This document shows, piece by piece, positions 1-64,000 of a stretch of 64,000 nt of DNA (positions within the stretch are counted from its first letter, which is position 1; each line of letters opens with the position of its first letter). This DNA comes from Gemmatimonadota bacterium (GTDB lineage Bacteria > Gemmatimonadota > Gemmatimonadetes > Palauibacterales > Palauibacteraceae). The notes beneath the pieces were generated by a model that saw only the letters and a program-made list of their open reading frames with translations, was not told where the DNA came from and made no database searches. The stretch is taken from the NCBI GenBank assembly GCA_046758745.1, contig JBHIAV010000008.1, positions 1-64,000 on the forward strand. The letters are read 5' to 3'. A program made the translations under genes and the position numbers.

Positions 1-57
1 CGGCAGGGCTGGTTCGCCGAGCACGGGATAGGACCCGGGGACCAGGTCGAGTTCTAG
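1..57 (+). CDS. 3' end of a probable DUF192-family protein (partial)
   Basis: Frame 1 reads RQGWFAEHGIGPGDQVEF*, resembling the DUF192 C-terminal pattern (GWF..HGI..GD.V). Only 18 codons are visible. Confidence 0.55.
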   Translation, partial: RQGWFAEHGIGPGDQVEF

Positions 58-192
58 CGCCGCGGGTGCGGCCGGTCAGCCGACGAGGTTGCGGATCCGG
101 GCCGCTCGGCCGATGGGGCCGCGGATCCGGACCGCCGCAGCCCGCGCGCGCCGAAGCCCGCGCCCACCTCATCCACTCAAGCCGAGGCTGAC

Positions 193-1590
<1,398 letters not shown>

Positions 1591-1620
1591 CCCCTCATCC
1601 CGCGGCCCGACGCCAGCGCG

Positions 1621-2223
1621 TCACGGATCCCTGCTCGCCGAGTCGGTCTCCCCCCACGGCCGGATGGAGTCTTCCGGGTCGACCCCCAGGCCGTCCGCCA
1701 CCCGCGTGATGTAGTTGAAGTAGGCGATCACCTGGACGGCGTCGTGGATTTCCCGGTCGTCGAGGCCGTGCGCGCGCAGAGCGTCCAGATCGGCCCGGGA
1801 CATCTCGCGCTGGCGATGGGTCAGCTTGGCGGCGAACTCGCCGAGCGCCCTGTCGACCGGCTGGAGCGGGGCGCGGCGCCAGTCGCGGGCCACGGCATGC
1901 ACGAAGGCGTCGGCCTCATCCGGATCTTCGAACGTGCCCTGGACCTCTTCCCGGAGGTCGTGCGCGTGCGCCTGCGTTCAGTAGTGGCACCCGAGCTCGG
2001 CCGACACGACGGTGGCGAGCAGCTCGCGCTGCGCCCGGGAGAGGGGCGAGCTCCCCTTCATAAGCGAGACATAGAAGCGCATGCTCGTGTCGAGCGCGCG
2101 CGGGTTCAGGCTCATGATGCGCACGATGTTCCACACGCGCCCGGCCCGCGCGATCGCTTGATCGTACAGCTTCTTGAGCAGACCGGTGGCCTTGTCGTTC
2201 GGGACCTGCTCGATCCAGGGCAT
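1621..2223 (-). CDS. AhpD/carboxymuconolactone-decarboxylase-like peroxidase, probable selenoprotein (UGA=Sec at codon 82, 1978-1980)
   Basis: ORFs 1978-2262 and 1621-1902 share one frame. Read-through gives ...RELLATVVSAELGCHY-U-TQAH..., matching the AhpD-like ExxxxxxSxxxxCxxCxxxH pattern. The C-terminal half (DDREIHDAVQVIAYFNYITRVADGLG) is typical of the family. 200 aa from the ATG at 2223. Confidence 0.85.
1929..1980 (-). promoter_or_regulatory. Candidate bacterial SECIS element directly 3' of the UGA
   Basis: The mRNA reads UGA-acgcaggcgcacgcgcac-GACCUC-cgggaa-GAGGUC-cagggca-CGUUCG. There is a perfect 6-bp upper stem (1942-1959) with a G-containing loop starting 25 nt after the UGA. UGAACG can pair with CGUUCG as a lower stem. 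Confidence 0.65.
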
Positions 2224-2236
2224 TTTGCTTTTCCGC

Positions 2237-2701
2237 CTAATTCTCCGCGCCTTCCGCCGCACCGAGGCGCCCTCTCACCGGTGCCACGTCGTACGTCGTG
2301 ACCTCGTAGCGGTTCCCCCACGGATCACAGAAGTAGACCGAGAACGCCTCGCCGTGATCGCGGGGAGGGAGCTCGCGGAGCTCCTCCCCGTGCTCGCCGA
2401 ACACGGGGTTGTGCCCGATGTGCTCGAGGAAACGCAGGAACCCCTCGGCGTCCACCCGGAACGCGACCAGGTGGTGACCCGCTGTCTGGCGCGCCCCGCG
2501 GGGCTTGCCCACGAAGAGCGCCAGCTTGGTTCGGCCTTCGTCGCTCGAGACCATGAGGGGCCCGCGCTCGGCCCAGTGCGCGAAGCGTGGCACGATCTGG
2601 AGGCCGAGCGTCCTTTCGCACCAGCGCGCGGCCTCGTATTGGTCGGGAACGAACAGCTCGACGTGATCGATCCCCTGGACCTTGAAGGTGGGCCTCGGCA
2701 T
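2237..2701 (-). CDS. VOC/glyoxalase-bleomycin resistance family protein
   Basis: IDHVELFV, HHLVAFRV and SVYFCDPWGNRYE are VOC metal-site patterns. GGAGG SD before the ATG at 2701. Confidence 0.8.
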   Translation of the reverse strand: MPRPTFKVQGIDHVELFVPDQYEAARWCERTLGLQIVPRFAHWAERGPLMVSSDEGRTKLALFVGKPRGARQTAGHHLVAFRVDAEGFLRFLEHIGHNPVFGEHGEELRELPPRDHGEAFSVYFCDPWGNRYEVTTYDVAPVRGRLGAAEGAEN

Positions 2702-2753
2702 CGTCCCTCCGTCGGCTGGTCGACTTCCACGTGCGGCGGGCCGGAGACCCAAT

Positions 2754-3431
2754 ATGGGCGAGAGACCTTTCGACGTCATCACCTTCGACTGCTACGGGAC
2801 GCTGGTCGACTGGGGAGCGGGGATCGGCTCCGCGTTCATCGAAGCGGCCCGTGCGGACGGCGTGCTCCTCGAGCGCGGGCCGGTGCTGGAGGCGTACATG
2901 GAGGTGGAGCCGGCCGTGGAGGCCGAGGCGTACCGGAGCTACCGCCAGGTCCTCGCCGAGACGGCGCGGCGAGTGGTGGTCCGGCTCGGCTGGCGGCTTC
3001 GGCCGGAGCGCGCCTCGTTCCTGGCCGAGAGTCTGCCGGGGTGGCCTGTGTTCCCCGACACGAACCCCGGGCTCGAGCGCCTGGCGGCGGCCGGCTATCG
3101 TCTTGGAATCCTGTCGAACGTGGATGAGGATCTGCTGGACGCCACCCGGCGGAGCCTCCCGGTCGCTTTCGACCCGGACCTCATCGTGACGGCGCAGTCC
3201 GTCGGCTCTTACAAGCCGGCGCGCGGCCACTTCGAGGAAGCACGCGGTCGCATCGGGCTTTCCCGCTGGCTGCACGCCGCGCAGAGCTGGTTCCACGACG
3301 TCGTGCCGGCGCTCGAGCTCGCCATCCCGGTGGCGTGGGTGAACCGGAAGGGGGAGGCCCGGCCGGAGGGCGACGGTCGCCCGGACTTCGAGGTGGCCAC
3401 CCTGAGCGCGCTGGCGGGACGGCTCACGTAG
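2754..3431 (+). CDS. HAD-superfamily hydrolase (haloacid dehalogenase type II-like)
   Basis: Motifs FDCYGTLVDW, LSNVD, SYKP and HAAQSWFHD. Confidence 0.85.
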   Translation: MGERPFDVITFDCYGTLVDWGAGIGSAFIEAARADGVLLERGPVLEAYMEVEPAVEAEAYRSYRQVLAETARRVVVRLGWRLRPERASFLAESLPGWPVFPDTNPGLERLAAAGYRLGILSNVDEDLLDATRRSLPVAFDPDLIVTAQSVGSYKPARGHFEEARGRIGLSRWLHAAQSWFHDVVPALELAIPVAWVNRKGEARPEGDGRPDFEVATLSALAGRLT

Positions 3432-3506
3432 GGGGCACCGGTCCGGGTGGTCGTACTGGAGGCTGGCTGGACCGGCTGGCGGGCGTCGGACCGTATGGAC
3501 CCGGCC

Positions 3507-4436
3507 CTACTCGCCGTCCAGCTCTTCTGGGGTGGGGAGGAGGCGGTTCACCGACCACTCGGCGAGCAGGTATACCACCGGCCGATCGGCCCGCCGGACG
3601 AGGTAGTTGGATCCCTCCTCCTCCTTTACGAAGAGCAGCGATGCCAGCGGGGCCGCCGCCGGTGCGGAGGCGCCCGCCTCGTCGTACGCCTCCAAGACCG
3701 CTTCGGGGGCGTCGAAGTCCGCCCGCACGGCTACCGAATCGGGCGGAAAGCGCATGGCGGTGAGGCGCGTGAGGCCGCCGAGAAGGCTTCGGACCCGAGA
3801 GGAGTCTGCGGCTTCGCCGTCCAGCACCCACACGCTGTCGGGCCGGCTCAGGACGAGCGCCTCGGCGCCGCGGCGAATCACCACCTCGCGCACCAGCGAG
3901 GTGTCGAGCGCGGCGATCACCCGGTCTCGCCACGAGTCCGCATCACGGGTGAGAAGCTGCCCGCCGTTCCCCGGTAGTAGATACACCTCCGGCGCGTCCG
4001 GCGAGCGAACGTAGCGCCCGCCCCGGCCGCTGTTGCCGATGAGGATGGAGAGGGCCGGGGGATCCGCGCCGCCGAACGCGACGAGGTGCCCGGCCTCCTC
4101 GGTCACGCCGAGGCGCGGGTGGTTGGCCGGGCTGCGGGAGACCAGCTCGAGGGCTGTCGCCGTGTCGAGGGCCGCGATCAGGCTACGGACCTCCCCGGTG
4201 TCGGCCGGATAACCGTTCACCCGCCACGCGTCGCCCACCCGCTCCAGCCGTATCGAATCACTCCCACCCGGCTTCCGCACGCGGATGAGCGACGTCCCGC
4301 TGTCCACCGCCCCGCCAACGTCGATGCCGGCGCTCTGGATCCGGCCGTCTCTCCCTCCGAGCACTCGGCTCAGGGCGTAGGCGGCCAGCAGCGCGGCCAG
4401 CAGCCCCAGGATGATCCGGACGTTCCTCGGACTCAC
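3507..4436 (-). CDS. DUF4340 domain protein (N-terminal membrane anchor, duplicated domain)
   Basis: N-terminal TM segment followed by two W.(V/L)(N/D)G..AD...V..L repeats. It is the last gene of a Gld-like ABC operon, the usual DUF4340 context. Confidence 0.7.
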   Translation of the reverse strand: MSPRNVRIILGLLAALLAAYALSRVLGGRDGRIQSAGIDVGGAVDSGTSLIRVRKPGGSDSIRLERVGDAWRVNGYPADTGEVRSLIAALDTATALELVSRSPANHPRLGVTEEAGHLVAFGGADPPALSILIGNSGRGGRYVRSPDAPEVYLLPGNGGQLLTRDADSWRDRVIAALDTSLVREVVIRRGAEALVLSRPDSVWVLDGEAADSSRVRSLLGGLTRLTAMRFPPDSVAVRADFDAPEAVLEAYDEAGASAPAAAPLASLLFVKEEEGSNYLVRRADRPVVYLLAEWSVNRLLPTPEELDGE

Positions 4437-4475
4437 GTCAGGGCTCTCCGTATGGGCGCCACCTCGCGCTCCCCC

Positions 4476-6974
4476 TCACGCGGCCGCTCCACCGGGTCGG
4501 TACGGCTGCGACTGTAGACGGCGACGCCGCAGCACTCGCCCCGTCCCGAGCAACACGAAGAGGAGCGGCACGCCGATCAGGTTGCCGTACTTCGCGGCGT
4601 CGCGCACCGCCTCCGACGGGTAGAGGAGGGGAGGGGGCGTACGGCTCTTGGTCCGGATCGAGATGAGCGCCTCGTCTTCCGCCAGCCAGTCCACCGCGTT
4701 CTGTACGAAGAGCAGGTTGTCGGGGCTCGCCTGGACGAAACGCGTCGTGGCGAAGTCCGTATCGCCGATGAGGACGATCCGTCCGGTGGGGGGTGGGGTG
4801 GTCTCGGCGCCGGGCTGCTCCGCCGGCCGCATCGCCAGTGAGTCGCCCCCCGCGCCGCTCGCATTCTGGTCCCCTGCGCCGGCCGCATTCTGGCCCGCCG
4901 CCTCGCCCCCGTCCCGAGCCGGCGCGGCGGCCGCCCCCTCTCCCGCGTCGAGGGCTGCCGCTCCCGCGTCGGGGGCTGCCGCTCCCGCGTCGGGGGCTGC
5001 CGCTCCCGCGACGGGGTTCGCGGACGGCCGTGACGCCCCCGCGGCCGGGAGCACGCCGGGCGCGGGAGGGGTGAGCGCGACTGCGATGAGCTGCCTGGAG
5101 AGGTCGGTGGCCACCGAGTTCCAGTCGAACTGAGGGTTGAGCGGAAGCCGCCCGGTGAGCTTGCCTCCGAACTCGGTGGTTGCGAGGAGCGGAATGACGT
5201 TCGTGCTGTCGCCGCTCACCACCTCGATCGGAGTGGTCCAGGGAGCCATCACGCTGCTCAACCGGTCCACGATCACGTGCGACGTCGCGGGTAACGCCTG
5301 CACCCACAGCGGATAGGGGATCACGAAGCTGAGTCCGGCCGCGGTCGGCACGGTGACGCGGCCGTTGGAGCGCAGGTCGTAGGCGAGGCCGTCGGGCAGC
5401 GACACCCCGTACTTGGCCAGCAGGGCGGCGATCTGGGGCAGCGGCAGCGGCATCGGAAAGAGGCCCGTCTGGTCGATGGTCACCGGCTGTGCCATGATGA
5501 GCATGTTCCCGCCCACCGCCAGGAACTCCCCGAGCTTTCGCCCCTCCGCCGCCGAGAGTGCCGACTGCGGTCCCGGCAGGACAAGCACTCTGACGGAGTC
5601 GGGGATCGCCTCCTCGTCCTCCGTGATGTTGACCGCGATCACGTTGTAGCTCTCGCGCAGCCGATCGGCCACAGTGCTGAGCTCGCCGACCATGTCCGGC
5701 TCGCCGTGCCCGGTGAGGAACCCGACCGTCGGCCGCCGCTGCACCGTTATCCGCCGAATGGCGCTCGCCAACCGGTACTCGAGGTCCTCCGTCTGCCGGA
5801 TGAAGGGCAGCGTCTCCACCTGGTCCGCGTACTGGAGGGCGATGCCGAGGTAGCCCTGACGGACCTGGAACTCCTCTTGCCCCAGCACGTTGAACTGGAT
5901 CGGCGGGATTCCGAACCTCGCCGCTTCGTCACGAGCCTCGTTGTTCCCTTCCGGTGTGTACTGGATCAGCTGGAGATTTCCGCCGGCCACCGATCGGAAG
6001 TCGCTCAGGAGGTCCTCGATGTCGCGCCTCACAATGCCGACCTGGGGCGGGAGTTCCCGGGAGGCGAAGAAGCGCACGGTCACGAGGTCGTCCAGGCCGC
6101 GCAGGAGGGAGCGGCTCGCCTCCGAAAGCGTGTACGCGTTCCCCGGCGTGAGGTCGAGGCGGCCGCGAATGTGGCGCCCGAGCAGGTTCACCACGATGCA
6201 GATGCCGAGTATGCCGAGTGTGCCCGCCCACAAGGTGCGGTATGCCATTCCCCGCCGGCTGAGCTTCTGTCTCTGCACCGACCAGTAGGCGAGGGAGAGG
6301 AAAGCCCCGGCCAGCGTGGCGAAGTAGACGACGTCTCGGAGATCGATCACTCCCCTCCCCACGCTGTCGAAGTGGGTGAGGATGCCGAGGCGCTCCGCCG
6401 CGGCCGCCAGAATCGGCGGAAGTCCCAGCAGGACCACATCGAGGCTGATCACGATCAGGAAGAAGGTGACCGCCACGCCGAGGATGAAGGCGGTGATCTG
6501 GTTCCGCGTCAGCGAGGATGCCCACAGGCCGATCCCCACCAGGCTGGCCACGAGGAGCAGCGCGCCGATGTACTGGGCCAGCATGACCCCCCAGAAGGGC
6601 TCGCCCCCCATCTCCAGCGCGATGACCGCACCCGACGTCCCCGCCAGCGCCACGACGAGGAAGCCGAACACGCCCAGGAACTTCCCGAGCAGGAACTCGA
6701 TCTCGGTGATGGGCTGGGTGAGCATCAGCTCCAGCGTCCCGGTCGACCGCTCCTCGGCCAGCGCCCGCATCGTGATGGCGGGTACGAAGAAGAGAAGGAG
6801 CCACGGAAGGAGGTCGAACATGGGACGCAGGGTGGCCTGTCCCGTGAACAGCACGCTCCGGAAGTAGAAGAAGTAGTTGGTAGCCAGGAAGATGACGAGC
6901 AGAATATACGCCGTCGCCTGGTCGAAATAGCTCCGGAACTCGCGCCGCCCGACGGCAAGCACGTTCCCCATCAC
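4476..6974 (-). CDS. Fused GldF-like ABC-2 permease and GldG-like periplasmic auxiliary domain
   Basis: N-terminal multi-TM permease (TMRALAEERSTGTLELMLT.P). Then DLTPGNAYTLS, VGFLTGHGE and NAVDWLAEDEALISIR (GldG-like), and a C-terminal TM. Confidence 0.8.
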   Translation of the reverse strand: MMGNVLAVGRREFRSYFDQATAYILLVIFLATNYFFYFRSVLFTGQATLRPMFDLLPWLLLFFVPAITMRALAEERSTGTLELMLTQPITEIEFLLGKFLGVFGFLVVALAGTSGAVIALEMGGEPFWGVMLAQYIGALLLVASLVGIGLWASSLTRNQITAFILGVAVTFFLIVISLDVVLLGLPPILAAAAERLGILTHFDSVGRGVIDLRDVVYFATLAGAFLSLAYWSVQRQKLSRRGMAYRTLWAGTLGILGICIVVNLLGRHIRGRLDLTPGNAYTLSEASRSLLRGLDDLVTVRFFASRELPPQVGIVRRDIEDLLSDFRSVAGGNLQLIQYTPEGNNEARDEAARFGIPPIQFNVLGQEEFQVRQGYLGIALQYADQVETLPFIRQTEDLEYRLASAIRRITVQRRPTVGFLTGHGEPDMVGELSTVADRLRESYNVIAVNITEDEEAIPDSVRVLVLPGPQSALSAAEGRKLGEFLAVGGNMLIMAQPVTIDQTGLFPMPLPLPQIAALLAKYGVSLPDGLAYDLRSNGRVTVPTAAGLSFVIPYPLWVQALPATSHVIVDRLSSVMAPWTTPIEVVSGDSTNVIPLLATTEFGGKLTGRLPLNPQFDWNSVATDLSRQLIAVALTPPAPGVLPAAGASRPSANPVAGAAAPDAGAAAPDAGAAALDAGEGAAAAPARDGGEAAGQNAAGAGDQNASGAGGDSLAMRPAEQPGAETTPPPTGRIVLIGDTDFATTRFVQASPDNLLFVQNAVDWLAEDEALISIRTKSRTPPPLLYPSEAVRDAAKYGNLIGVPLLFVLLGTGRVLRRRRLQSQPYRPGGAAA
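4940..5016. repeat. 21-bp tandem repeat, about 3.6 copies, inside the GldFG gene
   Basis: The unit CTCCCGCGTCGGGGGCTGCCG starts at 4940, 4961, 4982 and (partial) 5003. It encodes (AAAPDAG)n. Confidence 0.9.
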
Positions 6975-7912
6975 GCGCCGGGTCCGGTCAGCTCATGGAA
7001 GAGCTCTTCGAGGCTCTCACGCTCGAGGTGTAGCTCCCAAAGCGTCCAGCCGCGCTCGCTCGCCAGGGCGAAGACCTCCGGTCGAGGGTCGGCCGCCGGC
7101 GTCGCCGTGAGGGTGAGGCGGGTGCGCACGCCGCCGTCCGAGGCCGGCTGGACCGAGGAGACCGTCTCAAGCGCCGCCAGGGCGCTCGCCGCGGCCGCCG
7201 CGTCGGCCTCGAGCTCGACCGTCACGCGCATCCCCTGCGCGCCGCCGGTGAGTAGCGAGTCCACCGTACCGTCGGCCACGATCTTCCCACGGTCGATGAT
7301 GAGGAGTCGACTGCAGGTGCGCTGCACCTCCTGCATCACATGGCTGCTGAGCAGGACGGTTCGGTCCCGCCCGAGCTCCGTGATGAGCCGCCGAATCTCG
7401 ACGCGCTGGTTCGGGTCGAGCCCCTCGGTCGGCTCGTCGAGGATCAGGATGTCCGGCTCGGGAAGGATCGCCTGGGCGAGGCCGACTCGCTGCCGGTATC
7501 CCTTGGAGAGCTGGCCGATCGGCCGGTGATAGACCTCCTCGATCCCCGTCTGCCCGACCGCGGCCCCGATACGCCGGTCCCGCTCCTCGACCCCGAGCCC
7601 GCGTAGGCGGCCGATGTAGTCGAGGTACTCGCTGACGAGCATTTCTGTGTAGAGGGGGTTCGTCTCCGGGAGGTAGCCGATACGGCGGCGAGCCTCGATC
7701 GGGATCTCCTGGATGCGCCTCCCGTCGATCTCGATCGTGCCCGAGTCGGGCTCGAGGTATTGGGTGATGAGTCGCATGGCGGTCGTCTTCCCCGCGCCGT
7801 TCGGGCCGAGAAAGCCGACGACCTCGCCCCGGTCGATGGAGAAGCTGACCCCATCCACGGCCTTCACATCGCCGAAGCTTTTCTCCACGTCGCTGAGACG
7901 GACCAGCGACAT
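6971..7912 (-). CDS. ABC transporter ATP-binding protein (GldA-like)
   Basis: Walker A GPNGAGKTT, signature LSKGYRQR, Walker B ILDEPT. GAGGAGG SD. Confidence 0.9.
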   Translation of the reverse strand: MSLVRLSDVEKSFGDVKAVDGVSFSIDRGEVVGFLGPNGAGKTTAMRLITQYLEPDSGTIEIDGRRIQEIPIEARRRIGYLPETNPLYTEMLVSEYLDYIGRLRGLGVEERDRRIGAAVGQTGIEEVYHRPIGQLSKGYRQRVGLAQAILPEPDILILDEPTEGLDPNQRVEIRRLITELGRDRTVLLSSHVMQEVQRTCSRLLIIDRGKIVADGTVDSLLTGGAQGMRVTVELEADAAAAASALAALETVSSVQPASDGGVRTRLTLTATPAADPRPEVFALASERGWTLWELHLERESLEELFHELTGPGA

Positions 7913-8023
7913 CCTCCTCTCCTCTTCCCGCCGTTCCTGCGCCGCGGGGCCGCCGCCCGAATCGATCTGTCGATCGGCGTTGTGCCGCGTTCAGATTGCC
8001 AAGGGACCCGAAATCGGCGCGAA

Positions 8024-8051
8024 AAGGTAGGCGGCGGCGACAGAGTGTCAA
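8024..8051 (-). promoter_or_regulatory. Sigma70-type promoter for the Gld-like operon
   Basis: Minus strand TTGACA-16 nt-TACCTT, about 110 nt upstream of the ATG at 7912. Confidence 0.55.
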
Positions 8052-8327
8052 GGTGGCCGCCGGCTCCGGCGGCTCGCGCTCGGACCAGCGGCGCGCCACG
8101 CTTCCATCCCACGCCCCCGAGAGGCCCGCCAGGCCGCGCCTGGCCATGACGCTCGGCCCCGGCCGTACGGCGCCAGTTTTCCGCTTGACCGGTGCGGCTC
8201 GTCTCTGCGACTTTACCGCCCCTCCGAGGTGCCGGCCGCCTCACCGACCGTGCCTCGGGGCATCGCGAGAGCGGAATGCCGGCCGCTCGTGCTTCTCGAC
8301 AACCTTCAGCGGGAGGAGAGACCGCCC

Positions 8328-9323
8328 GTGCGGCTCCTGATAGCGACAACGGACGGAATCCACACGGTGCGATGGATCCGGGGCGAGCGCTCCGGACACA
8401 CGGAGGCCGTAGCGCTGAGGGGCGAGGAGGTGAGGTCGATCGCGCCGGTCAGCTCGGCCATCTATGCGGCGGCCCGTCGCTCCGGCATCTACCGGAGCAC
8501 GGACCGGGGAGAGAGCTGGCACAAGATGTCGAGCGGCGTCGCCGACCACGAGTGCGTGACCCTCGCGATCAGCCAGTGGGGGGCCGACGCCCTCTACCTG
8601 GGAACGGAGCCGGCGGCCCTCTTCGCCTCTCACGACGGGGGCAGGAGGTGGGAGGAGCGGCCGGGCTTCCGGGCCCTCGGCGACCTGGATTCTGAGAAGT
8701 GGTACGGATACGGTGCGCGCCGCCCTCACGTGCAGACCATCGCGTGCGACCCGCACGACATGGTCCACCTGTATGCGGGGGTGGAGATCGGCGGGGCGTA
8801 TCGGAGCGATGACGGCGGGGAGAGCTGGCAGCCCGTCAACGAGGGCCTGTACGACGACATCCACCACGTGGCCGTCGACCCGAGGGACGGGAGCCGGCTG
8901 TACGCCGCGACCGGAGGTGGACTCCACGTGAGCCGCGACCGGGGAGCGCGATGGACGCGGGTCCCGGGGGAGGTCGGAACGGCGTACGGCACGGCGATGC
9001 TCGTCCCGGCGGCGACCGGCCGCACCGACCTGTACCTTGCCACGGCGGCCGGTCCTCCGGCGACATGGAGTGGGCGAAAGGGGGATGCGAAGGCGCGGCT
9101 GCACGTGAGCCTGGACGGCGGGAGTACGTGGAGGGAGGCCGACCCCGGGCCGCGGTTGCGCGGAAGGTCCGGGTACTCGGCGCTGGCCGACGATGCCACC
9201 CGGGAGGGCGCAGTCTTCGTCGCCACGGGCGACGGTTCGGTGTACTACGTGGAGGATGCCGGAGAGCGGTGGTCGAAGGTGCTCTTCGGCCTCTCTCACG
9301 TGAACGCGATGACCGTGGTGTGA
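8328..9323 (+). CDS. BNR/Asp-box repeat beta-propeller protein (sialidase/WD40-YVTN-like)
   Basis: Five or more S.D.G.(S/T/R)W Asp-boxes (STDRGESW, SHDGGRRW, SDDGGESW, SRDRGARW, SLDGGSTW). GGAGGA SD before GTG 8328. No signal peptide. Confidence 0.8.
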   Translation: MRLLIATTDGIHTVRWIRGERSGHTEAVALRGEEVRSIAPVSSAIYAAARRSGIYRSTDRGESWHKMSSGVADHECVTLAISQWGADALYLGTEPAALFASHDGGRRWEERPGFRALGDLDSEKWYGYGARRPHVQTIACDPHDMVHLYAGVEIGGAYRSDDGGESWQPVNEGLYDDIHHVAVDPRDGSRLYAATGGGLHVSRDRGARWTRVPGEVGTAYGTAMLVPAATGRTDLYLATAAGPPATWSGRKGDAKARLHVSLDGGSTWREADPGPRLRGRSGYSALADDATREGAVFVATGDGSVYYVEDAGERWSKVLFGLSHVNAMTVV

Positions 9324-11614
9324 GGACGCCGACGAGTCGGTCGAGCACGGCCACCGCCGGCGAAGGTAGCCGGGCACTTCGCGGGCGCCGGAGATGCGCT
9401 GCCTGCCTGGCCGCCAGCCTGCTGCTCCCCGTCGCCGCCTCCCCGATCGCCGCTCAGATCGCCGAGGGCGGGCTCACCGTGCGGCGCATTTACGGCACGG
9501 CGGACTTCGAGGGAGAGTCCTTTTCGGTCGTCTGGCGATCCGATGGGAAGCACTGGACGGCCGTGGAGAAGGATGCCGCCGGGGACGACGAGCTGTGGCA
9601 GACCGAAGCGATCACCGGAGCCCGCGAGCTCCTCGTCTCTGCCGAGGAGCTGGTTCCGGCCGGAGCCGCGGGGCCGATCGAGATCGAGCAACACGCCTTC
9701 TCGAGCGACGGCCGCCGGGTCCTGATCTTCACGGAGACCGAGCGCGTCTGGAGAGACAACACCCGGGGCACGTACTACGTCTTCGATCTACAGAGCCGGA
9801 TCCTGCAGCTCGTCGGCTCCCGTCCCGGCGGCCACATGTTCGCCAAGTTCTCGCCGGATGGCTCTCGCGTGGCGTTCGTGCGAGACAACGACATCTTCGT
9901 CTTCGACCTCGCTTCCGGCGAGGAGCGACGTCTGACCTACGACGGTAGCGAGACGATCATCAACGGGACTACGGACTGGGTATATGAGGAGGAGCTCTCC
10001 CTCCGCGACGCCTTCCAGTGGAGCCCGGACGGACAGCGCATCGCCTACTGGCGCTTCGACCAGAGCCCGCTGCGCGCCTTCTACCTGCTCGACGAGTCGA
10101 GCCTGTACCCCTCGCTCACCCGAATCCTGTACCCGAAGGCCGGCGAGAGGAATTCCATCGTCCGGGTGGGATCGCTGGAGGTGGCCAGCGGGGAGACGAC
10201 CTGGTTCGACACGGGCGCGGAAGAAGACGTCTACGTCGCCCGCATGGAGTGGGCCGAGTCCTCGGAGGAGGTACTCATCCAGCGCCTGAACCGGCACCAG
10301 AACCACCTGGATGTCCTGCTGGGCGACGCGCGCACGGGTGAGACGCACCTCCTGTTCAGCGAGACCGACGACGCGTGGGTGGAGGTGCGCGACGACCTCG
10401 AATGGATCGAGAACGGACGTCGCTTCGTGTGGACCAGCGAGCGGGACGGCTACCGCCACCTGTACATGTACGAGCGGGAGGGCCGCCTTTTTCGCCAGAT
10501 CACCCGCGGCGAGTGGGACGTGACCTCGTTCCACGGGGTGGACCAGAGAGCCGGCCTCGCCTACTTCACGGCGGCCATGCACAACCCCGTGACGCGCTCC
10601 GTGTACGCGGTCTCGCTGACCCGCTCCACAGCACCGAAGATGGTGGCAGGCGGCCGCGGTGTGCACGAAGCGGAGTTCAGCCCGGATTTCCGGCTCTTTC
10701 TTGATCGACACTCGAAGATCGGAACGCCCCCGCGCACGGTCCTCCGCCGGGCCGATGGGTCCGAGGTCCGGGTCGTGTCGGAGAACGCCGAGCTCGCCGC
10801 CCGGGTGGACTCGCTGGGCTTGCGGGAGCCCGAGTTCATCACGGTGAGCGCGGCGGACGGGACACCGCTCAACGCTTACATACTGAAGCCGCCCGATTTC
10901 GATCCCGGGCACGCCTACCCGCTTCTCATGTACGTGTACGGCGGCCCCGGCTCGCAACGGGTGCTCGACCAGTGGAGCGGCAGTCGCTATCTGTGGCACC
11001 AGATGCTGGTGCAACGCGGGATCCTGGTGGCCTGTGTCGACAATCGGGGAACGGGGGGACGCGGTCGGGATTTCACCCGGCAGGTTTATCTGAGGCTGGG
11101 CCAGCTCGAGACGGCCGATCAGGTAGCGGCGGCCCGGGAGCTCGGGGCGCTCCCGTACATCGATGAGTCCCGCATCGGCATCTGGGGGTGGAGCTACGGG
11201 GGGTACATCACCCTCCTCGCGCTTCTCGAAGGCGAGGGAACGTTCGCGGCGGGGGTCTCCGTGGCGCCGGTCACCGCGTGGGAGCTGTACGACACGATCT
11301 ACACCGAGCGCTACATGCGCACCCCGGCGGAGAACCCCGATGGGTACCGCGCAGGAACCCCGCTCACGCGCGCCGCGAAGCTCGAGTCGGCCGTGCTCAT
11401 CGTACACGGCACGGGCGACGACAACGTGCACGCGCAGCATACGATCCGGATGGTGGAGGCGCTCGAGGAGGCGAGCAAGCAGTTCGACATGCGCCTCTAC
11501 CCGAGCAAGACTCACTCGCTCTCGGGGCGGACGACGCGTGTGAACCTGTACGAGATGATCACCCGCTTCGTGATGCGGGAGTTGGGGGGAGAGGCCGCTC
11601 GGCCGGCCAGCTGA
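9320..11614 (+). CDS. Dipeptidyl peptidase IV (S9B family), secreted
   Basis: Signal-like LAASLLLPVAASPIAA, DWVYEEE motif, nucleophile GWSYGG, DDNVH and a C-terminal His. GTGA overlap with the upstream gene. Start approximate. Confidence 0.9.
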   Translation: MRTPTSRSSTATAGEGSRALRGRRRCAACLAASLLLPVAASPIAAQIAEGGLTVRRIYGTADFEGESFSVVWRSDGKHWTAVEKDAAGDDELWQTEAITGARELLVSAEELVPAGAAGPIEIEQHAFSSDGRRVLIFTETERVWRDNTRGTYYVFDLQSRILQLVGSRPGGHMFAKFSPDGSRVAFVRDNDIFVFDLASGEERRLTYDGSETIINGTTDWVYEEELSLRDAFQWSPDGQRIAYWRFDQSPLRAFYLLDESSLYPSLTRILYPKAGERNSIVRVGSLEVASGETTWFDTGAEEDVYVARMEWAESSEEVLIQRLNRHQNHLDVLLGDARTGETHLLFSETDDAWVEVRDDLEWIENGRRFVWTSERDGYRHLYMYEREGRLFRQITRGEWDVTSFHGVDQRAGLAYFTAAMHNPVTRSVYAVSLTRSTAPKMVAGGRGVHEAEFSPDFRLFLDRHSKIGTPPRTVLRRADGSEVRVVSENAELAARVDSLGLREPEFITVSAADGTPLNAYILKPPDFDPGHAYPLLMYVYGGPGSQRVLDQWSGSRYLWHQMLVQRGILVACVDNRGTGGRGRDFTRQVYLRLGQLETADQVAAARELGALPYIDESRIGIWGWSYGGYITLLALLEGEGTFAAGVSVAPVTAWELYDTIYTERYMRTPAENPDGYRAGTPLTRAAKLESAVLIVHGTGDDNVHAQHTIRMVEALEEASKQFDMRLYPSKTHSLSGRTTRVNLYEMITRFVMRELGGEAARPAS

Positions 11615-11720
11615 GGCGGCGAAGCGCCGACCAAGACGATGGGAGCCGGCTCAGGACCGGCCGCGAGGATGGCGTCGTCGGGCGGCCGTGCTCCCGCGGG
11701 CGCCTGGCAGGGATGAAGGA

Positions 11721-12362
11721 ATGCGGATCACCGAGATCTTCTTCTCCATTCAGGGCGAGTCGAGCTACACCGGGCGCCCGTGCGTCTTCGTACGGACCAC
11801 CGGCTGCAACCTGCGCTGCACATGGTGCGATACCCCGTACGCCTTCTACGGCGGGCGCGACATGAGCCTCGACCGGATCCAGGCGGAGGTGGAGCGGATC
11901 GGCCGGGGGTGCCGGCTCGTCGAGTTGACCGGGGGGGAGCCTCTTCTGCAGCACGATATCGGCGACCTCGCGCGGCGTCTTCTCGATGCCGGCTACACCG
12001 TTCTGTGCGAGACCAGCGGCAGCGTCCCGGTCGACCGCGTGCCGCCCGACGTCGTCAGGATCATGGACGTCAAGTGTCCGGGGAGCGGGGAATCTGACTC
12101 GAACGACTGGCGCAACCTGGACCGCCTCGACCCGACGCGGGACGAGCTCAAGTTCGTGATCCGTGACCGAGCGGACTACGAGTGGGCCGTCCAACAGATC
12201 CGGCGGAGGAGCCTCGAGAGATTCCCGATCTACTTCTCTCCCTCTTTCGAGGAGATGGACCGGCGAGAGCTGGCCGAGTGGATCCTCGCCGACGGGCTCC
12301 CGGTCCGCATGCAGCTCCAGCTTCACAAGCTGATCTGGGACCCATCGGCCCGCGGCGTATGA
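11721..12362 (+). CDS. queE: 7-carboxy-7-deazaguanine synthase (radical SAM)
   Basis: Motifs EIFFSIQGE, CNLRCTWCDT, LTGGEP and QLQLHK. Confidence 0.9.
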   Translation: MRITEIFFSIQGESSYTGRPCVFVRTTGCNLRCTWCDTPYAFYGGRDMSLDRIQAEVERIGRGCRLVELTGGEPLLQHDIGDLARRLLDAGYTVLCETSGSVPVDRVPPDVVRIMDVKCPGSGESDSNDWRNLDRLDPTRDELKFVIRDRADYEWAVQQIRRRSLERFPIYFSPSFEEMDRRELAEWILADGLPVRMQLQLHKLIWDPSARGV

Positions 12363-12444
12363 TGGGATCGCGGGTAGGAGGGGCCCCGCGCCGTGGCCGG
12401 GCCGATGCGAGGAGCCGACCGGGCCCGATCTCCACCTCCGCCGG

Positions 12445-13740
12445 CTAGGGGGAGGCGGACGATCCCCCGGGGGAACTCAGGAGCACCGCCCGCCGTTCGG
12501 CGCGCACTCGCCGCAGCCGCGCGATCGACGCCATCCCGAACGCGGGTCCGGCGGCGAGGACCGGAAACGCCCACTGCCACCCGCTCGCCAGGCTGATCAG
12601 GGGCACCAGCTGGATCGTGACCATGGTGAGGAGGAACCCGAGCGAGGTCTGGATGGTGAGCGCGGTCCCGACCGCGTGGTCGGGCACGACGAGGGTGACG
12701 AGGGTGCTGAACTGCGCGGAGTCGGCGATCACGAAGAATCCCCATACGCAGGCGACGGCGAAGAGAAGCCAGGGCCCCTTCCCGAAGAAGAAGCCGACGA
12801 GGAGCGCGCAGGCGCCGCTCGCCGCCAGCGCGCGGATCACCAGGCTCTCGTAGCCGATCCGGTCCGCCACCCGGCCTCCCCACACGCAGCCGAGGCCGCC
12901 CACCGCGATGGCGCCGAAGGCCAGGATCTTCACCAGCATCTCCGTTGCCGGCGCGGCTCCCCCGCCGGAAGCCGCCTCGGCGCTCGCCGCGAAGAACGCC
13001 GCGATCCATGTCCAGAAGGCGTACAGCTCCCACATGTGTCCGAGGTAGCCGCCCGTCGCGAGCCGAAACTCCCGCACCCGCAGGAGCTTCCCCACGAGCG
13101 CCCAGGAGAACGCCCGGCGGGTGAAGGCGTAAGGGCCGTCGCGGTAGACCATCCCGACCACGATCGCGGATGCGGCGGCCGCTCCCGACGTCACGTAGAT
13201 GACGTTCTGCCAGTAGGCTCCTCCGATCGCGTCGGCCAGGTAGGGGAGGGCCTTTCCGACGGTGAGTGCCCCCACGATGGTTCCGATGGCCAGGCCGCGG
13301 CTCGATCGGAACCACGTCGCGGCCATCTTCATGGCGGGGGGGTAGACTCCGGCGAGAAAGAAGCCGGTGAGGAAGCGGAGGAGGAGCGCGACGCCCAGGC
13401 CGCCGGCCGCACCCAGCCCAAGGTTGGCCAGAGCCGCGAGGGAGGCGGCCGCCGCGAAGTAGAGCCGACTGCGGACCACATCGGCCAGGTTGAGGACGGC
13501 AGCGCACAGGGTGCCGGCGACGAACCCGAGCTGGACGACGGCGGTGAGCCACGCGGCCTGACTCGTCCCGAGACCCCACAGCTCGCGGAGCTGCGGTGAA
13601 ACGGCGCTGGCGGCGAACCACGGCGACATGCCGAGGAGCTCGGCTAGCGAGAGGATGGCGAGCATGCGCCAGCGGGCCGGATGCGCGTCGGGGCGGAGCG
13701 CCTCGTCGGGTTCCGGAGCTCCCGATGGTGAAGGGCGCAA
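12445..13740 (-). CDS. MFS transporter
   Basis: About 12 TM segments, with AGVYPPAMK, GYLGHMWELYA and IADSAQFS motifs. Start placed at TTG 13740 behind a GGAG (uncertain). Confidence 0.8.
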   Translation of the reverse strand: MRPSPSGAPEPDEALRPDAHPARWRMLAILSLAELLGMSPWFAASAVSPQLRELWGLGTSQAAWLTAVVQLGFVAGTLCAAVLNLADVVRSRLYFAAAASLAALANLGLGAAGGLGVALLLRFLTGFFLAGVYPPAMKMAATWFRSSRGLAIGTIVGALTVGKALPYLADAIGGAYWQNVIYVTSGAAAASAIVVGMVYRDGPYAFTRRAFSWALVGKLLRVREFRLATGGYLGHMWELYAFWTWIAAFFAASAEAASGGGAAPATEMLVKILAFGAIAVGGLGCVWGGRVADRIGYESLVIRALAASGACALLVGFFFGKGPWLLFAVACVWGFFVIADSAQFSTLVTLVVPDHAVGTALTIQTSLGFLLTMVTIQLVPLISLASGWQWAFPVLAAGPAFGMASIARLRRVRAERRAVLLSSPGGSSASP

Positions 13741-14125
13741 TGTCGCTCCGTCTTCGATAGCCGTTTCGCCTGCCGCGCTCCCCGCCGGCGCGGATCCGAG
13801 AGCCTCGGTACGGACCGGCGCGGAGGAGGATAAGGGACGAGACCTCCCCGGGTAAGTGGCGGCCCTTGCCGCGCGTCGCTGTGAGGCGGGTCGTTGAGGG
13901 CCGGTCCACGTGGGGGAGAAGCACCGGCGTACCGCTCGGGCCGTGCGGCCGGCCCCTCGAGGGCCGACATTCCCCGAGAGCGCTCGCGAGCTGCGAGTCG
14001 AGCGGGATCGACCAGCAGGTCGCGTCATCCCCGAGAGCCGTCGCGGGGGCGCGAGCTGCGAGGGAATCCCGTCTCCCCCACGGAGGGTGGCGCGGGCGAC
14101 TGGATCCGGTTCTATCAGGAGACGC

Positions 14126-15832
14126 ATGTCCGAGGACGAGCCCACCAGAGAGGTGTCGCAGGCCGAGGCGGCAGCAGGCCGGGCCGGCGAGCCGCGCTAT
14201 CGCCAGTTCGTCGAGACGGCCAACGAAGGGGTGTGGGTCCTCGACGCGAGCGGGCTGACCGAGTACGTGAACACCAAGATGGCGGAGCTTCTCGGGTATG
14301 CCCCCCATGAGATGAGAGGTCGGCCGTTCGTCGACTTCGTGCCGTCCGACGACCGCGCCCTGGCCGAGGAGGCTCTGCAGCGCCGCCGCAGGGGGATCGT
14401 CGAGCGCTACGACCTCCGCCTTCGCCGCAGGGACGGCTCTCGCCTCTGGGTGCTCGCAGCGACGAACCCGCTCCGCGGCGAAGACGGTGACGTGGCCGGA
14501 GCTCTGATGTGGATCACCGACATCTCCGGGCGTCGTCGCGTCGAGCGGCTCCTCCGACGGCGGGCCCGCCAGCGGGCCGCGGTGGCGGAGCTCGGACAGC
14601 GCACGCTGATGGGCGCCGAACTCCGCCAGCTCATGGACGAGGCCTCGGGCCTGATCGCCAGGATCCTGGAGGTCGAGATGTCGGCCGTGTGGGAGCTCCT
14701 GCCGGCAGGAGAGGCCCTGCGCCTGAGAGCCGGCGTCGGGTGGAAGCCGGGCATGGTCGGTCGCGCGACGGTGGGATCGGGGGTCGCCTCTCACCCCGGC
14801 TTCACGATCGGTTGCGGAGAGCCCGTGGTCATCGAGAGCCTGCTCTCCGAGAGGCGCTTTCCCTCCTCCCTCCTCCGCGAGCACGAGGTCCTCACCGGGG
14901 CGGGCGTGATCATCTTCGGCCGGCCGGGCCCGTGGGGGGTGCTCGCCGGCTACTCCACGCGACACCGCGCGTTCGACGAAGACGAGCTGAGCTTCCTCAT
15001 CTCGGTGGCCAACATCCTGGCCACGGCGATCGAGCGTCTGCGGACGGAGACGAGGCTGCGGGCGAGCCATGAGCGCCTAGAGCTCCTCTCTCGTGGGACG
15101 AGCGCCGTGTTCTGGGATCGGGATCTCGAAACGGGGAAGGTGTGGATGAGCATGGCATTCCACACCCACTTCGGCTACCCTCCGGCCGAGTGCGAACCGA
15201 GCTTCGAGCAGTGGGCATCGCTCGTGCACGATGACGACCGCGAGCGCGTGTCGGCCGGGATCGACCGGCTCATGGCGGGCGAGGATCGGTTCTGGTCGGA
15301 CCAGTACCGGTTTCGCCGCGCCGACGACACATACGTCGAAGTTTCCGACCATGGCTGCGTCGTACGCGACCCCGCCGGCCGCCCGATCCGGGCCTTGGGC
15401 GCGATGCTGGACCTCACGATGCGCAGGGAGCTCGCGAGGCGACGCGCGCTTCCGGGGACGGGTTCGAAAACGATCCTGCTCGTGGCGGATGACGCCTCGG
15501 TACGCTCGGTGGCGCGGCGGATCCTGGAGAGCGACGGGTATGCGGTGGTCGAGGCGGAGGGACGCCGCGCCCTCCAGCTCGCCGAGGGACACGCCGGGCC
15601 GCTGCATCTCGTGCTGGTTGACGCGGCGCTGGCGCAGGCAAGCGGGCCGGAGCTCGCCGAACAGCTCCTCCGGCGTCGGCCGGGTCTCGAGGTGATCTAC
15701 CTCGCCGGCTGCACGGATGGCGAGCTGCTGCGCCGCGCCGTCCCGGAGACGGAGCTGCGGCGGATCGAGAAGCCGTTCACCTCGGACGCTCTGCTTCGCG
15801 CCGTGCGCGGCGCCCTGGGGAACGCGCCCTGA
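14126..15832 (+). CDS. PAS-GAF-PAS-receiver signalling protein lacking a histidine kinase core
   Basis: PAS (YRQFVETANEGVW...DIS), GAF (PWGVL...FDEDELSFL), PAS (W..LVHDDDRE...YRFRRAD), then directly a receiver domain (TILLVADD...VLVD...KPFT). AGGAG SD. Confidence 0.8.
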   Translation: MSEDEPTREVSQAEAAAGRAGEPRYRQFVETANEGVWVLDASGLTEYVNTKMAELLGYAPHEMRGRPFVDFVPSDDRALAEEALQRRRRGIVERYDLRLRRRDGSRLWVLAATNPLRGEDGDVAGALMWITDISGRRRVERLLRRRARQRAAVAELGQRTLMGAELRQLMDEASGLIARILEVEMSAVWELLPAGEALRLRAGVGWKPGMVGRATVGSGVASHPGFTIGCGEPVVIESLLSERRFPSSLLREHEVLTGAGVIIFGRPGPWGVLAGYSTRHRAFDEDELSFLISVANILATAIERLRTETRLRASHERLELLSRGTSAVFWDRDLETGKVWMSMAFHTHFGYPPAECEPSFEQWASLVHDDDRERVSAGIDRLMAGEDRFWSDQYRFRRADDTYVEVSDHGCVVRDPAGRPIRALGAMLDLTMRRELARRRALPGTGSKTILLVADDASVRSVARRILESDGYAVVEAEGRRALQLAEGHAGPLHLVLVDAALAQASGPELAEQLLRRRPGLEVIYLAGCTDGELLRRAVPETELRRIEKPFTSDALLRAVRGALGNAP

Positions 15833-15849
15833 AGGCAGGAGAAGCTCTT

Positions 15850-17811
15850 CTAGCCTTCCTCCTCGTACTTCTCCTTCAAGCTCTCCACCACCGTCGGGTC
15901 GGCCAGGGTGGTGGTGTCACCCAGGGCGCGCCCCTCCGCGATGTCACGCAGCAGGCGACGCATGATCTTGCCGCTTCGCGTCTTCGGCAGGTCGGCCGTG
16001 AAGATGACATCGGCGGGCTTGGCGATCGCGCCGATCTGCTTGACCACGTGCCGACGAAGCTGCTCCTGGAGCTCGGCCGACGTCTCGACCCCCTCCTTCA
16101 CCGAGACGAACGCGGCGATCGCCTGTCCCTTCAGCTCGTCGCTCCGCCCTACCACGGCCGCCTCCGCGACCGACGGGTGATCGACCAGCGCCGACTCCAC
16201 CTCCATGGTGCCGATCCGATGGCCGGCCACGTTCAGCACGTCGTCCACCCGGCCCATGATCCACAGATAGCCGTCCTCGTCGCGCCGCGCCCCGTCACCC
16301 GGGAAGTATCGCCCCTCCCACTTCGACCAGTACGTGTCCCGGTACCGCTGCTCGTCGCCCCAGATCCCCCGCAACATGGCGGGCCACGGTGAGGTGATGC
16401 AGAGGAAACCGCTCTCGGCCTCGCGGCCCGCGGCGTCGAGGATCGTCGCCTCGATCCCCGGGAAGGGGACCGTCGCCGAGCCCGGCTTCGTGACCGTCAC
16501 CCCGGGTAGGGGCGTGATCATGATCGCGCCCGTTTCGGTTTGCCACCACGTGTCCACGATCGGGCAGCGTTCACCGCCGATGCGCTCGTGGTACCACGTC
16601 CAGGCCTCCGGGTTGATCGGTTCCCCGACCGTGCCGAGGAGACGGAGGCTCGACAGGTCGTATCGCGCGGGCCACTCGGTTCCCCACTTCATGAAGGCGC
16701 GGATCGCGGTGGGGGCCGTGTACAGAATCGTCACGCCGTACTCCTCGCACAGCTTCCAGAAGCGCCCGCGGTCCGGCCAGTCCGGCGCGCCCTCGTACAT
16801 GAGCGCCGTGGCCCCGTTGGCCAGGGGGCCGTACACGATGTAGGAGTGCCCGGTGACCCACCCGATGTCCGCCGTACACCAGTAGATGTCCTCGTCCCTG
16901 ATGTCGAATACCCATTTCATCGTCGCCACCACCTGGGTCAGGTAGCCTCCGGTGGTGTGGACGATGCCCTTCGGCTTACCGGTCGTCCCCGAAGTGTACA
17001 GGATGTACAGGAGGTCCTCCGCGTCCATCTCTTCGGCCGGGCAGTCCGGGGAGGCGTCCGCTACGAGCTCGTGGTACCAGTGATCGCGGCCTTCGCGCAT
17101 GCGGGCGGACGGATCCTCGGCCGCGGAGCCCCGTTCCCTCTGCACGACCACCACGTTGTCGACGAAATCGAGCCCCTCGATCGCCTCGTCCGCGTTTCGC
17201 TTGAGCGGGATGATCCGACCGCGGCGGTATCCGCCATCCGCCGTGATGAGCACGCGGGCCTGAGCGTCCTCCATCCGGTCGCGCAGGGACTGCGGCGAAA
17301 AGCCGCCGAACACCACGGAATGCGGAGCCCCGATGCGGGCGCAGGCCAGCATCGAGATGGCTGCCTCCGGGATCATCGGCAGGTAGATTGCCACCCGGTC
17401 GCCGCGCTTCACACCGAGTCCCTTGAGGGCGTTGGCGCAGCGGCAAACCTCCCGGTGCAGCTGCCGGTAGGTGTAGACGCGGCGATCCCCGGGCTCGCCC
17501 TCCCATATGAGCGCGGCCTTGTTGGCCCGCCACCCGTCGAGGTGGCGGTCCAGGCAGTTGTAGGACACGTTGAGCCGACCGCCGGCGAACCACCGGGCGA
17601 AGGGAGGGTCCCAATCCAGAACTCGGTCCCACCTCCTGAACCAGTGCAGTCGCTCCGCCCAGCTCTCCCAGTACGCCTCGCGGTTCTCGGCGGCGCTCTC
17701 GTACGGGGTGGAGTCGCGGACGTGGGCAGCCTCCCGGAACGCCGCCGCTGGCTCGAACCGGCGCTCCTCCAGAAGGAGAACATCGATCTCGCGACGACGC
17801 GGCTCTGGCAT
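15850..17811 (-). CDS. acs: Acetyl-CoA synthetase (AMP-forming)
   Basis: Motifs [23 protein letters not shown] and [19 protein letters not shown]. Confidence 0.95.
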
Positions 17812-17939
17812 CGGGGCCTCCTGTCGGGCGTCAGGGGTATGGGGATCGTCACATTAGAAGCGCCTTCGTCGGGGGCGCAAGAAAGCGACGCGGGGCGGCC
17901 GGTGTCGGGAAGTTCGCGACCTCCGAGGCGGTGGGCGGC

Positions 17940-18209
17940 GTGAGCGACGCGATCCTCCTGGTGATCCTCGTCGTCCTCATGGGTCTCGCCTTCGCCTTCG
18001 GGATCTGGGCCGGGCTCGGCTACCCCGGCCTGTACAACAGGTACGAGAAGACCGGCCGGGTGCCGCGCACCGCCCCCTACAAGCAGCTCATCGATCGGTT
18101 CGTCGGGCGGAAAGTCGGCACGGAGGGAGAGGGGCGGTCGGAGCTCGGCCGCCGCGGCGGAAGGCCGGGCCGGCTGCGTTGGGCGCGACGCACGCGGCGG
18201 GGTCGGTGA
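17940..18209 (+). CDS. Small single-pass membrane protein, unknown function
   Basis: Hydrophobic N-terminus with coding-like codons. Its stop overlaps the CDF start (GTGA). Confidence 0.6.
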   Translation: MSDAILLVILVVLMGLAFAFGIWAGLGYPGLYNRYEKTGRVPRTAPYKQLIDRFVGRKVGTEGEGRSELGRRGGRPGRLRWARRTRRGR

Positions 18210-19108
18210 GCGTCCCGAACGACGCTCGTCGCTCGGCGGTCCGGCGCGTGCTGTGGTGGGTGCTGGCCGCCAACCTGGTGGTGATCGCGGCGAAGATCGC
18301 GATCGGTGTCCGCTCCGGTTCGATCGCCGTTCTCGGCGACGCGGCCCACTCCGGGGTGGATGCGCTGAACAATCTCGTCGCCCTGTTCGCGGTACGGCTT
18401 GCCGCAGAACCTCCGGATGAGGAGCACCCGTACGGGCACGGTAAGTTCGAGACGCTCGGTGCCCTGGCGGTGGTGAGCTTCCTCTCCATCACCTGTTTCG
18501 AGCTGATCACGGGAGCGGTGGGCCGGCTCCTGGCGAGCTTTCCGCCTCCCTCGATCGAGCCGGTGACTTTCTGGGTGTTGGCCGGCACGATGGTGGTCAA
18601 CGTCGGCGTGGCGCGGGCGGAGGCCAGCACCGGGAGGCGTCTGGGCAGCGAGCTGCTGCTCGCGGACGCACGCCACACCGCCGCGGATGTCCTCGTCACG
18701 CTGTCGGTGCTGTTCGGTCTGGTGCTGATCGTCGTGGGGTGGCCGGAGGCCGACGCCTGGCTCGCGATTCTGGTCGCCCTCGTCATAGCGCGGAGCGGCC
18801 TCCAGATCCTTCGCAGCACCGTTCCGGTGCTGGTGGACAGCCGGGCGCTCGATGCGGAGCGCATACGTTCGCTCGCCACGGAGACTCCCGGGGTGATGGA
18901 CGCCACCGAAATACGGTCACGCGGCCGTCCGGGAGAGGCGTTCGCCGAGCTGACGATCCGCGTCGACCCTGGGAGCGATCTGGCCGAGGCGCACCGCATC
19001 GCCGATACGGTCGAAAGGAAGCTCGCAAGGGCGGCCGGCTTCTCGAAGGTCGTGGTGCACGTCGAGCCGGTTGCCGACGGCGACAGCGTGGCGGATCATG
19101 CCGATTGA
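18206..19108 (+). CDS. Cation diffusion facilitator family transporter (FieF-like)
   Basis: Motifs DAAHSGVD, PPDEEHPYGHGKFE, ADARHTAAD and a C-terminal VVVHVEP. Confidence 0.9.
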   Translation: MSVPNDARRSAVRRVLWWVLAANLVVIAAKIAIGVRSGSIAVLGDAAHSGVDALNNLVALFAVRLAAEPPDEEHPYGHGKFETLGALAVVSFLSITCFELITGAVGRLLASFPPPSIEPVTFWVLAGTMVVNVGVARAEASTGRRLGSELLLADARHTAADVLVTLSVLFGLVLIVVGWPEADAWLAILVALVIARSGLQILRSTVPVLVDSRALDAERIRSLATETPGVMDATEIRSRGRPGEAFAELTIRVDPGSDLAEAHRIADTVERKLARAAGFSKVVVHVEPVADGDSVADHAD

Positions 19109-19734
19109 GCGGCCATCCTCCACAGACAGCCGTCGCCTCCGCGCCCCTCGCACTCGGCGTGCTCGACCGTGGCCTCACCGCGGTCGTAGCGCTCGACGCA
19201 CACGCGGAAGGCCGCCTCCAGGAGACGACAGCCCGAATCGGAGGCGCTCGCGCGCGCCAGCAAACAGCCCTCCACCACGAGTGATGGCGGCTCGGCGTGG
19301 GTCTGCACTGCGCCGGTCGGGTTCAGCGCGCGTGCGATGCGTCTCAGGTTCTTCAGGAGGCGGCGGCGTCGCATGCGATGCGGCAGAAGTCGTACCCCGA
19401 TGTGGGAGAGGGGGAAGCGGCTATTGAAGTGCGCTCGTGCCAGATTCTCGCCCGCACCGGCAAAAACGCGATCGGCGTCGGGCCGCCGGCCGATGAGACG
19501 GATGAGGTCCCCGAGCTCGCGCGCCTCCAGCGTGTTGCCACGGTCCTGCATCCCGGCGTAGCGGCGAATCTGGTTCTCCACGACGCCGCTGAGTCCGAGG
19601 CGTCGGGGGAGGCTCCGGGGGAAGGTCTCGTCCAGGAGGGTCTCGTCCGGCGTGTCGGTGTCGCGGAGGGCTTCGAGGATCGCGAGCGCGATCCGCGGGT
19701 GCACCGTGCCTTCCAACGAGGTCTCGGTGGCCAT
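19096..19734 (-). CDS. Hypothetical protein with a V4R-like Cys-containing C-terminal domain
   Basis: 212 aa ending VEHAECEGRGGDGCLW, with upstream GCLLA and GCRLL, similar to the V4R E.C...G...C motif. Preceded by TTGCCT-17-TAGCGT. Confidence 0.6.
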   Translation of the reverse strand: MATETSLEGTVHPRIALAILEALRDTDTPDETLLDETFPRSLPRRLGLSGVVENQIRRYAGMQDRGNTLEARELGDLIRLIGRRPDADRVFAGAGENLARAHFNSRFPLSHIGVRLLPHRMRRRRLLKNLRRIARALNPTGAVQTHAEPPSLVVEGCLLARASASDSGCRLLEAAFRVCVERYDRGEATVEHAECEGRGGDGCLWRMAAQSA

Positions 19735-19924
19735 ACGCGGAGAGACGCTACGCCGCGCCATGGGAGGAGGCAAGCGGCGCCACGAGAGAAGGGAGGTGTA
19801 GGGAGAGCCGGCAGGGCTCGCGGGCGTCTGGACCGGGTCGGCGAGGCGAGGTGCGGGAGGGCGTGAGGCGGCTCGCCATCGAGGTCCTCGATTCGGCCGG
19901 CGAGGCGAGGTGAGGGGGAGCGCG

Positions 19925-20710
19925 ATGTGGCTCGCCGTCGGAGCCCCGCTCCTGGCCGTGGCGAGCCTCCTCGCTGCGCGAACCTACCGGTGGCTGACCC
20001 CGGCGGGAATGCTCGCGGGCACCATCGTGGGCGGCGCGGTTTTTCTCGGGACCGGACCGGCGGGTCTCCTGCTCGTGCTCCTCTTCTTCGGCACCACCTC
20101 GGCACTCACCACGGCAGTGGCTCCGCGGGAGGGCAGGACGGCCATCGGCGGGCGCGGAGGAGTGCGAGGGGAATCGCACGCGTCCGAAGCGGGGTGGAGG
20201 AAGGGCCGGCAGGCTGCCGAGGGCCGCTCCGCCGCTCAGGTGATCGCGAACGGAGGGGTCGCGGCTGCCTGCGCGGCGCTCGCCATGGCGGGTGCGGGCG
20301 CTCCGGGGCCGGCGTACGGTGTGGCAGGGTCGCTCGCCGCCGCGATGGCGGACAGCTGGGCCACCGAGGTGGGTACGGCCGTTGGGGCGCCGACGTGGCT
20401 CATCAACACGGGACGACGTGTGGCCCCCGGGCGCTCGGGCGGGGTTTCGATCCCGGGCACTGCCGCGGGGCTGCTCGGAGCGGCGATCCTGGCAGCGACC
20501 GCCGCCGCGCTCTCCCGGTTCGGCCTTTTCTCGGCGCCCGAGTTCATGCCCACCGTCCTCGCCGGGGTCGGAGGCATGACGATTGACTCTGCCCTCGGTG
20601 CCTCGCTGGAGGGAAGGATCCGGGGAGCGACGAACGAGTTCATCAACCTGGCGGCGACGGCGGCCGGGGCGGCGATCGCCTGGGTGGTGGCGGCGGCGTG
20701 GGGGGCGTGA
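19925..20710 (+). CDS. DUF92/TMEM19 family membrane protein
   Basis: Motifs RSAAQVIANG, ADSWATEVG, SGGVSIPGT, DSALGA and NEFIN. Confidence 0.8.
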   Translation: MWLAVGAPLLAVASLLAARTYRWLTPAGMLAGTIVGGAVFLGTGPAGLLLVLLFFGTTSALTTAVAPREGRTAIGGRGGVRGESHASEAGWRKGRQAAEGRSAAQVIANGGVAAACAALAMAGAGAPGPAYGVAGSLAAAMADSWATEVGTAVGAPTWLINTGRRVAPGRSGGVSIPGTAAGLLGAAILAATAAALSRFGLFSAPEFMPTVLAGVGGMTIDSALGASLEGRIRGATNEFINLAATAAGAAIAWVVAAAWGA

Positions 20711-20807
20711 GGTCGGTGGCTCAAGACCAGCCCGAGGCTGTCCCTCTCTCTAGGACGACGCTCGCCCGAAGGGGTATATTGACGTTCGTTTTCAGCGGGG
20801 CCGGCCT

Positions 20808-20952
20808 ATGGCCGACCTCCTTGCACGCCTGAAATCTACCCTTTCGGGCAGCCATGGCGGCGAGCCTTGGGAGCGAGCGCTTCCTCCGCGTGATCGACAT
20901 CGCGGCGAAGTGTACGCAGCTGTCCAGATTCGGATTCCCTGAGTTTGCCTGA
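20808..20952 (+). pseudogene. Collapsed relic of a Ser/Thr protein kinase gene
   Basis: One frame gives MADLLARLKSTLSG and a second gives AASLGSERFLRVIDIAAK...SRFGFPEFA*. These resemble the N-terminus and the alphaC segment (LAAALG.ERFLREI.IAA.L) of Hanks kinases. A TATATT -10 lies at 20775-20780. Confidence 0.55.
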
Positions 20953-21064
20953 AGGGTGCGAGGCGACCGGAGACGGCGCCGCGCGGGGAGCCGAGCCGGA
21001 GCGCGAGCTTCCGGCTCGATCGCCTCGATCCTTCGCACAGCACCACTCTTCGCAGGGAGGGAAG

Positions 21065-22270
21065 GTGGCCGAGGAAGGTTACGGGCTCGGGACGACGGCG
21101 CTCCACGGCGCGCGGCGCCGGACCGAAGAGAAGCCACGCCCGCACGCCGTCCCCATCTACCAGTCGTCGGCCTTCACCTTCCCGGACACGCGGACCGGGC
21201 AGGCGGCGTTCCTCGGGAGCGGCGACTACATCTACACCCGTCAGGGCAACCCGACGATCAGGGCGCTGGAGGAGCGCATCGCCGCGCTCGAGAGTCTCCC
21301 CGTGCCGGGGCGAGAAACCCCGGATCCCCAGTGCATCGACTGCTGCTTCTTCGCGTCCGGGATGGCGGCGATCGGGGCCGTGGCCCTCGGGGTCGCCGGA
21401 GGCGGCGGGCGGATCGTGGCGCAGGAGGGGATCTACGGAACGGCCGAACGCATGCTCCGGGACCTCCCGCGCTACGGGATGGAGGCGGACTTCGCGCCCG
21501 CCGGAGATCTGGATGCCCTGCGCGACGCCGTCGGACGGGGTCGCCCCCCGGCGCTCGTGCACATCGAGACACCGGCGAACCCGCTGCTGCAGGTGACGGA
21601 GATCGGGGAGGCGGCGCGCATCGCGCACGAAGCCGGGGCGATGCTCGTGGTCGACGGGACGTTCTCCACGCCGGCGCTCCTCCGTCCCCTGGCCTGGGGC
21701 GCGGACCTCGTCGTGCACAGCACCACGAAGTTCATCTCGGGCCACGGCGTGGCTCTCGGCGGGGCCGTGTCGGGGACGGACGACGTGATCCGGAGGCTCG
21801 TGCGTCCGGTGCGGAAGGACCTGGGCGGTGCGGCGGATCCCTTCGCCGCCTGGCTGACCCTGCTGGGCCTGCTCACGTTGCCCCTCCGCATGGCCCGATA
21901 CTCGGCGAACGCCGCCGCGCTGGCAGAGTTCCTTCGAGGGCACGAGACGGTGGTGGCGGTGCACCATCCCGATCCCTCCTCCCTGCCGCCGGGCCAGCTC
22001 GAGGCCGGAGGGCCGATGCTCTCCTTCCAGTTGGCGGGTGGGGCGGAGGGGGCTGCCCGGGTGATGGATCGGTTGCGACTCGCCACCCTGGCGGCCACGC
22101 TGGGCACTCTCGACACACTCGTCCAGCACCCATACTCGATGAGCCACGTGGTCCTACCCGAAGAGCGGCGGCGGGCCATGGGGATCGGCCCCGGGCTCCT
22201 GCGCGTGTCCGTCGGTCTGGAGGACGAGGCAGACATCATCGGGGACTTCCGTCAGGCGCTGGAAGAATAG
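21065..22270 (+). CDS. PLP-dependent trans-sulfuration enzyme (methionine gamma-lyase/cystathionine gamma-synthase family)
   Basis: Motifs PIYQSS, YTRQGNPT, ASGMAAI, ETPANP, HSTTKFISGHG (PLP Lys) and LLRVSVGLED. GGAGG SD. Confidence 0.9.
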   Translation: MAEEGYGLGTTALHGARRRTEEKPRPHAVPIYQSSAFTFPDTRTGQAAFLGSGDYIYTRQGNPTIRALEERIAALESLPVPGRETPDPQCIDCCFFASGMAAIGAVALGVAGGGGRIVAQEGIYGTAERMLRDLPRYGMEADFAPAGDLDALRDAVGRGRPPALVHIETPANPLLQVTEIGEAARIAHEAGAMLVVDGTFSTPALLRPLAWGADLVVHSTTKFISGHGVALGGAVSGTDDVIRRLVRPVRKDLGGAADPFAAWLTLLGLLTLPLRMARYSANAAALAEFLRGHETVVAVHHPDPSSLPPGQLEAGGPMLSFQLAGGAEGAARVMDRLRLATLAATLGTLDTLVQHPYSMSHVVLPEERRRAMGIGPGLLRVSVGLEDEADIIGDFRQALEE

Positions 22271-22506
22271 AGGCCAGGCCGGCGGCGTCGGGGCGGCACC
22301 GGCGGGCGGGCGGGGGCGTGCACCCCCGCGTGCCCGGCCGGTTGTCACCCCCGGGGTCCGGGCGCATTATGGCCGAGGTCGCGGCGGACGGTCCCGTTGA
22401 CGCCCGCCGCGCGTTCTATTTGCGGCCCGCTGGACTTGCGGCCCGCTGGACCGGCAGCGGCGGGACGCCGCGCGCCCGGGGCCGGCGGGCTCCGACGCGC
22501 GAGAGC

Positions 22507-25023
22507 ATGTACGACCCGGGCAAGATCGAGGCGAAGTGGCAGGAGTATTGGGCGGAGAACCGGACGAACGAGCCGGATCTCGATAGCCCCGAGCGTCCCT
22601 TCTTCAACCTCATGATGTTTCCCTATCCGTCGGCGGAAGGGCTTCACGTCGGCAACCTGTACGCCTTCACCGGGGCGGACTGCTACGGGCGTTTCCGACG
22701 CTTGCTCGGCGATGATGTCTTCCAACCGATCGGGTTCGACGCTTTCGGGATCCACTCGGAGAACTACGCTCTCAAGCTCGACGTCCACCCGATGGAGCTG
22801 ATCCCGCGGAACATCGCGAACTTCACTCGCCAGCTTCGTAGGGCCGGGATCATGTACGACTGGACGCACACGGTCGAGACGACGGACCCGGCGTATTACC
22901 GGTGGACGCAGTGGATCTTCCTCCAGCTCTTCGCGGCCGGGCTCGCCGAGAAGAAGGAAGCGCCGGTGAACTGGTGCCCGTCGTGCAAGACCGTGCTCGC
23001 CAACGAGCAGGTGATCAGTGGCCGGTGCGAGCGGTGCGACTCGGTGGTCGGGACGAAGCTCCTCAGCCAGTGGTTCTTCCGGACCACCGATTACGCCGAG
23101 CGCCTGCTGCGCAACCTGGAGTGGATCGACTGGTCGGAGACCACGAAGACGGCCCAGCGGAACTGGATCGGCCGCTCGGAGGGCGCCACGCTGCACTTTC
23201 CGCTCGCTCCTCCGGCGGAAGCGGATCCGGCGGCGGGCGACGCGGAGGAGGTGCGGGTGGCGACCGGCGACCGCGAGCCCCTCATCTCGGTCTTCACGAC
23301 CCGCCCCGACACGGTGTTCGGCGCCACCTTCATGGTCCTGGCGCCGGAGCACCCGCTCGTGGATGAGTTGACGAGCGACGAGCGGCGCCCGGAGATGGAG
23401 GCGTATCGGGCGGCGGCGGCTGCCGTCGACCTGGTGGAACGCAGGAAGGCGGAAGCGGGCAAGACCGGCGTGTTCACGGGCGGGCACGCCGTGAATCCGG
23501 CGACCGGCGAGCGGATCCCCGTGTGGATCGCCGATTACGTCCTGATGGAGTACGGGACGGGGGCGATCATGGCCGTTCCCGCCCACGATCAGCGCGACTT
23601 CGAGTTCGCAACCGCGTTCGATCTCCCGATTCGCCCGGTGGTGGTTCCGCGCGGAATGGTCGGGGAAGAGTGGGACCTGTCGGCGGTGGGGCTTGCGGTC
23701 GGCGTGGAGGCGTACGTCGCGCACACCCCGGACGAGATCCTGATCAACTCGGACCGCTTCAGCGGCATGCAGGCGGACGAGGGTGGCCGCGCGATTGTGG
23801 AGTGGCTCGCGGAGCGGGGGCTGGCCGAGCCCACGGTGAGCTACCGTCTGCACGACTGGTGCATCTCGCGCCAGCGCTACTGGGGTCCCCCGATCCCGAT
23901 CATCTACTGTCCGACGTGCGGCACGGTGCCGGTGCCCGAGGAGGATCTACCCGTCGTCCTCCCTTACGTGAAGAGCTTCAAGCCGGGTGAGGACGGAATC
24001 GCGCCGCTCGCGCGGGCGGAGGAGTTCTACCGCACGAGCTGCCCGCAGTGCGGAGGTGAGGCACGTCGGGAGACGGATGTGTCGGACACGTTTCTGGACA
24101 GCGCGTGGTACTTCCTGCGCTATCCGAGCACGGACTTCGACGACGTCCCATTCGACGCGGGGCGGACGCGCAAGTGGCTCCCGGTGGATTCGTATATCGG
24201 CGGCGAGGAGCACGCCGTCCTCCACCTCCTGTATTCCCGATTCATCACCATGGCGTTGAAAGACCTCGGGAGACTGGAGTTCGAAGAGCCCTATCGGCGG
24301 TTCCGCAAGCACGGCCTCCTCATCAGCGAGGGCGCCAAGATGTCGAAGTCCCGCGGCAACGTGATCGTGCCGGACGAATACATCGACCGGTTCGGCGCGG
24401 ACACCTTCCGCTGCTACCTCATGTTCCTCGGTCCCTATGAGGACGGCGGCGACTTCCGCGACGAGGGCATCATGGGCCCGCAGCGTTTCCTGTCGCGCGT
24501 GTGGGAGGCGGTCGAGTCCGCGGCGCAGAGGGGCGAGTCGGGGTTCGGCACCCCCGAGATCGAGCGAAAGCTCCACCGGACGATCCGACGCGTCACCGAG
24601 GACTTCGAGGCCCTCTCCTTCAACACGGCGATCGCCGCGCTGATGGAGTACCTCAATGTGGTGCGGGCGCAAGGGCGCACGCCGACGATCGACGAGATTC
24701 GACCGCTCGTCGTGATGCTGGCACCCACGGCGCCTCACCTCGCCGAGGAGCTGTGGGAGCGTCTGGGCGGCGAGCCGAGCCTGTTCGACGAGGCGACGTG
24801 GCCCGCGTACGACGAGAGGAAGCTGCTCGCGGACACGGTGGAGATTCCCGTTCAGGTGAACGGCAAGTTCCGGGCGACGATCACCGTCGTGCGAGGAGCC
24901 CCGAAGAGCGTCGTGCAGGAGTGCGCTCTCGAGGACGAGAACGTCCGTCGCCACCTGGGAGGCGAGGAGATCCGCAAGGTCGTCCACGTTCCGGACAGGC
25001 TTCTCAACCTGGTCACCCGCTGA
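22507..25023 (+). CDS. leuS: Leucine--tRNA ligase
   Basis: Motifs MFPYPS..GLHVGN (HIGH), FTTRPDT, GTGAIMAVPAHDQRD (editing domain), DWCISRQRYWG and KMSKS. Confidence 0.97.
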   Translation: MYDPGKIEAKWQEYWAENRTNEPDLDSPERPFFNLMMFPYPSAEGLHVGNLYAFTGADCYGRFRRLLGDDVFQPIGFDAFGIHSENYALKLDVHPMELIPRNIANFTRQLRRAGIMYDWTHTVETTDPAYYRWTQWIFLQLFAAGLAEKKEAPVNWCPSCKTVLANEQVISGRCERCDSVVGTKLLSQWFFRTTDYAERLLRNLEWIDWSETTKTAQRNWIGRSEGATLHFPLAPPAEADPAAGDAEEVRVATGDREPLISVFTTRPDTVFGATFMVLAPEHPLVDELTSDERRPEMEAYRAAAAAVDLVERRKAEAGKTGVFTGGHAVNPATGERIPVWIADYVLMEYGTGAIMAVPAHDQRDFEFATAFDLPIRPVVVPRGMVGEEWDLSAVGLAVGVEAYVAHTPDEILINSDRFSGMQADEGGRAIVEWLAERGLAEPTVSYRLHDWCISRQRYWGPPIPIIYCPTCGTVPVPEEDLPVVLPYVKSFKPGEDGIAPLARAEEFYRTSCPQCGGEARRETDVSDTFLDSAWYFLRYPSTDFDDVPFDAGRTRKWLPVDSYIGGEEHAVLHLLYSRFITMALKDLGRLEFEEPYRRFRKHGLLISEGAKMSKSRGNVIVPDEYIDRFGADTFRCYLMFLGPYEDGGDFRDEGIMGPQRFLSRVWEAVESAAQRGESGFGTPEIERKLHRTIRRVTEDFEALSFNTAIAALMEYLNVVRAQGRTPTIDEIRPLVVMLAPTAPHLAEELWERLGGEPSLFDEATWPAYDERKLLADTVEIPVQVNGKFRATITVVRGAPKSVVQECALEDENVRRHLGGEEIRKVVHVPDRLLNLVTR

Positions 25024-25068
25024 CCCCGGCGCTCGCCTCGGGGCCGTCCGACGCTTCGGCCGCCGAAC

Positions 25069-25368
25069 CTACGAGCTGATCTTGCCCTGCTGCGACGTGT
25101 CGATGGAGGCTCCGCTCGGTCCCTCCGAGAAGAGGAAGGACTTGAGGTTTGTGATGAGGAACTTCCGGGCGTTCGCGTCCTGCACGTTCAGCCCGTAGTG
25201 GTTGATGAGCAGCATCTGGTGCTTCTTCCACGCCTCCCAGCATTCCCCACAAACCGCGGTCGCCAGACGCTCGCCGAGCTCGTTCGGGAAGGGCTTCATC
25301 CCGAGGGGCTCGACGTCGCTGCGGCCGCAGCGCGCGCAGGCGAAGGTCGCGCTCTCGCTCTCGCTCAT
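25069..25368 (-). CDS. Fe(II)-trafficking / oxidative damage protection protein (YggX family)
   Basis: PFPNELGER...CGECWEAWKKHQMLLINHYGLN...ARKFL matches the YggX pattern. Confidence 0.8.
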   Translation of the reverse strand: MSESESATFACARCGRSDVEPLGMKPFPNELGERLATAVCGECWEAWKKHQMLLINHYGLNVQDANARKFLITNLKSFLFSEGPSGASIDTSQQGKISS

Positions 25369-25562
25369 CTATTCACCGTCCCATGCTGAGGGAGATGGCT
25401 CTTCCGTCTCCCCGTGAGATGCGTTTCGAGTCCGACCGGGCAAGGTGTGCGGGGCCGCCGGCCGCGGCAACTCGGGTCACCCGGCGACCGACGTGTCCGG
25501 CCGTGCGGTCCAATCCTCCGCGCGGCAGCTCCGAGTAGAGCCCGCCGCGGGGCCGGTCGCGC

Positions 25563-26456
25563 TCAGGCCGCTTCCGCTTCCGCCGGCACGCAGAGCACCG
25601 AGCAGTTCGCACCGCGTATGAGGCGGCCCGTCACGCCGCCCAGGAGCGGAGGTCCGGGGAAGTCCGGAGCGTGGCTCTGCCCCGCCACGATGAGGTCGGC
25701 TGCCTCCGCCTCGGCGGCGGCGAGGATCTGGGTGATCGGTCGACCCCGCGTCACCCTGGCCCGGAGATCGAGCCCGGCCCGAAGCTCTTCCGGAACCCTT
25801 CCGAGAGCCGCGACGCGGGCGGCCTCCTCGATGGCGCGCAGCGACTCCGCCGCCTTGGCCGGGGTGCTCACGGCCCGCAGGTAGGCCTGATAGGTGCGCG
25901 GCAGGACGTGCAGGAGGAGGAGACGGGTCTTGAAGTACATGGCGTAGCGAGCGGCAGTGGGCGCCACGGGCGCGCTGCCTTCCCGGAGGTCGAGCGCCGC
26001 GAGCACCGTCTTGTCCCGGTGGTGCTGGACGGGACGCCACACCATGGCCGGGACTTCGGACGCCTTGACGATGCCCTCCGCCGTGGCTCCAGGCTCGTCC
26101 CACGGTGACACCCGCTTCCGGTGCGCCCCCACCACGATCAGCTCTGCCTCCGCCTCGGTCGCGGCAGCCCGGGCCTCGGCGGGCGGCCACCCTTCCCGGA
26201 TCACCAGGCTCGCGGTGACCCCGAGGTTCTCGGCCACCTGCTCGAGGTTGGAGCGCGCGTCGAGCTCCCTCTCCGGAGCGAGGTCCAGCCGCTCGCCGAA
26301 GGCCCTCAGGAGATACTTGGGGGGCGGCCCCGGGTCGAGCGCATGGAAGAGGGTGATCTCGGCCGAAGGGAAGCGGGACACGGCCCACCGCGCGGCCTCG
26401 ATCGACGGCTCCGAGAAGTCGATCGCTACGAGGATTCGCTGATACATGTGCGGCAT
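25563..26456 (-). CDS. Tandem-domain universal stress protein
   Basis: RILVAIDFSEPS...ELIVVGAH, then a second Usp domain ending DLIVAG...LLGGVTGRLIRGANCSVLCV. Confidence 0.85.
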   Translation of the reverse strand: MPHMYQRILVAIDFSEPSIEAARWAVSRFPSAEITLFHALDPGPPPKYLLRAFGERLDLAPERELDARSNLEQVAENLGVTASLVIREGWPPAEARAAATEAEAELIVVGAHRKRVSPWDEPGATAEGIVKASEVPAMVWRPVQHHRDKTVLAALDLREGSAPVAPTAARYAMYFKTRLLLLHVLPRTYQAYLRAVSTPAKAAESLRAIEEAARVAALGRVPEELRAGLDLRARVTRGRPITQILAAAEAEAADLIVAGQSHAPDFPGPPLLGGVTGRLIRGANCSVLCVPAEAEAA

Positions 26457-26542
26457 GGCTATGGGGAGCGCGGCGAGTCGGAGGGACCGGCCGCGATGAG
26501 GAAAGGCCCGGCGCGCCGGCGCGGGCCGCGGAGCGTCGAAAG

Positions 26543-27679
26543 CTAGCGCCCGCCGGCGCGATCCGCACGGACCGGATCGCCGTCGGACGCGGCCCGTGGA
26601 TGCGCGGGTCCGTCCGTCTCGGCGCGACCGGGCGCCGCGGAAGCGATCAGCGCGTCGAGCGTCTTCCACGGGTCGTCGTCGCCGGCCCGAACGACGGCCT
26701 GGACCGTCTCCTTCAGGTCGCCGAACCGCCGGTAGATGGTCTCGAAGTCCTCGAGGCGGGTGTAGTAGAGGATACGAGACAGCAGCCACGCGTTGTTGAG
26801 CCGGTTCGGATCCAGCGTCCCGTACACGTCGGACCGGAGCGCCGGACGGACCTCGTCATGGAAGCGCTGGCTGGCCTCACGGAGGATCGCGCGCTTTCCC
26901 CGCTCGAGCGAGTCCTCGGGCGCCGGCTCTGCATACAGCCCCTCGAGCGCCTCCACCATCGAGTTGAAGAACCGCCCGAAGGCTCGGGTATCCTCCCACC
27001 GATGCCGGGCCGCCACGCACAGAGCCTGGTCGCCGAGCGCCTTGCAGAAGAAGTCGATCGCCCCGCGATGACCGACGAAGTTGGCAAAGCTCTCGTTGAA
27101 GCGCGCCCGCCCGGGGGGAAAGAAGGCGGTGTGGGTGATCTCGTGGATCACCGTCTCCACCAGGACGACGCTGTCGGCTCTCAGCGTGGTCGACAGCAGG
27201 GGATCGGGGAGCCAGCCGAGGGTGCTGAATGCCGAGCTCGGCCGGACGTACGTGTCGAACCCCTCCTCGCTGAGCTCGGCCGCCTCGCGGAGAGCTGCCT
27301 CGAAGTCGAAGTAGCCCTTGTACGGCACGCGTCCCACGATCGGGAACCACCAGGTCTTCCACGAGAGGCGGTAGGCGGGCGCCGCCGACAGGACGAGGAT
27401 CAGCGTGTCCCGTTCGACGTCGGCGTAGCTGGTGAAGCTCTTTCCCGGGTCGAGGTTCAGCGCGAGCCGGGCGAAATCCCGCGCGTCCTGCACGAGCCGG
27501 AGCTTCGCCCGCACCTCGGGTGGAGTCGTGGTGTCGTGGACGACCTCGTGGATCGGCCGGCGAGTGCGCAGGATCTTCGCCTCCTCCCAGCCGGCGCGCA
27601 GCACGTAGGTCGGGGAGCACGCCGACAGGAACGCGGCGAGGAGCAGCGAGGAAGCGGGAGGGATGGCTGGTCGTGTCAT
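26543..27679 (-). CDS. Putative zinc aminopeptidase lipoprotein
   Basis: Lipobox LSAC, WWFPIVGRVPYKGYF, FSTLGW..DP and the gluzincin-like HEITH...NESFA. Confidence 0.8.
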   Translation of the reverse strand: MTRPAIPPASSLLLAAFLSACSPTYVLRAGWEEAKILRTRRPIHEVVHDTTTPPEVRAKLRLVQDARDFARLALNLDPGKSFTSYADVERDTLILVLSAAPAYRLSWKTWWFPIVGRVPYKGYFDFEAALREAAELSEEGFDTYVRPSSAFSTLGWLPDPLLSTTLRADSVVLVETVIHEITHTAFFPPGRARFNESFANFVGHRGAIDFFCKALGDQALCVAARHRWEDTRAFGRFFNSMVEALEGLYAEPAPEDSLERGKRAILREASQRFHDEVRPALRSDVYGTLDPNRLNNAWLLSRILYYTRLEDFETIYRRFGDLKETVQAVVRAGDDDPWKTLDALIASAAPGRAETDGPAHPRAASDGDPVRADRAGGR

Positions 27680-27871
27680 ACCGCTCTTCTAGTACCAGGA
27701 GAGCGGGGTGCCGGGTCCCTGTACCGAACGATGCCGGCCTGGCAGGGTATGGGTGGTTCCGCCCGCCCGCGGGAGCGCCGGGCCGCCGAACCGAGCAAAG
27801 CGCGGAACCGAGCGAGGTGCCGACCCGCGCCGCGGGCGTCCGGTCGGCCGATCCATACACCAGGAGGGTCG

Positions 27872-28195
27872 ATGGCGACGGAACCTGAGCGTGGCCCGGC
27901 CCCGAGCGGTGAGCAGGTGCGGGCCCAGCTCCTGCGCTTCGCCCAGCTGATCCAGCGGCTCGATCGCGACGGGCAGCTACTCAAGGGGACCCCTGTCATC
28001 CTCGGCCGGCTAGGCGACCTCCGCCAGATGCTGTTCGACTACGAGGTCCGGGTCACGGAGCGGCTCCTCCCGATCGAGGATCCGGCGGAGCGGCGGTCGC
28101 GGGACGTGGTCCGGCAGGCGCGGGAGGCGGAGGAGGATCTCCTCGAGGAGTGGAAGCGCGGCTGGCAGCCGGAGGAGCCCGGCGAGCCGGAGTGA
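27872..28195 (+). CDS. Hypothetical helical protein (107 aa)
   Basis: AGGAGG SD before ATG 27872, strong GC3 codon bias, no recognised family. Confidence 0.7.
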   Translation: MATEPERGPAPSGEQVRAQLLRFAQLIQRLDRDGQLLKGTPVILGRLGDLRQMLFDYEVRVTERLLPIEDPAERRSRDVVRQAREAEEDLLEEWKRGWQPEEPGEPE

Positions 28196-28310
28196 TCCTG
28201 GAGCCGGCGGTGGCGGAGGCGCGCCGCGTTCGTGAACCAGCTGTCCCGGGCGATCGACGCCTCCCGCCTGCCGGTTGCAGCCTCGACGGAGACGTCCCCA
28301 AGTATACGCG

Positions 28311-29777
28311 ATGTCGCTGCTGGAGTCGGCCTACGGCCTCGGGATGACTGCCGCCCGTCCGCTGCTTCCCGCGCTGGGAGCGCTCTCACCCTCGCTCGCG
28401 CGAGCGGCGGCCGGCCACCGCGTGGCCCTCGCCGAGCTCCGCCGGTGGTGCGCGGCCGAGCGGCGTGAGGGTTGGCCGCTCGTGTGGTTGCACGGCGCTT
28501 CCGTCGGGGAGCTCATCGGGGCGGTCCCCATCGTGGAGCTGCTCCGGAGGGAGTCGGAGCCGCCCGACGCGCCTGCGGCGCGGGAGGGCGCTGCGGCGGC
28601 CCGGCCCGCCACCTCCGGGCGTCCGGGGCGACGGGGCGGGCGGCTGTTTCAGCTCGTGGTGACCTACTTCTCGCCGTCCGGGGAAGGGGGCGCCGCGGCT
28701 CTGCTGCCCGATCACGCCGGCTATCTTCCGCTCGACACCCTGCGAGAGACGGGAGCGTCCATCGACGCGCTCCGACCGGCCGTGATCGTGTTCGCGAAGC
28801 TGGACGTGTGGCCCAATCTGACCCGAGCGGCCGCTCGTAGAGGCGTCCCGCTCGCCCTGGTGAACGCGACTGTGCGCCCGGGGAGCTCGCGCCTCTCGCC
28901 GCTGGCCCGGCGCTTCCTGCAGCCTGCGTATGGCCGGCTGACCCGCGTCGGGGCGGTCTCCTCCGAGGATGCGGAGCGCCTCGTGTCGCTCGGAGTGCGA
29001 CGCGACGCGATCCGGGTGACCGGTGACGCGGCGTTCGATCGGGCCCTCGCAAGGGCCGAGCGCGCGCCGGCCAGTTCAGCGGCCCTCCGGATGCCTCCGC
29101 GTGAGCCGGACGTGCCGCGTCTGGTCGCCGGCTCCACGTGGCCGGCGGACGAGGAGGTGCTCCTTGACGCCGTCGCCGCCCTGAAAGCGTCGGGTCGACC
29201 GGTCGAGCTTGTCCTCGTGCCGCACCGACCCGAAGCCGCCGCGATCGCTCGCCTTGCCGGACGCTGCCGGAGGGCTCTCGGCGCCGCCCCCCGGCTTTGG
29301 ACGGCCCCGCCCGGCCCGGCACCGGGCGGATCGCCAGTCGCGGAGGACCCTCCCGGAGAGCGTCCGGCCGACGGCGCGGCCCCTCCCGCGGGCGGCGCGC
29401 CGGCCCCGCCGCCGCTCATCGTCGACGTGGTCGGCGTCCTCGCCGATCTGTACGCCGTAGCCGACATCGCATACGTGGGCGGGGGGTTCGGACACGCGGG
29501 ACTCCATTCGGTCATCGAGCCCGCCGCCGCCGGCCTGCCGGTGCTGGTGGGTCCCCGGCATGACCGGCGCGAGGCCGCCGCCCTCCTCGCGTGCGGTGGT
29601 GCAGTCGAGATCACGGCCGAGAACGCGCGCTCCGTCCTCGAGCACTTCGTGGAGGATGCGGCGGCGCGCCGCGCCGCCGGGAGAGAAGCGCGGGACTACG
29701 TGCTGGCGGGGGTGGGAGCCGCCTGGGCCGGGGCCGAGATCATCACGGAAATTCTGACGTGGGCGGACGACCGGTGA
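28311..29777 (+). CDS. waaA: 3-deoxy-D-manno-octulosonic acid (Kdo) transferase
   Basis: Motifs WLHGASVGE, YLPLD, WPN, AGSTW..DE and YVGGGF...HSVIEPA. Confidence 0.9.
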   Translation: MSLLESAYGLGMTAARPLLPALGALSPSLARAAAGHRVALAELRRWCAAERREGWPLVWLHGASVGELIGAVPIVELLRRESEPPDAPAAREGAAAARPATSGRPGRRGGRLFQLVVTYFSPSGEGGAAALLPDHAGYLPLDTLRETGASIDALRPAVIVFAKLDVWPNLTRAAARRGVPLALVNATVRPGSSRLSPLARRFLQPAYGRLTRVGAVSSEDAERLVSLGVRRDAIRVTGDAAFDRALARAERAPASSAALRMPPREPDVPRLVAGSTWPADEEVLLDAVAALKASGRPVELVLVPHRPEAAAIARLAGRCRRALGAAPRLWTAPPGPAPGGSPVAEDPPGERPADGAAPPAGGAPAPPPLIVDVVGVLADLYAVADIAYVGGGFGHAGLHSVIEPAAAGLPVLVGPRHDRREAAALLACGGAVEITAENARSVLEHFVEDAAARRAAGREARDYVLAGVGAAWAGAEIITEILTWADDR

Positions 29778-29982
29778 GGCGCGGTCTGGGGCCGAGATTG
29801 TACCAGAGGAGGATGCCGATGATCGGGCAAAGGATGACGATGACGCTCCACCACGCTTTCTCCCGCTTCGCTGCGCGGGAAGAGAGGATCATCCCGATGG
29901 CCCAGACATCCAGGAGGAGGAGGAAGACGACGAGGGCCACGCGCATGTCGATCCCGGCCGCCGCTCGGAAGAGCCGGCTCAT
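29743..29982 (-). CDS. Small membrane protein, PLDc N-terminal-like domain
   Basis: Two TM segments with the pattern EKAWWSVIVILCPIIGILLWY.LG. ATGA overlap with the ABC gene. Confidence 0.7.
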   Translation of the reverse strand: MSRLFRAAAGIDMRVALVVFLLLLDVWAIGMILSSRAAKREKAWWSVIVILCPIIGILLWYNLGPRPRLTGRPPTSEFP

Positions 29983-31817
29983 GCGGCGGTCGCCTGGAAC
30001 TGGAGCCGATACAGGCGGGCGTACAGGCCGCCCATCTCCAACAGCTCGGTGTGCGTTCCCGTCTCACGGATCTCCCCGCGATGCAGCACGAGGATCCGGT
30101 GGGCGTTCTGGATCGTCGACAGGCGGTGCGCGACGACGAGGCTCGTGCGACCCTTCATCAGCTCGTCCAGCGCCCGCTCGATCTGTCCCTCGATCTCCGA
30201 GTCCACGGAGCTGGTCGCCTCGTCGAGGAGGAGAATCCTCGGGTCGCCCGCCAGAGCGCGCGCGAAGCTGACCAGCTGCCGCTCCCCGACGCTGAGGCTG
30301 CTTCCCCTCTCACCCAAGGCTTGGGAGAAGCCCTCGGGCAGCCGCTCGATGTACCGCTCCACCCCGACGCGGCGGGCCGCCCGGCGGACCCGCTCGTCGG
30401 TGACGTGCGGCCGATCCATCGAGATGTTCTGCCCCGCGCTGCCCGAGAAGAGGTAGATGTCCTGCAGGACGAGGCCCATCACGGAACGGAGCTCGGGCAC
30501 CGGGAGCGAGCGGATGTCGATCCCGTCGAGGAGGATCCGTCCGCGCTGTGGCTCGTAGAAGCGCATCAGCAGGTTGATGATCGTGGTCTTGCCGGCACCG
30601 GTGGCCCCGACGATGGCCACGCGCCGGCCCGGCTCGACCGTGAAGCTCACGCCGCGCAGCACCCACTCGGGCTGCTCGGCGGAGTCGTCGCTCGCCCTGG
30701 AGCCATCCCGCTTCGGTACGTCGTAGTGGAACCACACGTCCTCGAAATCGATCCGTCCCCGGACGTCTGGACCCACGTGGACCGGGGTGGCCGGATCGCT
30801 AATCGACGGCTCTTCGTCGAGGAGGCGGAAGATTCGCTCCGAGCTCGCCATCGCGCCCTGCAGGATGTTGTACTTCTCGGAGAGGTCCTGGATGGGCCGG
30901 AAGAACCGTCTGGCGTACTGCAGAAAGGCGGCGATCACGCCGATGGTCAGCGTGCCGCGCAACGCCGCGTTGCCACCGTACCAGATGATGAGCGCCAGCG
31001 CGATGGCGGCCAGGAGCTCGATGACCGGGAAGAAGAGGGCGTAGTACGTGATGGACCGCAGGTGCGCCCGCAGATGGTCGTCGTTGATGTCACGGAAGCG
31101 CCGGTCAGTCGCGGCTTCCTGCCCGAAGAGATGCACCACGGACATGCCGCTGATTCGCTCCTGCAGGAAGGCGTTGATCCGGGCGAGGCGTACCCGGATG
31201 TCGCGATACGCTCGGCGCACGCGGGAACGGAACATCCACGCGGCGAGGAAGACGAGCGGCAGGACCGTGAAGGTGACGAGCGCCAGCCGCCAATCCAGGG
31301 CGAGCATGGCGGCCACGATGAAGATGACGGTGAAGATGTCCCCGAACACCGACACCACCCCCGCCGTGAACATCTCGTTCAGGACCTCCACGTCGCTGGT
31401 CACCCGCGTCATCAGTCGCCCGACGGGATTGCGATCGAAGAACGCAAGGCTGAGCTGCTGCAGATGCGAGAAGATCCGATTTCGCAGGTCGAGCATCACC
31501 TTCTGCCCGATCCACGTCGTGAGGAGGGTACGCGCGTATTCGAGCCCGGCCGCCAGGACCATCGAGCCGGCGTAGGCGAGCCCCAGGACACCCAGAAACG
31601 AGAGGTCAGCGGCCGGGATCGCCCGGTCGATGGCGATCTTCGTGAGCCATGGGCCGACCAGCTCCACGGCGGATGCCGCGATGAGCATCACGATCGCGGC
31701 GACGACGTGCCAGCGGTACGGCCGGAGGTACGCGAGGAGGCGGCGCATCAGTCGTGCGTCGTACGCCTTCCCCAGCGCCTCCTCCTCGTGGATCGGCCCT
31801 TCGGGCGCGATGTTCAG
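29979..31817 (-). CDS. ABC exporter, fused permease/ATPase (MdlB-like half)
   Basis: Motifs GKAYDARLMRRL, PVGRLMTRVTSD, GATGAGKTT, LSVGERQL and LDEATS. The start is either CTG 31817 (strong SD) or TTG 31919. Confidence 0.9.
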   Translation of the reverse strand: MNIAPEGPIHEEEALGKAYDARLMRRLLAYLRPYRWHVVAAIVMLIAASAVELVGPWLTKIAIDRAIPAADLSFLGVLGLAYAGSMVLAAGLEYARTLLTTWIGQKVMLDLRNRIFSHLQQLSLAFFDRNPVGRLMTRVTSDVEVLNEMFTAGVVSVFGDIFTVIFIVAAMLALDWRLALVTFTVLPLVFLAAWMFRSRVRRAYRDIRVRLARINAFLQERISGMSVVHLFGQEAATDRRFRDINDDHLRAHLRSITYYALFFPVIELLAAIALALIIWYGGNAALRGTLTIGVIAAFLQYARRFFRPIQDLSEKYNILQGAMASSERIFRLLDEEPSISDPATPVHVGPDVRGRIDFEDVWFHYDVPKRDGSRASDDSAEQPEWVLRGVSFTVEPGRRVAIVGATGAGKTTIINLLMRFYEPQRGRILLDGIDIRSLPVPELRSVMGLVLQDIYLFSGSAGQNISMDRPHVTDERVRRAARRVGVERYIERLPEGFSQALGERGSSLSVGERQLVSFARALAGDPRILLLDEATSSVDSEIEGQIERALDELMKGRTSLVVAHRLSTIQNAHRILVLHRGEIRETGTHTELLEMGGLYARLYRLQFQATAA

Positions 31818-32137
31818 TGGTCCGTGCCTCCTTCGAGCGTATGCATCCTCTCCCCCTGCGGACCCGGCCGCCGCCGACCAGAGCGATCGATCCGGTGGCT
31901 CGGATCGGTTGGACCGCAACCGGGCGGGATCCCCCGACGGCAGCTCGCATCAATCGAACCGCGCGCGGACAGATGGCGGCCCCCGCCGGGCGAGTGACGC
32001 CAAAAGATACCGGGGCTCCGGGGTCCGTTCCACTCCATGCACGGCGGATCGACGCCGGGACCGCGGCGCGATCCTCCGCGCCCGGCCGCGCTTCGTCCCG
32101 ACTCGTCATCCACCGCGCGCTCGGGTAGACTGAGGGC

Positions 32138-35100
32138 ATGAAGGCGGTGATCCGCGTCCGAGGCGCCCGACAGAACAACCTGAAAGGGATCGACCTCTCG
32201 ATCCCCCGGCGGGCGCTCACCGTTCTCACCGGCCCTTCCGGCTCCGGGAAGTCGAGCCTAGCGTTCGACACCATCTACGCGGAGGGCCAACGCCGCTACA
32301 TCGAGTCCCTCTCGACCTACGCGAAGCAATTCCTGGAGCGGATGCGGAAGCCGGCCGTGGAGTGGATCGACGGCGTGAGCCCATCCGTTGCCATCGACCA
32401 GCGGAACACGATCCATTCGAGCCGTTCCACCGTCGGCACGGTGACCGAGGCGTACGACTACATGCGCGTGCTGTGGGCACGCGTCGGGCACACGATCTGC
32501 CCCGAATGCGGCGTGCGCGTCCTTCCCGACACCGTTCAGTCCGCCGCAGACCGGCTGCTCGAGCTGGAGCGGGGCACCCGGCTGTACGTGACCTTCCCCC
32601 TTCGATTGAGCGCCGAGATCACACACGCGGTGACCGTGGCGAACCTGCGCTCGCAGGGATACCTGCGGGTGCTCGCCGACGGACGGGAGTGGCACCTCGA
32701 CGACCTGGAGAAGGCCGCCGGGGCGTCCGTGCCGACCGAAGATCCGCAGGCGCGGGTCACCGCGCTCTCCGCCGGTCGGGCAACGGGCGGCGGGCGCGGC
32801 GCCGCGGCCGGGGGGAGAAGGCGCCGGGAGAGCCGAGCCCGGCCGGCACCGGACCTCACGCGGGCGAAGGAGCTGCTCGTCGTCAGCGACCGACTCGCGG
32901 TGGACGCGGACGACCGGGAGCGGCTGACCGACTCCCTGGCGGCGGCCTTCGCTGAGGGGGAGGGTCACGCCGTAGTCGTCCGCGCGGAGCTGGACGAGAA
33001 CGGCGAGGCGCGGATCACCGAGCGCTTCTCCTTCACCGAGTCGTTCCGCTGCTCCGGATGCGGCCGGGACTTTCCGGAGCCGAGGCCCGTGCTGTTCAGC
33101 TTCAACCATCCCACCGGGGCGTGCCCCCGGTGCAACGGCTTCGGCGCCACGCTGGAGTACGACGTCGATCTGATCGTCCCCGATCAGGGAAGGTCCCTCG
33201 CCGATGGGGCCCTCGATCCGTTGGAGAAGCCTCGCTACCATCGGGAGCGGGCCGCGCTTCGCCGCTTCGCGGTTGCGCGCGGCATCGATGTCGAGGCGCC
33301 GTGGCGGGAGCTTCCCGAGGCGGTTCGGGAGGAGCTGCTCCACGGGAGCGACGACTTCCTCGGCGTCCTTCCCTTCCTGCGCTCCCGGGAGCGCAAACGT
33401 TACAAGCGGTACATCCGTGTCTTCCTACGCCAGTATCAACGACCGCGCACGTGTCCCCGCTGCGGCGGCGCCCGGCTGCGCCGCGAGGCGCTCGACGTCC
33501 GGGTCGGAGGACTCACCATCTCGGAGGCGACGGCCCTCACGGTCGACGCTTTCGGTCCCTGGCTGGCCTCGCTCGAGCTGGCTCCGTTCGAGGAGAAGGT
33601 GGCCGCTACGGTCCTGCGCGAGCTTCGCGACCGGATCTCTTTTCTCGAGCGGGTCGGGCTCGGCTACCTGACGCTCGACCGCGTGGCCCGCACCCTCTCC
33701 GGCGGCGAGATGCAGCGGATCCGCCTCGCGAGCAGCCTGGGCAGTCACCTCGTCGACACCCTGTACGTGCTGGACGAGCCGACGATCGGCCTCCACGCGC
33801 GCGATGTCGACCGGTTCCTGAACGTGCTGGAGGAGCTGCGGGACCGGGGAAACACGGTTCTGGTGGTGGAGCACGAGACGGCGGTCCTGCGTCGGGCCGA
33901 CCGGATCGTGGAACTCGGCCCCGGCTCCGGGGAGAAGGGTGGGGAGGTGGTGTTCGAGGGCAGGTGGGAGGAGCTGGTTCGTTCCGACACGGCGACCGGG
34001 CGGGCGCTGGCCTCCGTGGGCGCGGCCGCCCCACCGGGGCCCGCCCGGCGACGGCGAGGATCCGGTGACAACCGCCGCAGGGCCGGTGGCGGCGCCTCGG
34101 TGCCGCGCGGGTTGACGGGCGCCTGGCAGGGGGGGGCGGTGCTTCGCCTGCGCGGGGCACGTCTCCACAACCTGCGCGGGGTGGACGTCGAGATCCCGCT
34201 TCGGACCCTCACCGCGGTCACCGGCGTCTCGGGATCCGGGAAGTCGACGCTGGTGCACGACGTCCTCTATCGCGGGCTCGAGCGGGCGCTCCGGGGGGAG
34301 ACCACGGCGAAGGAGCACCTCGGCGAGCAGACGGGGAGGTACGACGCGATCGACGGACTGGGCGCGCTCGACGACGTGGTGTTGGTGGACCAGAGTCCGA
34401 TCGGCCGAACTCCGCGCTCGAACCCGGTCACCTACATCAAGGCGTTCGACGAGATCCGCCGGCTGTTCGCCGAGCAGCCGCTCGCCCGACGCCGCCGGTA
34501 CGAGCCACGCCACTTCAGCTTCAACGTCGAGGGGGGCCGCTGCGAGGAGTGCAAGGGAGCGGGAATCGAGCTGATCGAGATGGTGTTCATGGCCGACATC
34601 TCGGTCCCCTGCGACGCGTGCGGTGGGAAGCGCTTCCGGCCGGAAATACTCGAGGTGCGCTACCGAGGGCTGAACATCGACGAGGTGCTGCAGCTCACCG
34701 TGGACGAGGCGATCCGCTTCTTCATACGCCGGGACCGCCTCGGCGAAGCGCTGTGGCAGCTCCAGCGGGTGGGGCTCGGCTATCTCCGGCTCGGGCAGCC
34801 CGCCACCACCCTCTCCGGGGGCGAGGCTCAGCGGCTCAAGATCGCCCGCGAGCTCTCCCGGATGGTCGGTGCCGGGCGTCGCCTCTACATGCTGGACGAG
34901 CCCACGGTGGGGCTCGGGCTCGGGGAGATCGGCAGGCTGGTCGATGTGCTCCGGCAGCTCGTGACGGCGGGGAACACGGTTGTGGTGATCGAGCACAACC
35001 TGGAGGTGATTCGGCGCGCCGACTGGGTGATCGACCTCGGTCCGGAGGCGGCGGAGCGGGGGGGCAGGGTGGTCGCCGTCGGGACCCCCGCTGACATCAT

Positions 35101-35194
35101 GGCGGCGACGGGATCGCACACCGGAGCGTACCTCCGGCGGTATCTCGAAGGTCACGAGACCAGCGCCGCGGCCGGAGCGGCGCCAGCGGGTTGA
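32138..35194 (+). CDS. uvrA: Excinuclease ABC subunit A family protein
   Basis: GARQNNLK, two ABC modules (GPSGSGKSS and GVSGSGKST; LSGGEMQR and LSGGEAQR) and several CxxC zinc modules. It may be a paralog rather than the main uvrA. Confidence 0.9.
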   Translation: MKAVIRVRGARQNNLKGIDLSIPRRALTVLTGPSGSGKSSLAFDTIYAEGQRRYIESLSTYAKQFLERMRKPAVEWIDGVSPSVAIDQRNTIHSSRSTVGTVTEAYDYMRVLWARVGHTICPECGVRVLPDTVQSAADRLLELERGTRLYVTFPLRLSAEITHAVTVANLRSQGYLRVLADGREWHLDDLEKAAGASVPTEDPQARVTALSAGRATGGGRGAAAGGRRRRESRARPAPDLTRAKELLVVSDRLAVDADDRERLTDSLAAAFAEGEGHAVVVRAELDENGEARITERFSFTESFRCSGCGRDFPEPRPVLFSFNHPTGACPRCNGFGATLEYDVDLIVPDQGRSLADGALDPLEKPRYHRERAALRRFAVARGIDVEAPWRELPEAVREELLHGSDDFLGVLPFLRSRERKRYKRYIRVFLRQYQRPRTCPRCGGARLRREALDVRVGGLTISEATALTVDAFGPWLASLELAPFEEKVAATVLRELRDRISFLERVGLGYLTLDRVARTLSGGEMQRIRLASSLGSHLVDTLYVLDEPTIGLHARDVDRFLNVLEELRDRGNTVLVVEHETAVLRRADRIVELGPGSGEKGGEVVFEGRWEELVRSDTATGRALASVGAAAPPGPARRRRGSGDNRRRAGGGASVPRGLTGAWQGGAVLRLRGARLHNLRGVDVEIPLRTLTAVTGVSGSGKSTLVHDVLYRGLERALRGETTAKEHLGEQTGRYDAIDGLGALDDVVLVDQSPIGRTPRSNPVTYIKAFDEIRRLFAEQPLARRRRYEPRHFSFNVEGGRCEECKGAGIELIEMVFMADISVPCDACGGKRFRPEILEVRYRGLNIDEVLQLTVDEAIRFFIRRDRLGEALWQLQRVGLGYLRLGQPATTLSGGEAQRLKIARELSRMVGAGRRLYMLDEPTVGLGLGEIGRLVDVLRQLVTAGNTVVVIEHNLEVIRRADWVIDLGPEAAERGGRVVAVGTPADIMAATGSHTGAYLRRYLEGHETSAAAGAAPAG

Positions 35195-36207
35195 ACGGAG
35201 CCGATCCCGGCGTCTCCGTCCTCCTGCCGTGCCGCGACGCGGCCGTGACCCTACCCGACTGCATCGCCAGTTTGCGGGCGCAGACCTTCAGCAACTTCGA
35301 GGTGGTGGCCGTGGATGACGGCTCCACCGATGCGACGCCCGCCCTCCTCGCCGAGTGGGCGGAGCGAGACGGGCGCGTGCGGGTGATGGACGGGGCCGGC
35401 CGGGGGCTGGTGCCCGCCCTCCGCCTGGCCGCTGCGAATGCGCTGGCCCCCCTGCTGGCCCGCATGGACGCGGACGACATCGCGCACCCGGAGCGGTTGG
35501 ACCGACAGAAGGAGCTCCTCACGCGGAGATCGGAGCTGGCGGCATGCGGCACGGGCGTCGCCCTGTTCCCCCGGGAAGCGCTCCGCTCGGGCTACCGAAG
35601 GTACGAGGAGTGGCTCAATTCCCTCCGCACCCCCGGCGAGCTGCTGCGCGACCTCTTCGTGGAGTGCCCGATCGCGCACCCGACGCTGATGATCCGGGCC
35701 TCCGCGCTCCGGGGTCTCGGTGGGTACCGAGACATGGGCTGGCCGGAGGACTATGATCTGATTCTCCGGCTGCACCTGGCGGGGATGCGGGCCGCCAACG
35801 TCGAGGGCTGCCTGGTCCGCTGGCGCGTCACTCCCGGTCGGGCTTCGACCAGCTCTCCATCGTACGGGCCGGCGGCGTTCCGCCGGTGCAAGGTCCATTT
35901 CCTCCGCCATGGCGTGCTGCCGACCCGACGTCCCCTGGTGGTGTGGGGTGCCGGCAGAGTAGGGAAGGCTTTCGCCCGCGAGCTTCTCCGACAGGGCCTC
36001 CCGGTGTCGGCGTTCGTGGACCTCGATCGGCGGAAGATCGGGCAGATGATCCATGGCGCCCCGGTGCTCGACCCGGCGGGCTTCGCTCCGCGGCGGGAGG
36101 CGTTCGTGCTCGTCGCCGTCGGCTCCCCGGGAGCGCGCGACGAGATCCGGCTCGCTCTCAACGCGCTCGGACGCCGGGAGCTTGAGGACTTTCGAGTCGT
36201 CGCTTGA
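35191..36207 (+). CDS. GT2 family glycosyltransferase with C-terminal Rossmann-like domain
   Basis: Motifs VDDGSTD, RMDADD, HPT and EDYDL, with C-terminal WGAGRVG. TTGA overlap with uvrA. Confidence 0.85.
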   Translation: MNGADPGVSVLLPCRDAAVTLPDCIASLRAQTFSNFEVVAVDDGSTDATPALLAEWAERDGRVRVMDGAGRGLVPALRLAAANALAPLLARMDADDIAHPERLDRQKELLTRRSELAACGTGVALFPREALRSGYRRYEEWLNSLRTPGELLRDLFVECPIAHPTLMIRASALRGLGGYRDMGWPEDYDLILRLHLAGMRAANVEGCLVRWRVTPGRASTSSPSYGPAAFRRCKVHFLRHGVLPTRRPLVVWGAGRVGKAFARELLRQGLPVSAFVDLDRRKIGQMIHGAPVLDPAGFAPRREAFVLVAVGSPGARDEIRLALNALGRRELEDFRVVA

Positions 36208-36592
36208 CCGCTCGAGATCTGCAACCGGACCGGGGCGGGCCCAAGCGCTGTGCACGGCGCGTCGGCGTCCCGGTGGGCTCCTCTCGCCGTCATCTCCGGC
36301 GGTGGGGCGAGCGAGCGCGCCCTCGGCGGGGCGGGAGCGCGTCTCCGCAGTTGGGCGGGCGAGCGCCCCAACGGCTCTGCCGAAGGGGTGCATGGGCCGT
36401 CGCGCCGGGGCTTTTTTCAGGCTAAATTTATTCGGTGGGCTGAGGTCCGACGTGACCCCATCCAGCCAGTCCCGCCGGCCCGCGAAGAACCTGTCCGCGA
36501 GGCGCTGAAGCCGTCGGATCCCCGGCGGTCACCCGTGCCCCGGTTGGCGGCCGCGAGTCACCGCCGTACTGGCGTAACGGTTGCGGAAGAGC

Positions 36593-39109
36593 ATGGAGAC
36601 GATCGACAGAAACGAGCGCGTACAGCCGCGCCTGCTGGAAGACGAGATGCGCGAGTCGTTCATCGACTACTCGATGAGCGTGATCGTGCAGCGCGCCCTC
36701 CCGGATGTCCGGGATGGGCTCAAACCGGTGCACCGGCGGATCCTGTATGCGATGCAGGAGGCCGGGCTCCTCCCCAACCGACCGTACAAGAAGAGCGCCA
36801 CCGTCGTGGGCGACGTGCTCGGGAAGTACCACCCGCACGGCGATGCCGCCGTGTACGACTCGCTGGTCCGCATGGTACAGGGCTTCTCGCTCCGCTATCC
36901 GCTGATCGACGGGCAGGGGAACTTCGGCTCCGTCGACGGGGACAGCGCGGCCGCGTACCGGTACACCGAGACGCGCCTGGCCCCCGTGGCAACGGAGATG
37001 CTGGCGGACATCGACAAGGAGACGGTCGACTTCGTACCCAACTTCGACGACCGGCTGCAAGAGCCGACGGTGCTCCCGGCGCGGCTCCCCAACCTGCTGG
37101 TCAACGGGTCCTCCGGAATCGCCGTCGGGATGGCGACGAACATCCCCCCGCACAACCTGCCCGAGGTGGTGGCCGCCTGTCAGCGACTCATCGACGACCC
37201 GGACGTGACTCTGGATGACCTGCTGCAGGAGGTCCGGGGTCCCGATTTTCCCACCGGAGGTCTCGTGTACGGGGAGGGCGGGATCACGGAAGCCTACCGG
37301 AGTGGGCGCGGGCGCGTCGTCATGCGGGCGAGGGCGCACATCGAGGAGCGTGAGCGCGGCGGCGAGCGGATCGTCGTCACGGAGATCCCGTTCATGGTCA
37401 ACAAGTCGCGGCTGATCGAGCAGATCGCTCAACTCGTACGCGATCGCAGAATCGATGGCATCTCGGATCTGCGCGATGAGTCGGACCGTGACGGGATCCG
37501 CCTCGTGATCGAGCTGAAGCGGGATGCCATCCCAAACATCGTGCTCAACCAGCTGTACCGGCACACCCAGATGCAGTCGACGTTCGGGGTGATCATGCTC
37601 GCCCTCGTCGGCGGCGTGCCGCAGGTGATGGATCTGAAGGCTGTCCTGCGGCACTTCCTGGACCATCGTCACGACGTGGTGGTCCGCCGGAGCGAGTTCG
37701 ACCTGCGGGTCGCCCGCGACCGCGAGCACGTCCTGGAGGGACTCAAAGTCGCCGTCGACAACATCGACGAAGTGATCGCGATCATCCGCGGCTCGAAGGA
37801 CACGGAGCAGGCCGGGGCGCGGCTGCGCGATCGCTTCGAGCTCACGGAGCGGCAGGCCGAGGCGATCCTGAACATGCGCCTCGCCCGCCTCACCGGCCTC
37901 GAGGTCGAGAAGCTGGAGGAGGAGCTGGCCGGGGTACGGGCGGAGGTGAAGCGGCTCGGCGAGATCCTCGGTTCGCGAGAGCTGCGGATGCGGATCATCC
38001 GAAACGAGCTGGGCGAGCTCGCCGAAAAATACGGCGACAAGCGCCGGACCGAGATCATACCCGACGTGGCCGACTTCAGATATGAGGACCTGATCGCCGA
38101 GCAACGAATGGTGATCACGGTCAGCCACGAGGGCTACGTGAAGCGCATCGCCCCCAACGTGTATCGGCAGCAGCGCCGGGGCGGGCGCGGCGTGGCGGGG
38201 ATGGACACGAAGGAGGAGGACTGGGTCCAGCACCTCTTCCTCGCCTCCACCCACGACTACCTGATGGTGTTCACGGCGGCCGGGCAGTGCTACTGGCTGA
38301 AGGTGCACGAGATCCCGCCCGGTGGCCGGACGGCTCGAGGCAAGCCGGTGGTGAACCTGCTCAACATCGGGTCGGCGGAGAAGATCGCGTCGATCGTCCC
38401 TGTGCGTGAGTTCGCCAGCGACAGCTACCTGGTCTTCGCCACGCGGGGCGGACTCGTGAAGAAGACGAGCCTCGCCGCCTATTCCAACATCCGGTCGTCC
38501 GGGATCAACGCGATCAGGGTCTTGGAAGGAGACAGGCTCATCGACGTCCGGCTTACCGACGGTGACAACGACATCATCTTGGCCACCCGCCGGGGGATGG
38601 CGATCCACTTCTCGGAGCGCGACGTGCGCGAGATGGGCCGGACGACGCAGGGAGTGCGGGGCATCAGCCTCGAGGCGGACGACGAGGTCGTTGGCATGGT
38701 CGCGCTGAAACGGAGTGGGAGCCTCCTCACCGCCACGGCGCGCGGGATGGGGAAGCGAAGCGCGGTGGAGGATTACCGCGTGCAGCGACGCGGCGGAAAG
38801 GGCCTCATCAACCTCAAAGTGACGGCGAGGACCGGTGAGGTCGTGGCCGTGAAGGAAGTGACTGACGAAGACGAGCTCATGCTTGTCACGCGTCAGGGGG
38901 TGGTAAACCGCCAGCACGCCCGCGAGATTCGGGTGATCGGCCGCAACACTCAGGGCGTGCGGCTGGTGGCCCTCGACGAGGGCGATGAGCTCGTCGATGT
39001 GGCCCGGGTGATTCTCGACGCGCCGGAGGAGGAGCCTGAGGCGGCCGGCGTCGCCTCAGCCTGCGGCTCGCCGGAGGAGGAACACGGCGGGAGCGAGGTC
39101 CCGGAGTGA
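36593..39109 (+). CDS. gyrA: DNA gyrase subunit A
   Basis: Motifs [29 protein letters not shown] (catalytic Tyr), the GyrA-box QRRGGRG and pinwheel repeats. Confidence 0.97.
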
Positions 39110-40275
39110 GGCGGCACGGGCCCGTGCCCGCCGGCGAGCCGGCCGGATCGGCGGGGCCCCGGGAGCCGGCCCGATTCACGGCCCCTCGGAACGCGGCAGT
39201 GTCGGCGAGCCGCGGGGAGCCGGCGCGGCCCCGAGACGTCCGCCGGGCTGCACAGCTGGTAGGGCTCGAGGCGATCCGGGAGGCTGCCGAGCGCATTCGC
39301 GGGGTGGCGCTGCGTACGCCCCTGCTTCCCGCGCCCGTCCCGACGGCGGGGGAGCCGGCGGCCATCTCCGCGGGGCGCGGGCCGCGCCGCCCCACCGCTG
39401 AGGCAGCGCGGCTGTGGCTGAAGTGCGAGAGCTTCCAGCCCGTCGGGGCGTTCAAGCTGCGGGGCGCGTACAACTTCATCGCTTCGCTCGACGCCGACAC
39501 GCGGGAGAGCGGGGTCCTCACCTTCTCCTCCGGCAACCACGCCCGGGCCGTGGCGTACGCCGCCCGTCGCCTGGGAATCCCTGCCAGCGTGGTGATGCCG
39601 GTCGACGCGCCACGGGTGAAGCTGGAGGCGACCCGGGCGCTCGGAGCGCACGTGGAGCAGGTGGGTACCACGACCGTGGAGCGGCAGCGGCGGGCGGAGG
39701 AGCTGCAGCGCGAGCGCGGCGGCACAATGGTCCCGCCCTTCGATCATCCGGCGATCATTGCCGGTCAGGGAACGGTGGGGCTGGAGATCGTGCGGCAGAT
39801 GGCCGCACCGGAGGGCGATCCCGCCCTCGTGCTCGTGCCGGTCGGTGGCGGGGGGCTGATCTCCGGTGTGGCGGCCGCTCTCCGTGCCCTCGTGCCCGGG
39901 GTTCGGATCGTGGGCGTGGAGCCCGTGGGGGCGGCCAAGATGAGCCGGTCGCTCGCCGAAGGCCGCCCGGTGAGCCTGGAGCAGATCGACACGATCGCGG
40001 ATGGCCTGAAGCCCGCCCGCCCGGGCGATCTGACCTTCGCCCACTGCCGCGCTCTGGTGGATGAGGTGGTCACCGTGTCCGATGACGCCCTCCGGGCCGG
40101 GGTGCTCTGGTGCTTCCGGCAGCGCCTGGTGGTCGAGCCGAGCGGGGCGGCGGGGGTCGCGGCGCTCCTGACCGGTCGCGTCCGGCCCGCCCCCTCCCGG
40201 GAGGGGGCGACCGTCGTCGTCCTGTCCGGCGGCAACATCGATCCGGGGCTCCTGTGCGGGTGGCTTACCTCGTGA
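39106..40275 (+). CDS. Threonine/serine dehydratase (PLP fold II, no ACT domain)
   Basis: Motifs [34 protein letters not shown] and SGGN. The true start may lie further downstream. Confidence 0.88.
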
Positions 40276-41009
40276 GGCCACGCATCTTCATCGCTGTCAC
40301 CGCACCGGTTCGGGAGAGCGACATCGGCCTCCCGCGCGTGGTTCTCGAGGAGGGGTACCAGCGGGCCGTGAGGGTGGCGGGCGCCCTCCCCCTCATCCTC
40401 TCCCCCCTTCTGGACGAGGAGGCGCTGGGTCGACTCTTCGACGCGGCGGGCGGACTGATGCTCACGGGCGGGGAGGACGTGGACCCATCCCGCTACGGCG
40501 AGAAGATGAACGGATCGCGCCGCGTCTCCTCCCAACGGGACGCGATGGAGATCTCCCTCGCCGAGGCGGCCATCGAGCGGGGGATGCCGATCCTGGCAAT
40601 CTGCCGCGGGATGCAGCTCCTCAACGTGGTTCTCGGGGGGACCCTGTACCAGGACCTCGAGACGTATTGGGGAACGGAGATCGATCACGACCGGTACCGG
40701 GAGTTCGATGCCCCGATACACACGATCCGTGCCGAGCGCACGAGGCGGCTCGACGGTGTGGTCTCCGCGCGCGTGTTCGAGCAGAACTCTGCCCACCACC
40801 AGGGGATACGCGACCTGGCAGCCGGCCTCACGGCGGTCGCCTGGGCACCCGACGGACTCGTGGAGGGCGTCGAATACCACCAGAGCGCGGGCTGGACCGT
40901 GGGCGTGCAGTGGCACCCCGAGCGCCGGCTGGCGGATGGGACGAACCGCCGGCTTCTCGAGCGGTTCGGAGAGGAGGTGCGCCGGTCGGCCGGCGGGCGT
41001 GTCGGGTAG
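40272..41009 (+). CDS. Peptidase C26 / gamma-glutamyl-GABA hydrolase family glutamine amidotransferase
   Basis: Motifs LTGGEDVDP, ICRGMQ (Cys nucleophile), NSAHHQ and VQWHPE. Confidence 0.9.
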   Translation: MRPRIFIAVTAPVRESDIGLPRVVLEEGYQRAVRVAGALPLILSPLLDEEALGRLFDAAGGLMLTGGEDVDPSRYGEKMNGSRRVSSQRDAMEISLAEAAIERGMPILAICRGMQLLNVVLGGTLYQDLETYWGTEIDHDRYREFDAPIHTIRAERTRRLDGVVSARVFEQNSAHHQGIRDLAAGLTAVAWAPDGLVEGVEYHQSAGWTVGVQWHPERRLADGTNRRLLERFGEEVRRSAGGRVG

Positions 41010-41033
41010 CGGAGCGGTAGGAGTGGGCGGGGG

Positions 41034-42026
41034 ATGGCGTTGGCCGTCACGCGCGATCGCGCGGACCGTGCGGTGAACCGCACCCTCACCGCGATCCCGG
41101 GAATCGCCGTCGGACACGCGCACGACACCGCAGCGGCCACCGGGTGCACTGCCGTGCTCGGACCCTTCGTCGCGGCGGCGGACGTTCGCGGCCTGGCAAC
41201 CGGGACGCGGGAGATGGATGCGCTGTCGCCCCTCCACATCACGACGCGGTGCGACGCGATCCTCCTCGGCGGCGGGTCGGCGTTCGGGCTGGCGGCGGCC
41301 GACGGGGTGAGCCGGTGGCTGGAGGAGCGGGGCCGGGGCTTCCCTACCCGCGGCGGCGTCGTCCCGATCGTGCCCGCCGCCGTGATCTACGATCTCGGGA
41401 CCGGGCGGGCGGATGTCCGGCCGGATTCCGGCATGGGGCGTGCAGCGGCGGCAACCGCCTCCACCGATCCGGTTGCGGAGGGGCGCGTGGGGGCCGGGGC
41501 GGGAGCCACGGTCGGGAAGCTGCACGGCGGCGAGGCGTCGGAGCCGGCAGGTCTGGGTGGTTGGGCGGAGCGCTTCGCGGAGGGGACGGTCGCCGCGCTC
41601 GTGGTGGTCAACGCATTCGGAGACGTGCTCGATGCAGAGGGACGGATCATCGCCGGTACACGCGGCGCGGACGGTGGCTTCCTCGACACGGCGCGCGCGA
41701 TCCGCAGCTCGGCTCCCCGCGAAGGCTTCGGAGCGCCGGGTGAAAGCACGACCCTGGCCGTGGTGGCCACGGACGCGCCGCTCGGCAAGCGGGAGCTCCA
41801 GATCATCGCTCGCCTGGCAATGAACGGGATCGTGCGACGGATCTCGCCGTCCAACACGCCATTCGACGGCGACGTGGTGTTCGCGGTCTCGCCGAATGGT
41901 CCCCCCGGCGCGGAGCCGGAACCGGGAGAGGTGATGGCCATCGGGCTTCGAGCGCAGGCCGTGCTGGAGCACGCGATCGAGCGGGCGGCCCTGCTGGGCG
42001 GCGGCGAGCCCCCGGGAGAGGGGTAG
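41034..42026 (+). CDS. P1/S58 (DmpA-like) peptidase
   Basis: Motifs GIAVGH, DVRG.ATGTRE, GGSAFGL, GAGAGA, STTLAVVATDA and FDGDVVF. Confidence 0.85.
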   Translation: MALAVTRDRADRAVNRTLTAIPGIAVGHAHDTAAATGCTAVLGPFVAAADVRGLATGTREMDALSPLHITTRCDAILLGGGSAFGLAAADGVSRWLEERGRGFPTRGGVVPIVPAAVIYDLGTGRADVRPDSGMGRAAAATASTDPVAEGRVGAGAGATVGKLHGGEASEPAGLGGWAERFAEGTVAALVVVNAFGDVLDAEGRIIAGTRGADGGFLDTARAIRSSAPREGFGAPGESTTLAVVATDAPLGKRELQIIARLAMNGIVRRISPSNTPFDGDVVFAVSPNGPPGAEPEPGEVMAIGLRAQAVLEHAIERAALLGGGEPPGEG

Positions 42027-42028
42027 GC

Positions 42029-42715
42029 GTGCGGCGGCTCCTCCTCTTCGATATAGACGGCACACTGCTGGACACAAGCGGGGCGGGCCGGTCGGCCCTT
42101 CGCACGGCAATGCTCACCGTGTACGGTGAGACGGGTCCCATCGACGGGTTCGACTTCCATGGACAGACGGACCCCGCCATCGTGCGAGGTCTGCTACGCT
42201 CGGCCGGCCGCGACGCATGGATCGAAGCGCGGTTCGACGTCCTGTGGGAGGAATACTACGCGAGGCTGGCTGAAGAGCTGGCACGGCGCTCGGGCCGGAT
42301 CTCCGCCCATCCGGGGGTCGTCACACTGCTCGAGCAACTCGGGGCCGACGGTCGATTCGCCGTCGGTCTGGTCACCGGCAACATGGAGCGGGGAGCGTGC
42401 CAGAAGCTACGCTCGTGCGGCCTGGGCGGGCGCTTCGCCTTCGGGGCTTTCGGGTCGGACTCCGAGCGCCGGGAGGAGCTTCCGCCTGTGGCCCGCCGCC
42501 GGGCGGAGGCGGCGCTCGGCCGGCCGTTTCGCCTTGAACAGGCGGTCCTCATCGGCGACACCCCGGAGGACGTGCGGTGTGCCCGCGCGTGCGGCGCTCG
42601 TGCGGTGGCGGTGGCGACCGGACGCCACGCGGCCGGAGATTTGCAGGCGTACGCTCCAGACCACGTGCTACCGGATCTCACGGACACCGAGGCCGTCGTT
42701 CGAGCGTTGGCATGA
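42029..42715 (+). CDS. HAD-family hydrolase (phosphoglycolate phosphatase-like)
   Basis: Motifs LFDIDGTLL, GQTD, VTGN and IGDTPED. Confidence 0.88.
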   Translation: MRRLLLFDIDGTLLDTSGAGRSALRTAMLTVYGETGPIDGFDFHGQTDPAIVRGLLRSAGRDAWIEARFDVLWEEYYARLAEELARRSGRISAHPGVVTLLEQLGADGRFAVGLVTGNMERGACQKLRSCGLGGRFAFGAFGSDSERREELPPVARRRAEAALGRPFRLEQAVLIGDTPEDVRCARACGARAVAVATGRHAAGDLQAYAPDHVLPDLTDTEAVVRALA

Positions 42716-44112
42716 CAGACGGGAAGGCCACCCGGTTCGAGCTGGACGTGTTCGTCCAGGGCAGCGGCGTGCGGCGGGGAGTCGGCGTCGAAGTGGGGGA
42801 TGGGCGGCTCGTCTCCGGCGACATCAACGTCCCGTTCTCGTCCGTCTTCTGGATGGGCCGAAGGGCTGGACTCCTCCTCCTGTTCGCCCGCCACACCAGC
42901 GTGGCCCTGAAGGGAGACGGCCGCCAACTGGACGCGGTGGCACGGACGATCGTGGAAGCGGTGGATGCGACGGAGTGGCGTCGACAGCTCTTTCGCTACC
43001 TGGGATCGGAGGTCGTGCTGTTCGCGGCCGAGTGCGCGGTGGCCGGCACCGTCGTCGGGGAGCCGGTCCGGGGGCTCTGCGTGGCCGCCTTCACGAAGCG
43101 GGGCGCCCATCTCTTCTCGGGTGAGCGCCAGTGGTCGATCGGCTGGCCGGCCGAGGTCGCCGAGACCCGGACCGGCCGCGCCAATGGTGGGGGAGAGGCG
43201 CTCTTCCTGAAGCGGGGAGACGTTTCGTTGAGCCTCCTCTACCTGCATCCGGAGGAGATCGAGTCCGTGCTGAAGGTGGCCCTTGCCCCGCCGGAGGAGG
43301 AGCCCGAGGAGTTCCTGGAGCTGTTCACCCGCGGACAGGTGGCGCCGCCTCCCCCGCCGCGGCTGCCCGAGTTCTCACTCGCCGCCGGGTCGTTACAAGC
43401 GATCGCCGAGGAGGCGGCCGCACGCGTGCCGAGGGATCTGCAGACCCGGGCCGAGCTGGGAGCGTATTTCTTCGAGACCCATTTCCTCGAGCTCGGCGAG
43501 ATCGCCCTCGGTCCTCTGCTGTTGCGGAAGTCCGCCGCCTCGAGCGCCCGTGGGCTCGGGCGCGCCGTACGGGCCATGAGCGCGGATGACATGCAGCGCG
43601 ATACGCAGGCGGCCGTCGCGACGGCGGCGGATCGGTTGGCCGCAGTGTATGACCACGAGCTGGAGAGGTTGCTGAGGGAGCGGAAGGTGCCGTTCCGACT
43701 CGAGCGAGAGCTCGTTCTCTCGCAGTCGGAGTTCGACGACATCGGCACCCGGATGCAGCTTCCCTTCGACCGCCTCTCCGAGCTGTTCGGCGAGCTGGCC
43801 GGTCAGGAGGCGGAGCTCGTGGACCGCCTCGCGGCGCTCGATGAGGGACCACCCGGGGCGGCGGAGGAGGTGGTGGAGGAGACGGCCACGGAGTGGCGTG
43901 CCACGCTGGAGCGGCTGGACCGGGCTTACGAACTCGCCTGGCGGGAGCTCGTGACGGAGATCGAGGGCACCTGGTCCGGCCTTCTCCTGCCGCGGCTGGC
44001 GCGGGTCGGGGCGCTGAGGACGAGACGGTTTCCGGAGTGGGTACAGCTGGCGATCATCGCGGCCATCACCGTACTCGTGGTCGCTGCGCTCGGCATCGTG
44101 CTGTTCGCGTGA
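42712..44112 (+). CDS. Hypothetical protein (466 aa) with a C-terminal membrane anchor
   Basis: ATGA-coupled to the HAD gene. Beta-rich N-terminal half, acidic helical C-terminal half, terminal TM segment. Confidence 0.75.
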   Translation: MTDGKATRFELDVFVQGSGVRRGVGVEVGDGRLVSGDINVPFSSVFWMGRRAGLLLLFARHTSVALKGDGRQLDAVARTIVEAVDATEWRRQLFRYLGSEVVLFAAECAVAGTVVGEPVRGLCVAAFTKRGAHLFSGERQWSIGWPAEVAETRTGRANGGGEALFLKRGDVSLSLLYLHPEEIESVLKVALAPPEEEPEEFLELFTRGQVAPPPPPRLPEFSLAAGSLQAIAEEAAARVPRDLQTRAELGAYFFETHFLELGEIALGPLLLRKSAASSARGLGRAVRAMSADDMQRDTQAAVATAADRLAAVYDHELERLLRERKVPFRLERELVLSQSEFDDIGTRMQLPFDRLSELFGELAGQEAELVDRLAALDEGPPGAAEEVVEETATEWRATLERLDRAYELAWRELVTEIEGTWSGLLLPRLARVGALRTRRFPEWVQLAIIAAITVLVVAALGIVLFA

Positions 44113-44169
44113 AACGCCGACGGACGGTGCGTGTAGTCTCGTAGTCCCCACACTGGGAGGAGTGAAGAC

Positions 44170-44898
44170 TTGGCGAGGAAGAGAGCGCAGGTGAAGGGGC
44201 GTGGCGCCGCCGGGAGCGGCCCCGGCAAGGCGTTCTACCTCGGGCTTGGATTGGTCGCGCTCGTCGGAGTCGGTGCGCTCGTGCTGGCTCGCTCGTCGGG
44301 GTCGGAGCCGATCACCCGTCCTCTCTCGGTGGCCGAGCTGAGCGCTGGGGCGGACCCTTCGGTGGGCGTGACGATGGGACCGGAGGAGGCTCCGCTGACG
44401 ATCATGGAGTTCACCGACTTCCAGTGCCCGGTGTGCAAACAGTTCAACGCGCTCACCGGTAGGCTGCTCAGACAGAACTACGCCGGGCCGTCGGGGCCGG
44501 TTCGCTGGATCGCGTACGACTTCCCGCTGGACCAGCACGCGAACGCGGTGCCCGCCGCCCTGGCCGCGCGGTGCGGCGAGGCGCAGGGCCGGTTCTGGCA
44601 GATGCACGATCTGCTGCTCGCCCGGCAGGAGAACTGGGCGACCGACCGGTCGCCGGCGGGCCGGTTCTCCGACTACGCGAAGGAGCTCGGCCTCGATGTC
44701 GGCGAATTCGACCGCTGTCTCACCGAGCGCCAGCACATCTCCGAGGTCGTCGCCTCCATGCGGTACGGCGAGCAGCTCGGGGTCCGCGGCACGCCGACCG
44801 TCTTCCTCAACGGCGAGCCGCTGGAGAACCGCTCGTACCGCTACATAGAGCAGCGGATCCAGGAAGCCGTCGGGGGTGGTGCGGGACGGGGCGAATAG
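44170..44898 (+). CDS. DsbA/BdbD-type thiol-disulfide oxidoreductase
   Basis: N-terminal TM, EFTDFQCPVC, FPL and cis-Pro GTPT. Confidence 0.88.
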   Translation: MARKRAQVKGRGAAGSGPGKAFYLGLGLVALVGVGALVLARSSGSEPITRPLSVAELSAGADPSVGVTMGPEEAPLTIMEFTDFQCPVCKQFNALTGRLLRQNYAGPSGPVRWIAYDFPLDQHANAVPAALAARCGEAQGRFWQMHDLLLARQENWATDRSPAGRFSDYAKELGLDVGEFDRCLTERQHISEVVASMRYGEQLGVRGTPTVFLNGEPLENRSYRYIEQRIQEAVGGGAGRGE

Positions 44899-44970
44899 GG
44901 TCGCCCGAAGCCGGACCCGGGGTGGTGGGGAGGGATGGTGGACCCGCCCGGGCGGGCCGGAAGGAGCGGC

Positions 44971-45438
44971 GTGAACGACGGACGACGGAAGCTGGTGGCC
45001 GTCCTGGCGCTGGCCGGCTTCTTCCTCTCGAGCTATCTGCTTCTCTACGCACTAGGCTTCTACGGCGATGTGGTGTGCGGGCAGAGCGGCTCCTGCGAGG
45101 CCGTGCAGACCTCCAGATACGCCCGTTTCCTGGGCGTTCCGGTGGCGGGCTGGGGCACTGCGTGGTACCTGGCCGTGTTCGCCGTGGCGATCGCCGCCCT
45201 GCAGCCGGGAGCGGCGGGAAAGAGATGGCCGGACCGCGGGCTCGCCGTTTTGGCGGCCGGTGGCCTGGCCTTCTCGCTCTGGCTGACCTACGCGGAACTC
45301 TTCCTCATCCGGGCGATCTGCCGCTTGTGCGTGGCGAGCGCGGCTCTCACCGTGCTGATCTTCGCCGCGACGCTTCCCTTGGGGCGCGCCTCAAGCGGTG
45401 GCGGTCCAGAAGCCCTCGAGGGACGATCCGTGAGGTGA
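44971..45438 (+). CDS. Vitamin K epoxide reductase (VKOR) family protein
   Basis: Loop cysteines C.....C..V..S.Y and active-site CRLC, with 4 TM segments. Confidence 0.88.
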   Translation: MNDGRRKLVAVLALAGFFLSSYLLLYALGFYGDVVCGQSGSCEAVQTSRYARFLGVPVAGWGTAWYLAVFAVAIAALQPGAAGKRWPDRGLAVLAAGGLAFSLWLTYAELFLIRAICRLCVASAALTVLIFAATLPLGRASSGGGPEALEGRSVR

Positions 45439-46254
45439 CTGGCGCAGCTTGTCGAAGGCGCGGTTGCGGATCTGGCGGATCCGCTCGCGCGTGACGCCGA
45501 GCAGCTCGCCTATCTGCTCCAGCGTCATCTCCTCCCCGTCGTCGAGCCCGTAGTACAGGACGAGGATCTTGCGCTCACGCTCGGTCAGGTACGTCTCGAA
45601 CATCTTCTCGAGGAACTCACGCCGCGCCTGCGCCTCCACGTCCACCTCGATATCGGCCTCATCCATTCCGGAGAAACGCTCCCCGAAGGAGGCGCTGTCG
45701 CGGTCCGACTTGTCGAGCGGGGCATCCAGGCTCAGCTCCGCGGAGGCGACTCGGCGCAGGGCCCGAACCGTCTCTACCGGCTCCTTCATCTCCTCGGCGA
45801 TCTCGCGGTCCGTCGGCGAGCGACCGAGCTTCTGGGTGAGCGCGGTCTCCGTCCGCGACAGCTTCACCAGGTTGGAGTTCTGGTTCAGCGGGATGCGGAC
45901 CGATCTTGTCTGCTCGGCCAGGGCCTGAAGAACCGTCTGGCGGATCCACCACACGGCGTACGAGATGAACTTCACGCCCTTGTCGGGATCGAACTTCTTG
46001 ACAGCCTTGAGCAGGCCCTCGTTCCCGATGCACACGAGCTCGGCCAGGTTCAGCCCCCGGCCTTGATATTTCTTCACGTACGAGATCACGAAGCGTAGGT
46101 TCGCCGTGACCAGACGCTCGGCCGCCTCTCGGTCGCCCAGACGGGCGCGTCGGGCGATCTCTCGCTCCTCGGCGGGATCCTCGATGAGCGGGTAGCGCTC
46201 CACGTCCTGCAGGTACTGGTCGAACGAATCCAGCGCACGCGAGTCGAAGAACAT
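45391..46254 (-). CDS. RNA polymerase sigma-70 factor, RpoD/SigA-like, lacking region 1.1
   Basis: Motifs NLRFVIS.VKKY, KFISYAVWWIRQ, VRIP, SLDAP and TLEQIG..GVTRERIRQI. GGAGG SD before ATG 46254. Confidence 0.92.
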   Translation of the reverse strand: MFFDSRALDSFDQYLQDVERYPLIEDPAEEREIARRARLGDREAAERLVTANLRFVISYVKKYQGRGLNLAELVCIGNEGLLKAVKKFDPDKGVKFISYAVWWIRQTVLQALAEQTRSVRIPLNQNSNLVKLSRTETALTQKLGRSPTDREIAEEMKEPVETVRALRRVASAELSLDAPLDKSDRDSASFGERFSGMDEADIEVDVEAQARREFLEKMFETYLTERERKILVLYYGLDDGEEMTLEQIGELLGVTRERIRQIRNRAFDKLRQSPHGSSLEGFWTATA

Positions 46255-46355
46255 TTGCCTCCGATCCATTCGGCTCCCAGTGTGGCCGACAACAGAATAA
46301 AGAGCGAGCCGGCAGCCCCACCCGCGCCGCCGACCCGTTCTCCGAATAACTTACC

Positions 46356-47129
46356 TCATACCTGGCTTCTCTTCCACTTGTTCCCAGGCCCCCTCCCCCG
46401 CACGGCCTCCTCCAGCCAGCGTCGGTCCTCCGGCGTCAGCCGGTCGTACGTCGTCGTCCCGCCGCCGGCCACCGGAGCGCCGCTCCCCGGCGGTGCGATG
46501 CTCTCCCCTCTCTTCGGACCGGCGGGCCGAGCGGCCCAGCGGCGCAGGCGCCGGTAGAGGAAGATCGCCCCGCCGAAAGTGGCCACCGCCGGAAGCAGGT
46601 ACACGAGCAGATTCAAGCCCCGGGCCTCCGGCTTGAGGAGGATCCACTCGCCGTATCGGCTGACGAAGTAGGCCCTTACTTGCTCCGGTGTTTCCCCGGC
46701 CGCCAGCCGTTCCCGGATCACCGACTGCATCTCTCGAGCGAGCTCGGCCGAGGACTCGAGCACCGACTGGTTGCGGCACACCGGGCAGCGAAGCTGCGCG
46801 GCGACCCGGGCCGTGAGGGCGTCCAGCTCCGCCGGCTCGAGCGCTGCCCCGGCTCCTCCGCTCCCCGGCTGCCGCTCGGGGCTCGCCTCCCTCTCTCCGG
46901 GTCCCCCTGCCGGCTCCGCGCTCCGCGCCTCCTCCGCCACCCCGGCCTCTTGAGTCGCGGCTCCGGGCACCATGCGTCCCCCGGCTCCGGGCCGCTCCTC
47001 CTCCGTGACCCCCCCCGCCGGCGTCTCGGCCACACCCACGCCTCCGGCCACGGCTGCCAGCGCGACCACGAGCCACACGAGCCGCACGGGGCCGCCCGCC
47101 CCCGCTTGCCGGCGCGCGCCGAGGGTCAT
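46356..47129 (-). CDS. ccmH: Cytochrome c maturation protein CcmH/CcmL
   Basis: LRCPVCRNQSV, YFVSRYGEWILLKP and a following TM. No TPR part. Confidence 0.88.
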   Translation of the reverse strand: MTLGARRQAGAGGPVRLVWLVVALAAVAGGVGVAETPAGGVTEEERPGAGGRMVPGAATQEAGVAEEARSAEPAGGPGEREASPERQPGSGGAGAALEPAELDALTARVAAQLRCPVCRNQSVLESSAELAREMQSVIRERLAAGETPEQVRAYFVSRYGEWILLKPEARGLNLLVYLLPAVATFGGAIFLYRRLRRWAARPAGPKRGESIAPPGSGAPVAGGGTTTYDRLTPEDRRWLEEAVRGRGPGNKWKRSQV

Positions 47130-47674
47130 CCGCCAGCCGCCTCGCGCCCGCCCCACCCCGCGAGAAGCGAGTCCACCCTGGCGCTCACGATCTCCCACGT
47201 CAGCGGTCCCACCTGCTTGTATGCCACCCGTCCCTCCCGGTCGAGGAAGAACGTCTCGGGCACACCGTACACCCCGTAGTCGATGGCCGTGCGTGTTGCC
47301 GGGTCGAGGACGCTGGTCCACCCTCCGCCGAGCTGCTCGAGGAACCGGCGCGCGTTCACACGGCTGTCCTGATAAACCACCCCGACGATCCGCACGTCCC
47401 GCCCGGCGTACTCCTCCTCGGCCCGGCGAAGGACATCGTGCTCGCCCCGGCAGGGAAGGCACCAGGAGGCCCAGAAGTTGAGCACCACCACCTGGCCGCG
47501 CAGCTCCTCGAGGGCGAGCGAGTCGCCGTCCAGCGTCTCGAGGTGAAACGCCGGCGCAGCCTCGCCGATGAGGGGCGTGGGCAGCACGAAGGTGTCCCGC
47601 GTGAGCCCGAACGCGAGCAGCGCCAGGAAGGGGAGCGCCAGGAGAGGCAGCAGCCAGCGAACACCCCTCCTCAT
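47126..47674 (-). CDS. ccmG: Thiol-disulfide oxidoreductase CcmG/TlpA
   Basis: NFWASWCLPCRGEH and YGVPETF, within the ccm operon. Confidence 0.88.
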   Translation of the reverse strand: MRRGVRWLLPLLALPFLALLAFGLTRDTFVLPTPLIGEAAPAFHLETLDGDSLALEELRGQVVVLNFWASWCLPCRGEHDVLRRAEEEYAGRDVRIVGVVYQDSRVNARRFLEQLGGGWTSVLDPATRTAIDYGVYGVPETFFLDREGRVAYKQVGPLTWEIVSARVDSLLAGWGGREAAGG

Positions 47675-49701
47675 ACGGCCACCGGCTCCGGCTCCTCTCG
47701 CTCCGCCTCCTCCCTTCCCCGTACGGGCGGTGTGGCCTGGACGGGCGGACGACGAGCGCCGCGCAGCGGAAGGATGGCGAGAAGTGCCCCGATCGCCACG
47801 ATCATCCCCCCGATCCACAACCATGGCACGGCCGGGTTCACGATCGCCCGCACGGTGGCATGCCGGCCCTCCTCCGCGTCGAAGGCCATGAGGGTGAGGT
47901 AGAGATCCTCCCGCAGGGAGGAGCGCACCGCCGGCGTGGCGATCGGCTGCTCCGAGTTCGGGTAGAAGTTCATCCGCGGCTCGAGCCTCCGGATCGGCTC
48001 GCCGCGGCGGAAGATCGAGAACGCGGCCGCGACGACGAACCGCTGCGGTTCCTGCCGTCCCCACACCTCCTCAAGACGTATCGCGTAATCGCCGATCACC
48101 ATCTCCTCTCCCGTTGCGAGCGTGACCTCCCGCTCGAAGCGCCACGAGCCCGAGATGGCGAGCGCCACGATGATCACCACGATCCCGGCGTGCACGATGT
48201 AGCCGCCGTACCTCCGGTTGTTGCGGACGAGCAGCTGCGCGAGGGCGCGTGGCACGGAGGCGTCCGAGAGCCGCCGGCGCGCCCAGACCCCCTTCCGGAA
48301 CTCTTCGAAGATCGTGGTCATCACGAAGCCGGCAAAGGCGAAGGTCAGCAGCGGGTATAGGGAGCGCACGCCGAGGGCGAGGAAGATCACCAGCGCCCCC
48401 CCCCCGACCGCCGCCGGCAGCCAGAAGGCCCGCCGCAGCCTCTCGCGCGTGGATCGGCGCCACGGGAGAGCGGGGCCGACGCCCATGAGAAAGAGCAGAG
48501 CCAGACCGATCGGCACGGTGACAATGTCGAAGTAAGGCGGCCCGACGCTCACCCGCTGCCCGTTCATCGCCTCCACGAGGAGGGGAAAGGTCGTGCCGAG
48601 CAGCACCGTAAAGGTGAACGCCACGAAGAGCAGGTTGTTGACGATGAAGGCGCTCTCCCGCGAAGCGACCGCGTCCAGGCTGCCCTCCGCGTGCAACCGG
48701 TCGCTCCGCCACGCGATGAGCGCCAGGGAGGCGAGGACGATGAAGGCGATGAACGCCAGGAAGAGCGGCCCGATCACCCCCTCGGTGAACGCATGCACGG
48801 AGTCGAGGATCCCGGATCGGGTGAGGAAAGTGCCGAACAGGGTGAGGAGAAACGTGCCGATGATGAGGCTGAGGTTCCAGGTCTTCAGCATCCCGCGACG
48901 TTCCTGGACCATCACGGAGTGCAGGAAGGCCGTCGCGCAGAGCCACGGGAGGAAGGAGGCGTTCTCCACCGGGTCCCACGCCCAGTAGCCGCCCCAACCG
49001 AGCACCTCGTAGGACCACCACGCCCCCGCCACGATGCCGACCGAGAGGAAGGCCCACGGCGCGATCGTCCAGCGCCGCGTGGCCCGGATCCACTCTTCGT
49101 CGAGCTTCCCGCTCAACAGCGCCGCCCCCGCGAAAGCGAACGGGACGGTGAGCCCGACGTAGCCGAAGTACAGCATCGGCGGATGGAGCCCCATGAGGGG
49201 GTGGTTCTGCAGCAGCGGGTTCGGGCCGGGCCCGTTCGCCGGCGCCGGATGGAGGGTCCCGAACGGGCTGGCCGGACCGACGAGGAGGGCGAAGAAGAAG
49301 GCCCCCACCAGCATGACGACCCCGCTGACGAAGGGCATCAACCGCGGGTAGGTCCGGCGGCCCGTGAACGCCACCAGCGCCCCGTACCCCGCCAGGATCC
49401 ACCCCCAGAAGAGGATCGATCCGTCGAGGCTGCTCCACAGGGAGATCGCAGTGTAATACGCCGGCGTTTCCCTACTCCCCACCCGCGCCACGTACTCCAC
49501 GCTGAAGTCGTGGGTGAGCAGAGCCACCTCCATCGTGACGACGGCCGCGGTGATACAGGCGAACACGAAGTAGCTGCCGAGTCGCGCCGCGGTCACCAGG
49601 TCTGGACGCCGCCGGAAGCCGCCGAGCAGGCCACAGGCCGCGACCACGATCGAGCCGAAGAGAGCGGCGAGGACGGCCGCCGAGCCGATCGTGCTCAGCA
49701 C
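47671..49701 (-). CDS. ccmF: Heme lyase CcmF
   Basis: Motifs NPLLQ, HPP, the WWD motif WGGYWAWDPVEN and SVHAF. Confidence 0.95.
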   Translation of the reverse strand: MLSTIGSAAVLAALFGSIVVAACGLLGGFRRRPDLVTAARLGSYFVFACITAAVVTMEVALLTHDFSVEYVARVGSRETPAYYTAISLWSSLDGSILFWGWILAGYGALVAFTGRRTYPRLMPFVSGVVMLVGAFFFALLVGPASPFGTLHPAPANGPGPNPLLQNHPLMGLHPPMLYFGYVGLTVPFAFAGAALLSGKLDEEWIRATRRWTIAPWAFLSVGIVAGAWWSYEVLGWGGYWAWDPVENASFLPWLCATAFLHSVMVQERRGMLKTWNLSLIIGTFLLTLFGTFLTRSGILDSVHAFTEGVIGPLFLAFIAFIVLASLALIAWRSDRLHAEGSLDAVASRESAFIVNNLLFVAFTFTVLLGTTFPLLVEAMNGQRVSVGPPYFDIVTVPIGLALLFLMGVGPALPWRRSTRERLRRAFWLPAAVGGGALVIFLALGVRSLYPLLTFAFAGFVMTTIFEEFRKGVWARRRLSDASVPRALAQLLVRNNRRYGGYIVHAGIVVIIVALAISGSWRFEREVTLATGEEMVIGDYAIRLEEVWGRQEPQRFVVAAAFSIFRRGEPIRRLEPRMNFYPNSEQPIATPAVRSSLREDLYLTLMAFDAEEGRHATVRAIVNPAVPWLWIGGMIVAIGALLAILPLRGARRPPVQATPPVRGREEAEREEPEPVAV

Positions 49702-49810
49702 GCGGCCTCCCCGCTCCCCCCGACGCCCCCGTCTGCCGTGCCGCGGCCGCCCGCGCCGCGCTGCCAGATCGCACGTCGGCCCGGAGGTCCGGGATCTCCG
49801 CGGCGCGCTC

Positions 49811-50275
49811 TCAACGCCCCTCCGGGCGGATGAGGCTGCGGTACATCTCCTTCGGCGTCTCGTTCCCGTGTGGGGGCTTGTACTCGTTCGAGTGTTTCAC
49901 CATGAGATTGGTAGACTCGAACACGCCGTGTGGCCGATAGCGACCCTCCACCACCACGCCCATCCCCTCCCGGAACATGGCCGGCGGCGCTCCCGCGCTG
50001 TGTACGACGACCTCCGCCGCGCTGTCGGCGATCACGAAGCGAAGGTCCCGGGACTCGGCATCCCACAGGACCGACTTCGGCTTCACCTGGCCGCCCAGCC
50101 GGAGCGGAGCGTCATAGATCTCCGGGCCGCGAGCATGAAGCTCGCTCGGCGTAAGGAAGAAGACGACGTTCTCCCGCAGGCTCCCGACTACCAGAAGTCC
50201 CACGGCGCCGGCGATCGCCGCCAGCCCGAGGCCGACCCACAGGCGTCTGCTGCCCCTACTCCCGCTCGTCCTCAT
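49811..50275 (-). CDS. ccmE: Heme chaperone CcmE
   Basis: FFLTPSE, RLGG.V, FREG.GVVVEG and the heme-binding KHSNEY (HxxxY). Confidence 0.92.
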   Translation of the reverse strand: MRTSGSRGSRRLWVGLGLAAIAGAVGLLVVGSLRENVVFFLTPSELHARGPEIYDAPLRLGGQVKPKSVLWDAESRDLRFVIADSAAEVVVHSAGAPPAMFREGMGVVVEGRYRPHGVFESTNLMVKHSNEYKPPHGNETPKEMYRSLIRPEGR

Positions 50276-50299
50276 TCCCGTGGCGCTTGCATGATTCCG

Positions 50300-50470
50300 T
50301 CACCCCCGCGCTTCGCCCGCCGTCCCGGCTGCGGCCTCCGGCTCCTCGCGGAGCTCTTCGAGGGCGCGCGTCGCGGCCTTCACCCGCCGGCTCAGCCGCA
50401 AGGCGTACCACCCCAACACCACCCAGGTGAGCGCGTATCCCGCGGCCAGAAACCCGATGTCATCGCCCAT
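50300..50470 (-). CDS. ccmD: Heme exporter protein CcmD
   Basis: 56 aa single-TM protein with AGY and a charged tail, lying between ccmC and ccmE. Confidence 0.7.
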   Translation of the reverse strand: MGDDIGFLAAGYALTWVVLGWYALRLSRRVKAATRALEELREEPEAAAGTAGEARG

Positions 50471-51146
50471 AATACGCCACGCTCTTCTCCAGTTTCCGTT
50501 CCAGGTGGGCGAGCCGGTATCGCCGGACCATGAAGTAAACATACAGCAAGGTGAAGGCGCCGACGTTCAGCACGAGGGCGGCCAGCAGCTGTGGGGCGAT
50601 CGAGCGCGGGCTGGACGGGGGCTGGTGCAGCGTGCGCCACCACACGACGGAGAGGTACACGATGGGCACGTTGATGAAGCCGACGATTCCGACGATGGCG
50701 GACCAACGCGCTCGCTTCTCCGGGTCGTCGGCGAACGAGCGCACGGCCAGGTAGCCCACGTAGATGGCCAGCATGATCGCCGTGGTGGTGAGGCGGGGCT
50801 CCCAGGTCCACCACACGCCCCAGGTAGGCTTCCCCCACAAAGATCCGAGCGCCAGGGTGAGGGCGGTGAACACGACGCCGATCTCCGCCGAGCTCGCCGC
50901 CACCAGATCCCACCGAGCGTCCCGTTGCACGACGTAAAGCACGCTCATCACGAACACGACGAAGAACGCGAGCATCGCCAGCCACGCCGATGGCACATGC
51001 ACATACATGAGGCGTTGCACCTCTCCCTGCACCGCGTCCGCCGGCACGACGAACAGCCCGACGACGCTCCCGCCCAACAGTACGGTGAGCGCCAGGAGGC
51101 CCAGCAGGCGAGGGCTTCGCGCCAGGCGGCGGTCGGCCTCCGTCAC
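50460..51146 (-). CDS. ccmC: Heme exporter protein CcmC
   Basis: YVHVPSAW, WGKPTWGVWWTWEPRLT (WWD motif) and WWRTLHQ. Confidence 0.93.
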   Translation of the reverse strand: MTEADRRLARSPRLLGLLALTVLLGGSVVGLFVVPADAVQGEVQRLMYVHVPSAWLAMLAFFVVFVMSVLYVVQRDARWDLVAASSAEIGVVFTALTLALGSLWGKPTWGVWWTWEPRLTTTAIMLAIYVGYLAVRSFADDPEKRARWSAIVGIVGFINVPIVYLSVVWWRTLHQPPSSPRSIAPQLLAALVLNVGAFTLLYVYFMVRRYRLAHLERKLEKSVAYYGR

Positions 51147-51819
51147 TCCTCCAGGGCGATCGGAAAGATCCACGTGCACACCACGAAGAATATGATGTCG
51201 AACGAGACGAGGAGGCGAATCCACACTCCCAGCTCTCTCAGCGGGTCGCCCTGCAGGGTCAGCGTGGTGGCCTTCACCGAGCCGAGCAGCACCGGGACGA
51301 GCACGGGGAAGAGCAGCAGGGGGAGCATGATCTCGCGCGCACGAAGGTGTACCGTCAGTGCGGCGTAGAAGGTCCCGACCACCGAGAACCCGAAGGTGCC
51401 GAGCAGCGCGATCCCGACCAGGGCAACAGCATGTCGCCACAGGTCGATCTGGAAGAGGATTCCCGCGGCGGGGATGAGGATCGCCTCCACCAGCAGGAGC
51501 ACTGCCAGGTTCCCGAGCAACTTGCCCAGGTACACGGCACGTACATTGCCGGGATAGAGCCGAAGTCCCTCCAGGCCCCCGCTCGTCTCCTCGCTCTGGT
51601 AGGTTCGGCTCAGGGACAGCATGCCGGTGAACGCGATCCCCACCCACAACAGACCGCCCGCCACCTGCCGGAGCAGAGCGGTATCCGGGCCGATCGCGAA
51701 GCTGAAGATGAAGAGGACGAGCGCGGCGAAGAAGACCATCGCGTTGAAGCTCTGCTTGGTGCGGGCCTCGATGAGGAGGTCCTTCCACACGATAGCCCAT
51801 GCGCGGACCGCCATGGCTC

Positions 51820-51823
<4 letters not shown>
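51143..51823 (-). CDS. ccmB: Heme exporter permease CcmB
   Basis: WKDLLIE.R, E..G.LEGL.L and LPLLLFP..VP, with 6 TM segments. Confidence 0.9.
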
Positions 51824-52548
<725 letters not shown>

Positions 52549-52585
52549 CGCGCGGCACTCCCGTCGCTCAGACGGGACGGTCGGC

Positions 52586-53101
52586 CTACCCGCCGAGCCT
52601 CCGTTCGATCCCCGCGACCACCGTCTCGACGTATCCCCACGCGGGGTGCGCGGAGGGAACGGGTCGGAGACGGGACCACATCACCGGCTCGGAGGGGTGG
52701 TCCGAGGGGTTGAAGAGCACCTCCATGAAGAGTGCCGTCCCGCCGCGGTTCGGCTTGGCCCAGAAGAGTATCTTGACCCACCTCTCGGCCTCCCGCAGCG
52801 AGCCGAACACGGCGGTGGGAAAGACCCTCGGGACGTAGATCCAATCGGACTCCATGTAGGCCACATTCGTCGTGTCGCTCGGCTCGCGCTGGAAAGAGCG
52901 CGCCAGGACGCCGTCATTGCGCAGCGTCACCCAGGCCAGCTGGATGACCGTATCGGGCGGGGCGGCGTAGCGGCTGACCACGGCCGAGCTGGACGGGCCG
53001 CGGGCGATCCCCTGGCTGCCCGTAGCGGGACCGCCGCACCCCGCCAGCCCGGAGGCCACCACCGAGCATACGAGAGCGCCCGGCTTCCAACCCTTGCGCA
53101 T
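52586..53101 (-). CDS. Hypothetical lipoprotein
   Basis: AGGAG SD, basic N-terminus and lipobox LAGC. Co-oriented 37 nt upstream of ccmA. Confidence 0.7.
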   Translation of the reverse strand: MRKGWKPGALVCSVVASGLAGCGGPATGSQGIARGPSSSAVVSRYAAPPDTVIQLAWVTLRNDGVLARSFQREPSDTTNVAYMESDWIYVPRVFPTAVFGSLREAERWVKILFWAKPNRGGTALFMEVLFNPSDHPSEPVMWSRLRPVPSAHPAWGYVETVVAGIERRLGG

Positions 53102-53319
53102 CGGTAACTCCTGGCATACGGGATAGCCGCCGCGGCGGGACCCGGACATCCCCACCGTCGCTCCCCGGGGCCGGAGATGCCCATGGTCGTGCGACGGGTT
53201 CCGTTCCGGTACGCCCACCGTCGCGTGCGCCGTCCTCGGCAACGGGGGAGATGTCATCCCGGCGGGCTTTCCGCAAGCGGCGCGTGGGTGCCTCCCCGCG
53301 TCTTTCGCCTGGAAAGGGC

Positions 53320-53334
53320 TACCCCTCCGGGGTA
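53320..53334. promoter_or_regulatory. 15-bp palindrome TACCCC-TCC-GGGGTA, CsoR/RcnR-type operator-like
   Basis: Perfect 6-bp arms with G/C tracts, overlapping a TGGAAA-17-TACCTT promoter candidate for apgM. Confidence 0.4.
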
Positions 53335-53394
53335 CCTTCAGGCCCGCTGAGGCGGCCCGCGCTCCCCAGGCGGATTGCCAAACGGAGGAGCTCC

Positions 53395-54600
53395 TTGAAA
53401 CTGACCGATCTCGCGGCCCTGGCGCAGCCCTCAGGCGAGAAGATCGTCCTGCTCGTCCTGGACGGCCTTGGCGGGCTTCCGATGAAGCCGGGGGGACGAA
53501 CCGAGCTGGAGGCGGCCCGCACTCCGAATCTGGACGAGCTGGCCCGCGAGGGCGGCTGCGGGCTCCACGAGCCCGTCGCACCGGGCGTCACCCCGGGGAG
53601 CGGGCCCGGGCACCTCTCGCTCTTCGGCTTCGACCCTCTCCACTACCGCATCGGCCGCGGAGTTCTCGAGGCGCTTGGAATCGAGTTCAACCTCGAACCG
53701 GGGGACATCGCGGCTCGCGGCAACTTCTGCACCGTGGACGGGAACGGGGCCGTCACGGATCGCCGGGCCGGGCGCCTCCCTACCGAGGAGTCGGCCCGCC
53801 TGTGTGATCTCCTCACCGCGATCCGGCTGCCCGGTGCCGAGCTGTTCGTGCGGCCGGTCAAGGAACACCGGTTCCTCTTCGTCATCCGCTCCGACGAGCC
53901 GTCCGCATCCGCGATCGCCGACACCGATCCGGAGAGGGAAGGGACCGCGCCGCTCGACGTTCGAGCCGCGACACCGGAGTCCGAGCCGGCGGCCCGCATC
54001 GCGCGTGCCTGGGTCGAAGGAGCCAGGGAGGCCCTCGCCGGGGAGCCGCGCGCCAACATGGTGCTGCTGCGCGGCTTCGCGTCGCTTCCCGATTGGCCGC
54101 GGTTCCCCGAGGTGTTCCGCCTACGGCCGCTCGCCGCGGCCGCCTATCCGATGTACCGCGGCGTGGCCCGACTGGTGGGGATGGAGGCCGTGTCGGTGGA
54201 TGACACGCCCGAAGCGCTGGTGACCGAGCTGCAGCAGCGCTACGACGACTTCGACTTCTTCTTTCTTCACATCAAGGGGACGGACAAGGCCGGCGAGGAT
54301 GGAGATTTCGAACACAAGGTTCGGGTGATCGAATCCGTCGACGCCGTGATCCCGCGTCTGCGCGAAGCCGGTGCCGGCGTTCTCCTGGTGACCGGGGACC
54401 ACTCCACTCCGGCCCGCCTGCGCAGCCACAGCTGGCACCCGGTTCCCTTCCTGGTCCATGGGGGAGCCGGTCGGACGGAGTGCGCGGCCGGCTTCGGGGA
54501 GTCGGAGTGCGCCAGGGGCACCCTCGGGCTGCGCCGCGGGTGTGACCTCATGCCCCTGGCCATGGCGAGGGCCGGCCGCCTCGGGAGGTTCGGGGCGTGA
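53395..54600 (+). CDS. apgM: 2,3-bisphosphoglycerate-independent phosphoglycerate mutase (ApgM type)
   Basis: Motifs LDGLG, TPNLD, PGSGPGH, GRG.LEA, DRRAGR, TDKAGEDG and TGDHSTP. GGAGGAG SD before TTG. Confidence 0.9.
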   Translation: MKLTDLAALAQPSGEKIVLLVLDGLGGLPMKPGGRTELEAARTPNLDELAREGGCGLHEPVAPGVTPGSGPGHLSLFGFDPLHYRIGRGVLEALGIEFNLEPGDIAARGNFCTVDGNGAVTDRRAGRLPTEESARLCDLLTAIRLPGAELFVRPVKEHRFLFVIRSDEPSASAIADTDPEREGTAPLDVRAATPESEPAARIARAWVEGAREALAGEPRANMVLLRGFASLPDWPRFPEVFRLRPLAAAAYPMYRGVARLVGMEAVSVDDTPEALVTELQQRYDDFDFFFLHIKGTDKAGEDGDFEHKVRVIESVDAVIPRLREAGAGVLLVTGDHSTPARLRSHSWHPVPFLVHGGAGRTECAAGFGESECARGTLGLRRGCDLMPLAMARAGRLGRFGA

Positions 54601-55418
54601 GCGCACCTCGGCACTGTCCCGGCTGCGGACGGCCGGCGTCCGGCAACTTCTGCTCGCAGTGCGGCACGCCCCTGGCCAACGGGTCCCGGTGTCGGAACTG
54701 CACCGCCGCCCTGCACGCGGGAGCGCTCTTCTGCCCCGAATGCGGCGCACCCACCGGGGCGCGTCCCGGGAAACCGGTGGCCGCCTACCTGCCCTGGATC
54801 CTCTCCGGACTCGCCCTGGTCGCCTTCTCCGTCGCGATCACCCTCTTCATCCGCGGGCAAGTCTCGGTGCGGGAGCCGGGGATGCCGCCGACGGGAGGGA
54901 TCCTCTCCCCGCAGGGAAACGCCTCCACCGGGGGAGCAGGCGTGGATACGTCCCCCTCGGGTGGGATGCCCACCGCGGCGGAGCTGGCCGCCATGCCGCC
55001 GCGCGAGGCGGCGGACCGCCTCTTCGATCGGGCGATGAGCACACGAGAAGCCGGTGACACGGAGCGCGCCGCCTTCTTCGCCCGCATGGCGGTCGAGGCC
55101 TACCGTCGCGTTCCGCCCGCCGAGCTCGATGAGGATGCCCACTTCCACATCGGGCTCCTCCACCTGGCAGTCGACGACCCGGTGGCGGCCAGGAGCGAGG
55201 CGGAGGCCATCCTGAAGGCCGCACCGGACCATCTCCTCGGCCTCATCCTGTCGGCACGCGCCGCGAGCGCGGCGGGCGACCCGACCGCGGCCCAGGAGAG
55301 CTACGCCCACTTTCTTCGCGTCCTGGCGGCCGAGCAAGAGTCGGGTCGGGTGGAGTACGGGGCGCACGAAGAGCTGATCGCGCGGGAGGCCGAAGCGGCC
55401 CGAGCCTCCACCGGCTGA
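54597..55418 (+). CDS. Double zinc-ribbon / TM / TPR-like protein
   Basis: Four CxxC pairs (CPGC, CSQC, CRNC, CPEC), one TM and a helical TPR-like C-terminus (APDHLLGL). Confidence 0.75.
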   Translation: MSAPRHCPGCGRPASGNFCSQCGTPLANGSRCRNCTAALHAGALFCPECGAPTGARPGKPVAAYLPWILSGLALVAFSVAITLFIRGQVSVREPGMPPTGGILSPQGNASTGGAGVDTSPSGGMPTAAELAAMPPREAADRLFDRAMSTREAGDTERAAFFARMAVEAYRRVPPAELDEDAHFHIGLLHLAVDDPVAARSEAEAILKAAPDHLLGLILSARAASAAGDPTAAQESYAHFLRVLAAEQESGRVEYGAHEELIAREAEAARASTG

Positions 55419-55474
55419 TTCCTGCGGCCGGCGAGCCGGCCGCGGTCGAGGCGGACCGGGCTTCGGTCCCGGGT

Positions 55475-57856
55475 CTAGTGGGAGCGGGGCTCGAGCGGCT
55501 CGATGCGAGCCTGCCGCAGCCGGTTGGCGTTCAGCACGACGGTGACCGAGCTTCCGGCCATCGCCGCCTCCGCCATCACCGGGTGCAGCAGGCCGAGGAT
55601 GGCGATCGGGATCGCTACGGTGTTGTAAAAGTAGGCCCAGAAGAGGTTCTGCCGGATCTTCCGGAAGGTGGCGCGAGCCAGTCGGACGGCTCGCACGACT
55701 GCCGATAGCTCGCCCGCAACCAGGGTCAGGTCTCCTGCCTCGATCGCGATGTCGGTCCCGGTGCCGATGGCGATTCCGACATCCGCCTGGGTGAGGGATG
55801 GCGCATCGTTGATGCCGTCCCCCACCATGGCTACGACTTTTCCGTCGTCCTGGAGCTCCCGGATGAGGGCGAGCTTCTGATCGGGCAGCAGCCCCGCGTG
55901 CACGGTCTCGATGCCGACGCTCCGCGCGACCGCGGCCGCCGTACGGCGGTTGTCCCCCGTGAGCATCACGGGGTCCAGCCCGAGCCGCCGGAGCTCCCCG
56001 ATCGCTTCGCGGGCCCCCTTCTTCACCCGGTCGGCGATCGCGATCACCCCTGCACTGCGACCGTCCACGGCCACGAGGATCACCGTGCGCGCCTCCGCTT
56101 CGAGCCGGTCAGCAGCGTCGCGGAGCTCCCCGGCGTCGATCCCCAGCTCGGCGAGCAGCTTCTCGCTTCCGGCCACGACTCGACGTCCGGAGACGCGGCC
56201 GCTCACGCCCCTCCCGGTGTGCGATTCGAAATCCGAAACGACGTGCGGAGCCAGGCCTCGCTCGTCGGCCGCTTTCGCCACGGCCTCTCCCAGCGGGTGC
56301 TCGGATTCCCGCTCCACCGAAGCGGCGAGCCGCAGGAGATCGTCCGCCGACCAGCCATCGGCGGGGACCACATCGGTCACCGACGGCTCACCGGCGGTCA
56401 GGGTGCCGGTCTTGTCGAAGGCGATGACGTCGGCCTCGTCCAGGGTCTGGATCGCCGCGCCGTCCCGGATGAGAATCCCGTGCTCGGCTCCCATCCCCGT
56501 GCCGACCATGAGCGCGGTCGGCGTCGCGAGCCCCAGCGCGCACGGGCATGCGATGACGAGGACCGCCAGCGTGGCGAACACGGCCAGCGACACCCGTCCG
56601 ACTTCGGGCATGAGCCACGGGAGCGCCGCCGAGGCGCGCTCCACGACGCCCCCGAAGAAGGAGGGGAAGATGAGCCAGGCCAGAAGCGTCACCAGCGCGA
56701 CGGCAAGGACGGTCGGAACGAAGATCGCCGTCACGCGGTCGGCGAACTCCTGGATCGGGACCTTGCTTCCCTGAGCCTCCTCTACCATGCGGACCACGCC
56801 CGCGAGGAAGGTGTCCTCCCCCACGCCGGTCGCGCGCACGCGCAGCACTCCCTGTCGGTTGATGGTGGCGCCGATCACCCTGGCTCCCGGCCCCTTCTCC
56901 ACCGGCATCGACTCCCCCGTGGCAAGGGACTCGTCGACGGCGCTACTTCCCGATTCGACTATGCCGTCGGTAGGGATCTTCTCGCCCGGCCGAACGACCA
57001 TGAGGTCCCCCACCACGACCTCGGAGATCGGCACCTCCACCTCCTGACCGTCCCGGACGACCCGGGCGACCCGCGCCTCGAGCGAGAGCAGCTTCTGGAT
57101 CGCCGCCGAGGTGCGTCCGCGCGCCTTGGTCTCCACGTACCGGCCCGTCAGGTGAATGGCCATGATCATCGCGCCGATCCCTGCGTAGTTCATGAGCACC
57201 GGAAGGACATAGAGGTGCCCCAGGACCGCGACGGCGCCCGTGACGAGGGCGGCCCCGCTGCCGAGGGCGATCAGCGCGTCCATGTTGGGGCGGCGTCGGA
57301 GCGAAGACCGGAGACCGCTCGACAGCGTCTCACGCCCCGGCCCGAAGAGGACGGGGGCCGCGAGCGCGAGGAGCCCGAGGTCGAAGGCGAGCGGCCCGGG
57401 CCACTTCACGCCCCAGAACATCTCGGGGAGCATCCAGGCCATGCTGGGGGCCGTGAGGAACCACGCCGCCTGCATCCGGCGTCGGGCGGTCGCCACCCGC
57501 CGGGCATCCCGATCGAGCCGATCGCGCTCTCGGCTCGCCCGATCTTCTGCACGCTCGGGAGGCTCGATAAGGGCATAGCCGGCGGCGGCCACGGCATCCC
57601 GCAGGAGCTCGAAGCCGACACGCTCCGCCGGATAGCTCACCGTGGCGGTCTCGGCGGGAAGGCTGACGGACGCCTCGACGCCTTCGATTTCGTTGAGGGC
57701 TCGCTCCACCGACGCGCTGCACCCGGCGCAGTGCATCCCTTCGACGCGGAAGACCCGACGCCTCGCGGCCGTGGCGGTTACCGAGTGCGAGGCGACGCTC
57801 GCCGGCGTCCCGGCGCCGCGTTCCTCTCGCGACTCCGTCGTGGTGTCCTTCGTCAT
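55475..57856 (-). CDS. copA: Copper-translocating P1B-type ATPase
   Basis: One HMA domain (GMHCAGC), TGES, CPC, DKTGT, GDGIND, YN and MAGSS (Cu(I) P1B-1 signature). Confidence 0.93.
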
Positions 57857-58064
57857 GCGCTTCAACTCCGCTGGACGTGCCCGGCCGCCCGCCCCGCCCG
57901 GCCCCTCCCGGCCGAATAGACGGGCGGCGGGGCGACGTGCCACGAAACGCTTCTTCCGCCGCCTTAGATCATAATACCCCGGCGGTTCCGGCGGCCCCCC
58001 TCCGGGGAGTCGGCCCCCTCGCCGCGGGTGGACGCGGTCCGCCGCCTCCCGTTAAACTGGCCGC

Positions 58065-58748
58065 ATGCTGGATCGTCTGAAGCGGGCGCTGGACGCGGCG
58101 CTCACGGCGCTGGAAGCGCGGTCGGGTCACGGACCTGAAGAGGAGATCGACGAGCTCCTGCGGGCGATGCGGGAGGAGCTCATCGCGGCGCGGGCGCGGC
58201 TCCCCGAGCTCGAGGGCGTGATCCGGAAGCATGAAAGGGCCGTGGAGCTGGAGACGCGAAAAGCGGAGGAGTGCGCTCGCCGGGCCCGACAGGCGGCGGC
58301 GATCGACGACGGAGAGACGGCTGAGGTGGCGCTCCGCTTCGAAGAGCGGCACCGCTCCCGGGCCGGGGTGCTGGAACAGAAGCTCAAGGCCGCGCGCGCC
58401 GAGTTCGAGCTCCAGAAGCGCACCGTCTCGGAGATGACCGAGCAGCTCAAGGGAGCGATCGCGCGGCGGGATGCCGTGGCGGCGCGGGCACGTCGCGCGC
58501 GGGCGACCGGGAAAGTGCGGGGAGGCCGCCCCGGAGTGCTCGACGAGTTCGATCGCCTCGTGGAGCGCGTGGAACGGGCCGGGGATGTCGGCGCGGCGTC
58601 GCGGGAGCTGGACGAGGAACTCGGCCCGGGGAGTGGTGGGGGGGACGCGGATGTCTCGCCCGTGGATCGGGAGGAGCTGGCGGAGCTCCAGCTCGAGGAG
58701 CTCAAGCGCCGAATGGCCGCCGAGGAAGGGAAGCGGGGGGAAAGCTAG
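58065..58748 (+). CDS. PspA/IM30 family protein
   Basis: MLDRLKR N-terminal helix, long coiled coil with A..A...D.ETA..AL, and C-terminal LEELKRRM. Confidence 0.8.
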   Translation: MLDRLKRALDAALTALEARSGHGPEEEIDELLRAMREELIAARARLPELEGVIRKHERAVELETRKAEECARRARQAAAIDDGETAEVALRFEERHRSRAGVLEQKLKAARAEFELQKRTVSEMTEQLKGAIARRDAVAARARRARATGKVRGGRPGVLDEFDRLVERVERAGDVGAASRELDEELGPGSGGGDADVSPVDREELAELQLEELKRRMAAEEGKRGES

Positions 58749-58750
58749 GC

Positions 58751-59509
58751 CTACGCGTCCGCCGTGTCGGACGCCGCGAAGGCGCGTTCGTACACGAGGC
58801 GGGTCCGCCACCGGAACCTGCGGGTATCCGTGGCAGGGTTGTCTCGGCGCGGTGCCGGGATCGAGGCGGCAAGCATGGCTGCCTGCCGCTCCGAAACGTC
58901 GGAGACGGGGATCCCGAAGTAATGGCGGGATGCCGCTTCGACACCGAACAATCCCGGGCCGAGCTCGATCACGTTGAGGTAGAGCTCCAGGATCCTCCTC
59001 TTCTCGAGCTGCCTTTCCAGTCGCCGCGCGATTAAAGCCTCCCGCAGCTTGCGCAGGTAGCTCCGGTCGGAGGAGAGGTACAGGTTTCGGGCGAGCTGTT
59101 GGGTGATCGTGCTGGCTCCACGTGGGGCCTCCTTCCGCTCCCATGCCCGCCGGATCGCGTCCCGCAGCTCGTACCAATCGAACCCGTGGTGGTCGTAGAA
59201 GGCGGCGTCCTCCGCGACACGAACCGCCCGCTGCACGCTCTTCGGGATGGCGGAGAGCCGCACCGGCCGGTAGCCGAGGCGAAGCGTCTCGCCCCCCTCC
59301 TTCGCCTCCTGGATCCGCTGCTTCATGTACGAGGTCTGAGCGGGCCAGCCGCTGCGAAGCGTCCGCACGTCGGGGAGGCTGATCCACACGAAGAAGCCGA
59401 TGAGCAACCCGGCGCTCAGCAGCGCGCCGAGCGCCAGGCTCCACATCGGGTGCCCGGCGACGCGGCGCAGATCGGATCCCGCACCGCGCCGGCCGACCCG
59501 CCGACTCAC
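58751..59509 (-). CDS. mtgA: Monofunctional peptidoglycan transglycosylase
   Basis: Motifs AED..FY.H.GFD, RGASTITQQLARNL, RKLRE, KRRILELYLN and FGVEAAS. Confidence 0.92.
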   Translation of the reverse strand: MSRRVGRRGAGSDLRRVAGHPMWSLALGALLSAGLLIGFFVWISLPDVRTLRSGWPAQTSYMKQRIQEAKEGGETLRLGYRPVRLSAIPKSVQRAVRVAEDAAFYDHHGFDWYELRDAIRRAWERKEAPRGASTITQQLARNLYLSSDRSYLRKLREALIARRLERQLEKRRILELYLNVIELGPGLFGVEAASRHYFGIPVSDVSERQAAMLAASIPAPRRDNPATDTRRFRWRTRLVYERAFAASDTADA

Positions 59510-59516
59510 CGGATCG

Positions 59517-60128
59517 TCACGCGCTCACCGTGCGCCGCAGCGCGTCGACCTGATCGGGCCGGCCGAGGACGATGAGCACATCCTCGCCCAGGATACGCTC
59601 CTGCGGGCCGGGGCTGTACACGAGCTTGCCGTCGCCCCTGTGGCCGGCGCGGCGAACCGCGATCACGATCAGTCCCGTCTTCTGCGGTATGCGGCAGTCC
59701 GCCAGACTGAGGTCCGCGAGCGGGGAGCCGACGGGCACGGTGACCTCCTCGAGGTAGCGCCAGGCCCTCCCCGCGCGTCACCACATCCAGGAAGCTCATA
59801 ACCTCCGGACGGAGCAGCACGGACGCCATGCGGATCCCGCCCGTGATGTTCGGCTCACCACGTGGTCGGCGCCCGCCTTGTAGAGCTTCTGCATCGGGTC
59901 CTCGTCGTGCGCCCGCGCCACGATGGTGAGGTTCGGCTGCAGGTCCCGTGCGCTCAGACACACGAAGAGGTTGTCCGTGTCCGCGCTCAGTGATGCCACG
60001 AGTCCCCGGGCGAGGCCGATGCGCGCCTGCACGAGCGTCTCATCCCTGGTGGCATCGGCCTCGAGAATGGGGGCCTCGGGGAAGAGCTGACGGATGGCCT
60101 CGGCATCGGCGTCGCGGGCCCTTTTCAT
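59517..60128 (-). pseudogene. 5'-truncated, doubly frameshifted K+ channel / TrkA-type RCK protein
   Basis: Three frames join as ...KAGADHVVS | (P)NITGGIRMASVLLRPEVMSFLDVVTRGEGLAL | (R)LEEVTVPVGSPL...VLIVLG. Each junction (about 59852 and about 59754) lacks one base. No pore domain or GxGxxG is present. Confidence 0.8.
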
Positions 60129-60129
60129 C

Positions 60130-60158
60130 TTGACGCTTCCGGACCGGAAAGGTACTCT
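60130..60158 (+). promoter_or_regulatory. Sigma70-type promoter of the HU gene
   Basis: TTGACG-17 nt-TACTCT. Confidence 0.7.
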
Positions 60159-60216
60159 TGGGCAGGCCTCAAGCCGCCTCTCGCCTGCGTTTTCTCAACT
60201 TACCGAAGGAGCCAAC

Positions 60217-60501
60217 GTGAACAAGACCGAACTCATCGAAGGGCTCGCCGACGCGACGGGGATGACCAAGGCGGACTCGCAGCGCGCCGTCGACGCGCTG
60301 TTTGACGCCGAGAGTGGCCTGATAGCCGCGGCGATGAAGCGGAACCAGAAGGTTCAGATCACGGGTTTCGGCACGTTCGAGCCGCGTCAGCGGAAGGAGC
60401 GAATGGGGCGGAACCCCCGCACCGGTGAGCAGATTCGGATCGCGGCCAGCACTTCTGTCAGCTTTCGGGCCGGCAAGAGCCTGAAGGACGCGGTCAGCTA
60501 G
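60217..60501 (+). CDS. hup: HU family DNA-binding protein
   Basis: MNKTELI...ITGFGTF...R.GRNPRTGE.I.I...FRAGKSLKDAV. AAGGAG SD. Confidence 0.95.
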   Translation: MNKTELIEGLADATGMTKADSQRAVDALFDAESGLIAAAMKRNQKVQITGFGTFEPRQRKERMGRNPRTGEQIRIAASTSVSFRAGKSLKDAVS

Positions 60502-60680
60502 CTTCGTCGCGAAAGGAACTGCGCCTTCCTCCCGGTGGCGAGACGGCTGCTCCATCGGTTCCGGGAGGGATCGGCCAACAAGTCGAAGCGCTTGCTCTCC
60601 GACGCCCTCGGGTCCGGGGATGCGACACCGGCTCTCTTCTGCGCCGGCGGCAGACGGGAGCGTCGCCGGATCCCGTCCTT

Positions 60681-62252
60681 TCAGGCTCCGCGCTCCAGCC
60701 GCACGGCTACCTCGCGCCCTCGGATCATCGCGCCGTTCAGCTTCCGAATCACCTCGTCGACGACCTGAGAGTCGATGTCGACCAGAGAGAAGCTTCCGCG
60801 TATCTCGATCTTGCCGATCTGAGCCCCGACGAGACCCGCCTCCCCGGTGATCGCTCCCACCAGATCCGCGGGCCGCACGGAGTCTCTCTTGCCGGAGGCG
60901 ATGTGTATCCGGGTCCAGGCCGGACGCACCCCTCGCTCCGGCCGGCGGGCCGGCGAGGGGGCAACACCAAGGCCTGAGGCGGCCTCGACGTCGGCCCACG
61001 GGCGCACGGGACTCGCGGCTTCCTCGCGCCGGCGAAGAAGAGCCGACAGCGCCGCGGCCACCCGATCGGAGCCGAACTCCGATAGGAGCGGCTCGAGCAC
61101 GAGCAGCTCGGCCGATGCGCTCTCGCGCTCGATCTGGCCACGAACGCGGCGGCGAAAGTGGAGGATCGCCTCGAACGCGTCGTCGGGAGCGAAACCGGAG
61201 CAGGGCTGAAGGGTCCAGCCGGCCCGTCGCGCCATTAGCTCAAGCTGTCGGACGTGTAGGGACGGGAGGATCACGCACAGCCTCTTCGCTCCCTCCCAGG
61301 CGCGGCGCACTTCCTCGAGGCTGAGCGGGAGCCCGTACAGGATGGTCGCCTCGGCTCGATCTCCGACCCCCGCCGTCACGGTACGCTCGCCCGTCAGGCT
61401 GGCGGAACTCCCCCGGGTCTCGAGAGCGACCGCCACCCGCCTCGCAGTCTTCCCGTCCATGCAGTGCACGAGGACAGCGTCCGCATCACCGGGGGCCATC
61501 TCGTGCACCATGCCGTCCAGGAGGTCGAGGCGGCCGGCCTCGCTCACCGCACTGCCATACAAGACGGTGGGCGGCTCGGTTCGGGTCGAGCCCGCCCCGC
61601 TCCCCCCCTCGTCCTCCCGGTCGTGCTTGAAAAGCTCCGTGGGCCAGCGGCGCGCCCGGTGGAGCCGTCGCACGAGGAGCTCTTCCAGTCGTTCGTCGAC
61701 GCGGTCCGACACGACGATCTTCTGCGCGTCCGCCGGGAGCGTGTCGAGGAGCGCCTCGACGGAGGCCCACTGCTCCAGAGCCGCGATGTCCGCGACGCCG
61801 TCCACGATGAGGAGCCTGAGGCTTGCCAGGCCGAGTCGCCCGGCCCGGACCTCGGATAGGATGACCACCGGTCGGCCGGCGATGCAGTGCGGGGGTTTTC
61901 CGCCCGCCGCCGTCTCGACACTCCGCTCCGCTCCTTCCGACTGGGCGAGGGCGCGGAGGTCACGCGGCAAGCCCAACTCCCGCGCGGCCACGGCAGCGCG
62001 ACACGCCGTCTCCCGGGTGGGCGCGAGCACCAGCGCCTGCACGGCATCGATCGCGGGGTCACACCGCTCCCCGATCGCGATGCCGTACAGCGTCTCCTTG
62101 CCCGAGCCTTCAGCCGCGATCGCCGCCACGTGATGGCCTCTGCGGACGGCCGTCAGGAGGGCCTCGACGATCTCGGGCGTGTGGGGAAAGCCGAGACGTC
62201 GGAGCGCGCTTGCCTGCTCCTCCGAAAGGGCCTGCTGTTCCGCGGTCTGCAT
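60681..62252 (-). CDS. Degenerate DEAD-box helicase-like protein with C-terminal DbpA RNA-binding domain
   Basis: LGF..TP, GSGK, QALVLAPTRE and a clear DbpA domain (GKRDSVRPADLVGAITGEAG...IGKIEI...FSLV). Motif II reads DGVA. Start uncertain (62252, 62270 or 62285). Confidence 0.8.
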   Translation of the reverse strand: MQTAEQQALSEEQASALRRLGFPHTPEIVEALLTAVRRGHHVAAIAAEGSGKETLYGIAIGERCDPAIDAVQALVLAPTRETACRAAVAARELGLPRDLRALAQSEGAERSVETAAGGKPPHCIAGRPVVILSEVRAGRLGLASLRLLIVDGVADIAALEQWASVEALLDTLPADAQKIVVSDRVDERLEELLVRRLHRARRWPTELFKHDREDEGGSGAGSTRTEPPTVLYGSAVSEAGRLDLLDGMVHEMAPGDADAVLVHCMDGKTARRVAVALETRGSSASLTGERTVTAGVGDRAEATILYGLPLSLEEVRRAWEGAKRLCVILPSLHVRQLELMARRAGWTLQPCSGFAPDDAFEAILHFRRRVRGQIERESASAELLVLEPLLSEFGSDRVAAALSALLRRREEAASPVRPWADVEAASGLGVAPSPARRPERGVRPAWTRIHIASGKRDSVRPADLVGAITGEAGLVGAQIGKIEIRGSFSLVDIDSQVVDEVIRKLNGAMIRGREVAVRLERGA

Positions 62253-62289
62253 GCTCGAGTCCTCGTCCATTCGGGATCCGGCCATCGAG

Positions 62290-62319
62290 TTGACGCCCTC
62301 GCCTCCCAGCGTCTAACCT
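62290..62319 (+). promoter_or_regulatory. Sigma70-type promoter for the amino-acid symporter
   Basis: TTGACG-18 nt-TAACCT, 45 nt before ATG 62365. Confidence 0.55.
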
Positions 62320-62364
62320 GTGCGCTTCACTGCCTTCCAGAACCCCCTCACCGGGCGGACGATC

Positions 62365-63807
62365 ATGACGCTGATTCACGCTGCGCTGGCGCTCGCCCAG
62401 GAAACCGGTTCGAGAGGAGCCATGGAGCTCCTCGCGAGAGTCCAGTCCGCAGTGTGGGGCACTCCGCTGATCGTCCTGCTCGTCGGCACCGGGCTATATC
62501 TAACCCTCCTGCTTCGGGGGCTGCAATTCCGGCGTCTCGGCCGCTCCCTGGTTCTGGCGTTCATCAAGCGGCGGGAGGAAAGCGCCGAGGGAGACATCTC
62601 CCACTTCCAGGCGCTGATGACCGCCCTCGCCGCGACGGTGGGGACGGGCAACATCGTGGGCGTGGCCACGGCGATCGCATCGGGCGGGCCGGGGGCGCTC
62701 TTCTGGATGTGGGTCACCGGCCTGGTCGGGATGGCCACCAAGTACTCCGAGGCGGTGCTCGGCGTCCGCTTCCGCGAGACGGATGCTCGGGGGGAGAAGT
62801 CAGGTGGCCCGATGTACTACCTCGAGAACGGGATTCGGTGGGGCCGACTCGGCCGGGCGCTCGCTCTCGCCTTCGCTCTCTTCGCCGCTCTGGCCGCCTT
62901 CGGGATCGGCAACGGGGTCCAGTCCCAGGCCGTGGCCTCCGCCATCCACCGCTCGTTCGGCGTGCCGCAGGGGATCGTGGGGTTGGTGACGGCGTCGCTC
63001 GCCGCTTTCGTGATCCTGGGCGGCATCAGGTCGATCGGCCGCTTCACGGCCATCTTCGTCCCGCTCATGATCGCGCTGTACATGGGTGGGGCCGGTCTCA
63101 TCATCCTCCTCAACCTGGACGGCGTCCCGGAGGCGTTCCGGCTGGTGTTCAAAGGCGCGTTCACAAGCTCCGCGGTCGGTGGCGGCGCGCTCGGCTACAC
63201 GGTCGCACAGGCGATCCGATTCGGGGTGGCGCGCGGCGTCTTCTCGAACGAGTCGGGGCTCGGGACGGGCGGCATCGCCGCGGCGGCCGCCCAGACGAAG
63301 GAGCCCGTCCGCCAGGCGCTCATCTCGATGACCCAGACCTTCATCGACACCATCGTGGTGTGCAGCTTCACCGGGATCGCGATCCTCAGCACGGGCGCGT
63401 GGGAGAGCGGCCTGGATGGGGCGAACCTCACCCAGCTCGCGTTTCACACCGGTCTCCCCGGCGAATACGGCGGGTGGATCGTGGCGATCAGCCTCTCCTT
63501 CTTCGCGTTCAGCACGATGCTGGGGTGGTCGTACTACGGGGAGCGCAACCTCGAGTACCTGGTGGGCGTGCGCGCGATCCTCCCCTACCGCCTCCTCTTC
63601 GTCGCCGTCATCGCGGTCGCCGCCGTGGCCAGGCTCGACGTGGTGTGGCTCGTCTCCGACACGATGAACGGCCTTATGGCGTTCCCCAACCTGGTCGGGC
63701 TGCTGCTACTGTCGGGAATCGTGCTCCGCGAGACGCGAGCCTACTTCGCCAAGTACGTGACGGAGAGCTCGGCCGAAGAGCAGCGGCTCCCGATGCGCCG
63801 GCTCTGA
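62365..63807 (+). CDS. Alanine/glycine:cation symporter (AGCS family)
   Basis: Motifs [43 protein letters not shown] and FIDTIVVC. Confidence 0.93.
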
Positions 63808-63875
63808 GCACCCGGCACGCGGCGCGCCTCGGTTACGCGGGCCGAGAAGGCGGGTCCCGGCCGGATCGAACGCCG

Positions 63876-64000
63876 TCAGCCCCGGAAGCGACGATAGTGG
63901 CCGAGGTCGTACGCGCGGATCGAGAGGATCTCTCGCGGCCGCATCCCCAGCTCCTCGAGGGTGATGGACTCGTCCGGTATTCGCTGCTCCGCGTACTCGA
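63876..64000 (-). CDS. 3' end of a hypothetical protein (partial)
   Basis: ...EYAEQRIPDESITLEELGMRPREILSIRAYDLGHYRRFRG* with coding-like codons. The pattern is loosely ubiquitin/YukD-like. Confidence 0.55.
   Translation of the reverse strand, partial: EYAEQRIPDESITLEELGMRPREILSIRAYDLGHYRRFRG

Follow-up and report, generated by a model that had tools for sequence, protein, structure and literature searches.

The locus studied here lies near the start of a 64,000-nt stretch of DNA (hereafter the window) from a Gemmatimonadota bacterium, where two minus-strand open reading frames are parted by one TGA codon. The question that it raises is whether these are two short genes, the remains of one broken gene, or a single gene in which UGA is read as selenocysteine (Sec). 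The source is a metagenome-assembled genome (MAG) of 130 contigs that is 87% complete.

One reading frame with a single internal TGA codon

In the table-11 ORF list, the two halves occupy one frame (1978..2262 and 1621..1902, minus strand), with the upstream half extended to a GTG start that precedes the ATG at 2223-2221. Translation from this ATG runs through 200 codons of a single frame (2223..1621, minus strand), with one in-frame TGA at 1980-1978 (codon 82) and no further stops or frameshifts; the terminal stop (1623-1621) is also TGA. The read-through product of 200 residues contains the segment SAELG-C79-H-Y-U82-T-Q-A-H86. Since the GTG at 1902-1900 is codon 108, codons 83–107 form a run of 25 stop-free codons, and the protein is conserved on both sides of the TGA. 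The layout, the 200-residue product with its C79-H-Y-U82-TQAH site and the coding-like character of the 25 codons, all described in an earlier sequence-only reading, are thereby borne out. The observation of a single UGA-interrupted gene is confirmed and lies far beyond chance. The features of the locus are listed in Table 1.

Table 1. Coordinates of the AhpD-like gene, its elements and the adjacent ORF in the window.
Feature	Position	Strand	Basis
Complete predicted selenoprotein gene, AhpD-like / "peroxidase-related enzyme"	1621..2223 (200 codons 2223..1624 + terminal TGA 1623-1621)	minus	translation, TIGR01926, PF02627, AF2 model
Predicted Sec codon UGA, codon 82, second position of CxxU redox motif	1978..1980	minus	TGA in same column of orthologues; aligns with Cys homologues
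SECIS-like hairpin	1941..1960 (5' arm 1960-1954, loop CGGGAA 1953-1948, 3' arm 1947-1941)	minus	comparative
Active-site two-helix segment with predicted proton-relay residues	1966..2025 (E67 2025-2023, C79 1989-1987, Y81 1983-1981, U82 1980-1978, H86 1968-1966)	minus	
VOC/glyoxalase-family ORF (context only)	2237..2782	minus	Pfam Glyoxalase PF00903, E = 4.5e-8

The split is also found in public data, as had been expected of gene callers: the exact 81-residue and 93-residue halves are separate entries in a public protein collection. The gene was accordingly hidden in the sense that the gene calls of the collections searched miss it, but such genes are not hidden from the selenoprotein field (see below). 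A crude scan of the window for TGA codons that adjoin Cys, Ser or Thr and have an open frame to either side returned 86 matches, and only the one at 1978-1980 lies in a coding-looking frame.

Conserved UGA codon and downstream hairpin, and the decoding machinery of the genome

Codon 82 is TGA, in the same alignment column, in 20 of the 20 best loci from related genomes. A scan of genome contigs confirmed 108 relatives, of which 80 named loci, all from MAGs, were taken in and 28 left out; codon 82 is TGA in each of the 80. The TGA is therefore kept at 100 of 100 orthologous loci (20 in related genomes and 80 in named MAGs), which bear eight phylum-level labels. A search of 61 related genomes likewise found an in-frame TGA in each of its best 30 rows, with the position checked for the best 20. 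Orthologue alignments show that protein conservation continues across both sides of the codon. At the protein level, U82 aligns with Cys in the structures PDB 6k40, 2oyo and 2pfx, whose C-x-Y-C-xxx-H motif falls onto C79..U82..H86. Cys forms were also found in a paralogue in the same genome (P0004, C-D-Y-C at the matching site) and in a protein with 56% identity (P0019). The UGA thus occupies the second Cys of the CxxC-xxx-H motif, as proposed from the sequence, and the predicted interchange of Cys and UGA at position 82, with both flanks conserved, was found.

A short hairpin follows the UGA inside the coding sequence, spanning 18–37 nt downstream, with its loop beginning at +25. Its consensus fold was found over nine orthologues and has a 7-bp stem; in the window copy, the outermost pair is C.C, which leaves 6 bp (1959-1954 with 1947-1942). 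The loop consensus is C-G-K-G-N-N, and all 89 sequences have G at loop positions 2 and 4. Of 581 stem cells, 97.6% are paired, compared to 22–46% when the partner columns are slid. Stem pair 33-46 is C:G in 71 sequences, U:A in ten and broken in two; the ten with U:A are distinct sequences with a compensatory change from C:G. The covariation score was reached by none of 500 shuffles. Double changes occur in only two of the seven stem pairs, a count that 209 of the 500 shuffles also reach; most stem pairs never vary among the orthologues, and the sequences, being related, are not independent of one another.

The hairpin overlaps the conserved residues H-D-L-R-E-E-V and, therefore, part of its conservation is at the protein level. 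Synonymous positions in the hairpin are frozen. Among nine orthologues, a single codon is used at six of six invariant residues within the hairpin, compared to four of 69 elsewhere (Fisher p = 1e-6). The codon entropy is 0.36 in the hairpin versus 1.27 elsewhere. Leu90 is encoded by one codon in 87 of 87 distinct coding sequences, whereas the other Leu columns use five or six codons. The hairpin is present in the minimum free energy structure, but the folding energy of the single sequence is no better than that of shuffled sequences (z = -0.16 and -0.25), and the case is for this reason built on comparative evidence. No Rfam match was obtained over 1600-2300 on either strand (E <= 10), which says little because bacterial SECIS elements are short. 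Judged from the alignments, with their frozen synonymous sites and compensatory changes, the hairpin behaves like an RNA element under selection. The description of a bacterial SECIS in PMC1088965, a stem-loop just past the UGA whose small apical loop includes a G, fits the hairpin at 1941..1960.

The genome encodes the machinery for Sec decoding that the sequence-only reading had supposed. SelA (523 bits, cut-off 268), SelB (359.5 bits, cut-off 242), SelD (354 bits) and tRNA-Sec (82 bits in Rfam; called as tRNA-SeC with anticodon tca by ARAGORN) are all above curated or gathering cut-offs. The selA and selB matches are free of internal stops; selD carries its own in-frame TGA (GAG-U-ACK). Other selenoprotein candidates in the genome are SelD, a second AhpD-like gene and two peroxiredoxin-family matches with in-frame TGA codons.

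Three other readings of the TGA were weighed against selenocysteine. The bare presence of a stop codon, in a MAG of 130 contigs, could mean that an ordinary AhpD-like gene of the Cys type has become a pseudogene by a nonsense mutation, or that its sequence was misread or misassembled. The conservation of TGA across orthologous loci already refutes this reading, and its probability is negligible: rather than being unique to this assembly, the TGA is found at all 100 loci, in many assemblies, and the frame around it is otherwise free of stops and frameshifts. In the same study, contigs from two other samples run across codon 82 and agree letter for letter (contigs only; the contig of a third run reaches only to 1979). 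The hairpin is conserved as well, and identities of 59–77% between orthologues argue against a single copied contaminant. It is equally far-fetched that TGA is an ordinary Trp or Gly codon in this organism (NCBI codes 4 or 25), even though database proteins have W (P0006-8, 10-12, 14, 15, 18) or G (P0009) at the position of U82. TGA is a normal stop here: of the 38 long ORFs with high GC3 in the window, 25 end in it, as does the AhpD-like gene itself. The selA and selB matches contain no internal TGA, the window has a G+C content of 70%, the genome encodes SelB and a dedicated tRNA-Sec, and homologues of solved structure have Cys, never Trp, at position 82.

Termination at the UGA would leave an N-terminal fragment of 81 residues; a C-terminal protein of 93 residues might then be made from a start of its own. 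Sec is generally inserted with incomplete efficiency, a GTG is available at 1902, and the two halves are kept as separate proteins in collections. That the codon mainly terminates is nevertheless very improbable. Between the UGA and the GTG, the protein sequence of the 25 codons is strongly conserved in all 20 loci compared (A-H-x-x-L-R) and includes the invariant active-site His86. The GTG is not kept as a start: the orthologues mostly have Val there, otherwise I, L, M or A. The predicted fold is a single domain that needs both halves (pLDDT 92). Comparative evidence thus supports the reading of UGA at codon 82 as selenocysteine.

Fold, proposed chemistry and gene context

The protein matches TIGR01926 with 133.1 bits (curated cut-off 81.8), residues 2–185 covering profile positions 1–177 of 178; the six-frame match, with one TGA inside, is also above the cut-off (125.2 bits). 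Pfam CMD (PF02627) is matched with 49 bits against a threshold of 23 (E = 6e-13). The AF2 model (pLDDT 92.0) is all-helical, with helices at residues 63–76 and 80–97. It superposes on 6k40_A with TM-scores of 0.81/0.88 and an rmsd of 2.0 (Foldseek E = 1.3e-11, 40% identity), and the top Foldseek matches are all AhpD-like proteins. The modeled two-helix motif contains the Glu, Cys-x-x-U and His of the AhpD structural superfamily; E67, C79, Y81, U82 and H86 are invariant in a 12-sequence alignment and define a predicted relay E-x11-C-x-Y-U-x3-H. On this model, the protein is a member of TIGR01926 with an AhpD-like helical fold.

Given the observed gene structure, conserved UGA and hairpin, Sec machinery, family and fold, it is highly probable that the locus is one gene for a ~22-kDa TIGR01926 AhpD-like oxidoreductase with a C79-x-x-U82 site, decoded through the hairpin and SelB and acting by selenolate chemistry. 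For the insertion of selenium, the substrate, the reductant and the order of the steps, we infer the following scheme. During translation, the UGA at codon 82 would be read as selenocysteine, the G-containing apical loop of the hairpin recruiting SelB with Sec-tRNA(Sec), which would be supplied by the genome's own SelA, SelD and tRNA-Sec. The second TGA (1623-1621), without such a hairpin, would terminate translation. In the protein, the selenolate of U82 would replace the second Cys of the AhpD CxxC and be activated by the E67/Y81/H86 relay. It may then attack an oxidized substrate, either a hydroperoxide or the oxidized Cys of a peroxiredoxin-type partner; C79 would resolve the intermediate to a selenenyl-sulfide, and a cellular dithiol reductant would reduce it.

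Gene context offers little guidance to function. The upstream VOC ORF ends in a TAG (2239-2237), 13 nt from the ATG of the AhpD-like gene. Homologues of VOC, fumarase and HAD genes were sought beside 20 related loci and were found only at the window's own locus (0 of the 19 others); VOC adjacency is also absent from the 15 largest clusters of conserved neighbors at 100 loci. In an all-against-all comparison of 1,529 flanking ORFs, the largest cluster of shared neighbors spans only nine of the 100 loci, and among the 20 and the 100 loci alike, an ahpC/peroxiredoxin or reductase gene is not a conserved neighbor. Because no neighbor is conserved, no partner can be named. In a promoter and terminator scan of 1400-3600, nothing resembled a sigma-70 site and two weak terminator-like sites appeared (0.6 expected), which says little about co-transcription. 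Co-transcription with the VOC gene, suggested in the sequence-only reading, has the 13-nt gap as its sole basis, and the adjacency is not conserved in the other 19 related loci.

Homology suggests a peroxidase with a cytosolic location. It is possible, though rather unlikely, that the gene encodes a true selenoprotein that is neither a peroxidase nor an AhpC-reducing adaptor, and that its CxxU serves another selenol/thiol redox reaction, such as general disulfide reduction, detoxification of electrophiles or metalloids, or a reductive dehalogenation like that of Bmp8. The lack of a conserved adjacent peroxiredoxin or reductase at the 100 loci points in this direction, but the ten AhpC-TSA family genes in the genome could act as partners in trans. 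The family name, "peroxidase-related", has no function attached, and the AhpD-like PA0269 is reported to have weak H2O2-reducing activity (PMC3141380). The DNA occurs in hydrothermal-vent metagenome runs, and none of the runs listed as carrying it is of RNA. The Bmp8 debrominase has the same fold (TM 0.69), but is only 15% identical to the window protein, in which the full AhpD relay is invariant. Moreover, the closest solved relative, 6k40, comes from an organism whose AhpD-like mutant is reported to be H2O2-sensitive (PMC8945050). A selenolate peroxidase or peroxiredoxin-linked reductase remains the preferred reading.

Position among known AhpD-like proteins

AhpD-like CxxU proteins (COG2128/TIGR01926) are a listed selenoprotein family, and the sequence-only reading had noted reports of AhpD-like selenoproteins: sources on the family give 27 sequences in the 2005 Sargasso Sea study and 299 Sec versus 902 Cys forms in GOS, and a 2026 review lists TIGR01926 (PMC1088965, PMC2398784, PMC13188914). 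The gene is a new, mis-annotated member of this known family. Because the CxxU family has long been listed and has a curated model in TIGR01926, the finding is correct but not surprising, and since it has been catalogued since 2005, no new question is opened. For the genome, the annotation is corrected in that two "hypothetical" fragments become one redox enzyme, and the gene indicates that the organism uses selenium. More generally, public collections hold proteins of this abundant family in wrong forms, splitting them in two, translating TGA as Trp or Gly, or skipping the region around the TGA, which distorts family statistics and the models trained on them.

Among TIGR01926 matches above the cut-off in the phylum sample, 81 of 87 carry a TGA (counted within the match). 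The window copy belongs to a subclade with an eight-residue insertion after the active-site helix, which is Sec-only in the loci examined (100 of 100). A sister subfamily has a different hairpin on the homologous codons, with the same L-R codons pairing upstream rather than downstream. Specialists may find modest leads in the very strong preference for Sec in the phylum sample and in SECIS hairpins that differ by subfamily. A tentative suggestion, which we hold with low confidence, is that the clade with C-x-Y-U-T-Q-A-H-A-H-D-L-R and the eight-residue insertion may be obligately selenium-dependent and may pass from phylum to phylum with a 20-nt SECIS module that is nearly identical in every letter. 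If so, it would offer a natural system for studying how SECIS elements arise anew within coding regions and why Sec is not exchangeable for Cys here.

Two related assignments were rejected. NF041238 (AhpD_rel_CFYUT "(seleno)protein") describes a related AhpD-type domain with a C-x-Y-U-T motif that matches residues 3–185, but with 78.6 bits against 175 and only over positions 152–337 of 357, the C-terminal domain of a longer protein. Members of the gamma-carboxymuconolactone decarboxylases are described as being without the Cys-x-x-Cys catalytic motif (PMC3141380), whereas the window protein has a complete C-x-x-U.

The nearest known system is AhpD-like 1 of the GOS study (COG2128/TIGR01926), which has a CxxU with Sec in the second position and a bacterial-type SECIS. 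Both occur in the window gene, in which nothing essential differs from the TIGR01926 selenoprotein family. The Deinococcus radiodurans AhpD-like protein 6k40 is the best match in both sequence (E = 1.4e-26) and structure; it has the same C-x-Y-C/U-xxx-H site, with Cys in the second position and without UGA or SECIS. As the nearest characterized relative, it is only 40% identical to the window protein. It is presumably the same protein as that of the H2O2-sensitive D. radiodurans mutant, whose complementation is reported to need the CxxC (PMC8945050). Bmp8 (PDB 6OHI), with which the helical CMD/AhpD fold is shared, is informative only in showing that redox reactions besides the reduction of peroxides are possible on this fold. 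The predicted relay E67/C79/Y81/U82/H86 has a spacing identical to that of Glu36/Cys48/Tyr50/Cys51/His55 in PA0269 and Glu118/Cys130/His132/Cys133/His137 in Mycobacterium tuberculosis AhpD (PMC3141380), except that the latter has His where the window protein has Tyr. The canonical AhpD family (TIGR00777) is matched with only 20.6 bits (cut-off 191.95). M. tuberculosis AhpD is also described as having a different topology with a C-terminal motif, and its gene as sharing a promoter with ahpC (PMC3141380), a neighbor that is not conserved at the loci of the window gene. The window protein is thus closest to the TIGR01926 selenoproteins and shares with M. tuberculosis AhpD the spacing of the relay residues.

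Gene structure and annotation

The selenoprotein gene lies in a minus-strand frame that lacks TAA and TAG and contains a single internal TGA. Its read-through product has 200 residues, with the sequence C79-H-Y-U82-T-Q-A-H86 around the predicted selenocysteine (Sec, U82). Under translation table 11, the same frame yields two ORFs, the second of which starts at a GTG (codon 108), leaving 25 stop-free codons between the UGA and this GTG. A VOC/glyoxalase-family ORF (Pfam PF00903) stops 13 nt upstream. The coordinates and counts of the sequence-only reading, which had claimed a hidden AhpD-like selenoprotein split by gene callers, were all correct (frame, single TGA, 25 codons, 200 residues and 13-nt gap). 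The split itself is evident in the public protein collection, where the exact 81- and 93-residue halves are separate proteins (sources NCBI and Logan).

Features of the selenoprotein gene and of a peroxiredoxin gene in the same window
Feature	Position	Strand	Basis
Reading frame	2223..1621	minus	frame reading
Start codon ATG	2223-2221	minus	frame reading
Sole internal TGA, codon 82	1980-1978	minus	frame reading
SECIS-like hairpin	1960-1941	minus	consensus fold of nine closest orthologues
Terminal stop TGA	1623-1621	minus	frame reading
First ORF	1978..2262	minus	table 11
Second ORF	1621..1902	minus	table 11
Stop-free AhpC-TSA (peroxiredoxin) gene	47219-47569	minus	

Orthologues appear in this collection in several wrong forms: misread, skipped or fragmentary. 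Among 15 near-full-length relatives (P0006-P0020, among 120 listed of 161 matches), the Sec position is occupied by Trp in nine, Gly in one, Arg in one and Cys in two (one as T-x-x-C), and the region is missing altogether in two. Many other entries, including P0021 and P0028, are C-terminal pieces of ~110 residues that begin just past the UGA. The relative with Arg (P0017, 55% identical) reads C-H-Y-R-T-L-A-H; since, to our knowledge, TGA encodes Arg in no standard genetic code, this residue may be a mistake or stem from a genuine CGA variant. Frequent mis-annotation of such selenoproteins is also noted in the BSepDB paper (PMC13326102).

Selenocysteine decoding and conservation of the UGA

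The genome (3.08 Mb in 130 contigs, 87% complete, with the window as contig C8) contains selA (523 bits; curated cut-off 268) and selB (359.5 bits; curated cut-off 242), both matched without internal stops, as well as selD (354 bits; curated cut-off 125) and a tRNA-Sec (82 bits, Rfam RF01852; called tRNA-SeC with anticodon tca by ARAGORN). The presence of all four bears out the proposal that this organism decodes Sec. The selD gene (contig C11, 70024-70941, plus strand, locus L121) is itself a selenoprotein gene, with a TGA in the conserved ...GAG-U-ACK... site. In the window, 38 ORFs are long and high in GC3; 25 of them end in TGA and 13 in TAG. A general reassignment of TGA to sense (codes 4 or 25) was excluded, because TGA is the usual terminator in the window and the selA and selB matches are stop-free.

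A six-frame search of 61 genomes (this genome, 36 members of its family and 24 of its order) gave matches in 47. An in-frame TGA is present in all 30 best rows, and the first row lacking it is row 31, at 41% identity. When the 20 best loci were translated and aligned, the TGA fell in the identical column in every one, within C-[HFR]-Y-U, and protein conservation flanked it on both sides as the sequence-only reading had anticipated, including the 25 codons omitted by the split annotation. Among 185,579 species genomes, a pattern scan yielded 108 confirmed relatives. The best 80 of these (identity 59-77%) carry TGA at the Sec codon without exception (80/80); the search did not favour TGA, because Cys was used at this codon in back-translating one of its six patterns. 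According to record titles, these 80 loci are Chloroflexota-type (35), Gemmatimonadota-type (31), Acidobacteriota (5), Actinomycetota (4), Planctomycetota (2), Bacteroidota (1), KSB1 (1) and Eiseniibacteriota (1). Two further samples of the same study also gave contigs (run X2, record 4, 1951-2071; run X3, record 10, 1942-2184) that span the TGA with no differing letter. Because the TGA is conserved in relatives and these contigs agree, it is not unique to this assembly, and a pseudogene or assembly error was excluded.

Unitigs of three metagenome runs break at window positions 1942-1980, where the summed depth climbs from ~9 to 22-25 in run X2. Both observations fit a UGA-plus-hairpin stretch identical by letter in several organisms of the same samples.

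The expected Cys/UGA interchange at position 82 was also found. The C-x-Y-C-xxx-H motif of the solved homologues 6k40, 2oyo and 2pfx aligns with C79..U82..H86, a paralogue on contig C3 reads C-D-Y-C (30% identity in a 12-sequence alignment), and the nearest true Cys form among the protein-collection matches listed is P0019 (56% identity). A second, AhpD/CMD-like Sec paralogue is located on contig C54 (807-1316, minus strand, locus L120). Its in-frame TGA (locus positions 584-586) lies in C-E-Y-U-T-R-A-H, with a 7-bp hairpin (loop GGC) ~15 nt further on. This paralogue does not reach the TIGR01926 cut-off (66.8 bits).

Putative SECIS hairpin

The consensus fold of the nine closest orthologues contains a hairpin that begins 18 nt past the UGA, with a 7-bp stem (C-GACCUC / GAGGUC-G) and a 6-nt loop; the outermost stem pair in the window's own copy is C.C. 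Single-sequence folds of this region were no better than shuffles, and no Rfam family matched it. In an alignment of 89 sequences (83 distinct), pairing holds in 97.6% of 581 cells, compared with 22-46% if the partner columns are shifted, and loop residues G2 and G4 never vary. At pair 33-46, C:G occurs 71 times and U:A 10 times, and pairing is broken twice; double changes occur in only two of seven pairs. The observed covariation score was reached by 0 of 500 column shuffles, a count that is no probability for related sequences.

Codon usage is also constrained. Invariant residues of the nine orthologues are encoded by a single codon at 6 of 6 positions in the hairpin versus 4 of 69 elsewhere (Fisher p = 1e-6, inflated by kinship). 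Across 87 distinct coding sequences, codon entropy averages 0.36 within the hairpin versus 1.27 elsewhere (Mann-Whitney p = 2.5e-4, likewise inflated), and Leu90 uses one codon in 87/87, compared with 5-6 codons in other Leu columns. This freezing of synonymous sites is the strongest argument for the predicted SECIS element.

A distant subfamily (C-F-Y-U-T-E-A-H-G-E-D-L-R) has another hairpin: it begins 11 nt past the UGA, and the pairing partner of the same L-R codons lies upstream. Within 72 nt around the UGA, the two subfamilies (loci L028-L038 and L019-L027) show different SECIS hairpins on homologous codons: in one, GACCUC pairs with downstream GAGGUC and the loop begins 25 nt past the UGA; in the other, CUCCGU pairs with upstream ACGGAG and the loop begins 18 nt past it.

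Active site, proposed mechanism and family

The read-through protein matches TIGR01926 ('peroxidase-related enzyme') over its full length (133.1 bits; cut-off 81.8) and Pfam CMD (PF02627, E = 6e-13), and falls far under the cut-offs of canonical AhpD (TIGR00777) and NF041238 (CFYUT selenoprotein). Its AlphaFold2 model is all-helical (pLDDT 92.0, pTM 0.87), with the relay residues on helices 63-76 and 80-97. E67, C79, Y81, U82 and H86 are invariant in the 12-sequence alignment, both paralogues included.

In the proposed mechanism, the hairpin would recruit SelB and Sec-tRNA(Sec) for Sec insertion at codon 82. The Glu/Tyr/His relay would activate the U82 selenolate, which may attack peroxide or the oxidised cysteine of a peroxiredoxin. 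Resolution of the intermediate by C79 would give a selenenyl-sulfide, from which a dithiol reductant would regenerate the enzyme. The Sec machinery, conserved UGA and hairpin argue for the decoding half, and homology suggests the chemical half. In M. tuberculosis AhpD, the attacking residue is the second Cys. A non-peroxidase redox role for the CxxU protein seems rather unlikely; it stays a real rival because no conserved partner gene was found beside it (see below) and the same fold supports other chemistry, as in the debrominase Bmp8 (TM 0.69).

As for possible partners of the putative peroxidase, the VOC neighbour was not found in the other 19 related loci, and no flanking ORF family is common to more than 9 of 100 loci. 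The peroxiredoxin gene in the window is ~45 kb away. Away from this locus the genome has ten AhpC-TSA family matches; two contain one in-frame TGA each (contig C3, 16493-16891, and contig C2, 46383-46754, both minus strand) and are candidate Prx-type selenoproteins.

The central interpretation of a selenoprotein gene split by callers is supported: this is a genuine selenoprotein gene with a faulty annotation, though an ordinary one within a family that is well catalogued. The Sargasso Sea study described 'AhpD-like protein, COG2128, CxxU' as a new selenoprotein family, with 27 sequences (PMC1088965). In 2006 it was recorded from two sequenced bacteria (PMC1794560), a 2026 review lists it by the name TIGR01926 (PMC13188914), and BSepDB has it as a browsable family (PMC13326102). 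No literature on the Gemmatimonadota selenoproteome was found, as judged by titles and abstract openings. Modest leads are the Sec-only clade across many phyla, the subfamily-specific SECIS hairpins, and a strong Sec preference in a sample of 151 genomes (this genome and 150 drawn from its phylum).

The closest structural match by Foldseek is D. radiodurans 6K40 (E = 1.3e-11, TM 0.81/0.88, 40% identity), followed by other 'peroxidase-related' structural-genomics proteins. D. radiodurans lacking its AhpD-like protein is reported to be H2O2-sensitive, with complementation requiring CxxC (PMC8945050), and PA0269 is described as reducing H2O2 weakly. The spacing of E67/C79/Y81/U82/H86 equals that of the relays reported for PA0269 (Glu36/Cys48/Tyr50/Cys51/His55) and M. 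tuberculosis AhpD (Glu118/Cys130/His132/Cys133/His137) (PMC3141380). In the phylum sample, TIGR01926 finds a match (E <= 1e-15) in 71 of 151 genomes; 81 of the 87 matches over the cut-off contain one in-frame TGA (anywhere in the match) and six contain none, and several genomes carry 3-4 TIGR01926 genes with an in-frame TGA. In GOS, AhpD-like proteins are reported as the fourth most numerous prokaryotic selenoprotein family, with 299 Sec versus 902 Cys forms (PMC2398784).
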